The notes below the pieces were generated by a model. It saw only the letters and a list, made by a program, of their open reading frames with translations, ran no database searches and was not told the DNA's origin. The translations under genes and the position numbers were made by a program. A stretch of 61,321 nucleotides of DNA, counting the filler, from Squatina squatina (taxonomy: Eukaryota): NCBI GenBank assembly GCA_031763465.1. It is 4 parts of 3 records of this genome, joined end to end, with 100 filler letters (N's around TTAATTAATTAA, not from the genome) between each part and the next. Parts side by side here need not be neighbours in the genome. Positions count along the whole stretch, not along the records: positions 48,529 to 61,321 come from JARFOE010000004.1; 3 more parts are not named here. One strand, written 5' to 3'. Shown here piece after piece: positions 1-61,321 of the stretch; the first letter of the stretch is position 1; each line of letters starts with the position of its first letter.

Positions 1-325
1 AAGCACGGCTGAAGGTGACAGGAAAAGCAGCAACGTGATTTCTTTGCGGGGAGTGCCAGAGCCGGACGCAGAGGGGTAGATGACCAAAATAATCCGAGGG
101 TTCATTCGTGGTAATTTGCCTCTTTCTTTGAGGGAAGTGTGAATCTAATATCAAACGGACTGACAGAATGCCTCCACCCTCCCTGTTTTTCCTCAGTAAC
201 ACAGTTCCAGGAAAGGGTTTGGAGTGGCTGTGAATCGGTTGCTCGCTTAACCGGGACGCTGTCAGGGCAACGTCTGACAGCTCTGCGCTTTAGAAGATGA
301 ATATTTCTGGGGAGGCGAGGGAGCT

Positions 326-352
326 GTGTGTGTGTGTATGTGTGTGTGTGTG
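326..352. repeat. (TG)n microsatellite
   Basis: tgtgtgtgtgtgtatgtgtgtgtgtgtg run. Confidence 0.9.
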
Positions 353-894
353 ACGAAGGCAAGGCACTCAGGGGACGTGGGCCTAATCGTTCTTATCCAA
401 CTTCTATAATTACACCACAAAAAATGCGCTTCTAGTTTCAAAGCTGCAAACAACAGGCAGGCTGAAGAGGAAGGGAAAATAAAAAGCACCAGTTTTATAG
501 AAACCTCAGATTCTACAAGCATGGAAATTGAATACTACAGTGGTGTCTCATTACTGCAAGAGAGAGACAGAGAGAGGGAAAAAAATAATGTGTGCACATT
601 ACTCACACGAGATGAAGAAGTCTCGGTTGTGGGCCACAATTTACTTATTTACAAAAACATATGCTTTTTGTTTTGTGTTCATGAATGGGAAGCTCAGTCA
701 AGCCTAACTACCAACCATTGTGAATACCTATCAATTCACAATAGTGACTATTCATCCTGACGCAGAATGCAGCGATCCGAACATCTTCTGTTGANNNNNN
801 NNNNNNNNNNNNNNNNNNNNNNNNNNNNNNNNNNNNNNNNNNNNNNNNNNNNNNNNNNNNNNNNNNNNNNNNNNNNNNNNNNNNNNNNNNNNNN

Positions 895-1010
895 CACATG
901 TGCTCCCTCGCACACGCACTCCCTCACACACGTGCTCGCACTCCCTCACATGCACACTCTCTCACATGCACACACTCCCTCACACATGCACTCCCTCACA
1001 CACGCACATT
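895..1010. repeat. CA-rich low-complexity repeat
   Basis: Reiterated cacac(a/g)cactccctca units; explains the His/Thr-rich spurious ORFs. Confidence 0.8.
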
Positions 1011-1688
1011 ACAGTTACAGGACAAAAATATTAATCAGTGAAATGAAATCATGCACTTTATTTTTACTTCTTGAGAGATGGGAATGTAGCGTATGTAATA
1101 AAAGCCAAGAAAAATAAAATCTGTCGAGTTTAATCTGAATGTTCGTGTGTTTCGCTCGCTCCCTCTTATAGAGATTCCTAAGTGACTCCTATTCAGCACT
1201 CGCAGGGAGAGCTGTCAGACAGCCAGGCAGAGAGGAAAGCCAAGGGTTCTACACCCTGTCAGAGAGGGAGGTCCCTGTACTGTCTGCAAATGAGACCCAG
1301 ACACTGCAACTTGGAACCAGTTCATATCCACATGCTAAAGGAAATCCTCGCATGAAACGCACATCAGGTCATAGCCACCATGCTGTCACTTGAGCTTTAA
1401 TGTTACAGCTTTGGTTGATCAGCATCCTGTGCATGGATCGTGATCCAATAACTGCAAGGCACTCGTTTCTTTTTCCCTCTCCTGAACGCGCCGATTCTGA
1501 TGGGAATCCAGCTCCACACTCAAGTGACTTTCCCCTGGGCTACAATGAATGTCGACAGCCTATTGGACCACAGGGGCATCGCAGCCAAACCGAGTTCTGC
1601 CCTCTCCCACCTTTCACGCACGTGCGTTCCCTGGCACAGGATAGCGATCAGGAAGATTTGCAATCAGGACTGTGACGTTATGTGATTA

Positions 1689-2060
1689 GGACTTGACCAC
1701 ATAATCTCGACTGACACTTCAGTGTAGTACTGAGGGAGTGCTGCAATGGCAGAGATACCGTTTATCGGACGAGACATTGAACTACGGTGCCATTTGTCTG
1801 TTCAGGTCAACATAAAAGATCCCATGGCACTGTTTCAAGAGGAGCAGGGAAATTTTCAAAGTATCCAGACTAACCACCACCACCAAAAGCAAATCATCGG
1901 GCCATTCAATTTAATTGCTATGTGTGGGATTTCCTGTGTACAAACTGCCCACTGCATTTGCCTACATAACACCAGTAGCCGCATTTCAAAATTGCAGCAC
2001 TTTTGTCCATTCCTCAGGCTGTGGAAAGTACCATACAACTGTAAGTTCTTTCCTTCTTAC
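1689..2060 (+). mobile_element. Deu-domain SINE (SacSINE1/AmnSINE1-like), diverged
   Basis: ctgagggagtgctgca...aaaagatcccatggcactgtttcaagaggagcaggg core shared with the copies at 5083, 17411 and 25355. Confidence 0.75.
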
Positions 2061-2093
2061 AAGCATTTCAAAATAACCCGTTGCCTCCCATCA

Positions 2094-2253
2094 GCTGTGG
2101 CTCAGTGGTAGCACTCTTCCATTCAGACAGGTGGTGGGTTCAAGTCCCACACCAGAGACTTGAGCACAAAGATCTAAGCTGGCACTCCAGTGCGGTGCTG
2201 AGGGGGTGCTGCACTGTCAGAGGTGCTGTCTTTCGGATGAGATGTTAAACCAA
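2094..2253 (+). mobile_element. Deu-domain SINE 5' part with tRNA-derived head
   Basis: A box tggctcagtggt and B box gggttcaagtccc, then Deu core gctgcactgtcagaggtgctgtctttcggatgagatgttaaacc; truncated by a gap. Confidence 0.8.
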
Positions 2254-3274
2254 NNNNNNNNNNNNNNNNNNNNNNNNNNNNNNNNNNNNNNNNNNNNNNN
2301 NNNNNNNNNNNNNNNNNNNNNNNNNNNNNNNNNNNNNNNNNNNNNNNNNNNNNGGCTGTAGTTTAGCACGGAGACATTTTGCAACTTCTGAATTGACAGG
2401 CAATGTGGCAGGTACCGTCTACGTTCTTTGGCAAGCATAAAGTGATAGGGGTTGACTGTTAGATCTCATCTGTGCTCACTCAATGGAGTAAAAGCAGCAC
2501 GTTTCAGTTTGTAACAGACACATAATCCGCTTATGGAAACTGTTATCAAGCCACTAGTGGTTTTGGAGAAAGGCTGAACAATAAAGTTCCCCCACCGATT
2601 TTGGATTTTCAAAAGGTATTTGATAAAGCTCTTCATATGGAGGCTTATGAAGAAGGCTAGGGCTCCTGGAATTAATCATGAATTGGCTAATTGGTTTGAA
2701 AACTGGCTTAGCAATAGAAAGCAGAAAATGCTCAGGGACAGAGACTATTGGAGTTCCATAGGTGTCTGTTCTGAGGTCTGTATGCAAATGTTGGGTTATA
2801 TGTTTTTCACAGGAAGTATTATATCTGTCTCGCTGAAGTTCTGCAAAGTCAGAAAGACCAATGAATGTTATAGAAGCCTCTTAAAATCTATCTAAACTTT
2901 TATACAATTTATTGAGCTCTCCTGACTTTGTGAATGCCAAGTACTTGGGGGGAAATGCCCCCTCCCATGAAATATGGAGCAGAATATTTTGGGATATTCT
3001 AATTCACAGCAAACAAAAAGGCAGATGAGCAAAATGGAGACTGGCAACATTAAAAGGATTCCAGCCCAATTAAGAGGACGGGCTTGCAAATTTTACCTTG
3101 GAGATAAATGTAATGTCTAAAACATGATGAAACAGGACAAATAATGAAAAATGTCAGTTACCAGCAGTAGAAAAAAGATTTGAATGTGATTATTGATCAC
3201 TCACTGAATACTACAGTCAGTCAACGTGAAGCTGTTCTCAACAAGGCAACCCAAAAGCACTGACCAACAACAAA

Positions 3275-3357
3275 ACCAAAATACTGCAGATGCTGGGAAT
3301 CTGAACTAAAAACAGAAAACGCTGCAAATACTCAGCAGGTCAGGTAGCATCTGTGGA
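3275..3357. mobile_element. Penelope-associated terminal repeat fragment
   Basis: aatactgcagatgctgg...aaatactcagcaggtcaggtagcatctgtgga; the same motif abuts the Penelope ORF remnant at 43640. Confidence 0.6.
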
Positions 3358-5082
3358 NNNNNNNNNNNNNNNNNNNNNNNNNNNNNNNNNNNNNNNNNNN
3401 NNNNNNNNNNNNNNNNNNNNNNNNNNNNNNNNNNNNNNNNNNNNNNNNNNNNNNNNNAAGGTCATTGGTTAAAGTAGGAGCTATGCTGGCATTCCAGATT
3501 AGATTGGGTCGGTGGATGAAGGAACAGTGAACAAGAAGGGTAGATGCGATTAGAACTATTGGCTCGTGTGGAGGGTAAAGGCTGACGTGGACTGGTTGAG
3601 CTGGACGGCCTCTTACTGAGTTGCTTTCTATGTATTTATGTACACTTGAGTAAGAGGCTGCATTGTTGTCCTACTGTTAAACTAAGGTCTGTCTGTTCAG
3701 TCGGATGTTAAAGATGCCACGGCACCAATCAAATCAGATAAGGAGCTTTCACGATATCCTGGCCAACATTCTTCTCTCTTGCACTACCACCAAAAAAGGA
3801 TTAATCAGCTATTCATTGCACTGCTATTTGTCTGACCACGTGGTGTGTAAAAATGGCTCCCACATGTGCTTACAGAACAAATTTCACTGCACACCAAAGT
3901 AATTTGTTGGAGGTAAATTATTGTGGGATGTTTCTGAAAGATGCAATACGTGCTACATCATCCAAGCTTTTCTATTTCAATTTGCTGATTATGTGGCACC
4001 TACCATACATAGAAAGAAGGGAAGACTGGAATTCCAGGAGAATATAAATTGGCATCCTTCTTCTGGTGCTTGGAGGGATCACAGATGCACTTAAGTTCAT
4101 GAATAAAACGGAGATTAATAATGAAATGGTCATTAATTAAACAGCAGTATTTGAATATTCATAACGAAACAGGAGCAGATATAATAAATCAAGAATACTT
4201 TGAGAAATGAGACTTAGAAGTCAGGGAGCAGAGGTTGAAATGTTGCCATTCATTAAATAAAAAATATGAGACTGGAAAATCGTCAGTATTCAAATTTATA
4301 AAATAAAGGTAAAGAGGAGGATCATNNNNNNNNNNNNNNNNNNNNNNNNNNNNNNNNNNNNNNNNNNNNNNNNNNNNNNNNNNNNNNNNNNNNNNNNNNN
4401 NNNNNNNNNNNNNNNNNNNNNNNNNTCATTTTATGCGAAACGTGAGGCAATTCTGAGATGGGATGAGGTGCCACATAAGTGCAAGAATCCTTCTGTATAG
4501 CAACAAGAATAAATTCAACTCAAGAAGAGAAATGCTTAGAGGCTGCATGCAACTCTCAATAGATTAGAAGTGTTTGGAATAAAGAAATGTTTTCTATTCG
4601 TCTGTGTTGAATAGAATGCAACATTAACCTTAAGCTGTCCTGATAGTATGAGGTTGGATAGGAACATCACTATAGAGATAGAGATACACATACCAGAGCC
4701 ACATTCATATTGACCATGAACTAACCTTGGTAAACAAGTCCAGGAACAGCTTAGCAACAGCCTTTGAGTTGATTGTGTGAATGGTGTGTTTGAATTACTA
4801 AGATTTACAGATTGTAATGATGACCACAGTTTGGGCCCAAGTTTTCAAAACGTACCTCCTACGTAGTTTCATGTGATCATTTTTACGATTGTTTTATCTA
4901 CATCCTCTGGATAAAAAGGCTCAATTATCTCAGGATGTTGGGTAATTTAATTGTGGTGCGAGTGTGACTTAAAGGTGAATGTGTGTTGGCCAACATTCCC
5001 CAGAGAGCTCGCTCTTCATGTTATAAGATTCAAAATTCGCTTCCTCCCTCATACTTTTTCAATGATGATGATATAATTGGAT

Positions 5083-5490
5083 GTTAGCCTTGTCTCAGTG
5101 AGCAGCACTGGAGTCAGAAGGATTGTGGGTTCAAACCCCAGCCCAACCGACATTCCAGTGGCGTACTGAGGGAGTGCTGCACTGTCGGAGGTGCCGACTT
5201 TCAGATGATTCCTGCATTTATGTCTGCTCTCTCGGATGGATGAAAAAGATCCCACGGCACTATTTCGAAGAAGAGCAGGGGAATTCTTCCTGGTCCTCCT
5301 GGCCAATATTTATTCCTCAACCATCACCTAAAAAACAGGTAATTTGGTCGTTTATGCTGTTGCTGTTTGCGAGACCTTGCTGTACGCAAATTGACTGCCG
5401 CGTTTCATACATCCCGACAGCGGGTACACTCCAAAAGTTGGGACGTTCTGAGGTCGTGAAAGGTGCTCTATAAATGCAAGTCTTTATTTA
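5083..5490 (+). mobile_element. Near full-length Deu-domain SINE
   Basis: B box gggttcaaaccc, Deu core, and 3' tail gaggtcgtgaaaggtgctctataaatgcaagtcttt. Confidence 0.85.
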
Positions 5491-6489
5491 TTTATTTCCT
5501 CCTTTTCAAAGAATATCAATGAGATTCTTAAAAGGGAATCAAATTTTAGTCAGCTGGTTAAGTAAATGTAGCNNNNNNNNNNNNNNNNNNNNNNNNNNNN
5601 NNNNNNNNNNNNNNNNNNNNNNNNNNNNNNNNNNNNNNNNNNNNNNNNNNNNNNNNNNNNNNNNNNNNNNNNTTTCACAGAATGTTAGACACAGCACAAA
5701 GTCAAGCAGGCAATAAATCCATCAGTTTTTATTGAAGGCTGTTTGGGAAGCCCTTTCCCTTCTCCTCCCTCCCGCAACCTCCAAAGATTTTGCTGACAAC
5801 TCAAACTTGTCAGACAATAACACACTAACGCATGCATGAGCAGTGAAGAGACGGCAAAACTTAAGGGAACAAGGGAAAAGTCAGATTCTGACACATTAGA
5901 TTACGGAGGATGAGAAAAAGGAAGACAGCTGATTTTGTCACATCCCTTGATGGGATTTTTTGTTTCTCTTGCTATGATGAGGAATGAATAAATTCATGAG
6001 CGAGAAGTCCCCTTCATCGTGCACTTTGAGCCTTCCCCATTTATTGGGCTGTGTTCAGCTTCCGCAGGCAAACCTCAAATAAATATCGTCTCGGCGTAAA
6101 GAAAGCAGCAAGGCTTGCATTTGAAAGCAGAACATTCAGGGCGAGTATTCAGTGGGCTGATTTCCAGAGACTTGTAGACCAAAGAATTCAAGTGTCTGAC
6201 AAAGTGTTCTTCTTGCATATATTCCCATGCACTTATCAAACCGTATTAGCTACATGGTTTTGATATTAATGTACCATTAAAGGATCATTTATTTCAACTT
6301 CCACATTGCTTGAGATGATGATGCCAAAGCTGAGAACTGGAACTTGAGTCAATTGCTAGATATGGTTGTTGAAGCAGAAGGCAGGTTTAGCAATGATAGG
6401 TTTACCCACTGGGTCCTATTATTTGGAAGACTGGCCACATTTTTGCTGATAGGAGTTGACGACCAATTACTGAATAGATATCGGAAAAG

Positions 6490-6673
6490 AAAGAAAATCT
6501 GCATTTAGAAATTGTCTTTCATGATGTCAGGACGTCCCAAAGCACTTTATAATTTATGAGGTAATTGTGAAGTGTAATCACTGTTAAGAACATAAGAAAT
6601 AGGAGCAGGAGCAGGCCGTTCGGTCCCTCGAGCCTGCTCCGCCATTCAATGAGATCATGGCTGATCTGATTCT
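6490..6673 (-). mobile_element. Deu SINE 3' end abutting a CR1 3' end
   Basis: Reverse complement of the SINE tail (6490-6585) and of the CR1 3'UTR gctcgagggaccgaacggcctgctcctgctcctatttcttatgttctt (6585-6673). Confidence 0.7.
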
Positions 6674-8533
6674 NNNNNNNNNNNNNNNNNNNNNNNNNNN
6701 NNNNNNNNNNNNNNNNNNNNNNNNNNNNNNNNNNNNNNNNNNNNNNNNNNNNNNNNNNNNNNNNNNNNNNNNNAGTTACTTTGCAGGTGTGATTTTTGTG
6801 TAACAAATTGTCAGAATTCTTCTGAAAGCCACAATATGTTTGCAATTTTGTTATATCGGCTAAAAGTTGGTTTGCAATGTAGTATGTATATTTGAGACGT
6901 AAAGCTATCTATAAAATTACATGATTTGATTCTAGTGCACATCTTGGATGTGATAAAATCTGTAGCATGCAAAACATGTTGATTCGGTAAAATATCCCAT
7001 TGACCAAAATCAGCTGAATCAAAGCCACTTTTTTTTTTAAACTCTCTTTATAAACAGCAAGAGCACAGCTGCTCCAGAAAAGAGCTGATAACTCACTTGT
7101 CAACGTATTCCCATAAGGCGCAATAGGGTTAGCAACAAGCCAATACAGTTCTGTGCTCCCTACTGCTGACTTCTTCATGTGTTCTGCGGCCCCTTTTGTC
7201 AACTCTCTAAAGAAAGGCTGCTAGTAGCACGACTATGGGCAACGCAAACACACAGAGAGAGCGAAAATAAAAAACACCCTTGACAAAAATTGACCATAAC
7301 CACATTTACCACATTACAGGCCCGTTCTACATTATCTGGTTATTATCACATTGCTGTTGGTGGGATCTTGCTGTNNNNNNNNNNNNNNNNNNNNNNNNNN
7401 NNNNNNNNNNNNNNNNNNNNNNNNNNNNNNNNNNNNNNNNNNNNNNNNNNNNNNNNNNNNNNNNNNNNNNNNNNCTACATAAATGCAAGTCTCTCTTTCT
7501 TTCTCCTGCCATCTCTAGCCTCACCTCAAGGAGCTCATGGCCTTCTTTGTCACCAAGGTTGAGACCATCTGTCCAGCTCCCTCTACTGCTTCCCCCTTTC
7601 CTGCCAAGCCAAATCTCCCTCAGGCTAATTTAGCAGTGGTGCTAACTCTCTGTCAATAAATGGGTTAATGCCCCCCACGAAAATAGTAGCAAGATGGATT
7701 TCAGATGAGCCTGTTAAGCATTCACCTACTTGTATCCCAGTTCAAAATATCTTGAGTCGGAGATACTAAATTGACTTCAACTCAGTGAGACCCACCAAGG
7801 TATCAGGAACATTTGCGGGAAATGTTGATGCAATTCTGGCTTACATAAACGTGAAATCTTGTGCAATACATGGGTCTCTGAGTCACCGCGGTTGTGTTAG
7901 CAATTGGCCTGAGCGACTGAATGTTGTGCAGTTGTCCTGTATCTAATCCAGCAATCTGATTCTGTACATAGTAACATTCCATTACAGCACTAGCAAAGCA
8001 GTCCCTGACTCTACCACTGCTTGATTAAGTTCCTCAAACTGTTCCTGAATCTCCCTACAATTAACCCACAACAGCAGCTAATCAGGGAATGCTCGTTTCA
8101 AGTGCTCGTTGATTGCCATTTACTGGAACACTATAATTTGCACAACAGGTATTGAAACTAAGTGCAGATGATGCCATGCGCCGTGTCTGGATGTAGATTT
8201 ATATTGGGTGTTCGTCTGCTATTTCCTGCAGTCCTGTGAACAGCAACTTACAACCCAATATTCTTTCCTGCTAATCAAGCTGCCGCCAGTTAATGTTGCA
8301 ACTCAATGTTATTGCTGTTGAGAAAAGTTTATTTAACTTCGGTTAGAATGGGTTGCAAGTACCTGAATTATGTTCCAGTGGAGTCTTTTCACCGGTGTCT
8401 GTAGTGTAGTGATAATGGGACATGACTTTTTTTNNNNNNNNNNNNNNNNNNNNNNNNNNNNNNNNNNNNNNNNNNNNNNNNNNNNNNNNNNNNNNNNNNN
8501 NNNNNNNNNNNNNNNNNNNNNNNNNNNNNNNNN

Positions 8534-8660
8534 TCCTTCACCACACGGACTGCAGCGGTTCAAGAAGGCAGCTCATCACCACCTTCTCAAGGGCAACTCG
8601 GGATGGGCAATAAATGCTGCCCTTGCCAGCGACGCCCATATTCCAAGAATGAATTAATAA
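8534..8660 (+). mobile_element. LINE 3' end (clade uncertain)
   Basis: GLQRFKKAAHHHLLKG-type terminus; a second copy lies in reverse at 23165-23290 and an internal piece at 22465-22590. Confidence 0.65.
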
Positions 8661-9512
8661 AAAAATGTGTAGCTCTTGTCCTGATTTTATCTTTATGTCG
8701 ATGTGTGCATTACTGTCCTGAATATGGAGAGGGGAGGGGAACAAGATTATTCTTTTTAGCAAAGAATACTGTAGAATTTAAGAAAAAAACAAGAAATGTA
8801 GGCTTCTCACTTCTAGGCAATGCCTTGCTGGGAAATAAACATACAAATGACTTCAAGTGGCAGCAGTAATCAGCACATTACTGGGTCAGGGCTGTTTAAG
8901 AATCTCTAATCTTTACGTATGTATAATGGATACCAGATTGCAGCCCTCACACCTCCCTTGATCTTATTGCTAAATCTACAGTTACATTTGACATTTTGTG
9001 AAAGCTTTTGATGAACTTGACCTTTGATTTATAATCTTTACCATATGAGTGGTTGGTTATTCATGAGTTTATTTTCCCTGCTCAGTTGCAATTTTCATTA
9101 AGCGTTGTTTACATCATATGGCGCCGAATGCCAAAGCACCAAGCAGACATCTGTGTCACGGAAATTCCAAGTGTGTCGGCAATCTTCCACCACAGCACCA
9201 GATACTTGCAGAGTAAAATCAGAAACTGATACACCGACCACTCACCTCCTGCCTGGGAGTTTACTTCATCTGCAGAGAAATGTTTATGTGAGACGTGCCC
9301 TAAAAATGTCCTTTTGGCGACGTGAAAAAAAATAGATACCAGCTCCTCCATCACCAATACTGAATTTGCACCATTTTCTGTTACAATTTGCCCATTTTAA
9401 TACCCATTTACAGTAATTGGCACCAGTCAAGAATGCTCAGGAGTGAATGATCAGCTTTTGTCCATTGTACATCAATAGGAGTTGGCATGGAGATGCGCAT
9501 ACATACAAACAC

Positions 9513-9831
9513 AAACCCTCCCGAGAACTCTGCATTCCTCCAATTCTGACCTCTTGTGCACCCCACACTTCCTTCGCCCCACCATTGGCAGCTATGCCTT
9601 CAGCCGTCTAGGCCCCAAGTGCTGGAATTCACTCCCTACACCTCTGCCCCTCTCCACCTCTCTCTTCTCCTTTAAGACGCTGCTTAAAACAAACCCCTTC
9701 GACCGAGCATTTGCTCACCTGTCCTAATGTCTCCTTCTTTGACTTGGTGTCAATTTTTGTATTATTACACTCCTGTGAAGTTCCTTGGGACATTTTATTA
9801 TGTTAAAGGTGCTATAGAAAGGCACGTTGTT
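9513..9831 (+). mobile_element. L2-like LINE 3' end
   Basis: Translates RTLHSSNSDLL...RPTIGSYAFSRLGPKCWNSLP...FKTLLKT, typical of an L2 ORF2 C-terminus; paralogous to 14890, 15515 and 32825. Confidence 0.8.
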
Positions 9832-12470
9832 NNNNNNNNNNNNNNNNNNNNNNNNNNNNNNNNNNNNNNNNNNNNNNNNNNNNNNNNNNNNNNNNNNNNN
9901 NNNNNNNNNNNNNNNNNNNNNNNNNNNNNNNTGTACATACAATTTAATAACTCCTTCATCACTTTTGCGATTTTACTCAATCTGGTCCCTGCAATTTTAG
10001 GGATATTTCTAATTTTACTGCTGTTTATATATTTCTGTCCTCTGGTATCCTTTCTGCTATTTTCTGGTTCCCCTCCCTCTGGTTAGGGTTTTAACATTCC
10101 CAGATGCCTGAGCAGTTTTATTATTATAATATTGGTGTTTGTTTCAGTGTCACAATGAACTGTATCAGTTATTTGGCAGGTCTGCAGAGGATAATATGAA
10201 TATAATTTTTATGACAATCTATTCTTCCTGACGTAAAACCCTCCCTAGGGTGCACAATTGTAGTTCCTTTATTACTGCCAGTCCATTGTCCCAGTCTATT
10301 CTTCATAGTCTTTTCTTCTGCAGGATTTGGTTGATCCTACCAATGTCAGTGCTAACAGACTCAGGCATGCTGCTGACAACCGATAAAGCTCTAAGGAGAG
10401 CTCTACTTTACTTGGCTTTGTAGCATGGATACAAGCCCATGCACATTTTCAGAATTTTTCCCGTCAGTTGTTGTAAAAGCAGACTCTAATCTGGTTCCAA
10501 AGGTACGGGAGGTTTGAAAATACACGGCAGTTAACGCATCCCATGGCTCAGATGGCAAATGCAACCACCTGGTGCAGCCATACACAGAATGTACAGCACA
10601 GAAACAGGCCATTGGGCCCAAGCAGCCCATGCCGGCAGCAGACCAGGCCAGTCCCAGCTTCAATCTCTAATCTGTGCGAAGTTGGCTGGTTATGTCCCAT
10701 GTGTTGGTTACAGTGCTTTAATTGGCTTTAACCACTTTGGGCTTGGATTGGGCAGGGGGGGGAACAACATTTTACAGGTAAGAAGCACTTCTGACAGGCC
10801 CCTTCTGTAGAGAATGGGGAAAACCGTTTTGCTCAGTGGTAGCCTCGTTTCCTGCCAACATACCCCACAAGCCCAATATATAAATCTTGAGCCAAGCTCT
10901 CATCTCTGGCCTCTGGGTTGCTTACACAGTCCCCTGCTTTCGTCGAGTGCTGCTTATGGAGCATCCAGGTACTGGGCTCCGAAGGTGCACTGGATTCCAG
11001 TATATATGGAGCCCCACAGACATTACAACGCTGGCCCCATTCCCCGCACCTCCCACAGTTTATATAACATTACTAAAACCAGCTCCTTTATTCCAATGGC
11101 AGGATCACAAACCCACATGTTCATGGGTCCGTGATGGCATCAGGAACAAGGAGCCATGCTTGTTTCACCATCGACTATGGCTGAACTCAACACCTTAGTT
11201 TCAGAAAGGGGCTCACAGCACACTTTCCATGACAGTAATGGCTCATGAAATAAATATGGAACCAACTAATCATCCAGTTACCCATCCAGAAAAAACCAGG
11301 TGAAGATAAATGGCCGCAGGTTACGGTGGAGAATAATGACTAGCAGAGTTTGCATGTGACTGTACTTGTTCCTGTGCTATTTTAGTACCTTTATGAATAA
11401 TCTAGAAGCCATCAACATTAATATTTACAAATTTTACACCAATTGCATTCAGTGGAGCTAAGTCCATTAATACTCAAAAGAGACTCAGTACTTGGAGCAA
11501 AGACAGGTACTTTTACAACATCAAGAGGGTCACGGGTNNNNNNNNNNNNNNNNNNNNNNNNNNNNNNNNNNNNNNNNNNNNNNNNNNNNNNNNNNNNNNN
11601 NNNNNNNNNNNNNNNNNNNNNNNNNNNNNNNNNNNNNTGGGTCTGGGAAATTCATGCATGTCAGTGAAAAACAATTGGAACAACTCCCTGGCAACGTAAT
11701 GTAGTGAAAACCTACTGCGTCAGCAAAGCCCTGCTGTAAGCACATCTTTACTGTGTCCCAGTGTGCTTTCTGATTGATTCAGTGGTCGTGTTATTGTTCC
11801 AGTTATATGTCCGACCTATTGCATCTGATTGTACTCTATATAAACATCTGATAAAGGAGAGCTACTATTGCAAATTGGAAGCACTGGATACAGTCCGTTC
11901 CTGGAACAGCTTCTTAGTACATCTCTTACATTCGTTCACAAAGTAATTTGCCTTCAGTGGCAATGAGACCACTAATGACAATTGGTTCTGGTAAAAAGAC
12001 ACCACTTTCCCTGACCAGTTTGCTTGGAAACGAACATGCCACAATGATATTCTCTCCAGCAGCTTAAAGGTAAAAATTTAAGAGGACCCATTCGGATCCA
12101 CTCCTGCTGCAGACTGGAAATTGGGTGGCCTGACCTCAGCCTCTGATGCTGCCCAAACGGCTATTTTTTTTAATTATTGTTTGCCTAAGCTGCGAGTGTT
12201 GGCAATTTAACAATAGGGAGCATCACAGCCAAGCCCGATCCTGTTCTCAGTTTAATAGTTTAATCATGAGCTTAAAAGAAAGGAGTGCAGTTTTTACCCA
12301 ACAAGCATGACCAAGAACTGGAAGTTCAGTACTATAAGATGGACCCAATTAGAGCATTGGGCAGCTCGTGNNNNNNNNNNNNNNNNNNNNNNNNNNNNNN
12401 NNNNNNNNNNNNNNNNNNNNNNNNNNNNNNNNNNNNNNNNNNNNNNNNNNNNNNNNNNNNNNNNNNNNNN

Positions 12471-12692
12471 TTGGAATTCTTTACCCCAGAGAGCTGTGGG
12501 GGCTGAGTCATTGAATATATTCAAGGCTGAGATAGACAGATTTTTGAGCAGCAAGGGAGTCAAAGGTAATGGTGAACAGGTAGGAAAGTGGAGTTGAGGC
12601 CAGAATCAGATCTGCCATGATCTCATTGAATGGCAGAGCAGGCTCGAGGGGCCGAATGGCCTACTCTGGTTCCTAGTTCTTATGTTCTTATG
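12471..12692 (+). mobile_element. CR1 LINE 3' end
   Basis: WNSLPQRAVGAESLNIFKAEIDRFL ORF2 terminus, then 3'UTR and ttcttatg tail repeats. Confidence 0.85.
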
Positions 12693-14437
12693 AAAAGCAG
12701 TGACAGACGCAAGGGTCAACAAAGATAATGGCTGTGGAAATACCACACCGAGGATGGCAATCAGTCATGGCATAAGATGCAAGGTTAAAGAGATTTAGTA
12801 CAATACTGAAAATACAAAACATCTGCTGTTTTACTCCATTTTGTTTGAATGGGCTGGAGAGGAAGAAACTTCCAGAGCTTCTCCTCCTAACTTCATTAAT
12901 TGGATTTTGTTCCCTCAAATGTGATGGAAACTGTGAGAAGCACAAAATCCCACTCCCTAAATGGCATCCATTTGTACGGAACTTCAGCAGAAACACATCC
13001 TCAACTAAGCACCCTATAAAGTTTACAGTCTCTTATATTTATGAAATTGAGTGTGAGAGTTCTGACCTACTTTTCTGAAGTAACATAGTGTTTTTGCATT
13101 TCTCCTGACTTGGAACCTTCCCTGAAACAAGCTGCAAGGATGAGTGCTGTGTTATGTAAAGGGAACTTAAGATATCCATTCAAAGAAGTCCTAAAAGCTC
13201 AACGTAGCAGCAGTAGTTTTGTCACAATTATTGTACCGCTCACATTTCATGCAGCTTTTCACTTTGGCGCTAATTCCACACTCATGGAGGCGAAGCCACA
13301 CTCAAAGGAACAATGGGGGCCAGAGACAGGGCTGCAATATCATAGCCCCAATTCTCTGGCCCATGCCTCCTGGGGGCAGTAGATGGTGGAATTAATCCTT
13401 CCATCTGTTACCTAGACTATTCCAATAATCTGCTGGTCAGCTTCCCACCTTGCACCCTCTGTAAACTTGAGCTCATCCAAAACTCTGCTGCCTGTATCCT
13501 ACCTCACATCAAGTCCCGTCCACCCAACGCCCCAGTGCTTGTTGACCTGCATNNNNNNNNNNNNNNNNNNNNNNNNNNNNNNNNNNNNNNNNNNNNNNNN
13601 NNNNNNNNNNNNNNNNNNNNNNNNNNNNNNNNNNNNNNNNNNNNNNNNNNNNAGGCAACTAGATGCATTTCTGAAGAGAGATGGGTTTCAGGGACAGTGT
13701 GAAGGTGGGATTGGTCTACATGAAAAGGTGATGATGGGTAGGTCAGGTGGCTGAACGCTGGCCTTTAGACCCAAGGGGGTGCGATTTAGGTGCTAAAGAG
13801 ATAAAGAGATGGTCAAGATGGGGTCGTAAGCTGAAATGCTGGTTTACATCATCACGCCATCTTGCTAAAGGAGTTAAAGCCAAGGCTAAGAATGGCCACC
13901 TGGAGACTTGTTAAACACCTGATTGCTACTTAAAATGCCTGCTAATGCTTATTAAGGAGGCTGCATGGCATTTTGGTGGCTAACAACGCCCTCTCCTAAC
14001 AGTGACCAGCTGTTTGGAAGTAAACATGCTGTAGGGACACTCACCACTTAAAGGGATGCTCAATGTTTCATGATCATTGCTGCTGCAGCTGTGCTAGAGG
14101 ACCACTGAAACACATCGGGAGACTTTCTGGAAAACTTTGTCAAGACTTCACCAACACATAAGCAACATTTAATCCAGAAATTTTCTGAGGACTTCACCTA
14201 AAACAAATGCTGGGCTACTTCACCTTATAGGAGTCAACAAAAGAAAAGGAATGCTTGGTCATGGGTATCTTGCTAGGGGTGCACTTGGTCTGAACGAGGA
14301 ATGGGGGGAGGACATGAGGCCAGGCAGAGCAGCATCAGCTGCTGCAGGAGAGAGGGTCAGGAGGGCGAGGTGGCATCCTCACCCCACCCCGCCCGGGTTC
14401 AGGACATCCCTCCCCCTCTGGACCTCCTTCACGACAA

Positions 14438-14482
14438 CCTCCAGTGCCACATCCTCCAATGCCACATCCTCCAGTGCCACAT
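14438..14482. repeat. 3 x 15-bp tandem repeat
   Basis: cctcca(g/a)tgccacat three times. Confidence 0.9.
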
Positions 14483-14889
14483 CTGTATACCTGTTCGCCC
14501 TTTCCCTTGGTCCCTGAGCCAACCTGAAACCTGCTTCTGTGTGCACTCAGAACACTCCACCTTCAATGGAAGTAGGTGTGTGGAGCTCACATACACCGCT
14601 CCCCGAAATATGTGTCTAATCAGCACTTGAGTTTCTGGTTAGCACCTGCAGGCACATAGAAACATAGAAAATAGGAGCAGGAGTAGGCCATTCGGCCCTT
14701 CGAGCCTGCTCTGCCATTCAATATGATCATNNNNNNNNNNNNNNNNNNNNNNNNNNNNNNNNNNNNNNNNNNNNNNNNNNNNNNNNNNNNNNNNNNNNNN
14801 NNNNNNNNNNNNNNNNNNNNNNNNNNNNNNCCATGGAATGTTCACTACCAAAAGTTTGCTTTGCATTTGCTACAAGAAAATAAGTTTGC

Positions 14890-15150
14890 GCTGCTCTAAT
14901 TCTGCCCTCCTTGAGAATCCCTGATTATAATCACTCAACCATTGGTGGCTGTGCCTTCTGTTGCCTAGGCCTTAAGCTCTGGAATTCCTTGCCTAAACAC
15001 TCCTCCTTCAAGACACTCCTTAAAACCTACCTCTGACCAACCTTTTGGTCATCTGTCCTCATTTCTCCTTATGCGGCTCGTTGTCTTTTTTAAATCTCAT
15101 AATACTCCTGTGAAGCACCTTGGGACACTTGACTATGTTAAAGGTGTTAC
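14890..15150 (+). mobile_element. L2-like LINE 3' end
   Basis: accattggtggctgtgccttc...aagctctggaattcc...cttaaaacctacctc motif shared with 9513 and 32825. Confidence 0.75.
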
Positions 15151-15514
15151 AAAACAGTTGGCACACAACTTTTAATGTGCATATTTGTCGTTCCTATTTT
15201 TAGTCAAGTGGAGGAAGGGAAAGAGTACATGAACAGATTCCGTCCACATGAGATGGTATGCAATGGCATCCTGTAATAAGTGATACTTGAATGTGCACTT
15301 TTATTGGTTATGTATGTCTTAATGATTGGATTTGATTCAGTGTGGTTGCTAACCAAATACTTGTTAATCATGCAGTTGGGCAACACTGGATGAAAGAGAA
15401 ACTGTTTCAAGTTTAAAAGTTCAACATGTAGTCAGTTAGAAAAATGTGTGTATATATAGAGTTCAGGAGATAAAGAAGAATACGTAGTTGGTAATGACTG
15501 TCAGAAGTAAAGCA

Positions 15515-15716
15515 ACATCAACTTGCATTTATGTTGTGCCTTTTAACATCAAGAAATGCCCCACAGTGATTCATAGAAGTGTAATCAGAAAAATATTGAC
15601 ACTGAGTCAATGAAGGAGGATGGGTGACTAAAAGCTTGGTCAAGGAGGTAGGTTTTAAGCTGTGTCTTAATGGAAGAGAGGTGTTTAGGGAGGGAATTTT
15701 AGAGCTTGGGTTTAGA
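15515..15716 (-). mobile_element. L2-like LINE 3' end
   Basis: Reverse-complement copy of the same tail. Confidence 0.7.
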
Positions 15717-16554
15717 TGGATGAAGCAGATTTTCTGGTAACTGCTTTTGCTCTTTCCTGCATATTCTGTGTATTGGACAGACACTTACTGTGCACAGTAT
15801 AATCTGTTTTATTTGAAATATTGAGAAGGAAGATGGGATGTATTTTCAGCCAGTTTGATTTTTGTCCCCTCGGTCATGTTCATGGATAGTGTTGGTAGTG
15901 GTGCATGATTTATAGTGATGCCCATAAGGCCTCCAGGTAGTTTGGTCACCTTTTCTTTAAGAAAGATTAGGAAAAAATATGAATAAAAAAAGTCCCATAT
16001 TTGCTAATAGTGTGAAGCAAGACACTGTTAATGTGAACTTATTGGCTTGAACTAGCAATCAGGAAACAATGCCTCAAAAAAACCAGCTGTTTGTGGTCAT
16101 GTTCAGTGTACAGGTATTAGTGCGTCTGAGAGGGTGACTTTAAAACTGTATCCTCTCACTTGGTGGCAGGTTGAAATTTGAATGTGGAAGTTGTAGCTCA
16201 TGAAGACTACTTTTTTATAGAAAAAGCACCTTTTGAGAACTTAAATCTAAACATTAGATACAGTAACTCTACAGCCAGTCAACAGTCTTCTGAAAGAGAA
16301 AGATCGGTTAACCCTTTGGGTGGGGCCCTTCTGCAGCTTATGCAGATGTGAACTTTTGATTTCTTGTCTGCTATTCTCCACTCTTTGTTCTTGGTCAGTC
16401 CTATTAAGGAGCTTCTTCAACCTGACTGTCAATTCTGATCAGCGGTCCCACGGAACCGGTCTTTCGCCTTCGGGTGCTGAATGAGCTGCTGTGCATTTCT
16501 AGCATTTTCTCTTTATATTTCAGATCTCTAGCATTACTTTTTCTCTTCAAGTAC

Positions 16555-16767
16555 CTGTGCTGGGTCGACATTCCCACTCTCCTTCATGCCATAATAATGG
16601 GCAAAGACATCCGCCATGGTCAAGTTTTGTGCGGCATCCGAGATTGGATCTGGGAACAGCTCTCGGATTTCCTGCTCTGTCCACACACAGAAAGCTCCCT
16701 CTCTTTTCTCAATGGACTTGGCCGTCGGGTGCGAATCTGCATCCTCAGCACTATAGAAGCCTCCGGA
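16555..16767 (-). CDS. SPATA20: Spermatogenesis-associated protein 20, internal exon (71 codons, phase 0-0)
   Basis: Bounded by ctacag| and |gtac. Translates SGGFYSAEDADSHPTAKSIEKREGAFCVWTEQEIRELFPDPISDAAQNLTMADVFAHYYGMKESGNVDPAQ, matching the GGFYSAEDADS...EGA.YVW motif of the SPATA20/YyaL family. Confidence 0.95.
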
Positions 16768-17410
16768 CTGTAGGGGCAGAAAGAGTTAGTCACAGGGGCA
16801 GGGAACATGCAACGGTTTCATCAATAGTGCATTGAATTCTATATTCTCTGCAATTTCTCACACTTTTCCAACGCTTGGACCCAATTTGTGAGTGAGCTGC
16901 AATATTCTCTAGTTAAAAATTGGGAAGCACCAAAAACACCATTTTCAGCCCACACCACAATCACCCTACCCTTGTCTATGAATCCACGCTGTCTCCCTGA
17001 CCACTGCCTCAGATTGTTTGCAACCCTAATCCATGCCTTTGGTGGTTCCTAACTCAACAATTCTTATACAAAAGCAAAATACTGCGGATGCTGGAACCTA
17101 GAATATAAACAAAAAATGCTGGAAAAACTCAGCAGGCCTAACCTGCTGAGTTTTTCCAACATTTTTTGTTTATATTCAATAATTTTAATGCTTTCCTGGT
17201 GCATTATAGCACAAGNNNNNNNNNNNNNNNNNNNNNNNNNNNNNNNNNNNNNNNNNNNNNNNNNNNNNNNNNNNNNNNNNNNNNNNNNNNNNNNNNNNNN
17301 NNNNNNNNNNNNNNNAAAATCGGCCCTTCAAAAACTAACACAATGTTTCACTGGTCCCACCTTGAAATATGTGGAGGATGAAAGAATTTGGAGCAGTGGA
17401 AGTAGAAATG

Positions 17411-17735
17411 TGCCAGCTTGACTCAGTTGGTAGCACTCACATCACTTCTCATTCAGAACGTGACCCACGCTAATACCTGAGCACGTGATCCAGGATGGTA
17501 CTTGTAATGAGGAACTACTGCATTTCTTGAAGGAATACCTTTGGATGAGACATTATAACCAAATGCTCACCTGTTCTGATGGTTCCCACAACAGTATTCA
17601 AAAAAGAGCAGGGAACTCTCCCAGTGTCCTGGGCAACTAGACAGCGATAGTCACTCTATCGTAAAGTGATTCATTTAAGATGTTTTGTGGGAGTCAAAAT
17701 AAAGTGTTGCTTTAGTACAAATGTAAGTCTGTCTT
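17411..17735 (+). mobile_element. Diverged Deu-domain SINE
   Basis: gactcagttggtagcactc head, ttggatgagacatt, aaagagcagggaactctcccagtgtcctgg, and tail aaatgtaagtctgtcttt. Confidence 0.6.
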
Positions 17736-17837
17736 TTAAAGCAAACATCTGGTCGTTACTCAGCCTAACATCTACTTAGACCCACAATTATCCTCCCCAC
17801 CACCTCAACTAGAGAGTGTGTCTCAGGGCTATCCTAC

Positions 17838-17968
17838 CTGCCCGATGTGATCGTGAATTCCTCCAAGAGCCATCATTTTGAGCGTGTGCAGGGCCATCTC
17901 CAATGCCTGGGCTCCTTTCTCACTAGTCTTGTTCACAGCCCAGAAACGAAACAGAAAATTGAAGTTCA
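17838..17968 (-). CDS. SPATA20: SPATA20 internal exon (131 nt, phase 1-0)
   Basis: Bounded by aaacag| and |gtagg. Translates (V)NFNFLFRFWAVNKTSEKGAQALEMALHTLKMMALGGIHDHIGQ, matching SPATA20 MALHTLKMMANGGIRDHVGQ. Confidence 0.95.
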
Positions 17969-18817
17969 CTGTTTGGGGGAAGAACAATGGTTTTCACAAA
18001 GTTAGACAGAGGCTGTCAATTAACCATTATCCCTGTCCCACGACAATGTGGGGNNNNNNNNNNNNNNNNNNNNNNNNNNNNNNNNNNNNNNNNNNNNNNN
18101 NNNNNNNNNNNNNNNNNNNNNNNNNNNNNNNNNNNNNNNNNNNNNNNNNNNNNACTAAATGGTGATTTAATGCCTAAAGAATTTGTAACGCCCCATTAAC
18201 ACCTTAAGTAGTCGTTAAGCGAATTTTGCACCCTGTCGAATTTCAGGACCCAGAACTTTGCGCTCACCAATTCGTCCCTTAGCGCCAGTAACTCAGGGCA
18301 GTCGAATTGGCCCCCCCGATAAGTTTTAAATTGTACTTCCATCTAAGAGAAATAAGAAGGAAAATCCAACTTTGACAGCGATGCAAAATGGGCAGTAGCA
18401 TACCCGCTGCCCATTTTAACTTCCATTGGTGTTACCCACAGAATGAAACAGCAATGAAACCAACAGGAGTAAAATCTCCCAGGTGCTTTTAATAGTTAAC
18501 CCACTATTATCACACAAAAAATAATTTCCATTCTTTTACATTAGATAAGAGACATCACGAATGAACTCTTCAATGAAATTATAAAGTAGGTGTGTTGTTC
18601 ACAGTCCTGTAGCTCCATTCACAAAGGGTAGATTTTCTAATTCCTACAATGATTTGCTCCTGATACAGAAGGCAGTTGCCTTTGATTTTGACCAGGTATG
18701 TGTATTTGTGTGAGGGTCCACATATAACTGGTGGCACAATGGTGGTCTGGATAGCTCATCTCTGGTGCAAACTGATTTCCCGGGCACCTTAATTATTTTT
18801 GCATTTAAAACGAGTCA

Positions 18818-18823
18818 TTTTAT
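18818..18823 (-). promoter_or_regulatory. Candidate TSEN54 polyadenylation signal
   Basis: AATAAA on the minus strand about 425 nt downstream of the TSEN54 stop. Confidence 0.45.
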
Positions 18824-19246
18824 TTTGGGCTTTTCTCTTTTTTGCAGGGTGACTGAAGGCAACCAATTCTGTATCTCGCCTGACTTTCTGTGGTGCCAAT
18901 TAGAATTTTGAGCAGGATAAAAATATGCTGTCTTTTAGCAGAGAGTAAGGGGAGAGTTCTGGGGTTTCCACTTAAAGCTAGAACACTTTGTTCTAACAGA
19001 GGCCTGTCAGAGAGGTTAAAATGCTGTTTCGAGAGCTCCTTTGCACGTGACCAATGGTTGCAATCTCAGCAACAGTTTTGTTACTCAATTAGCCCGATCC
19101 ACCAAATACTCTACACCAGCAGAAAGAGAATAGACCCTTCTGGCGATTGGTTATAGCCGATGCCTCCTAACCCCAAAGTCTGTGTCCAGAATATCCCTGA
19201 GTGTGCGGGCCCGTGGAACAGCCAGCCGTCCAAGCCTCTGACCGGG

Positions 19247-19373
19247 TTAGTGGTAGACATCCACAGGCAGTTTGAATTCCTTGAAGGTGTAGAAGGAGAT
19301 ATCTCCAGTGTCGACCACAGCAAACACGACAGGAACGTCACCGCTCTGAAAGGCTAGCTTCTTCATAGCCCGC
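19247..19373 (-). CDS. TSEN54: tRNA-splicing endonuclease subunit 54, last coding exon (5' end in gap)
   Basis: [41 protein letters not shown], matching the TSEN54 C-terminus ([27 protein letters not shown].H). Confidence 0.93.
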
Positions 19374-19867
19374 ANNNNNNNNNNNNNNNNNNNNNNNNNN
19401 NNNNNNNNNNNNNNNNNNNNNNNNNNNNNNNNNNNNNNNNNNNNNNNNNNNNNNNNNNNNNNNNNNNNNNNNNNCACCCGTTAATTATTGGATTACACTT
19501 CTTTCTGTTCCAAAAGGTTTTGGGAGTGCCCAAGTAATTAGCAATCCAAGAATATCTGGAGCAATGGGGATGAAACATTCGTGGGACGGTATCCAATAGG
19601 CTCATGTATTTGTTATAAAGACAGGAGTCCCGGGTTCTCTGCAGGGAGTTGCTCTGATCTCCTGTCGGGACATTCCCTCCACCCCCCTACTCCCCTCACC
19701 CCGCCAAGAGAAACGGTGTCAACAGCTGTCTATGTAGTTTCCCTCGGGTGGAGGTGGGGTCCATCAATCTTAAGCCAACGTTACGGCAGAGGACAAGTCC
19801 CCTCCCTGTGGAAACCTGGTTCTGTAGACACAGCACTATTGAATGGCGCGGCTTTTCTGCCACCTAC

Positions 19868-20035
19868 CTGGTGAGCTGGCTTGGCCTGGTTTGAGAAGCG
19901 GCTTCACCTTGTCGTTCCACAGGTGGGCGGGCAACTTCTTATTCCTGGCGCGCTTCCACCTGAGCAGCTCCTTGTATTCCTTCCAGTTGGTGCACTGCCT
20001 CACCCGCTTGTCCTTATTGACGTCTGTTTTGTACT
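19868..20035 (-). CDS. TSEN54: TSEN54 internal exon, 3' part
   Basis: YKTDVNKDKRVRQCTNWKEYKELLRWKRARNKKLPAHLWNDKVKPLLKPGQASSP then |gtagg, matching TSEN54 C..W.EYKELL...HLW...V.PLL.PGQASSP. Confidence 0.92.
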
Positions 20036-20135
20036 NNNNNNNNNNNNNNNNNNNNNNNNNNNNNNNNNNNNNNNNNNNNTTAATTAATTAANNNNNNNNN
20101 NNNNNNNNNNNNNNNNNNNNNNNNNNNNNNNNNNN
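20036..20135. other. Artificial scaffold linker
   Basis: 44 N, TTAATTAATTAA (20080-20091, stops in all six frames), 44 N. Confidence 0.95.
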
Positions 20136-21028
20136 CATAAAATGCCACTATTTTTGTTTTAAACAATAAGGTGGTTTTCTAAATTGAGATAAAGCAGCAG
20201 AACTATTGCCAAGCCCCCTACCAACAGCCTTCGCCCCAGCTGTCCGCTCTACTCTGCCAGACGTGCCTGTTGGATGTACAGCTAACCCGGGGGGCAATCC
20301 CACATTAAGCTGTAAAGGTCATGGGATAATGACTACATCTAGTCAATGGAAAGGACTGGCAGCATAAACTGGCTGCAGCAATCACATTAGGGGAGTTCAA
20401 ACTGAATTAGTAATAGAAGAAGCTGCACAGAGCTCCTCCAGAGGCTAGGGCACGGAGATGAAGTACGTGGGAGTGGATCAGCGCTTCTCGTTTTCATTTT
20501 GATTTTGAACAAAAGTCCCGCGTGAGGCCAAGGAAAAGGGGACAATATTGTCCCTTTAATTAAAAGCTGCTTACAAGCAACCAGATGTTCTGGAGCATAA
20601 AACAGGAGGTGACTGTTTGAAAAGCCTTCCATCTCCTTCAAATTGGAGTAGCATTTAAACATTCCGTGTCCGCCCTCCTCTTGCATTGCAAAATGCGGCT
20701 CATCAACAAACTCAGACCAGCAAGGTGTGAATTCCCAGACAGTTATGTCAACTATAAGTCATACAGGAGGCACGTAAACACAGTACATCAACAAAAATTT
20801 TTTTTTTTTTTTTATAAATGACACGAGGGGCTCCACGAATTTGCGCAAACTTAAATGAGCTGGGCTTTCATTTGTCCTAAGAAGCCTTCTCTTTGTACAC
20901 ACTGGCACCATCCGATTAAACCCTACTGNNNNNNNNNNNNNNNNNNNNNNNNNNNNNNNNNNNNNNNNNNNNNNNNNNNNNNNNNNNNNNNNNNNNNNNN
21001 NNNNNNNNNNNNNNNNNNNNNNNNNNNN

Positions 21029-21265
21029 CAGAGATTCCCATGAGTCGGTGGGGGTGTTTCATTTTTTTAGGGAGGCTTTGAAGACGTCCTTGAAGCACTT
21101 CCTCTGCCTCCTGGTAATTGCTTGCCGTGGCGAAGCTCGGAATGGCGTGCTTGTTTCAGGAGTCTTGAGTCGGGCATGCGGACACTGTGGCCCACCCATC
21201 GTAGCTGATTGAGCATGACCATTGCCTCATTGCTGGGTACGTCGGCCTGCGAGAAGATGCTGACA
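21029..21265 (-). mobile_element. RTE (BovB-like) LINE fragment
   Basis: Translates VSIFSQADVPSNEAMVMLNQLRWVGHSVRMPDSRLLKQARHSELRHGKQLPGG, the QLRWAGHVVRM...PKQ..YSEL motif of RTE ORF C-termini. Confidence 0.8.
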
Positions 21266-21269
21266 TAAG

Positions 21270-21590
21270 GAGAACAGATAGGGTAGATAGAGAAAAACTA
21301 TTTCCGCTGGGTGGGGAATCTCGGACTAGGAGACATAGCCTAAAACTTAGAGCCAGGCCTTCCAGGAGTGAAATTCAGAAACACTTTTACACACAAAGGG
21401 TGGTAGAATTTTGGAATTCTCTTCCGCAAATGGCAGTTATTGCTGGGCTAATTGCTAATTTTAAATCTGAGATTGATAAATGGTATACAAAATGATAAAA
21501 GGCGGATATATGGAATTAGGTCACAGATCAGGCATGACCTCATTGAATGGCAGAACAGGCTCAAGGGCTAAATGGTCTCCTCTTGTTCGA
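21270..21590 (+). mobile_element. CR1 LINE 3' fragment
   Basis: RVDREKLFPLGGESRTRRHSLKL...RKHFYTQRVVEFWNSLP followed by 3'UTR. Confidence 0.8.
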
Positions 21591-21769
21591 AATCGGAATT
21601 ACACAGAATTCTCTGAACCACGTACAGAATTGTACATGCGTGTCCAAGGCTATATCACTACAGGCACAGAACCGCTACCAACTCCCAAAAACAAGGATCT
21701 GTCTCTTTCAGTGGATTAACATGGTTACTTCAATTCTGCACATTCCACAGCAACGTTTTGCACTCTTAC

Positions 21770-21862
21770 CTTGCCAAACTGCTCAAAGTACTGCTTTACA
21801 TCATCCACTACTGTATTTGCAGATAAGCCGCCTACAAATATTTTCTTTGTTCGTGTGACCAT
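21770..21862 (-). CDS. MSI2: Musashi-2, exon beginning RRM2 (31 codons)
   Basis: Bounded by tttcag| and |gtaag. Translates [31 protein letters not shown]; SANTVV matches MSI2 rather than MSI1 (SVNTTV). Confidence 0.95.
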
Positions 21863-23689
21863 CTGAAAGAGAAAAAATGTTCAAAGTTTTTACTTTTTAA
21901 AAAAAAATTTGGATAACCTACAAATAACCCAACCAGGAAAGGCGTCATAAAGGACGCGCATTGTGTGGAGGCCAGTTATAACCCATCGTTAATTCGGAAG
22001 TCAACAGAAGGGTATGAAATGAAAGGCTTTTTAAATTTAAAAAGAACATTTTCTTCCGACTGCAAGGGTTAAAAGCCGAGACCTTGAACTGACTCAAGGC
22101 GGGGAATCCTACTTATATTATGTCCNNNNNNNNNNNNNNNNNNNNNNNNNNNNNNNNNNNNNNNNNNNNNNNNNNNNNNNNNNNNNNNNNNNNNNNNNNN
22201 NNNNNNNNNNNNNNNNNNNNNNNNNGACCATAATTTCTCCACATGCGGCTTGGTGTCATTTTTAAACTCTCATGATCCTACTGTGAAGCGCCTTGGGACG
22301 GTTCACTGTGTTACAGGTGCTAATTACATACAAGTTATTGTTGTTGCTTTAAGTGCCAGATTACACTCGCACACAGTTCTGGTAATGAAGCTTCAGGTCT
22401 TCATTGAAACTGCATACTTTCCACAACCAGTCTGAGTGGACAAGTCTGGTCCTGCTACACAAAGCCAGTATGAGAGCGTAAGGGAGTGAATGTTGAAGGT
22501 GTTGAATGGGATGTCAATCAAGCGGGCTGCATTGTGCTGGATGGTGTCAAGACTCTTGAGTGTTGTTCAAATTTCATCCAGGCAATTGAATGTACCAAAA
22601 TAAGGTTCATTGCAATTATAGATCAAAAAAGTACATTTATACAGCTCCATCAGAATCATAAATATGTCAAAAGGTGCCTGACAGCAGAATTTGCAAACAA
22701 AATTTATTTGGAGCTTTGGTGCGGTGAGAGATGTGTTTCTGAAATTGTAATCTCCCTTGCTTTGGGATGCCTGAAGTGCTCTGTTATTTTTCATTGCAGA
22801 ACTGGAAGATTGCAAGACAACTCCAGCTGGAACAGGTGAGCCAAATTGTTGCTGATGCCAAATGGGCAGTATCGATGTTGACGCTCATTGTAAGAGGCTC
22901 TCGAATCAACGACCCCTAAATCACCGAGGGGATATCTGAGAAAGGAGCTCCAGTGGCAAATGGCTAGTCATTCGTAAGTGTTAATGTCACAGATTCTACT
23001 AAAATGAAATGGATGAAATTTTGATGTTTCAGCATTTGCAGAACTCTCGGAATGCAAAAAATCGCTGAAAGATTTAGGTAAGGAAAGGATTCCAATATCT
23101 ACAGCATGATTGTACAGTCATAATGCACAACTGCCCAATTATTTTTTGACTAAAATGATATTTTTTTTCATTCCTGGGATGTGGGCAAGGCCAACATTTA
23201 TATTGACCATCCCTAATTGCCCTTGTGAAGGTGGTGGTGAGCCGCCTTCTTGAACCGCTGCAGTCCATGTGGTGAAGGTGCTCCCACAGGGCTGACTTTG
23301 CCATGACAGTTTGAAACAACTGAATCAGAGACAGACACAAGTCAATCAATTATATGGTAAATAGGAAAGTGTATGATTTGCCGTACATAATTTATCAATG
23401 AACCTGCAGTGATAACATCACAATCATTCCTCTCCTTGGGAGAATATTGTGCATCAAGAATGGTGCGCACACTGCAGGTGGCTGCACTAATGGATGCACG
23501 CTGTAAGGAAATCAGACAAAAACAGAGTAAAACCCCTCCATAAAATTAAACCAATATACATTATTAAAAATAAGTCAAGACACCAGGGGCAGATTACAAG
23601 GGTGCAATCTAATCTTAGGATTCAGCCAACAGTTATAAACTGTTTGAGTTTCATTAGTTCACACAGGCACTGCTAAACAGGAACCATTA

Positions 23690-23960
23690 AAAGTAACCAG
23701 GTACCAGCAATCGGTACAAAGTTACCAGGAGTACAATACAAGGTAACCAGGCACCTGATCAAAACAAATAACCAGCACAAAATAATCAGGTACCATTAAT
23801 TGGTACACATCAAGCAGATACCAGGAATCCGTAAACAACAAGATGCCAGTAATCGACACAAAATAACCAGGCACCCAGCAATTGGGACAAGGTGACTGCA
23901 AACTTAGTAATTGATACAAAACAGGATTCCAGTAATTGGGACAAGGTAACTAGGCAGTGA
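23690..23960. repeat. Degenerate minisatellite, unit about 30 bp
   Basis: Recurrent acaaggtaaccagg(t/c)accag(c/t)aattgg-like units. Confidence 0.65.
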
Positions 23961-23999
23961 TAATCAGTTGCAAGCAGTCAACGTTACCGTGCATCTTTT

Positions 24000-24205
24000 T
24001 TTCGTGTGCGTGGTGCGTGCGTGCGTACACACGTTGGTATCTGCGTGTGTGGTGTGTGTACACGTGTTGGGGTATGTGTACACATTGATATCGGCGCGCG
24101 GTGTGCGCGCGCATATTTGTATCTGTGCATGTGTGCGCGCTCATTGGCTGTGGCGGGCGTGTGTGTGAGAGAGTGAGATCTGCGCACAGTGGTGCGTGTG
24201 CACGT
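24000..24205. repeat. Alternating GT/GC low-complexity tract
   Basis: gtgtgcgtggtgcgtgcgtgcgt...gcgcgcggtgtgcgcgcgc. Confidence 0.8.
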
Positions 24206-25354
24206 CCATTATAAAACAAAGTGCGAGAGAAATATTCCACATCAGTGTCACATAATAAGTCTCCCCCACCACCCCCTCCCATAGTTAAAGATCTAAGAGA
24301 GGCAGAGTGAAAGCGAGAGAAAGAACGAAAGATAAACATGAGAGAGAAAGAGAGAGAGTGTAAAAGCGGGAGAAAGACTAAGAGGAGAACCCGAGAAAAA
24401 GAGAAAGAAAGGCAGGCAGGCAGACAGAGAGGTTAAATCCGACCCAGGTTTGTGGGATGAAATTCTCTCCCTACCAGCTACAAGGACGATTTGATCTTAA
24501 GACGATCTCATCCCAGTTTCAGGGGGCATGAGTCCACAGTACAGAGTTGTTCACCTTCATAGCCAGGCCAATCTCAGTCAAGGAGGCCACAAGGCTGCCT
24601 AGTGCAGGAAATGGAAAATTCAGGACATGCTCGTCAGAGATCAGAGTTGAGCATATTGTCTGGAACAGTGAGATTTTTATTCTCCCATAGTGTACCTGAC
24701 CTGGGGGTACTCAAGCGAGCAATATAGACAGAGCTGCATGCTGTATCTAGCCCGGATTGTAATAGAACAGTGCAAGAGAATTTTTTTTTTTTAATATAGG
24801 TTTAACACATCTGCAGGACGTCCCAAAGTGCTTCACAGCCAATACGGAGTCGAACCCTTCCTGAGGTGCAGTCACTGTTATGTAGATAAACGCAATAGCC
24901 AATTTAATGTAGAGGCTACTAAGGAATAGGTCGGACTTATCAGGGGATTCCCGGAGTCCGACAATATTTGTAGAGCCACCCTCACATAGAAACAATTGAA
25001 AACTACTGCTGTAAATCACTATGCAGCGTGGTATTGTCCAGACCTGAGAGTCGAGTCGAGTCTCAATCAACTGGCTTTTCCTCCACAAAGTCCGAGCATA
25101 AGGATCCGGGGACATTGTCATTTAAGTTGTCAGGAGGTTTGAGGTCACTCAGGGCAACTGAGTTAGTGAATGTTTACGCAGCCAACATGGCTTGTGACAG
25201 TGCCCGCTGTAAACGGGAGGGCTGGCAGTGCACTTTCACCAACTCGGGCAGCTGAATGAAGGCGGCTCCACCCTGCCTATAAAGCAGGAAACGGTCGTGC
25301 CAGCGTTACTTGTTGATCGGCTTTTCCAGATTAAATCCGTGGCCGTAGCTGATT

Positions 25355-25880
25355 AAAATGGAGCACCAGAACGGTTGCACTGTCGGAGGCGCCGTCCTAT
25401 TGGATGAGACATTAAACAGGCAGCCGGTCTGCCTGTTCAGGTGACTGTTAAAAAGAGAAAAAAAAAGATCTACACACCGGAGTTCTTCCAACGTTATGGC
25501 TTACATTGTTCAGGAGGGAGACAGACAGATGCAGATACACAGGGAACAGGCACAGGGAATGAGGAATAGAGAAAGCACCTCTCAGGTGGATGTAAAAGAT
25601 TCCGTGGCACTATTTCGAAGAAGAGCAGGGGAGTTATCCCTGGTATCCTGGCCAATATTTATCTCTCAAACAATATCGCAAAAAAACAGATTAGCTGGTC
25701 ATTATTACATTTCTGCTTGTGCAACCTTGCTGTGTGTAAGTTGGCTGCCATGTTTCCTACAATATCACACGTCTCATCCAAATGACTACACTTCAAAAGT
25801 GCTTGATCGGCTGTTAAGTGCTTTGGGATGTCCTGAGGTCGTGAAAGGCGCTGTATAAATGCAAGTCTTTCTCTTTTTCT
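25355..25880 (+). mobile_element. Deu-domain SINE in two pieces (25355-25440 and 25578-25880)
   Basis: gcactgtcggaggcgccgtcctattggatgagacattaaac, then ctcaggtggatgtaaaagattccgtggcactatttcgaagaagagcagggg...aaatgcaagtctttc. Confidence 0.8.
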
Positions 25881-27139
25881 AGAGAATAGAGACCCAGACT
25901 CTTCAATTTTTCCTGAGATGTATAACCTTCCAAACACTTATTAGCATCTCCACTAGTGGGTATTATTATTATGGCATTGGTGTTAATTAAGTTACAGTAT
26001 TTTCAAAACCCAAGGAGATCTCTTGCGGCTCAGTCTGATTGTTGCCAGTGTAGAAACTCACCATTGGTTGTGTGTAATTTCCTTGGTCTCCTCTGTGTAT
26101 TTGTTATGCATGCTCTCAAGTCACAATTCATGCTTGATAGTGATGACGTTACATTCACAAAATTGTTGAATGATCCTCATCCTCTCAGCTGATGCAAGAT
26201 GTAGGGTGGTATTTGGTTTTCAGGGGAACAAAGTGATGGGGACAGGAGTAACAGAACACTTTCATCTTAAGATGCTATTTATTCTTGTGTGTGTTTAGTT
26301 TTGATTCCAAGAATGTGGCATTTACACTGCACAATCTGCTCACTTGTTGCAGCAGCAGAATTATAGACCTACCAAAAGCCTGGGTCTGTGACTACGCCAG
26401 CAGCAAGGGAGACCGATTCAGTAGTGCCAGCACCAAGAGCTGACCCACAGACTCTGGTCTTCCAGAATCTAACCTAAATGTTTAAAAGTGTCTTTTGGCC
26501 ATTAACACGTGGATTATCTAGTTTTGTTGCAAATCAATCTAAAAAGAATATTGACTTGCAAATTGGCCAATTAGTAATATTGGTCAGCAAATTGTGACAG
26601 TACTGTCATCAGTGTTTATATTTGGATCATGATTCAGTTATGCTGCTGGATCCTTGTTGTTCTAGGTGGGAAAGTCACCAATTTGCAGCTGTTTTGTTAA
26701 GCAGGTGCAAGCCAAACTTATTCTGCAAGAAGAAAATCTAGTTACGGAAAATGGCAATTGTTAGATATTCTGAATTATTAGTCAATCTCCTGTGGTGGTG
26801 AACATGGGGAGTCAAGGCCAAGTGCAATATTCAGGCCAAGCAGGGTAGCACTAGGGAAGCAAAGGGGGGAAAGGGACAGCTAGGAGGAGAGGGTGAGGAG
26901 AAAGATGGAGAAACAGGAATGGGGTCAGGGCGACAAGAAGGAAAAAGAGCGGAGGAGGTGGAAGGTAGGGGAGAGAATGGAAGAAACCTATGTTTACCCA
27001 GGATCCAAAATGACTCGGGGTGTGGGGAGTTTGTTGTGCTGAGCAGCATTTCCCTCCCATCCGAGGGAGGGTTACAAGAGTGGAATTTTGCTCTGGGATT
27101 CTCTACCTTCAATCCCCATACCCACCTTTGGTGCCATGC

Positions 27140-27420
27140 CATACGAAGGGAATCAGGTGTTGGAAGAATGGACCAGAATGTTGCAAAGGGAATGGTCCTA
27201 CGGAATGCTGAGAGATGGGGGAGGGAAGATATGTTTGGTGGAGGCATCTCGTTGGAGGTAGCAGAAACGATGGAGGAGGATCCATTGAATGTGGAGGCTG
27301 GTGGGGTGGAAGGTGAAGACAGGGGAACCCTAATGTGGTTCTGGGGGGGAAGGGAAAGGGTGAGAGCAGAAGTGCAGGAAATGGGACAGACACGGTCGAG
27401 GGCCCTGTCAGCCATGGTAG
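27140..27420 (-). mobile_element. Penelope-like retroelement ORF fragment
   Basis: Frameshifted ADRALDRVCPIS..SALT...RVPLVFTFHPTSLHIQ..IL.RF..LQRDA.TKHIFP segment, typical of the RT to GIY-YIG linker. Confidence 0.75.
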
Positions 27421-28909
27421 NNNNNNNNNNNNNNNNNNNNNNNNNNNNNNNNNNNNNNNNNNNNNNNNNNNNNNNNNNNNNNNNNNNNNNNNNNNNNNNN
27501 NNNNNNNNNNNNNNNNNNNNACTGAAAATGCCGCTGTGTGAGGAAAGTGGGACAGAAATAATCCTCCCCTGGTCCCTGGTCAATTGCTGACAGAATGCAA
27601 CATACTGCACTGACCGACAGCCCGAGGATCCTTTGCTACGTAAGCGTACAGAATTAGTCAAGCACCTTGTATCTCAAGTCAGTGACACCCCTCACAAAAC
27701 GCTGACCTTGTGATAAATTATTTAAACCAGAGAGACAGCAGGAAAGGTAAAACTGCTCTCACAGCAAACAATCCAATCCAGACAAACGACAGCACTAAGG
27801 GTGTGAAAAATGGCTGCTCTCTGATAATAATCCGGTGAAATCACCTCAAGATATATTTATTAGCATCTTATAGACGACATTTACCAGGTTTTTGGGAAAA
27901 AAATAAATTAATAGTTTTAACAGTGGACCCTGAGGTAACTAAGGAGCTACACAAAAATAAATCTCAGCAAGTGCACTCGTACATAATTTATTTTCTATGC
28001 TTAATTATGTGGAGCCTGGGGAGAAGGAAGAAGCACTCCGACACGTTTTGACATGTGCTGTTTTGTCTGAAAGCCAAACCATCCATGTGATCTTCTCCAA
28101 TTCAAAATAAAACCCCAGCTTAAAAAATAAATCACACTTAAGAATATGCACAACAAAATTAAAAGAAGTCGTGTGGCTTTGAGCTCCTCCGACACTCAGA
28201 GGGTAAACCTTGCACAGGGAGAGGCACCGGACAGTACAGTTCGAGAGGAGCCCAGCTTCGATCCCTGCTCTGTGCTGGGATCGCTCATCTCGGTTACGGG
28301 CCATGGTGGGGACCCTTTAAATTTCCTTGGCGGTGATGGAGGGCTGTAACTCAACGAAACAGAGATCCCACTCCTGATCCAGTGACCCCCCCCCCCCCAA
28401 CCACGTTGGAAACTGCCCCAAGTGTGGCCAAGTATAGGATGACGTTTGTCTGTGAGGCCTCATCTGGTAGACGAGCACCANNNNNNNNNNNNNNNNNNNN
28501 NNNNNNNNNNNNNNNNNNNNNNNNNNNNNNNNNNNNNNNNNNNNNNNNNNNNNNNNNNNNNNNNNNNNNNNNNNNNNNNNCAGTCAGACGCCAACTACCA
28601 GCTCCCCACTAAGAGGGTCCCAAGAGGAGGACCCTGGGGTTCTACCAACCCTGCAAGAGGTCTGGGCACCACTCAGCCAAGACCACCCACCGCTTACGGC
28701 GCACCCCCCACCCACCCACCCCACCAACCAGGTCGGGAGCCCAGTGCGTGATGAATCAAAGTTCAGACATGTCTAGGTACCATGTGAAACAGCACACTGT
28801 GACTGTAAAGTGAAAGATCGCTCTGCTCCGCTATACTGGAGAGCAACATGAGTGGAAGAAGAGAAAAACAATGAACAGGAACAAGCATCTACCTGGTAAA
28901 CACAGGTCA

Positions 28910-29075
28910 AGGGGAGAGAAAAGTGTATTTACATCAATAGCTAAGGAGGGAGAGAGAGGGAGAGAAAAAGTGAAAGAGAAAAAAAAAGAGAAAGCGCGAG
29001 GAGAGAAAAGAGAGAAGAGCGAGAGAAATGAGAGAGGACAGAAAGAAGGAGAGGGGAAGAAAGACAGAAAGAGAA
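28910..29075. repeat. AG-rich polypurine tract
   Basis: gagagaggggagagaaaaagtgaaagagaaaaaa... run. Confidence 0.75.
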
Positions 29076-29240
29076 TTTGCATTTATATAACACCATTCAC
29101 AGCCTTAAGATCTCCCAAAGTATTTAAAAGTACTTCATTAGCTGTAAAAGTGCAATCACTGGTGTAATGTAGGGAATCGCAGCAGCCAATTTGAGCACAG
29201 CAAGCTCCCACAAAAAGAGCAATGAGATAATGACCAGAGA
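29072..29240 (-). mobile_element. Deu-domain SINE 3' half
   Basis: Reverse complement of ctggtcattatctcattgct...gtgggagcttgctgtgc...aaatgcaa. Confidence 0.75.
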
Positions 29241-32200
29241 AGGAGAGAGGCACCATTGACATCCCCAACCTCCCAAATCATTTCTGTGATCCTGACAACT
29301 CCAGAGAGAGAGAAAGCGGGAGAATCCATTTAAAAAGCGGCCAGGTTTCCTTCCAACTGCTCACCAGTGATTTAAGGTGACCTTGCATCACTCCTCTGTT
29401 CTCTAGTTTGCCCCATCAATCACCCGGGACTGGTCCAAGTTCTCAAAAAATGCATTAATGGCCTATTCAAGAAAGGAGTGAAGTGGGTGGAATATGTCTG
29501 CTTCGTCGCTCAGCACACACAGGACTCTCCTTCCATGGAGGTGCCCCCTCCCCCTCCCGCTCCTAGGGAGACCACTAACAGGCAGCCTTCAGATAAATCG
29601 NNNNNNNNNNGAGAAGGAAAATCTTAAGACGGAGCAGCCTTTTTTAAAAAAAAGTTATTCTGTGGTCCATTAGTTATGGGGGAGGGGAGACAGAGGTCAC
29701 TCCCATCAGTCATTTCTGTTAAAGGTGTCTCAAGGGAGGAAGAGAAAAACAACACTGAGCAGGGACTAGGCCCCTCACTACGGGGAAGGGCAATTTGCTC
29801 ACTCTCACACACCTCCGAACATTCTGTCGCACAGTGGCCCGGATAGGAGCCTGGGAGAAGGTTGCCTGTGCGTTAGTCTCCATATTATATTGAANNNNNN
29901 NNNNNNNNNNNNNNNNNNNNNNNNNNNNNNNNNNNNNNNNNNNNNNNNNNNNNNNNNNNNNNNNNNNNNNNNNNNNNNNNNNNNNNNNNNNNNNCTAGTT
30001 TTTTTTAAAATCTTATTCCAAATTTATTTAACTAACTGAATTTAAATTCCCCAGTAGTCCAGTAACATTCCAGTAAATTCCCTGCTAGTCCAGTAACATT
30101 ACCATTATGCTACCGTTCCCTCGCCGTGTGTGCGCAGCTAAACAGACTGGGTACACTCCAGCTCCTATATCACACTAATCAGCACCCTCTCAACCAGCAG
30201 AGGTCAGAAACCGAGCTATCCTGATTGGAACCTTTGAAAACAGAGCACAATAAATGTAACAGAAAATACAAGATCGAATGATAAAGCAAAAAGGTTAGGG
30301 GTTTTTTTTGATAAAAGAAAGCTTAAGAGCATGTATACAAAACCACCCTGGTAACCTCGTTACTGTCATTCAACATTAGGCTGTTTTCCAGCACTCGTCC
30401 TGTGGCCCTGGTTCTGCCTCGTCTCTCCGAGCCAGATAGTTTCATTGTGAGTCCTGCACAAAATAGCTGTGGGAAATTAAGCAGGATTCTGTGCTAAACA
30501 AAGAGCTTTACAACCTCACCTAACCCCTTCCCCAGTGTCCTTTTACTCCCACCTCCCTGCACTCACCATAAAGCAGTCTCCAGTGCCTCTTCGCTCCAAC
30601 CACTGCTTTTTATTGCACGGAGCTGATTTATGCGCCTAGGTCACCCCAGCTTATTTTAAAAGCTTTCTCAACAACCTTTTAAAATACATATACACGCACG
30701 CATAAAAAGGAAAAAAGGAGACTTCAAGGCAAACCTAAATTGGATGCAGTTGCAGAAGGCGGAGGTCTCAGAAGGTATTGAGAAAGCTGTGTTTCATTCC
30801 TGGTGTATAAGTGGGACTTAAAAGGGGCCGCAGTTGTCAAGGAATTTTCAGCTTGCAAGTCACATATAAATGTACCTCCGAGGGAGCAGGGCCCGATTTA
30901 GGCAGGGGTGAAAATGGTCACAGCTATGTGTGTATGCTNNNNNNNNNNNNNNNNNNNNNNNNNNNNNNNNNNNNNNNNNNNNNNNNNNNNNNNNNNNNNN
31001 NNNNNNNNNNNNNNNNNNNNNNNNNNNNNNNNNNNNNNNNNNNNNNNNNNNNNNNNNNNNNNNNNNNNNNNNNNNNNNNNNNNNNNNNNNNNNNNNNNNN
31101 NNNNNNNNNNNNNNNNNNNNNNNNNNNNNNNNNNNNNNNNNNNNNNNNNNNNNNNNNNNNNNNNNNNNNNNNNNNNNNNNNNNNNNNNNNNNNNNNNNNN
31201 NNNNNNNNNNNNNNNNNNNNNNNNNNNNNNNNNNNNNNNNNNNNNNNNNNNNNNNNNNNNNNNNNNNNNNNNNNNNNNNNNNNNNNNNNNNNNNNNNNNN
31301 NNNNNNNNNNNNNNNNNNNNNNNNNNNNNNNNNNNNNNNNNNNNNNNNNNNNNNNNNNNNNNNNNNNNNNNNNNNNNNNNNNNNNNNNNNNNNNNNNNNN
31401 NNNNNNNNNNNNNNNNNNNNNNNNNNNNNNNNNNNNNNNNNNNNNNNNNNNNNNNNNNNNNNNNNNNNNNNNNNNNNNNNNNNNNNNNNNNNNNNNNNNN
31501 NNNNNNNNNNNNNNNNNNNNNNNNNNNNNNNNNNNNNNNNNNNNNNNNNNNNNNNNNNNNNNNNNNNNNNNNNNNNNNNNNNNNNNNNNNNNNNNNNNNN
31601 NNNNNNNNNNNNNNNNNNNNNNNNNNNNNNNNNNNNNNNNNNNNNNNNNNNNNNNNNNNNNNNNNNNNNNNNNNNNNNNNNNNNNNNNNNNNNNNNNNNN
31701 NNNNNNNNNNNNNNNNNNNNNNNNNNNNNNNNNNNNGTGGCGAAGCAGTATCAAAACATTCCGTCTTTCCTGGCATTCTCAAGTTCACGGGGTAGTGGGT
31801 GGAGCGCTGCACCATCGAGCAGTGGGACATTGGCTCGACCTCTGCGCGTGCCGCGATCCTGACCTCACCCGTGGCAGTGCAGCGAGGGCAATGATTGGAC
31901 ACGAAATAAACTGTTACCCCCGTGCTGCACTTCTCGCTGGCTGCAGGGGGTAACAGGGCTGAGCGCAGTTGGCAGGGTTGTAGGACAGCCAGGGGAAACA
32001 AAGTAGTGGCAGTTTACCTCAAAGTAAAACTCGCAAAGGACGATTTCAATACAAGTCCTCACCAGAGAAAACCTCCACAAACATAGTTACACTATGTGCC
32101 AGCACCTTCTATCTTTGACTACTCATCTTGGACTGGCCTTTCATTGCCCCGCTTCTCATTTTGCATTCTCTCCATGACATATCCCAAGAGTCAAGCACAA

Positions 32201-32824
32201 AGCCAGTTATAAAAATACTAAAAACTGCTTGAAGTGGCAAATTAAACTGAGCAGCAAAGCCACAACCAGTGCTGCTTCCATGGCTCCAACACCTTTTCTC
32301 CAGCACTCCACTTTTAATTCTTACTGCAACCACCCCAACTCTCCCCATTCATCAATGCAAAGCCAAGTGCAGGTTTATATACAGTTCCTTCTACACACCA
32401 GATTGCATTACACGTTGTGTTAAGCTCTATGCGCATAACGCACTGTCACAGATCAAACAGTTCCTGCATTAATATAATTTTAGTGCTATTCACACAAGGG
32501 CGATTGAGTGAGAATTTTTCTTTTCATTACCATCCCATTATGTTCAATGGTAGGTTACTGGTGTGAAAATGTTCCATTAAATAAAAAAAGTGATTTCCAG
32601 GAATCCAGTTGAAGGGGTGAGGTGGCCCCTTGGAAAAGGCCGGTTAGTGATCAAATTGCACGCTGTCTCAAAAATTCAACTGTATAATTTATTCTGAGGG
32701 AGCAGCCCCACTTTCTGCCTCCCCAGGTGGCACAAACAAGACAGGTGTCGTTCACTGCACACACAGGCACCAACCGAAGTGGCCGGCACACACCATCGCG
32801 ACGCATCGCTAAGAAGGTTTGATT

Positions 32825-33360
32825 GCATTTCCGCAAACCTGAGGTGGTCCAAAGCTCAGCTGCCCGTGTCTTAGCTCGCACCAAGTCCCGTTCACCCATC
32901 ACCCCTGTGCTCGCTGACCTACACTGGCTCCCGCTCAAGCAATGTCTCGATTTCAAAATACTCGTCCTTGTTTTCAACACCCTCCATAGCCTCGCNNNNN
33001 NNNNNTCCCCCATCTCTAATCTCCTCCAGCCCCACAAGCCCCACCCCAGCCCACCAAGATGCCTGCACTCCTCTAATTCTGGCCACTTGAGCAACCCTGA
33101 TTTTAATCACTCCACCATTGGTGGCCATGCCTTCAACTGCCTGGGCCCTAAACTCTGGAATGCCCTCCCTAAACCTCTCCGCCTCTCTATCCTCCTTTAA
33201 GACGCTCCTAAAATCTTAAAACCTACCTCTTTGACTAAGCTTTTGGTCATCTGCCCCAATACCTCCTTATGCGGCTTGGTGTCAAATTCTGTTTGATGAT
33301 TGCTCCTGCGAAGCAGCTCGGAACGTTTTGCTACATTAAAGGCGCTATAAGTTGTTGTTG
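32825..33360 (+). mobile_element. L2-like LINE 3' fragment
   Basis: VQSSAARVLARTKSRSPITPVLADLHWLPLKQCLDFKILVLVF...AFNCLGPKLWNALP, a canonical L2 ORF2 C-terminus. Confidence 0.9.
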
Positions 33361-34760
33361 TACCACTACGGTCACCAGGTATTCAATCCAGTGAACTGCA
33401 AGTCAGACAGATTCTTCGCCTCCTTTTCAGTAACCAGAGGAGGGCCGTCTTTTGAAAACATATACAATAAAAGTATACAGAGCTAACACAGGCTTCCTTG
33501 CATGAGCAAACCAACTAATTCCAGGCTACCAGAGCCGTTGAGTGAATGCAAGCAGGCTCCAAGAAAATTTGCATAATTTGTCGTCTTTGACCTATTCACA
33601 TCCTGTCAACCCAGAACCAAAGCAACATTAAGCAATTCCACATGGTGACCTTCTCAATCCAAAGGTCAAAGGGCACTGGAAGGTTCAGGCCCCGTATCGC
33701 CATCTCCATTTTCACAGCCCAGCCGCGGTTCAGTACACAACACACTTCTTGTTACCAAGGCCTCAGCAGCATCTTTCCCCAACCCCCCATCCAGTCCCTC
33801 TCTGCTAATTGAACCTAAATACCTAGCATTAATCCATCTGTTGTAATCGTATTTCAACAAGATCAGAAGGTACGCAGCCTTCTACTTTTTTTAAAGTTAT
33901 ATAATAAATCACAACAATAACAAAGTCCCTTATTCAGCTTGTAAATGGCAGAGAAGCCACAGGATTAAGATTAAATTGCAAATCAGAAGTGTAAAATAAA
34001 ATACAAACGAATGCTCCCGCTGCAGAATCTCAACCTCAAACAAACCCTCCACATGACCATTGAAGATTTCATTACCAACTCAAAACCAAGCAAAGCTTCG
34101 CTCTATCTCCCCACCCCCCACCACCATTCTGCTCTCTTATTGCCTAACACTGGGCACCACATTAAAAAAGCACCAACAAACGGGGATGAAAGTTGTGTAA
34201 GACGATATTGCATATGAAAGGCCTCGACAAAAATCACTCGCACGTGACAAACATTGTTTTCAGCAATCTCATATACACCACCTTCTGCTTCCCCCTGAAC
34301 TTAGCCAATCTATCTGAACAAAACAGTTGAATGCTAAATTGCTGACGGCAGATATTTAAAATTGATATTTAGCAGATCCATAATTTCTAGTGTTTAACCT
34401 CCGCAAAGGTTCACTCGGGCAGAGGTGGATAAAAGTACAATCGTACAGAACTGAGCGGCGTCCCAAACTCAGTCGCTGAATTAGTTGATCTCAACCTGGA
34501 TGGCAGTGTAAAATGTTTCTGCTTCTCATCTCCTCACAGTGACCTCTACCGGAAGGATGTGCAGGTAAACATGGGGTGAAGGGAGAATTCGGAGTGCCTA
34601 CTTATTGTCGAGCTGCTCACCAACATGTGTCGTTCAGGCTATCACATAAAAAATGGTTACTTGGGTGCAATATTGGCAGGTCACTGCCAGCTGTGGAATG
34701 ACACCTCAGCGCAAGCCTTCAAATTCAGGAGGGGAAACTAGAGGCCCCAATTGGATTGCG

Positions 34761-34860
34761 NNNNNNNNNNNNNNNNNNNNNNNNNNNNNNNNNNNNNNNN
34801 NNNNTTAATTAATTAANNNNNNNNNNNNNNNNNNNNNNNNNNNNNNNNNNNNNNNNNNNN
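34761..34860. other. Artificial scaffold linker
   Basis: N44-TTAATTAATTAA (34805-34816)-N44. Confidence 0.95.
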
Positions 34861-35789
34861 CAGGGCTAGAGATAAATAGGAGAAACAGTTGTAAAACAGT
34901 CGTTTAACTAACGTGATCATAAACTGCAATACTTATTGGTGGGAAATCAGAGAAAAAGCTTAAATTTGTGAAACCATCATAAATAGTTGATTTTTCCTTA
35001 GAAAGCCAAAAAAAATTACAACTAGTCTTTGTTGTCTTATGACTATTTGATGTTTTATTAAATGTGAAAACTTACAGACTTAATTTGTAATCAAGTCTGT
35101 TGCTGCACAACCTTAATGCAACATGAATGTTTTGGGACATAGAAGAACTTTGGTCCACTGACAACTGGTGGGAGGCATTTTTGTAATGATTTTAATCTTT
35201 TGTATTTTAATATGTTTTTAATTATTTTGTGTCTTTGTGAGTTCATACACATTCTCTGCCAGGCAAATCTTTCTCTGCTCAATGTGTATTTGTAAAAGGT
35301 AGAATCATTGTAGCAGAATACATTGCTTTCTGTTACTGAATTAAATGTGCTTAACACACCAAAATTAAATCGCCCATCATCCTGACATGTATCTTTCAAT
35401 TTCAAACTTTGCTTGTTCCTGTTGAAATCACCTTGAGGCAATTACATCGTCAGACACCCGCAACTTCTTCAAATTTAAAATAAGAAATATCATGTAGAAT
35501 TTTAAAAAGCGAATAGCTTAGAGTATAATTAAGACGCAAGTAGTTTAAGAAAAGTATTTTCCTTAAGTACCTTCCACTGTAGATAATTTGTTATGCTAAA
35601 TGTAAGGCAACGCATCATGTTTATCCGATTTACATCTCTTTGCTAAAGCAACATTTAACCTGAAGTTTATATGCGCCAAATTTTAAGTTTTGAAATTTTA
35701 GGTATGTATGGTCGATTTACGGGCTAGAAACTAATCCGCAGTTGATTGCATTTATCATACTCCTCAAATGACTGTGCAGGATGTGCACT

Positions 35790-35994
35790 GTCACGTCTTG
35801 TCTCCGAGCTGTCCATCAATCGAATCTCCGCCCATGTGCAATTCTATAAAGAGAGACTCCGGCTCTGCACTCAGTCAATGCGAATCGAGAATAACAGTTT
35901 CGTCTCGATCTCTCTGCGAAAGACTTTATAAGGATACACCACAGAGATACAGAATTGAAGAATTTTGGAAAAACCCATTCAATAGGTTTTGTCG
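35790..35994 (+). promoter_or_regulatory. ADM: Putative ADM promoter and non-coding exon 1
   Basis: RCGTG core (35792, minus), GC box ccgccc (35828), TATAAA (35845-35850) and donor cg|gtacgt after 35994. Mammalian ADM also has a non-coding exon 1. Confidence 0.55.
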
Positions 35995-36485
35995 GTACGT
36001 GTAAAACAGATGACTATATATTTTACCTTCGTCTCAGTCAGGCAAGTCTGTGATACATGGTATCTTTCACTAAATCTACTTGGTAGTTGCAAATGTTGCA
36101 AGTATTTTGTGATGTTATCGGAATTATATGAGGCACCGCAGTATTCGGAACAATTTAAAAGACTACCAGCAGGTTGCACTCGCCGTGTTTTAGGTTTCGT
36201 AACATTTTCACGTATTTGAATGACTCATTTGATCAGAAACCGGTCTTTGTGATGATCACCACCTAAAAATCACTCTCCGAAAGGGAAAAAAAACCCTAAC
36301 CTGGCAGTGGTTTCTCCTGAGCGGAGATTTTTTTGATCTGGTATGTAAAGGAAACCGAAGCGTTTCACGCGCTGCTGACACATTAACCAGAACTCGAGGA
36401 GCGCCTGTCAGCTGCACGCCCACAGCCTCAAAACAAACAGAAATTGTAAAACAAAAAGCTTGTGTTTTGTCTGGCAGGTTTCACC

Positions 36486-36586
36486 ATGAGAGTGGTTCAC
36501 GTTGCCCTTCTCTACTGCTGCTTCGTCTATTCAGCTTTCGTCAATGTGGATGCCAAATGGGACGTAGCTTCGGAATTTAAAAAAAG
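36486..36586 (+). CDS. ADM: Prepro-adrenomedullin, first coding exon (signal peptide and PAMP N-part)
   Basis: Acceptor ggcag| at 36477, then caccATG. Translates MRVVHVALLYCCFVYSAFVNVDAKWDVASEFKK(R); DVASEF is as in human PAMP. Ends at AG|GCAAGT. Confidence 0.93.
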
Positions 36587-36756
36587 GCAAGTGTCAGTAA
36601 TGGTGACNNNNNNNNNNNNNNNNNNNNNNNNNNNNNNNNNNNNNNNNNNNNNNNNNNNNNNNNNNNNNNNNNNNNNNNNNNNNNNNNNNNNNNNNNNNNN
36701 NNNNNNNNNNNNNNNNNNNNNNNNNGCTTATCGGGCGTGTGGGTTTCTGTTCGCAG

Positions 36757-36891
36757 GTTGAACGCTTGGGCTTTAAGCCGAGCAAAGAGAGATCTGAAAA
36801 CTTCCAAGCTGAAGACTCAGGGGGTGGCAGCAAGTAGCCAACAGTTCGTGAGGGCAGAAGACGTCAAGGAAAACTTAAACGCTCATTCCAG
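36757..36891 (+). CDS. ADM: Prepro-adrenomedullin, second coding exon (phase 2-2)
   Basis: Bounded by tcgcag| and |gtaatt. Translates LNAWALSRAKRDLKTSKLKTQGVAASSQQFVRAEDVKENLNAHS, compared with human WNKWALSRGKRELR...LIRPQDMK. Confidence 0.93.
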
Positions 36892-37592
36892 GTAATTAAG
36901 CAAATCCTCCGAGCCACAAACCTGGGGAAAAAATGGTACCGGGAGGTTTTGCCAATAAATGTAAACAGGGCAGTCAGTAGTAGCGTTCAAACCTCAACGC
37001 ACTGTACACTGTCGGCAAATAATTGCGGGATTGGATTAGCGCATATCCGTGTGAAGAGGGAGCGTCCATCAATCTGAGATACAGGACTGTTGAAACCTGA
37101 TTTTGGTTACTAATGTACAACGTCTCAAGCGGTGAACAGAATGATGGAACATTGTGGGGAAGGCAAAACAATGCAAGGGAGTCCAATTGTAAGGCTGCGG
37201 TTCAGGGTTTACTAATAGTTGTATTTGCTTAGAGACTATGAGAACCCTCTCAAAGTACTTCATGTGAAGTTTGGAAACGGTTGCCATAGATTTACGTAAA
37301 AGCTGACAATCATTTCCATCTTCACGTTTGCCACANNNNNNNNNNNNNNNNNNNNNNNNNNNNNNTGCATGTTTTGTTAAAATACGAGTTTGCAAAGTCA
37401 TCCTGTCACAAAGAAGAATCAAATAAATCGATTCATGCAAATGATATCACACCAACTGCAGTCTCGAGTCCCTCGCGTTTGGTTTAGCGGAGACTTGAAG
37501 GAGCCGCTACGTCGCAGTGTTGGCGACGGTTTCTAGACCTCTTTCTCTGATTTTGCTCTTATCTTGTGTGTTTTTTTCCTCTCTCCCCTCAG

Positions 37593-37863
37593 CTCAGACG
37601 CGCATATCCGTGTGAAGCGCTACCGACACGGGTTGCCGCATTTTCCACAGCTGCATCTGAACCGGCCGAGCTGCCAGCTTGGGACGTGCCAGTTGCAGAA
37701 GCTGAGCCACCGGTTAAACCAGCTCCTTAATAATCCGGAGAAGGACGACATGGCTCGGTGGAGCACGTGGAGCCCGAATAGCTACGGCAGGAAACGGCGA
37801 TCCGTGCGGTCCAAGATCGCGCTCAGGCTGCCCGGGGAACAGGATATACTGGCAAGGACGTGA
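37593..37863 (+). CDS. ADM: Prepro-adrenomedullin, last coding exon; mature 55-aa peptide at 37621-37785
   Basis: Strong polypyrimidine acceptor. Translates AHIRVKR|YRHGLPHFPQLHLNRPSCQLGTCQLQKLSHRLNQLLNNPEKDDMARWSTWSPNSY|GRKRR, with the C-x4-C ring and C-terminal Tyr-Gly amidation signal. Spliced precursor is 168 aa. Confidence 0.96.
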
Positions 37864-38673
37864 TGGGCTGTGTCATGACAAGCACACACAGGTATACACT
37901 GCAGAGCCACTGCCATGGACTAGAATGGCCATATCGTCTTCAATTGGACATGTGAAGACAGTTGGCAAACTTTTCAATGCACGCCAGACTTCAGAACTGT
38001 TATAAGCTGCCAAACCTGCCGGAATTTGTTTTTTTGGAGACGTTTCTGAGCGAACTGAATGAAGGAAAGGGCGCCACCTCTCCGCATACGCCTTGGAATT
38101 AAGGNNNNNNNNNNNNNNNNNNNNNNNNNNNNNNNNNNNNNNNNNNNNNNNNNNNNNNNNNNNNNNNNNNNNNNNNNNNNNNNNNNNNNNNNNNNNNNNN
38201 NNNNATTCATCTGTTAGTGCCCGAAACTTAGGGCAATCGAATTGGATGCCCCGAATACCTTGCCTGAAGGAGGAGGGAGTGACAGGAGATAGCACTGGGA
38301 ATCCTATCCATAGCAGGAAGTTAGAGGAAATTAATTAAAAACTTTAGCATGAAGGTTTCTTAGTGGTATGTGTATGAAATTTCTACACAGTAGTTGTTCA
38401 CGCGAATGTTTTACAGGGCCTTGTATATAAAATTGTTTAAACTATTTAAATGTAACTCTTTATTTCCTGTAACTGTACATCTGGAAATAGAATTATTTTT
38501 ATACGTGATATAAATGTATAAGGGCATTGTAGCATCAACAAACTTAGAATTGTGTGTTCACTATCATGGAGGTAAAAAATTGTTCACCAGTTACCTGACT
38601 CCTGTTGTACATTCCTGACTTGCAATGGCTGTATATGTAGTACAATCTATTTTTTGTCACAATTGTTAAATAC

Positions 38674-38679
38674 AATAAA
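38674..38679 (+). promoter_or_regulatory. Candidate ADM polyadenylation signal
   Basis: AATAAA following an AT-rich 3'UTR-like stretch. Confidence 0.4.
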
Positions 38680-40974
38680 TATCTGCCTACATTATGATGC
38701 CTGTGGTTATTGTATGACCCCTTCTGAAGAAAGGATGCGAGCAGCGACTCAGCGACCATTACTTTTCTGTTTAGAGATGGTCTGTATATGGTCGGCTAAC
38801 CCTTCAGAGGTCTCAGCGCACCTTCGCGACCATAGAGCCAAAATATGTATCGAACGTTCAATTATAAAGAGCGGTAGCACCACACCTGCAGCGGACATTC
38901 ATATCACGCAGTTTTGCCTTAGAAACAGAACTCAAATTCCATCCGGGAGGTTCTACTTGGTCCGACTCATCCTTGTTAAGGGGTTGCCCTGCTGTTTGAG
39001 CTCAGGAGATCTCGCTCCCCCATATTTTGAGACTCAGGTTTGATGTTGGGGTTAAAAAGGGCGAGCGGACGCCTAAGGTTGGGCGCCGGTATCACTGTTG
39101 CGGCGCCGTAATGGGGCTGACTGTTTTTTGATGATCAGCACAGGGAGGAAACCGCAGAACAGAGACCAAAGAATGTGATCACGGCTGTTGGATTTTCAAA
39201 GCCTGTAGCGCCACCTGACCTAAAATCCAGGCACTACAAGAGAAAGGATAAATAACGTTGAGTTAAATTTGAACGCAAGTGTTCTTCAGNNNNNNNNNNN
39301 NNNNNNNNNNNNNNNNNNNNNNNNNNNNNNNNNNNNNNNNNNNNNNNNNNNNNNNNNNNNNNNNNNNNNNNNNNNNNNNNNNNNNNNNNCAGCCATGATC
39401 ATATTGAATGGTGGGACAGGCTCGAGGGGCCGAATGGCCTACTCCTGCTCCTATTTTCTATGTTTATATGTTTCTCTTATGGATCACTGCTCTCAAGATC
39501 TGTCCTCTGTCAATGGCTGCCTGGGAAAGAAGCAATTATTTTATGTCTTTTTATTACCCATTTTGTTACATAAGCAATTACCTAAATAAATAGACAACAA
39601 GGTTGTTTTATAAAGGTCTAATTTGTTTTCTCGTAATCTGTTTTTAACTTCTGTTCTGCTGATATATGGCAGTCCTTGGAGCTCTATGTGCAAGGGATTT
39701 GCTTCAGATTAATTCTGTGATACTGTAGCTCTTGATGTCATAATTGTCTACTTTTAATGTGAGAATTAAGATAAAAACATTTCTATTTGTTTATTTATTA
39801 ATTAAGGAAAGCCAATGGTGGCGAGTTGAACACTTTTCCACATTGGGCAGTGATTCAGCATTTTCAAGTCAGTTATCGTAAGTCTGGACACAGAGTAAAG
39901 CTGTCACTTATGTGAGCTAATAATATTCCAAATTCAGAAGATAACCAGTTTGAATTTTTCTATTTCCACCACAAGCTCTCCTTTGGCCTCTCTCTGAGTA
40001 ATTAATTGTAACTTGTGCTGAATATTGGTCAGTTCTGTGTTGTTATCCTGCACCAATTAAAAATTAGTTTTAGACTGCCCAAAATTATTTCATAGAGGAC
40101 ACCTATAAATGGCAAACAAGAGGAGGCTTTCAACAAATCATTCTGAAACTAGCTGTCACAGGTGGAGAAAAAATGTACTCATTAATTTGCTACTTTGTCC
40201 TCTCATCTCCAGCTTTAAAATCGTTNNNNNNNNNNTAAAGGTAATTCTTATAAAAAAGGATTATACAGATGTACAAGATGATTTCAACCCTTAGCTGGTT
40301 CATAGTTTCATTACCAACCAAAATTTGTTCATTTGGTTGTTTGTGCGACAGCTGAAGATGGAAAGTATGAACCTGTGAATATACACATGTATGAACATAG
40401 CAAAAGAAGGGTAGGAAAAGACCATCATGCCTATCAAGCCCGACCATTCCAGGCATTGGGTAACTATACACACCATTGATGCCTCCTTAACAAGGAGGCA
40501 AAACAACAGAGAGAAAACTGTGGTTAATTGAGCAGCAAGACTACAAAATTCCTCTCTGACTCCCTAAGGCATTTAATGTTCCAGGAGACTGTGGTTCCCA
40601 TAAATCCTTACAAATACAACTAGCAATTTATTCTTTATAACTGAAAATTCCCTTTAAGAGGACAGGAGCGAATTCATATCCACCACATGTTCACATAGTC
40701 TGTTCTAGAGGATGATGACGCTGGGAAAACAAACCTCTAACTTAACAGTGCAGTATCTGGTTGTCCTACATTTGACCTAAGATTGCTGGTTGCTGACAAT
40801 GGGCGTAAAAGGCACTTTGAAAACATTTTTATTAAATGTTTTATAAAACTAGTTGACAAACAGTAAGATCAAGAAGGGGCAGTAAAGCTGCATAGTAACC
40901 CAAACAGGATGTTTGTATTCCTGTCATTTTTAATGAAAGAAGATATACCAATATAAAAAAACCCCACTGCTGGT

Positions 40975-41430
40975 AAGTGACAGACAGCATCAAGCTGAAT
41001 GAAAAGGCTTACACAAATACAAGCAAAAATGAAAATCCAGCAGACTGGGAGAGCTGTAAAAAGCAACAATTAGATGCAAATAAAGTAATAAGAAGTGCAA
41101 AAAGGGAATATGAAAAAAACTTGCAAGGAATGTCAAAGCTAATAATAAAATATTTTATGAATATATTAAGAGAGAGTGGTAATGGGTAATATTGGCCTAT
41201 TAAAGACAAATGCAGATGAGACCATAAGGAAATGGCAGTCTTGTTAATTAATAGTGGAGAGAGAGCACAACCCATCAGTGGTACTAGGAAACCTAAAATC
41301 AGTCAAAGGGAAGAATTAGTGGATAAGAATAAGAATGGCCAAAACTATGGCAGATGGATTTCAATGTGGGGCAGTGTGAATTCATCCACTTTGGATCCAA
41401 GAAAGAGAAATCAAAATATTTTTTTAACGG
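40975..41430 (+). mobile_element. Decayed CR1 ORF2 fragments
   Basis: IKLNEKAY...DWESCKKQQ...KVIRSAKREYEKNL and WQMDFNVGQCEFIHFG motifs. Confidence 0.7.
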
Positions 41431-41814
41431 TTAAAATGAGGAGGCTGAAATTGATTTGCGCCCCATTGGAGCACTTACAGGGCAGGGGCCAACATTTCTC
41501 ATGCCGGCTCCCGCCCCGCCCACTGCAGGATTCGTTGTTCTGGGGCAGGGGCGAGCTGCAGTGCGCTCCCGGGCGGAACTGGGGAGGCTGGCCTTGTACG
41601 TCGCTGGCGTGGCCTCAGCATCACGCCAGCAACGTAATTTGCATAGTGTCAGCATGGTGTNNNNNNNNNNNNNNNNNNNNNNNNNNNNNNNNNNNNNNAA
41701 ATCAGTTTTATGCAAGTGTCGCCATAATTTAATCCCTTAAGCCCTGGTATCATTCTGGTGAATCTGCACTGTATTTCCTTTAAGGTCAATTTTTCCTGAG
41801 GTTAGGTGGCCATG

Positions 41815-42190
41815 GACTAGGTTTGTATTCCCTTGAATATAGAATATTAAGCATTTGATGGGGTAGATAGAAAGATACTATTCCCACTGGTGGAGGAATC
41901 CAGAACAAGTGGGTATAACCTTAAAATTCGAGTTAGACTGTTCGGGGGTGAGATCACAAAGCACTTCTTCACACAAAGGGTAGTAGAAATCTGGAAAACT
42001 CTCCCCCAAAAAGTTGTTGAGGCTAAGTCAATTAAAAATTAAAAAACTGAGATTGATATATTTTTGTACGGCAAGGGTATTGACATTATGGAACCTAGGC
42101 AGGTAGATGGAGTTGAGATGCAGATTAGCCATGATCTAATTGATTGGCGTAACAGGCTCGAGGGGCAGAAATGCTTACTGCCTGGATTTT
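41815..42190 (+). mobile_element. CR1 LINE 3' fragment
   Basis: LGLYSLEYR...KHFFTQRVVEIW, then 3'UTR gctcgaggggcagaaatg. Confidence 0.75.
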
Positions 42191-43289
42191 CTTTTTCTTT
42201 TGCCCAAAGCGCAAAAGTCCTCACGACTGAAGAATGTTCTGGAATCCCAAAAGACCAAAGTAATTGTGTCACTAAAGTTTTAACTCTCTCAGGCAGCCTC
42301 CTTGTAAAGAAACTGCACTTCATATCACCAATTTGAGAAAGTTACACATTAGAAATAGTTCAAACTCTTGATGAATAAACACACACAAGATGCTGAAAAA
42401 GGATGTACTGACCACTAGAACAAGGTAATAAAAGCAGAACTAGTCCAGGATAATTAACTTAATATAAAAAGAACCACAATTCACCAATAAAATGCCATGA
42501 AAACAAGAAGACGTTAAAATACATTAAATTAATAGAACCCTGTAAAAACCTGAATTCTGTTGTGAGTTTATGGGTGAACTCATGCCAGAAGTCCATTCTA
42601 CACGTCTGATTCTGGCCAATATACGGAGTAAATAGATGTAAGGCTAAATAAAAGATAATAAAGAGTTGGAAGGGATGGAACTTAATAGGATAAGAGAAAA
42701 GATAATGAGAGAAAAATAAATAAATAAATAAACCTGGTTAAATGAAAAATTCCTTTTTAATCATTCTCACCACAGATTCAAAGAAATCATCTCCAGGAAA
42801 TGTATACAAGAGTATCCCTGAAAGTTAGAGGGTGGTTTGTGGAAACAAACAAATATCTCTATTCAACCTTTAAAAAAAAATCTCTTCTGAGGCAAGTTTG
42901 TAAATCCATATGTAAATATGTCCCAATGACCAGGTCAGTGTAAGGCTCTGCTATGAAAACAGCTGCAGATCTTCTGAAGCAACTATTGATCCTCATGGGA
43001 ATTTACATATCCTGAGCTTTATAAGCTTCTGTTTTACAAGACCATAAGCATCTTGAGAGAGAACATTCCTTGGAAACTTGCCTGCCTTTTTCACTATCGT
43101 TGAAGCTGGCTTCTACCCTGCAATGTCGAATGTTAAATGGTAGAATACATTGAGTTTCTGCTGTAGGCCTAGTTTAGGGTCCAAGTGGTGTCGGGAATTC
43201 AAGTGGCTCATTGAGATGGAATAGAAATATAAAGAACTGAAATATTTCATAAAGGCACAAAAAAGTGAAATAATTGTTAAAAGAGTAGG

Positions 43290-43630
43290 GCTGACTGGAA
43301 AAGGATGAAAACAAAAATCTAATGGAGGATGAAGGAATGGTGGAGATATTAAATGAGTATTTTGCCTCTGTTCTTACAGAAGAGTGTGGTAGTAGGAACG
43401 AAAGGGTAGAAGAGGGGGTGGTGGGGCATTCAGATAGAACTACCAATAAGGTAGTAATACGGAAAAGAATGCTGGAACTGAAAGTGGAGAAGGCATTCAG
43501 ACCTAATGGCATGCATCACAGACTCCTCAGGTAAGTTGGTGAGGAAATAGCAAAGGCTCTGACTACAATCTTTCAAATATCCTTGAATATGGAAGACATG
43601 TCAGAGGACTGAACAGTTGTCAATGTAACA
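43290..43630 (+). mobile_element. CR1 ORF2 fragment
   Basis: MVEILNEYFASVLTEE...LKVEKAFRPNGMHHRLLR...EEIAKALTTIFQ. Confidence 0.75.
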
Positions 43631-43639
43631 CTAATACAA

Positions 43640-44354
43640 AGGCAAAATACAACGGATACTGGAAATCCGAAATATAAACAGAAAATGCTGGAAATACTCA
43701 GCAGGTCAGGCAGCATTTATGAAAAGAGAAAGAGAGTTAATGTTTCAGGTCGATGAACTTTCGCCACAACTGGAAATTGTTACAGATGTAACAAGTTTTA
43801 AGCAAGTACAGAGGCAGGGAAAGGCAGAGGGAAGGAAAGAACAAAAGGGAACGTCTGTGATAGGTGGATGGCAGGAGTGATTAAATGAAAAAGGGATGAT
43901 GTTGCAAGGCAAATGGGGGTGGAACAAGTAAAGAAATAAAAGATTTGTTTAGAGGAACTGAAAATGATAACAGAAGAATCATTACCAACATATGCTGTCC
44001 AAAGAAATGGGAGCAGTGGTTATGATCTGAAATTGTTGAACTTGATGTTGNNNNNNNNNNCAGGAGGCGAAGTTAGAGAGGTCAGAGTGGAACGGAATGG
44101 CAAGTGACCAGAAGCTCAAGGTCATGCTTGCAGACTGAACGGAGGTTTTCAGCAAAGTGATCACCCAACCTACATTTGTAGAGGAGACCACATCATGAGC
44201 AGTGAATACAGTACTCTAAATTGAAAGAAGACCAAGTAAATCGCTGATTCACCTGGATGAAGTGTTTGGGGCCCTGAACAGTGGGAACAGAGGAGGTGAA
44301 TGGGTAGGTGTTGCATCTGCTGTGCTTGCATGGGAAGGTGCCGTGGGAAGAGGA
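43640..44354 (-). mobile_element. Penelope-like element: GIY-YIG region and 3' terminal repeat
   Basis: Frameshifted GTFPCKHSRCNT.PFTS...QGPKHFIQVNQRFT..S..L.YCI.CS.CG motif followed by the terminal repeat. Confidence 0.75.
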
Positions 44355-46100
44355 NNNNNNNNNNNNNNNNNNNNNNNNNNNNNNNNNNNNNNNNNNNNNN
44401 NNNNNNNNNNNNNNNNNNNNNNNNNNNNNNNNNNNNNNNNNNNNNNNNNNNNNNCAGTGAGCTTACCAACTTTCCTGAGATTTGCAAAGTTCTTCGTCAG
44501 CTGCTCCCAGATTTGCAGCACAGGCAAGACAGCATTCTTTCAGCCACCTCCATCTAGGCTTATCTAGTGCTACTTTTAACTGGCAGATGCATTTCACCCA
44601 GCTCCATACAGGACATTTTACAGTAGAATTTCTAAAGCTGCTTCATTTATTGTAACACTACTGACTCATACACTAGATCTAGCTTTTTTGACCCCTTGAA
44701 TAGCATAGGTGTCTTTAAGGGGAAGTTTAAGAGAAATAAATAGAAGAGTATGCAGATAGGGTTTGATGAAGATAGTGTGTGGCATAAACACCGACACAAA
44801 TCAGTTGGGCAGAATGGCCTAAATTCTATGTAATGCTCTTCTGTAGCAGGGCAGCTTTAAGGGTAATCTGCAGATGGCTAACTTGGCCCTTGGCCCCTTG
44901 GCTCCTAGCATGTCGTGCATGTCAAGAGTTGCACTAATTTATGTTAATGAGCTGACTTTGTATTTATTAGCACAAGGTCAACTCACTGAACTGCAGGCAC
45001 ATGAAAAGCAGTGGCCTTGCCTCGTTATGGGCCCCAAGTAAATGAAAACAGAAAAGTTTTATAGACAGAAATCCATAATTAAAAAATCAATACATCAAGA
45101 AAGATATTAATCTGTCTTGTTCTGGAATGTGTTACTGACGACAATCCCTGCTATTAACAACTAACAACTTGGGCGAAGAGAGAATTGAAAATTACTCTTT
45201 AAGTGCAAGAAGCTATAAAACAAAATCAATGTACTCCTTTAAGAGATTAGAAGTAGATTTTACAAGCTGTCTGCATCATATAAAACTAAAACTCCCCTTC
45301 AGTTTTATAGACTGTTTCAGCTGGGTATGTTGTTTTTGTTGGTAGTGACTTGACAAGGATAATCTTTAAAGCATGAATTATTGAACTCTGAAATTTAAGC
45401 AGAGCTAATCAGTAGGCTGGGTGACTTCTTGTTGCTGAGTCTGACGTTGGTGACTCAAGAAGAATAGTAGTAAATTTAATTAGACTGACAGACCATTTAA
45501 GTATTCTAAATTCACAGTTCAAAATTTCCAAACCAATCTCACACACGGTATCTCAGATATTTCCTTACTAAGATCTGTTGACGTCTTAAAAGCACAAAAA
45601 TGTCATATTCAAGAAAAGATTTCCAAAGATCCCTTCTGCAATGTTCATTATTTATTTCTTATCCTCATAAATCTTGGTGTTAATGACGTTACTTTCCACT
45701 TCTGTTTCTGTTCTTGAACGTTTTATTCCTAATTTTATATCATTTGCATAAATGAAGCTCAGAACTGACACAAAATAAAAAAATAGTTTTCGGTTATGCT
45801 CAGTGATAAAGCACAGTGCCAGCAAATGTAGGGTATGGGTTTGATCACTGGTACAGCAAGTTTGTCATCTTGGCCATGCCATCAGGTGAAAGTGCACAAC
45901 AGAGGCTGGGCAATTCACACAAGGAACATAGAACATAGAACATAGAAAATACAGCACATAACAGGCCCTTCGGCCCACGATGTTGTGCTGAACCTTTGTC
46001 NNNNNNNNNNNNNNNNNNNNNNNNNNNNNNNNNNNNNNNNNNNNNNNNNNNNNNNNNNNNNNNNNNNNNNNNNNNNNNNNNNNNNNNNNNNNNNNNNNNN

Positions 46101-46737
46101 GTGTACAGTTTTGGTCTCCTTATATACTTGCCATCGAGGGAGTGCAGTGAAGGTTCACCCGATTGATTCCTGGGATGGCAGGCTTATCATATGAGCAGAG
46201 ATTAGGTCGATTAGGACTGTATTCACTTGAGTTTAGAAGAATGAGAGGGGATCTCATTGAAACGCATAAAATTCTGACCGGGTTCGAAAGATTGGATGCA
46301 AGGAGCATGTTTCCCCTGGCTGGGGAGTCTCGAACCAGGGGTCACAGTTTCAGNNNNNNNNNNTAGGCCATTTTGGACTGAGATAAGGATAAATTTCTTC
46401 ACTCAGAGGGTGGTGAACCTGTAGAATTCTCTACCACAGAAGACTGTGGAGGCCAGGTCATTCAATATATTCAAGAAGGAAATAGATACATTTGCAGATA
46501 CTAAAGGCATCAAGGGACATGGGGAGAAAACGGGTATATGGCATCGAGATCAGCTATAATCATATTCAAAGCGGAGCAGGCTCGAAGGGCCGAATGACCT
46601 ACAGCTGTGCTTATTTTCTATGTTTCTATGTTTGCACTGTGCCTTTTCATATTGAATGACAGAGCAGGCTCGAAGGGCTGAATGGCCTACACCTGTGCTT
46701 ATTTTCTTTGTTTCTATGTTTGTACTGTGCCTTTTCT
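46101..46737 (+). mobile_element. CR1 LINE 3' fragment with a duplicated tail
   Basis: IPGMAGLSYEQRLGRLGLYSLEFRRMRGDLIETHKILTG; the 3'UTR and tail appear twice. Confidence 0.88.
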
Positions 46738-48109
46738 CAATGTTAATTTGTATTTGTTTAATTTTTCAGAGGGTTACCCAACAGAAATACCAGGTAAATT
46801 AACTATAAATCTTCCTCATCCTGCTATCCAACAAAATAGAGAATGCACATGGTCCCATCATAGTTTTATCTGTTGATCTTGTATCCTTCCAACAATTTTG
46901 TACCATTATTTGTTGATGATATTCCTATGACTTGTCCCAATTTTAATGGTACTTTAGTAATATCTTCACAGATTTCACAGCATCAGTATCACGATCAGGA
47001 TCAGGTAAATCCTGCTTTACTGCATAACACAAAACTCAGAACGATCCTTCTATCTGTCGGTCTGTTTGTCTGTCTATCTATCTAGAATCTATATCTTAAA
47101 AATCTTTACGTGGGGCACATAATTAAAACATGGCAAAGACACATAACAGAAAGATGATATCCTCCAACTTACCATATACAAAGCCACATGAGATCCATAA
47201 GTATAATTAAGTTGTTAGATAAAACTAGACATGCAAAAACTTTCATGGTAACTTTGCCCGATGTACAAATTCATTGTCTTGCCTGCAGTACCAGTTACGT
47301 CTCGTTTTTTTTTAAGTCAAGGGGGGTCACATGTGGCCTGTTAAAGATTCTCCCAGAGTACCATTGACTGGCCTGCTATGGTTTAAAATGAATACTTTTT
47401 TTTCTGTAAAGTACATTTTTACAAGTAATATTCTTAAGAGTAAAAAAATTCAACTCTGTGCACAATGTTATCATTACCAACCAAAGCACTATATTGTTTC
47501 ATTGTAACTCCTGTGTATGAGTATGTATCAAAATCAAGCAAGGTAGAAATGACTCGTGAGAAATTCAATCAGCATTGACTGTTTGCCACAAACCTTGCGA
47601 TGTGAATGAAAAAAATCAGTCCACTTGGGAAAACAATGTAAAAGCTACTTGTGTAACAGACTGTGGTGCAGTATTTGTCATATAGTGAGCCTGCTCACTC
47701 CCTTTTAGGTTTTCACAGCATTTTGATGGTGGTCATGCATCCGCCTAAACAAAGTTTAGCCTGCCACAAGACAACAGGCCAAAAATAATCATAAAAATGT
47801 TATGAAATGTTGGAACATATTTACCTGCATTCATATTTTCTGTGAGGTGTGCAGAATGGTGTACACTAAGATGTCTTAATTTGTTATGTAATCCTATGAA
47901 ATGATAGTTTGCATAGACTTCTGTAATGACTCAATGTCCATGCAGCCTTCAATAAAGCATAATTAACCGATTACTGTTAATTCAGATTAATTGGAAAATA
48001 TATGCTTGCTATTGTGATATAAAATGCTTGCACTATTTTGGAACAATTGAACATTGTAATTGGTGAAATGTTGTAAATGTATGTTATGGTTAAAATGGAA
48101 TGACAGCTG

Positions 48110-48428
48110 TCATAATGTAACAGATTCATAATCTTGGGACTCTGGAGTTATTGCAAAATAATTCTCTGTGCCTAAATTGGCAGTTGAGGCTGTGACATAT
48201 TCTTGCTGCATATTTGCATCAGTAGGAGGAGGGTGTACAATAGGATGAGTTGGTATTTTTATCAGGCTTACAGTTTTATCCAAGATCACATTAGTTGCTG
48301 GAATATTGACTTCAGGCGAGTCAATCTCTCTTACTGTACAGGTCCCTTTTTCATCACAGGTTGCAACCAACCGCGAGTCATCCTGTAGAGGCAATGCCAT
48401 GTGCTTGAAGTTCAGAAGATTTTGCTCA
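48110..48428 (-). CDS. Probable terminal coding exon of an unidentified gene (5' end cut by the linker)
   Basis: Frame is open for 105 codons from the contig edge (EQNLLNFKHMALPLQDDSRL...PESQDYESVTL*), non-repetitive, and followed by AT-rich UTR-like DNA. Confidence 0.55.
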
Positions 48429-48528
48429 NNNNNNNNNNNNNNNNNNNNNNNNNNNNNNNNNNNNNNNNNNNNTTAATTAATTAANNNNNNNNNNNNNNNN
48501 NNNNNNNNNNNNNNNNNNNNNNNNNNNN
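48429..48528. other. Artificial scaffold linker
   Basis: N44-TTAATTAATTAA (48473-48484)-N44. Confidence 0.95.
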
Positions 48529-48606
48529 GTAGGATAGGGAAGGCAGAGTGATGGGAATATGATGAGAGACACAGCAAGAAGAGGGTGAGTGTGGCTTTGG
48601 ACTGAC

Positions 48607-48845
48607 CTTTCCTGATCTAACAAAATCACTGAAATGTTTACGGCACTGCACCCAGGTCCTCCTGACCACATCCCTGTTATTGACCTCCTCTGCAATTTGG
48701 AGTCATGCTATTATGGTCTGCTGGGGAGGTCTCCTCCGGCCATCAGCAGGGAAGGTGCATCTGTGAGTCCTCTGAATCCCTCCAAAAGCATATGGACAGA
48801 GTCATCGGAGAATCTGGATGCAGCCCTCTGCCTCTCTGCAGTCAT
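48607..48845 (-). mobile_element. Degenerate Myb/SANT-like ORF of a Harbinger-type DNA transposon
   Basis: RAASRFSDDSVHMLLEG, a frameshift, then FPADGRRRPPQQT..A*LQIAEEVNNRDVVRRTWVQCRKHFSD; the R.W.QCRK.F.D motif is typical of Myb/SANT-like domains. Confidence 0.65.
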
Positions 48846-50419
48846 CTTTGCTGATCTGGGCAGCAGTGAAATTATGCAGTACACTGACTGCACTATCCTA
48901 GATGAACCTTCAAATTCTATGTGGCCATGGCTTCTTTAAATATCCAGGCTGCAAACACATCATCGACGATGTCACCAGACCCGCACCATTCAAATGGGCC
49001 GGGTAACGCGCAGGGTGAGCTTAATGCGCTCTATTAATGTAAAGTAATTTTGTGGATCTGCCATGGTGGTCGCCCACACTGAACCCACCCAGGGAGGGAA
49101 AATTCTGGCCAATGTTCTTGAAAAGTATCCTATTGCAGGATTTTTGACCATTTTCCACGGCAGGGATTTGGAGAAAAAAAACCCTTAAATTTAAAGTAAA
49201 ACATATCACTGATTGCTATGTAGCTATACACCCCAAGAAAAGGATGCTGTCTCATTGTCCACTTTTCTATCTCAGAAAAGGGTCTGGAGGAGATTTTATT
49301 TTGCTCCTAACTCTTGTAATAAGTCTGTGTTGTAATGAGAAATGACCAATGTCATGAAAAGTCTGAGCTGTATTTAATAATTCAGGGGTTTGAGGTACTT
49401 TTCATTTACATACTTCACTATATAAAGGGATAGTGATCATTCATTTATAGGGGACTATGTGACATTACAATTTTAATCTAGACTGGGCTGTGTCTGGATT
49501 TAATGTGATCAGATTATATTTTGTACAATTTTGTTTCATGGAAGACTTGACAATAAATGTAGATTCCTAAGATATTGTCTGGTATGTGTTATGGTTTAAC
49601 CTACATTTCACCAGATCGACACAGATGAAGGTAAAGATAGAGATTTTACAAACTACCTACATTCTTTCATTCCATCCCTCCTCACCTCCCGCCAAATCAT
49701 CGCATTCGACTGTTAAATCATTTCATGATTTTACTTCCATTACCCTATGAAATCTATTCCAACTTCTTTTGTGAAGTACTTCTTACCTGTGAGAATTAGA
49801 TCTAATCTAAGTCTTGGAATTTAGGAGCATAAAAATGGTGGGATCAGGAGCTTGACGAGATGATCTGTGTATCATGCATAATGTGGCAAGTGTTGAGTAC
49901 ATATGCATGAAGTGTTAAGAGTTGTATTGCTTGAGCAGAGGAATGCTAAATTCAAGGACCAGTTGACTACGCTTAAAACACATGGGGAAGAAGGGTTTCC
50001 GGAAGATAGATTCTCGAAGGTAGTGGCTGTAAAGATGAAGATGAATAGTGAAACACAAAAGGGGGTGAGGTTGGAGACTGGAGGAACCAGTACAAGAAAT
50101 CCCTGTGACTCTGGAATAGTGGGTACACGGTCCCTCTTGTAGTGGCCACCAAGGCTCTCTAATGGCGTGCTGCCAGGGTAAGGGACTCAACCGGATGGGA
50201 AAACTTCTACAGTGGAAGAGAAACTAAACCGTGACATAGGAATGTGTAGGATGGGATCTTGCAGAGGCAGTTTGAGGAGTTAGGTTAGAAACATAGAAAA
50301 TAGGAGCAGGAGTAGGCCNNNNNNNNNNNNNNNNNNNNNNNNNNNNNNNNNNNNNNNNNNNNNNNNNNNNNNNNNNNNNNNNNNNNNNNNNNNNNNNNNN
50401 NNNNNNNNNNNNNNNNNNC

Positions 50420-50600
50420 CCAACAAATGACTCTTCCACATCTCAGTCTCACAGTTCATGAGATAAATATGGAGCGAGGAATGCAGGGTCCACAACTGTT
50501 AGCCCATGTGACTTGTTGCTTAAAAGAAAAGAAATGCGATCCTCCACAAAGTGATTCTAAATTTAACTGTTCGCCCAACAGTTGATGTTTCAGCTGGGAG
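50420..50600 (+). promoter_or_regulatory. TRIM54: Putative muscle-type promoter of TRIM54
   Basis: MEF2-consensus CTAAATTTAA (50557-50566) and five E-boxes (caaatg, caactg, catgtg, cagttg, cagctg) within about 270 nt of the ATG. Confidence 0.45.
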
Positions 50601-50686
50601 CAAAAGGTAGAAAAAAACAGAGCTCTGAAGAAAGGAAAAAAATTAATTACTACTTAGCCGATCAAGTGAACCTCCTGATTTCGGGG

Positions 50687-50854
50687 ATGAACCTTGCGGT
50701 GGGCTTCAAACCGATGCTCGGAGACGCACAGACAATGGACAGTTTGGAGAAACAACTTATTTGTCCCATTTGTCTGGAAATGTTCACAAAACCAGTAGTA
50801 ATTTTACCGTGCCAGCATAATTTGTGTAGAAAATGTGCCAATGATGTTTTCCAG
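50687..50854 (+). CDS. TRIM54: TRIM54 (MuRF3) exon 1, N-terminal half of the RING
   Basis: [56 protein letters not shown]|gtagg; the N-terminus resembles human TRIM54 [24 protein letters not shown]. Confidence 0.95.
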
Positions 50855-51411
50855 GTAGGTGTTTCAATTATTACCAATACTTGGCTGTTGTACAGTTAAT
50901 TTTAGTGTACTAATAATAGATTGGACATTAGAGTACCTGCTTTCTGTGTTTATAATTTTTGTTAAAATGTATGGGCTTTTTATGAAGCTGGAAAGTGCCC
51001 TTCAAACAAAATATTTTTGATGAGACTGTTTTAATGTTCTTTTTAAGCCTGTTTGTGTGTGAGGTTGCCTTGATGGCAGAACTGTGAGTTAAGGGATAAT
51101 GGAAGGGACAATGAGAAAGGAATAAATGTCAGATCACAAACGTTGGNNNNNNNNNNAGGGGGAGAAATCAAGATGAAGTCCAGCCCGTCCCTTTTTATAA
51201 AAAAAACACACACTTCTCACTGTCTGACCTATGGAAGATAGAAGATCATGGAAGAAAAAAATAGTAATGCAAAAGTGAAAAAACTACAAAAAGACAAAGC
51301 TTGAGAAAGAGACAAAGTAGAATGAGAGTAAGAGGTGGCCTAGCTGAATAATACTTTTAGGGCTGATTGACATTTTCATTTGATATATAATTCCCAGNNN
51401 NNNNNNNNNNN

Positions 51412-51565
51412 AGTCGAGAGGCACCACTACAGTGCCTTCAGGGGGTCGCTTTCGTTGTCCTTCCTGCCGACATGAGGTAGTGCTGGATCGCCATGGAGTA
51501 TACGGCCTGCAGAGAAATCTCCTGGTGGAAAATATCATTGACATCTACAAGCAAGAATCATCCAG
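51412..51565 (+). CDS. TRIM54: TRIM54 exon 2 (start masked by N)
   Basis: [50 protein letters not shown](R)|gt. Confidence 0.95.
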
Positions 51566-52506
51566 GTTACGCAATGTGCTTTATTTATAGAGACAGCTGG
51601 ACAGAAGGTCCATGTGCTTTAGTGAATGGTCTGCAACCATAGAAAATGTTTCATTATTCCGTAGTTGTTTTTTGTTTTTGCTATTTCCTTGTGTGTGCTG
51701 TACCACCCTTTTACGACCATTTGTTCCCACATTGTTCTTTCAGCTGAGGTAGGGAAAAAGTAATTTTTCCACCAGTACCATTTGGGCATTTAACTGATAG
51801 TAAATGTGAAGAGACAGCATCAAATCCCCTTGGGAATGGGGCAGAATGAAGTAAAATGCTCCACAATGGGAATCCAAATAAGAATGGGTAAAAATGGTCA
51901 CAATTTTTAAATCAAAAATCAGCAAAGTTGAAAAGAATTAGAGATGATGAGGTTAAGGCAGGCAATACTGATTAGGGGGCATCATGCTTGGGATTTAAAA
52001 CCTGAAAACTGTAGGAGGAAAGCTGGAAAATGTTGAGTTCTACAGTTTTGAGATTGTTGGGTGAACATAGAGTTATGGTTCTTTTACACTAAGCTGGGGT
52101 TTGGGAGCAATGTTCAAACAGACATCTATGACCTTGGTGGCCCACTGTTTCCTCTTCAACTTTTTCTTGAAGTTTACAGCATAGAAGGAGGCCATTTGGT
52201 CCATCATGTCTGAGCTGACTCTGTTAGAGCAATCCAAAACTAATCCTATTGCCTTGCTCTCTCTTAATAACCCTGTGTCTTCCTCTGCTCCAAATACATA
52301 TTCAGTTTCCCCTTAGAAGATGCAATGGCCTCTGCCCTCAACTATTCCCTGCAGCCAAGAATTCCAGGTTCCAACAACTTTTGGTGTTCCAAATCAATTC
52401 AGGCCANNNNNNNNNNNNNNNNNNNNNNNNNNNNNNNNNNNNNNNNNNNNNNNNNNNNNNNNNNNNNNNNNNNNNNNNNNNNNNNNNNNNNNNNNNNNNN
52501 NNNNNN

Positions 52507-52650
52507 TCTATCACTCGTGAACAGGAGGAGAAAGTGCAGTATGTGCGATCTCTGATGAGGCAACACGGAGATCACTTGGAGGGAGCCAGCAAGCTGGTCG
52601 AAACAGCTCTGCAATCCATGGAGGAACCACAGATGGCAGTGTTCCTGCAG
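52507..52650 (+). CDS. TRIM54: TRIM54 coiled-coil exon, 3' part
   Basis: [48 protein letters not shown]|gt. Confidence 0.93.
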
Positions 52651-52752
52651 GTCTGCATATCGCTTGCTTTTTGTGTTTCTTTTAGGATTGTTGTGGATTT
52701 TTCTGTCTTTATTTGCAATGCAGGTCATTTTATGTATTTCTTCTGTTCACAG

Positions 52753-52775
52753 AATACAAAGCAGCTGATTAAAAA
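52753..52775 (+). CDS. TRIM54: TRIM54 23-nt exon
   Basis: cacag|AATACAAAGCAGCTGATTAAAAA|gtaagt = NTKQLIK(K), equivalent to human QAKELINK. Confidence 0.85.
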
Positions 52776-54539
52776 GTAAGTCAATTTTAAGAGTATGCAA
52801 TTAAAAACACATCTTTGTTTGTGCTGTAATAGTTATCCAGTAAGGTTTACTTGAATAAAATCTCTGATCTTCATTAATGAGGCGCCTTAAATACCTTTCA
52901 ATTTCTGTCATTGCCTTCAATCTTCCCTCTTGCACTCTCTGACACACAAATTCTCTCTCTTCCTCTCACTTCACACACTTGCTGCACAGTGTCTCCCTCT
53001 CTATGTCTCGCACTCAGTCTCACACGCTCTCACTTCCATAGCTCCTCTTTCTGTTGAGAGTGAATGAATGAGTTGCAGATGTCTCAGTACCGTACTAATG
53101 ACAATAGGAAATTTGCTCCTGGTGGGAAACATGCATTGCCTCTCATAGATCAGGAGTGGGCATTGTTCCTCCAAGCAGGTTTTCTTCAAACAGTGGCAAT
53201 TGTCCTTGTATTCATCCATGGGGGACATATATTTATACTAGCTCTGTGACTTGATGGAATAAGCACCATTTGGTATGCCAGTGTAATCACATTTAGATAT
53301 GCATTTAGAATGCTTTCAATGCTGTAACCAGTTGCATCAGGAGAGGGAAGAAACAGCTCACAATCCTGAATGCGAATTTAAAATACCCTTCATAGGTTTT
53401 GTAATTAAAACTAAACCCAAATTACAATTTCAAACAAAATTTCTCCACACTCTCACATTTTCAGATGGAAGCTAATTTATGTGAATGATGTTAAAAGGGA
53501 AGCGTATTACTGGCAAAATACACACAGATAAAACAAAAACAAAGCTCCCCCCTTTTTAGACTATTACAATAAACATTGAGAACACACAAGACATAACCAC
53601 CATTTCCATACAGTCAGAATATGTATAAATTATTGGCAAAATATTAAGGTATTGCACACAAAGTTTGAGTTAACTATCTGCCCATCCCAGATCAGTGCTG
53701 CATTAATATTTCTGCTAGTTTACAAAACAAGGCATCATTTCATAACTGTAAAGAAATATTCAAAGATTGAGATTCATCTGCATGATCAGGGCACTAGGTG
53801 CTTTGCAAGATGTAAGGTAATCAGGTTAGAAGGTTAATTCCTCAAACATTTGTCCTACCTCAATAAAATACCTCCGTTTATCTGTCCAATGGTGTGTGAA
53901 NNNNNNNNNNNNNNNNNNNNNNNNNNNNNNNNNNNNNNNNNNNNNNNNNNNNNNNNNNNNNNNNNNNNNNNNNNNNNNNNNNNNNNNNNNNNNNNNNNNN
54001 AAAACTCTTTCAGTAGTGGTGTGTTCAAGATTAAACATATGAGCAAATACTATCTTAACCTCAAGACAATTTCTAATTTGTAATTTCCTCTAAATTCTAC
54101 CCCCAATCCTAAATTCTAGCATTAATTAAACTGTTAGCTACTCCGATCACCCAACTATTATAACATCTACATTTCAATGTATTAATTTATACAGGAATTT
54201 TAACAGCCAGGGTTGTTAGGCTGCATCTTTGGATTCTGTTTTCCATCAATACACAGCCTTTCCAGACTGAACAAAGTGTTGAGTCAAAATAATGCTTTTA
54301 AAGAATTTTTATGACAAAAATAATTTATTTCATACTGAACAGTTATTTCATGAATATTCTATTTATTTGGTAATTTTTGGAATAGAACATTTCTTTCAGT
54401 TTTACACGAGTTTTGTAAGACAGATTTGGTTAGTGCATTATTTAGTGACTTTGGGGATCCACATGATGAATCTCTGAAAGGTTAAACTAAGTTGATGACA
54501 GAATGAACTAATTACACTGCTATATTCGAGATACATATA

Positions 54540-55032
54540 TCACTTGCCAACTGCTTCCATAATTTCACGATTTTTCTCTGCCTGCATCCATTGATCCTCA
54601 GTCTTGGCAAACTTCATCATTTCCCTCATGATGTGAAATGTGAGATCCAAGGAAATGGGTGGGTCAGCGGGTCTCTTTGAGAGAGCTGCAAAGGCCCCTA
54701 CCATATCTTGGCCAACTTCTTGGGAGGTCATGGGGTTTTCTGCATTGAGGGAAAGTTTACGCAGGAGAGGGCTGGATTCTTTAACAAAGATCTCTTTCAT
54801 ATTCTGGAGGTAGCCGAGAGTGAATCATCATGTACTTGGGATTTTGCCCCAAAGACCGGAGTTACCTTTCCCGCAGAATGTAGAAAAGAGATTGGTCAAC
54901 GTCATCAGTAGTTGTGTTGACATTGGAACCCCGTCTGTCAAAGATACTTAGATCCACAGCACGACACACAGCAGGAGGGATGCGAGTGACAAGTAGTAAG
55001 GCCGCAAGGAAAATCAAAGGAGTTGGCATCAT
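54540..55032 (-). pseudogene. UCN: Urotensin-I / urocortin-1 precursor with disrupted reading frame; mature 41-aa peptide intact at 54549-54671
   Basis: Acceptor ttttcag| at 55046, signal peptide MMPTPLIFLAALLLVTRIPPAVC, TAA at 54862-54864, then a +1 frame change before KR|PADPPISLDLTFHIMREMMKFAKTEDQWMQAEKNREIMEAV|GK*. Convergent with TRIM54, as human UCN is. Family identity is very secure; pseudogene status is less so. Confidence 0.75.
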
Positions 55033-55149
55033 GCTGGATAGAAATCTGAAAATGAAGACATGAGAATCTGAGTTATAATAGAACTTGATATGGTAATAAT
55101 AAATTATGTATGGCAGCACCTAGTTTCAGAGACCAAATAACAAGACAGC

Positions 55150-55508
55150 GAGGACTAGGAATTGCATAACGCCCTGCTTGGGGCGATAACTTTTGCAAGA
55201 GCGCAAAAGTATCGCCAGGCGAAAAAGATTTTCAGCTGACAAGAACTTCTGCTTTGCCGCTCCAAGAGGGAAGTGGAGTGTTAAATCAAGCGCTATCACT
55301 TCCCTTAGAGTGCTAAAGGGAGTGAGGGAGCGGTATCGGTGGAGCGCTGCACCTGATGGGGACCCTCCTTCGTTAACATGCTCTATGACGCTGAGTACCG
55401 GTGGGCAGCGGAACGGCCCGGGGATCCCAGAGGTGCAACGAGTGCGGAAGCGTACCTGGGATCACGTGGGCGTGGTGCTCCAATCAGTACACTGAAGGGA
55501 AAGTGTCC
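55150..55508. mobile_element. GC-rich non-autonomous DNA transposon-like insertion
   Basis: Abrupt GC/CpG-rich block with an internal inverted repeat (ggcgataacttttgc...gcaaaagtatcgcc); the other end lies in a gap. Confidence 0.45.
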
Positions 55509-57347
55509 NNNNNNNNNNNNNNNNNNNNNNNNNNNNNNNNNNNNNNNNNNNNNNNNNNNNNNNNNNNNNNNNNNNNNNNNNNNNNNNNNNNNNNNNNNNN
55601 NNNNNNNNCGTGAAGTTTCTCAGATGGAAGTTCTATCCTGTCATTGACTATCTTCAATACAAAAACATAGCCCACAAATTCTACTTTTCAGTCCTCAGTA
55701 GTTTCTTTCTGTGATTTATAGGTTATATATCCAGTATTATCAGTAGTTCTCTGATGAGGGTATGGGGTAAGAGTTTGTCAAATAGCAACTGATGCTTTAA
55801 GTTTCATGACAGTTATACACAACTGTAACTTCTACAACATGAAAAATAACAAATATCTCCAGAAGCTTCAGGGTATCTGCTTTTATGAAGATACTGGGAG
55901 TTAAATTTGAATCAAAACACAAGCCAAGCTGAAAGTGTGTGATCATAAAAGGCAGCTTTTCAGATATGCTTCCTATAATGTTGCAAGAACAGTCTTCACT
56001 GACAATCAATCCCAACAGAATAGTCCCATATCTGTACTGAATGAGTTATGCCCACAGGAACCAAAGTATCAAATTACGTTATCAGCTCAAGGATGAAGTC
56101 CTTTATAGACTGCCAGATAATCTCCGGGTTGGGATATTTATCTACCTCCTATGCTGACCGTAGACCTTGCAGGCTAACTGAGACAATTAATCACCCTTAC
56201 TGAGGAATCCAGTGTTTCTCTCTGAAATCAATATTGAAGCTGTCAAATTTCCATCTAAAGTAGTCTGTCCTTTCCTGGAGAAATAAACCAATATAAAGCT
56301 TTTTTCCCCCCTCTCGCTTTAAAACTGTAATCATTAGATCAGACCCAAAGGTGCTTGAATCCTTGAACTGTTTCAGTAATTAAATAGCAGAATCTACTCA
56401 AAGTCAGCAAAGAGCTACACTTATTTGCCTCATCAATAAATGTTGCTGCATGAACATTAAGCATTGCTCACTATGACTGTCACAATTGCCTGGTAATTTT
56501 CCAATTCTAGTATGTCAAAGTAATGTTTCGGGGATTTATGGGGAACAAATTCTCTGATGNNNNNNNNNNNNNNNNNNNNNNNNNNNNNNNNNNNNNNNNN
56601 NNNNNNNNNNNNNNNNNNNNNNNNNNNNNNNNNNNNNNNNNNNNNNNNNNNNNNNNNNNCCGAGCCCCTCCCCTGCCACAATGAGCAAACAGGTAGGCTA
56701 ATAGAGACCTGGCGATACTGGGGAAACCAGCATTAACTATATTCCTTGCTGTGAACCCAAGTCTGAAGTGTTGGGAGAAAGCCTGCACACTAAATTGTAG
56801 GCTTATTTCTTCTGTAAATTGTACAATTCAAAACATATCTTCAATATATCAGATCAAGGAATTTCTTTTCAACTGGGAAGACAAATCTGTTGTTAAATGA
56901 AGTTTGAGTGACAACCTTGCAGCCATTCTGGTGGCTTGCTTGCTTTTCACATTTCCCTTACATGCCAACCAACTTGGTTCAGTGAACAATCAGTATCTGG
57001 CAAGAGTCTGCATTTGTCTCATGCATTCAATATTTCAAAGCCATGAATCGACTTCTGATGCAACTGACCACCACCATTAAGGACATCTCTAGATGGTTTT
57101 TTGTACACTGACTTTCTCTCCATAAAACATCTCAACCAACTACAAAAAATAATTTTACCATAGTCATATAAAAAGATAGACACAAATGTTATCTTTAAAA
57201 GCATGACAGAGCCCCCTTTCCTCACAATGAGGTCTTTCTTATATTCACCATTTACCAGAGATTGTAATTCAAATCTGCAAAGGTGTAGTGGAGTGCTTAA
57301 AAAAAAACAGCAATCTGTAACCCCCGTTTAAACAACTGATTACTCAC

Positions 57348-57455
57348 CAGAAGAACTCGGACTGCCATCATAGCAGCAGCTCCTGTTGACACTGTACTGT
57401 CCATCAGAACAACATAATCCTCACTGATATCCTTCGGTAATCGAAGATAATGTAG
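57348..57455 (-). CDS. UCKL1: Uridine-cytidine kinase-like 1 family exon (UPRT-like domain)
   Basis: Bounded by tgtatag| and |gtgagt. Translates [36 protein letters not shown] (human [36 protein letters not shown]); may be a paralogue. Confidence 0.9.
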
Positions 57456-60294
57456 CTATACAAAAGTAAGAAATCAATCAATCCAAAGCCAAGAAGCAAG
57501 ACCATTTTCATCTTTTTTATTTTTTGAAATGTCTAACTTAACTCTTGAACTGCATACCAGAAATACTTTTATTCTAAATTAATCAACCAGAAAATTGTCC
57601 ATGTTGAAAATGGTTAATCTCATAAGAACTGTGACATACAGTATTATTAGATCCTGGAAAATAGTTACATAATTCCAGGTTCTGGATCCTATGGGAATAG
57701 GCTAGGACAATTATACACAGATGCCAGTGTAATGAACTGCCATCAGCCATTTGCTTATAGGTCTTGAAGCCTGAAAGCCATGATCTTTCAAAAGATTTTT
57801 CAAATTTTCTCCATTTTCATTTAAATAGTGAGCATTTGGCACTTAATTTCAAAAGAACTATGAAATCTCCCAGTGGAGNNNNNNNNNNNNNNNNNNNNNN
57901 NNNNNNNNNNNNNNNNNNNNNNNNNNNNNNNNNNNNNNNNNNNNNNNNNNNNNNNNNNNNNNNNNNNNNNNNNNNNNNCATCTTGAAAACTCTCAGGCCT
58001 TTTCAATGTTCATAACAGGGCACCTAAATAATAGAATTAACATAGAAATCAACATATTTATATACTACATCGCTCCAAATTTAAAAAAACCATGAATACC
58101 ATTTCTATTTAAATGCTTATTTTAAACACAAGATAAATACAGAGTACCTGCAAAATCCAGAGCACACACATCTGAATATAAAACTTATTTGTTCACTCAA
58201 CTCATTAATATTCAAAAAACCTCCAACTTTTTAAAAACAACTTGTGATGAAAGCCAAGACAAGAGACAACTTAAGATGCAAAGAAGCCAAACAGCAAGAA
58301 AAATAAAATTAACTGCAAATTAACATTAAGAGTTGAAAACAAAACTCAAAATACACAAGTTGTCCTCACATATCCCAGCGAAGTTTCCTCTGTTCAGTTC
58401 AGAATTATTCAATGCGAGACAATTGATGAAATAGTCATGGACAGAAAGAGAAGACATCTATATTAGGTGCTAGCACAAAGAAAAGCTCACATGTACTGAG
58501 AAAGCATCAGGGAGCTGTCCAAAATTCATTTTTGTAACAAGGTATTTCTGGAAAGAGAAAGGGGACAACTTCCTGACAACACCCATAAAATTTTGTAAAG
58601 AAATCAGAAAATAAATCACATCATCTCTGTTCCCCCTCCTTCTGTATATCACAAAATCCTTCAGTTGCTGGTTCCCAATGTGAATGTTTTCATATACAAT
58701 TGGCTGCTTCACTAAAACTCTATCCTTGGAAACAAAAATTTTATAGTAAGGTGCTAGTTATGAAGAGTTTTATATAGTTTATCAAATGCAGGAGCTATTA
58801 AAAAAAGTGTTACTTCACAGTCTTGAGATATGGGCGATACTTAATGCTGCACTTATTGTCCGCCCCTAGTATTTGAGAGCTGAACAATGACATTTAGTTA
58901 TCTAAATGATTTTTGGACACAACCCAATTGCTAGTTATTTAGATGGTATTTTGCAATTTCATAGGTGCTACTTATAAATTATATATATTTTACAATAGGA
59001 AAATAAATGTGGAAAATGTGTAAGAGAAAAATAGCCTAAAATACAACACAGTACGTTTTATCATTCCGGCCTAAGTTCTGGGAAAAGGGATTTAAAAGTC
59101 CTAATCCATAATTCTTTACTCCATTAAAGTAGGACACTCTCAGTCTCAATGTAGAAAATATAATGAATCATTCAGACACATTTTATGTTATAAAGAAAAT
59201 ATCTGCAACGACATTAAGTGATTTACACCTCACTGCAATTTGGCTTTCCAATCCAATATACAGCTTTTAAATATTTTCCTTTTGAGCTGGGACTTAAAAC
59301 CAACTTGTAAAATATCATCGATGGACTCCAACATTTTCAACGTACCGCGTACGCCAAAGATAGCAATCCTCGGACAATTTACAATGGCAATCATTTACAG
59401 ATTTGGTAAGTGCTTTCATGTTGCCAAAGTTATGAGATTTACTGCTTGTTCGATGAAACCATGTGGAGCTAAGCAGACCCAGCCTGGACTGAGAAGTGGG
59501 CACAAAGCTTCCTCCATCTCTATATTTTATGATTACATGGATGCAAATTCAACAGAATGACTACGACACCAGGCATCTANNNNNNNNNNNNNNNNNNNNN
59601 NNNNNNNNNNNNNNNNNNNNNNNNNNNNNNNNNNNNNNNNNNNNNNNNNNNNNNNNNNNNNNNNNNNNNNNNNNNNNNNGGGCTGAAGGAAAGGCTGCTT
59701 TTATCTGTGACTGCTTTAAAGATATCAGCAAAAGGAAAAAATGATTGTACAGTCAAAATAATGAATATAATACCAGGTGGTACATATAACACTCTTTAAT
59801 AATTCACATTGCTTTTATATTTAACGGCCAAAATGCCAATGGAAATAAGGCAAGGTGGCCTATCTTGGAAAAGTCTTTGAGAGTGCATGAGGTAATTCAT
59901 ATGGAGAGAGTTGTTTAACTGTAATGGTAAGAAAGAGGTTGGAGGGCTGTACAGACCACCCAGCAACGTACCATTTCTGATAATGTGGTACCAGCAGGTG
60001 AGTATTCCCGTCAGGAGAGCGAAGTCGGAAAATTACTCTTCAAGTGAGTCAATTAGCAGCCCAGAAGCTGCACACTTTGAAGCCTGCATAATTAATGAAA
60101 GATGAAAGGAATAAGGGGCAACAATTGTGACGAAACCAACACTGCTGGGGTCTACTAATCCATCAGAGGGTAACTACTCTAGAAACTGTTGAACGTATGA
60201 AACCAACTAACTCCCACTAAAAGGTACAGTGATGAATATCAACACCATTAACATTCAGCAATCAATAAATATTTATGAACCTGATGTAGGATAG

Positions 60295-60540
60295 AATCAT
60301 AGAAATTTATGGAATAGAAGGAGGCCACTCAGCCCATCATGTCTGTGCCAGCTCTCTGAATGAGCTATGCAATTAGTTCCACTTCTCCTGCTCTTTTCCC
60401 TTAGCCCTGCAAATTTTCAAGTGTTTATCTTTTGAAAGTTCCTGTTGAATCAGCTTCCACCAGCTTTTCAGGCAGTATGTTCCAGATCACAACAACTTAA
60501 ATTTTTAAAAAAATCCCCTCATCTCCCCACTCCACTACAT
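60295..60540 (-). mobile_element. CR1-like 3' fragment
   Basis: atagaaggaggccactcagcccatcatgtctgtgccagctct...; a related copy lies at about 52180-52380. Confidence 0.6.
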
Positions 60541-61195
60541 TTTTCACCAATTATCTTAAATGAAACTTGAATTATTTGAAAGCGAAGTTGATTTGCTACT
60601 CGAAAGATCGGCTTTAATGCCTTTTTTAGTCAGTTTGGGTAGAATACAGCTTAAGATACAAAGCACAGCCAATTCATTAAATTTGAGCACAGAAAGAATT
60701 ATGTATTTGTGGCTGAAAACATACCATTGAAATAACCAGTTTTGTAGTTGGCTCTATGCATCTAAACATCTTGACATGTTATTAAAAAGGAAGGAGGAGT
60801 GTTTGAAACAAAGACAGACTGAGGCACATAGCAGCTATAGTCAGATGAAATTTTGCTCATTTTTGAAAGGCCATCAGTGGTGCCTATAGCTTCATCATGT
60901 TCCTTCTCCCTTTTTGTAGACTAAAAACATTACTCTTCTTGTCATACCTTACAGTGATTTCACGCTGTGGTGATTACAGTAAATTCGTTCAGGATTTATC
61001 AAGTATTTCATTACCACACATGGGAGGAAAGAAATAAAAATGAAAGTCATTCTCATTAGCGGGATCATTCAATATCAAGCTGCAACTGTTCAAGTACAAA
61101 AAAGCATTCTGTGTGCATTTTGCCATGAATAAAGCCAGTCTTCACTTCTTTTTTGATTTGATGTTATAATGGAGGCCATTCTTCCTGAAATATTC

Positions 61196-61197
<2 letters not shown>

Positions 61198-61230
<33 letters not shown>
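61198..61230. repeat. (CA)n microsatellite
   Basis: About 16 CA units. Confidence 0.95.
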
Positions 61231-61232
<2 letters not shown>

Positions 61233-61321
61233 GCCGAATTAAGATGGACAACCTAGCTTATAGGGTTATTTTCAATCTACAAAGTAGGCAATTTTCATAT
61301 ACTACACTGCCACGCTGCTAT

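Follow-up and report, generated by a model that had tools for sequence, protein, structure and literature searches.

The stretch of Squatina squatina DNA analyzed here (61,321 nucleotides, filler included, from assembly GCA_031763465.1, referred to below as the window) carries a broken coding exon of a urotensin I/urocortin 1 (UCN1) precursor, and the best explanation, with a probability of roughly 0.55, is that this is a real unitary pseudogene at the orthologous UCN1 locus of a squalomorph shark. A stop at codon 57 and a deficit of 11 nt each cut the signal peptide off from the mature hormone. However, it should be noted that the signal peptide, splice acceptor, Lys-Arg site, and Gly-Lys signal are all kept, which argues against this reading, and that gaps in the assembly could hide another copy.

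The coding span lies on the minus strand and extends from an ATG at 55032-55030 to the last TGA at 54542-54540 (exon 54540..55032), a distance of 493 nt (3n + 1) as compared with the 510 nt usual in orthologues. It is contained in a contig of 1508 nt (54001-55508) with a 100-N gap on either side. The signal-peptide region, assigned by homology from the alignment, occupies 54964..55032 and is one codon, in a Cys column, shorter than in orthologues. At the C terminus, a 41-residue mature CRF-family peptide (54549..54671), out of frame with the ATG, is flanked in translation by a dibasic Lys-Arg cleavage site (54672..54677) and by a Gly-Lys amidation signal with the stop (54540..54548). An intact splice acceptor (55046..55075; 13 of 16 pyrimidines, CAG) is located 13 nt before the ATG, a distance that appears to equal the one implied by P0101, a public model in which MPV17 reads through into UCN1; retention of this upstream-intron acceptor rules out a retrocopy (processed pseudogene). 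A putative donor of a noncoding exon 1 (55450..55458, two mismatches), the best donor-like site in 55046-55508, would produce an intron of 410 nt, and two AATAAA hexamers within 54324..54367, about 175 and 210 nt past the stop, are possible polyadenylation signals. The minus-strand region 55046-55508 has a GC content of 50% and a CpG observed/expected ratio of 0.79, contains a donor-like site at 55455, a reverse CCAAT at 55484, an E-box at 55468, and a half CRE at 55390, and may represent exon 1 with a regulatory region; the CpG ratio ranks 11th of 200 windows and is not distinctive.

The assignment of the gene as a UCN1/urotensin I orthologue, as in the original prediction, is supported by named orthologues and by synteny with TRIM54. 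The downstream piece of the gene matches the Pfam CRF family (E = 1.2e-13) and solved CRH and urocortin peptides in the PDB. A first homologue search with the 92-residue downstream piece as query gave no candidates, a limit of sensitivity, as later searches did return relatives: a representative protein library yielded 97 matches with 2 well in front, and re-use of the best match as query gave 13 of 89 candidates, every one from a cartilaginous fish and most of them named urotensin 1 or UI-like, the others being named hypothetical or Mpv17 isoform. With X placed at both breaks, the window protein is 55-75% identical to these 13 named precursors over 149-162 columns, the cryptic region included. 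The closest are those of Pristiophorus japonicus (P0001, 75%) and Heptranchias perlo (P0098, 74%), over 162 columns each, both members of the Squalomorphii, and the others range from 55 to 72%. The window gene resembles UCN1 of these two sharks in its signal peptide, cryptic region, Lys-Arg site, 41-residue peptide, Gly-Lys signal, and TRIM54 neighbor but differs in having the stop, the 11-nt frameshift, two one-codon deletions, and changes from the majority at 12 of 41 mature positions.

UCN1 and TRIM54 are arranged tail to tail, with TRIM54 exon pieces on the plus strand at 50687-50854, 51414-51566, 52507-52650, and 52753-52775 (50687..52775 overall), all without stops or frameshifts. Exon 1 is 100% identical over 56 residues to TRIM54 of Heptranchias and Hemitrygon, and tblastn recovered 155 of 362 residues; missing are the B-box and last exons, which presumably fall inside gaps. 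TRIM54 is on a different contig, so that its adjacency to UCN1 rests on scaffolding. Identical 12-base islands, TTAATTAATTAA, each with 44 N on both sides, occur at 20080-20091, 34805-34816, and 48473-48484; they resemble what we take to be artificial six-frame-stop linkers from scaffolding software and suggest joining by software. Because no contig joins UCN1 to TRIM54 and such linkers are present, the synteny may be imposed by a reference. Upstream of UCN1 is an intact minus-strand exon with a UPRTase domain (57348..57455; Pfam E = 9.1e-09, splice sites present), named UCKL1-like on the assumption that it has the domain layout of that protein; it is the single exon recovered and is perhaps a retained paralogue of the UCKL1 found beside CRH2.

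The presence of this exon raises the question of whether the gene is instead CRH2, a paralogue known for repeated loss, in which case the loss would be ordinary. This was considered since uckl1 serves to mark the crh2 region in one survey (PMC9353778), but it is exceedingly improbable. In the same source, as far as it was available, the TRIM marker of crh2 is TRIM101, whereas the downstream neighbor here is TRIM54, and its Table S1 lists chondrichthyan crh2 spans of 435-465 nt, as compared with 504-510 nt here; a zebrafish candidate interval names uckl1, mpv17, uts1, and trim54 together (PMC3711038), so uckl1 also accompanies mpv17 and uts1; and the matches are all named urotensin 1, UI-like, or hypothetical or are MPV17 read-through models. 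The CRH2 identity was rejected from the TRIM54 neighbor, the names of the matches, and the length of the span, the trees described below being constructed from UCN1 rows only. No MPV17 exon was found in the window, and two unsized gaps (55509-56659) lie at the expected place, between UCN1 and the UCKL1-like exon. Two public models, P0101 (Chiloscyllium) and P0106 (Stegostoma, named Mpv17), fuse UCN1 with MPV17, and a third, P0110 (Coryphaenoides), fuses a TRIM gene with a CRF-family peptide; these are read-through or annotation fusions of neighbors.

Elsewhere in the window, comparison of 20 of the longer frames in positions 1-50,000 with Pfam gave no convincing family and no protein-coding gene was identified there; there were no Rfam matches, and a search for DNAJC5-type motifs found none. 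Two dispersed repeat families, SINE- or LINE-end-like and unclassified, have units of about 80 nt (6585-6673, 12602-12692, 14654-14730, 39390-39473, and 46551-46736) and about 290 nt (9530-9816, 14887-15152, and 33063-33350). An 88-nt tandem in two copies is present at 46560-46736 and a 77-nt near-palindrome, 91% self-complementary, at 17101-17177.

Relative to the usual precursor of 169 residues (8 of the 13 named precursors, counted from the aligned start), the window gene has four lesions: two in-frame deletions of 3 nt, the TAA at codon 57, and the 11-nt deficit. The lengths balance exactly (510 − 3 − 3 − 11 = 493). The original prediction had recognized the two disabling lesions, and both are present, but it missed the in-frame deletions, which remove one codon in the signal peptide (site 54997..55002) and one near codons 44-45 (site 54895..54906, codons 43-46) and appear as gaps in the window row only. 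It also passed over the taxon, the precedent for duplicates in catsharks, and the splice donor that overlaps the stop. The stop (54862..54864, read as 54864-54862) falls within FYILRER*LRSLGQN in a column that contains Leu in 11 of the 13 named precursors, Val in one, and a position beside a deletion in one. TTA is the sole Leu codon one base away from TAA, and because the column is mostly Leu, the origin of the stop by TTA to TAA, as originally proposed, is a sound inference. Direct translation also confirms the length of 3n + 1 and the TGA TGA at 54825..54830 (54830-54825) that shuts the mature-peptide frame upstream. Similarly, the claim that no single substitution or one-base indel mends the frame is borne out: between the ATG and the last TGA, none of 1479 substitutions, no 1-nt deletion, no 2-nt insertion, and indeed no indel of 1-2 nt opens it.

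The nature of the frameshift is indicated by two tblastn pieces that overlap at 54812-54799, bases that the upstream frame translates as L-P-P and the downstream frame as Y-L-Q. Among 610 open-frame models, the best was that with a second copy of the 11-nt unit at 54803..54813, CTACCTCCAGA (554.7; a model with 11 unknown bases scored 539.7, and the best model of any other length 544.3); it restores L-P-P-D-Y-L-Q, the residues present in P0099, P0100, and P0102. Frameshift sizes from 2 to 23 nt, whether tandem or of unknown bases, all scored below the 11-nt tandem unit. The deficit is thus best explained if an 11-nt tandem repeat has lost one of its units, and the protein comparison points to an ancestral perfect tandem pair of which one copy would remain; a missing tandem unit is what replication slippage typically leaves behind. 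Since the frameshift reflects 11 missing nt near 54813-54803 and not a single base, the unbroken frame would count 167 codons rather than the approximately 163 originally proposed. The view that the remaining parts are intact holds for the acceptor and for the frame and processing sites of the mature peptide, but the signal peptide is one residue short and the mature peptide, although whole in frame, departs from the residue found in most sharks at 12 of its 41 positions.

It should be recognized that the assembly is fragmentary, with 50 contigs and a median of 1012 nt, and the lesions could therefore reflect a base error together with collapse of the 11-nt tandem, possibly from one aberrant fragment in thin coverage. 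Some 50-60 nt, less than the length of a read, separate the two disabling lesions, a spacing that would suit such an origin but that says little, as two independent lesions have a 24% chance of lying within 62 nt of each other. Merging software can collapse a tandem unit; an 11-nt unit is, on the other hand, below the usual assembly k-mer length and would probably be unambiguous in a graph. The lesions lie 644-863 nt away from the contig ends, and about 594 nt of neighboring exons contain none, a weak control, with p = 0.042 for all four lesions and a nonsignificant p = 0.21 for the two disabling ones. The two 3-nt deletions and the drift of the peptide also favor true decay, and an artefact appears unlikely. 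Judged from the sequence, the lesions look like mutations: their lengths add up, the tandem-unit model accounts for the frameshift, they are in mid-contig, two are 3-nt deletions, and the neighbors are clean. A separate possibility is that the assembly represents one broken haplotype and that intact alleles persist in the species; the sequence is a single haploid consensus with no ambiguity letters, and the remainder of the gene is well preserved. However, two disabling lesions on one haplotype would imply an old, unconstrained allele, and if they were on two haplotypes both would be null, so that a segregating null is improbable.

It is also conceivable that the window gene is a tandem or segmental duplicate that has decayed and that an intact UCN1 is present in a scaffold gap or elsewhere. 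Duplication does occur in this family: catsharks have two copies (P0102, P0109, and P0108), Table S1 of PMC9353778 lists ucn1-1 and ucn1-2, and the mature peptide of the catshark second copy changes rapidly (22 of 41 positions). Gaps beside the contig and the absence of MPV17 from the window leave room for another copy. Against this, tblastn, blastn, and a profile search of 2997 frames revealed no second UCN1 copy in the window, where gaps flank the contig; the sawshark search returned one protein, with a cluster size of 1, and this lone protein is equally fast in the peptide, which suggests that a single gene was already relaxed; and the catshark duplication is lineage-specific (94/96), with the window gene outside that group. 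An ancient duplicate common to the divergent catshark copies was rejected by the AU test of that grouping (p-AU 6e-05). Among the 13 matches, no protein is named from Squaliformes, Squatiniformes, or Echinorhiniformes, an absence of little weight, as other squalomorph sequences might be contained in the 90% and 50% clusters. The second copies of Scyliorhinus (P0108 and P0109) resemble the window gene in being derived from UCN1 and in having a fast-changing mature peptide but differ in that they have an open frame, a conserved copy alongside, and a clade of their own. Among the catshark sequences (P0108, P0109, and P0102), the second copy combines a near-identical pro-region with a strongly diverged mature peptide (22 of 41 positions), and it is a candidate for a new function. 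A dead duplicate is considered rather unlikely, and the original ordering of lineage loss ahead of a dead duplicate and of assembly error in last place agrees with the present evidence.

In trees that contain UCN1 rows only, the window gene falls outside the galeomorph clade (99/98) and groups with Pristiophorus with moderate, unstarred support (89/92 with named rows only and 86/86 with one unnamed row added), a placement that makes a squalomorph shark the probable source. Differences in the window gene are as frequent in the mature peptide as in the cryptic region (12/41 versus 29/94, p = 1). The mature peptide is conserved in Heptranchias (1/41 versus 25/100), Heterodontus (0/41 versus 11/100), and Cetorhinus (0/41 versus 18/100), but it changes rapidly in the intact genes of Pristiophorus (12/41 versus 27/100), Pristis (11/40 versus 34/98), and S. 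torazame (6/41 versus 16/100), and fast change is therefore not specific to the dead gene. The intact sawshark and batoid sequences with fast mature peptides (Pristiophorus P0001, Pristis P0107, and P0002) have several residues in common with the window gene, and two batoid-type rows contain an in-frame two-residue deletion near the site of its frameshift.

There are 21 lineage-specific replacements in the window gene and 18 in Pristiophorus, and neither set departs from the neutral spectrum; those in the window gene show no excess of conservative changes over the neutral expectation (P = 0.26 and 0.29). The original prediction of a recent loss does not follow from these data: the window gene and the intact sawshark gene have equal end branches (0.16 and 0.15, respectively), replacements are neutral-like in both, and because about 0.7 stops would be expected on a wholly neutral end branch (if missense changes are assumed to make up a share of 0.70), a single stop is compatible with loss either early or late. 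The two in-frame deletions suggest continued selection on the frame along part of the branch, and the drift of the sawshark peptide suggests that a relaxation throughout the clade culminated in the loss.

The unitary pseudogene can be accommodated in a sequence of events in which the constraint on the hormone would have slackened first, in a lineage common to the sawsharks, so that the mature peptide drifted at the pace of the pro-region; two deletions of one codon each would have been fixed during a period when an open frame was still of consequence. A T to A change would then have created the stop, and replication slippage would have deleted one copy of the 11-nt tandem. A transcript with a stop in its last exon probably escapes junction-dependent decay, and any transcript that this gene still makes would probably do so because the coding region falls within the last exon; it would give the signal peptide and about 33 residues but not the hormone. 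As remedies, stop read-through and A-to-I editing were rejected, since the frameshift would remain, and so was reinitiation at internal ATGs, of which the hormone frame contains 8 (the first at 54800), the products of which would have no signal peptide and would stay outside the secretory pathway.

A different outcome would result if the lesions had created an intron. The stop belongs to AAG|GTAACT (54860..54868), which among all sites in the coding region most resembles a donor; it has one mismatch and equals or beats five of five real donors nearby, and a Lys to Arg change specific to the window just before the donor would, judging from the protein alignment, improve it. Use of the donor at 54865 with the AG at 54772 as its acceptor would excise 94 nt in frame together with both lesions and give a precursor of 132 residues, in which only cryptic region is lost and the signal peptide, Lys-Arg site, and hormone are kept. 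The strongest acceptor, however, is at 54804, the end of the remaining 11-nt copy (12 of 16 pyrimidines, 29 AG-free nt), and its use would remove 62 nt, out of frame, and lead to an immediate stop. Out-of-frame AGs account for four of the five examined, and the in-frame AG has 2 of 8 pyrimidines adjacent, a purine-rich tract, and a rival AG 5 nt upstream. It should be noted that splice-site strength was assessed by simple counts and not by a trained splice model, that an equally good donor is present in 8.9% of resampled sequences, and that the 54865-54772 pair is one of 27 GT/GC-AG solutions that restore the frame, most of them with poor donors. In addition, the would-be intron is, by eye, no more diverged than its flanks, and the mature peptide is without extra constraint. 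Precedents exist in intronization and in the MAP3K1 case of nonsense-associated altered splicing (PMC2586383, PMC7567082), which, as described there, resemble the present case in a nonsense change at an exonic donor and in an in-frame excision, here on paper; the window differs in having a weak in-frame acceptor behind a stronger out-of-frame one, and the event is predicted from sequence only. Because the strong acceptor is out of frame, rescue is considered very unlikely. The accompanying scenario, in which two neighboring substitutions, one of them the stop, built the donor, loss of the 11 nt eliminated one out-of-frame acceptor from a competing pair, and the hormone is still released, is equally doubtful.

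Returning to the pseudogene, its loss would be tolerated if, as in chicken and mouse, the same two receptors respond to both CRH1 and CRH2. Chicken CRH and CRH2 are each reported to activate both receptors (PMC6727040), and basal and stress glucocorticoids are described as normal in three UCN1 knockout mouse lines (PMC5930453), making tolerance of UCN1 loss plausible by analogy. Pseudogenes and losses in the CRH family include crh1 of the Australian lungfish, crh1a of the anchovy, crh2 of the arowana, and repeated losses of crh2 (PMC9353778). In these cases, as in the window gene, one member of the crh1/crh2/ucn1 triplet is frameshifted or missing, and compensation by paralogues has been proposed, but the member hit here is ucn1. 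In the parts of that survey of 70 vertebrates that were available, no ucn1 pseudogene is flagged and ucn1 is listed in seven of seven chondrichthyans; its table has three teleosts with no ucn1 row, whereas the text claims ucn1 in all teleost genomes investigated (PMC9353778). The accessible portion of PMC7406891 adds no ucn1 loss. No report of UCN1 loss in a shark was found in the literature searched, subscription endocrinology journals being outside its scope. The seven chondrichthyans surveyed presumably include no squalomorph. The window gene is thus a case of decay in the CRH family that hits a member for which no reported loss was found, and urotensin I appears to be kept by other jawed vertebrates.

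Urotensin I is a main product of the caudal neurosecretory system of fish, the function of which has been described as still uncertain (PMC11923583). The value of the present case is limited by its reliance on one draft assembly and because mice with UCN1 knocked out have a mild phenotype, and the claim of a natural loss holds if both lesions are real and the genome is without a second copy. Should the intron rescue prove true, it would be a natural vertebrate example of stop-associated intronization saving a neuropeptide gene. If the loss is true, the clade-wide relaxation would be datable from other squalomorph genomes, and this shark lineage would constitute a natural knockout for the hormone and the caudal neurosecretory organ, and for takeover by CRH1 and CRH2.
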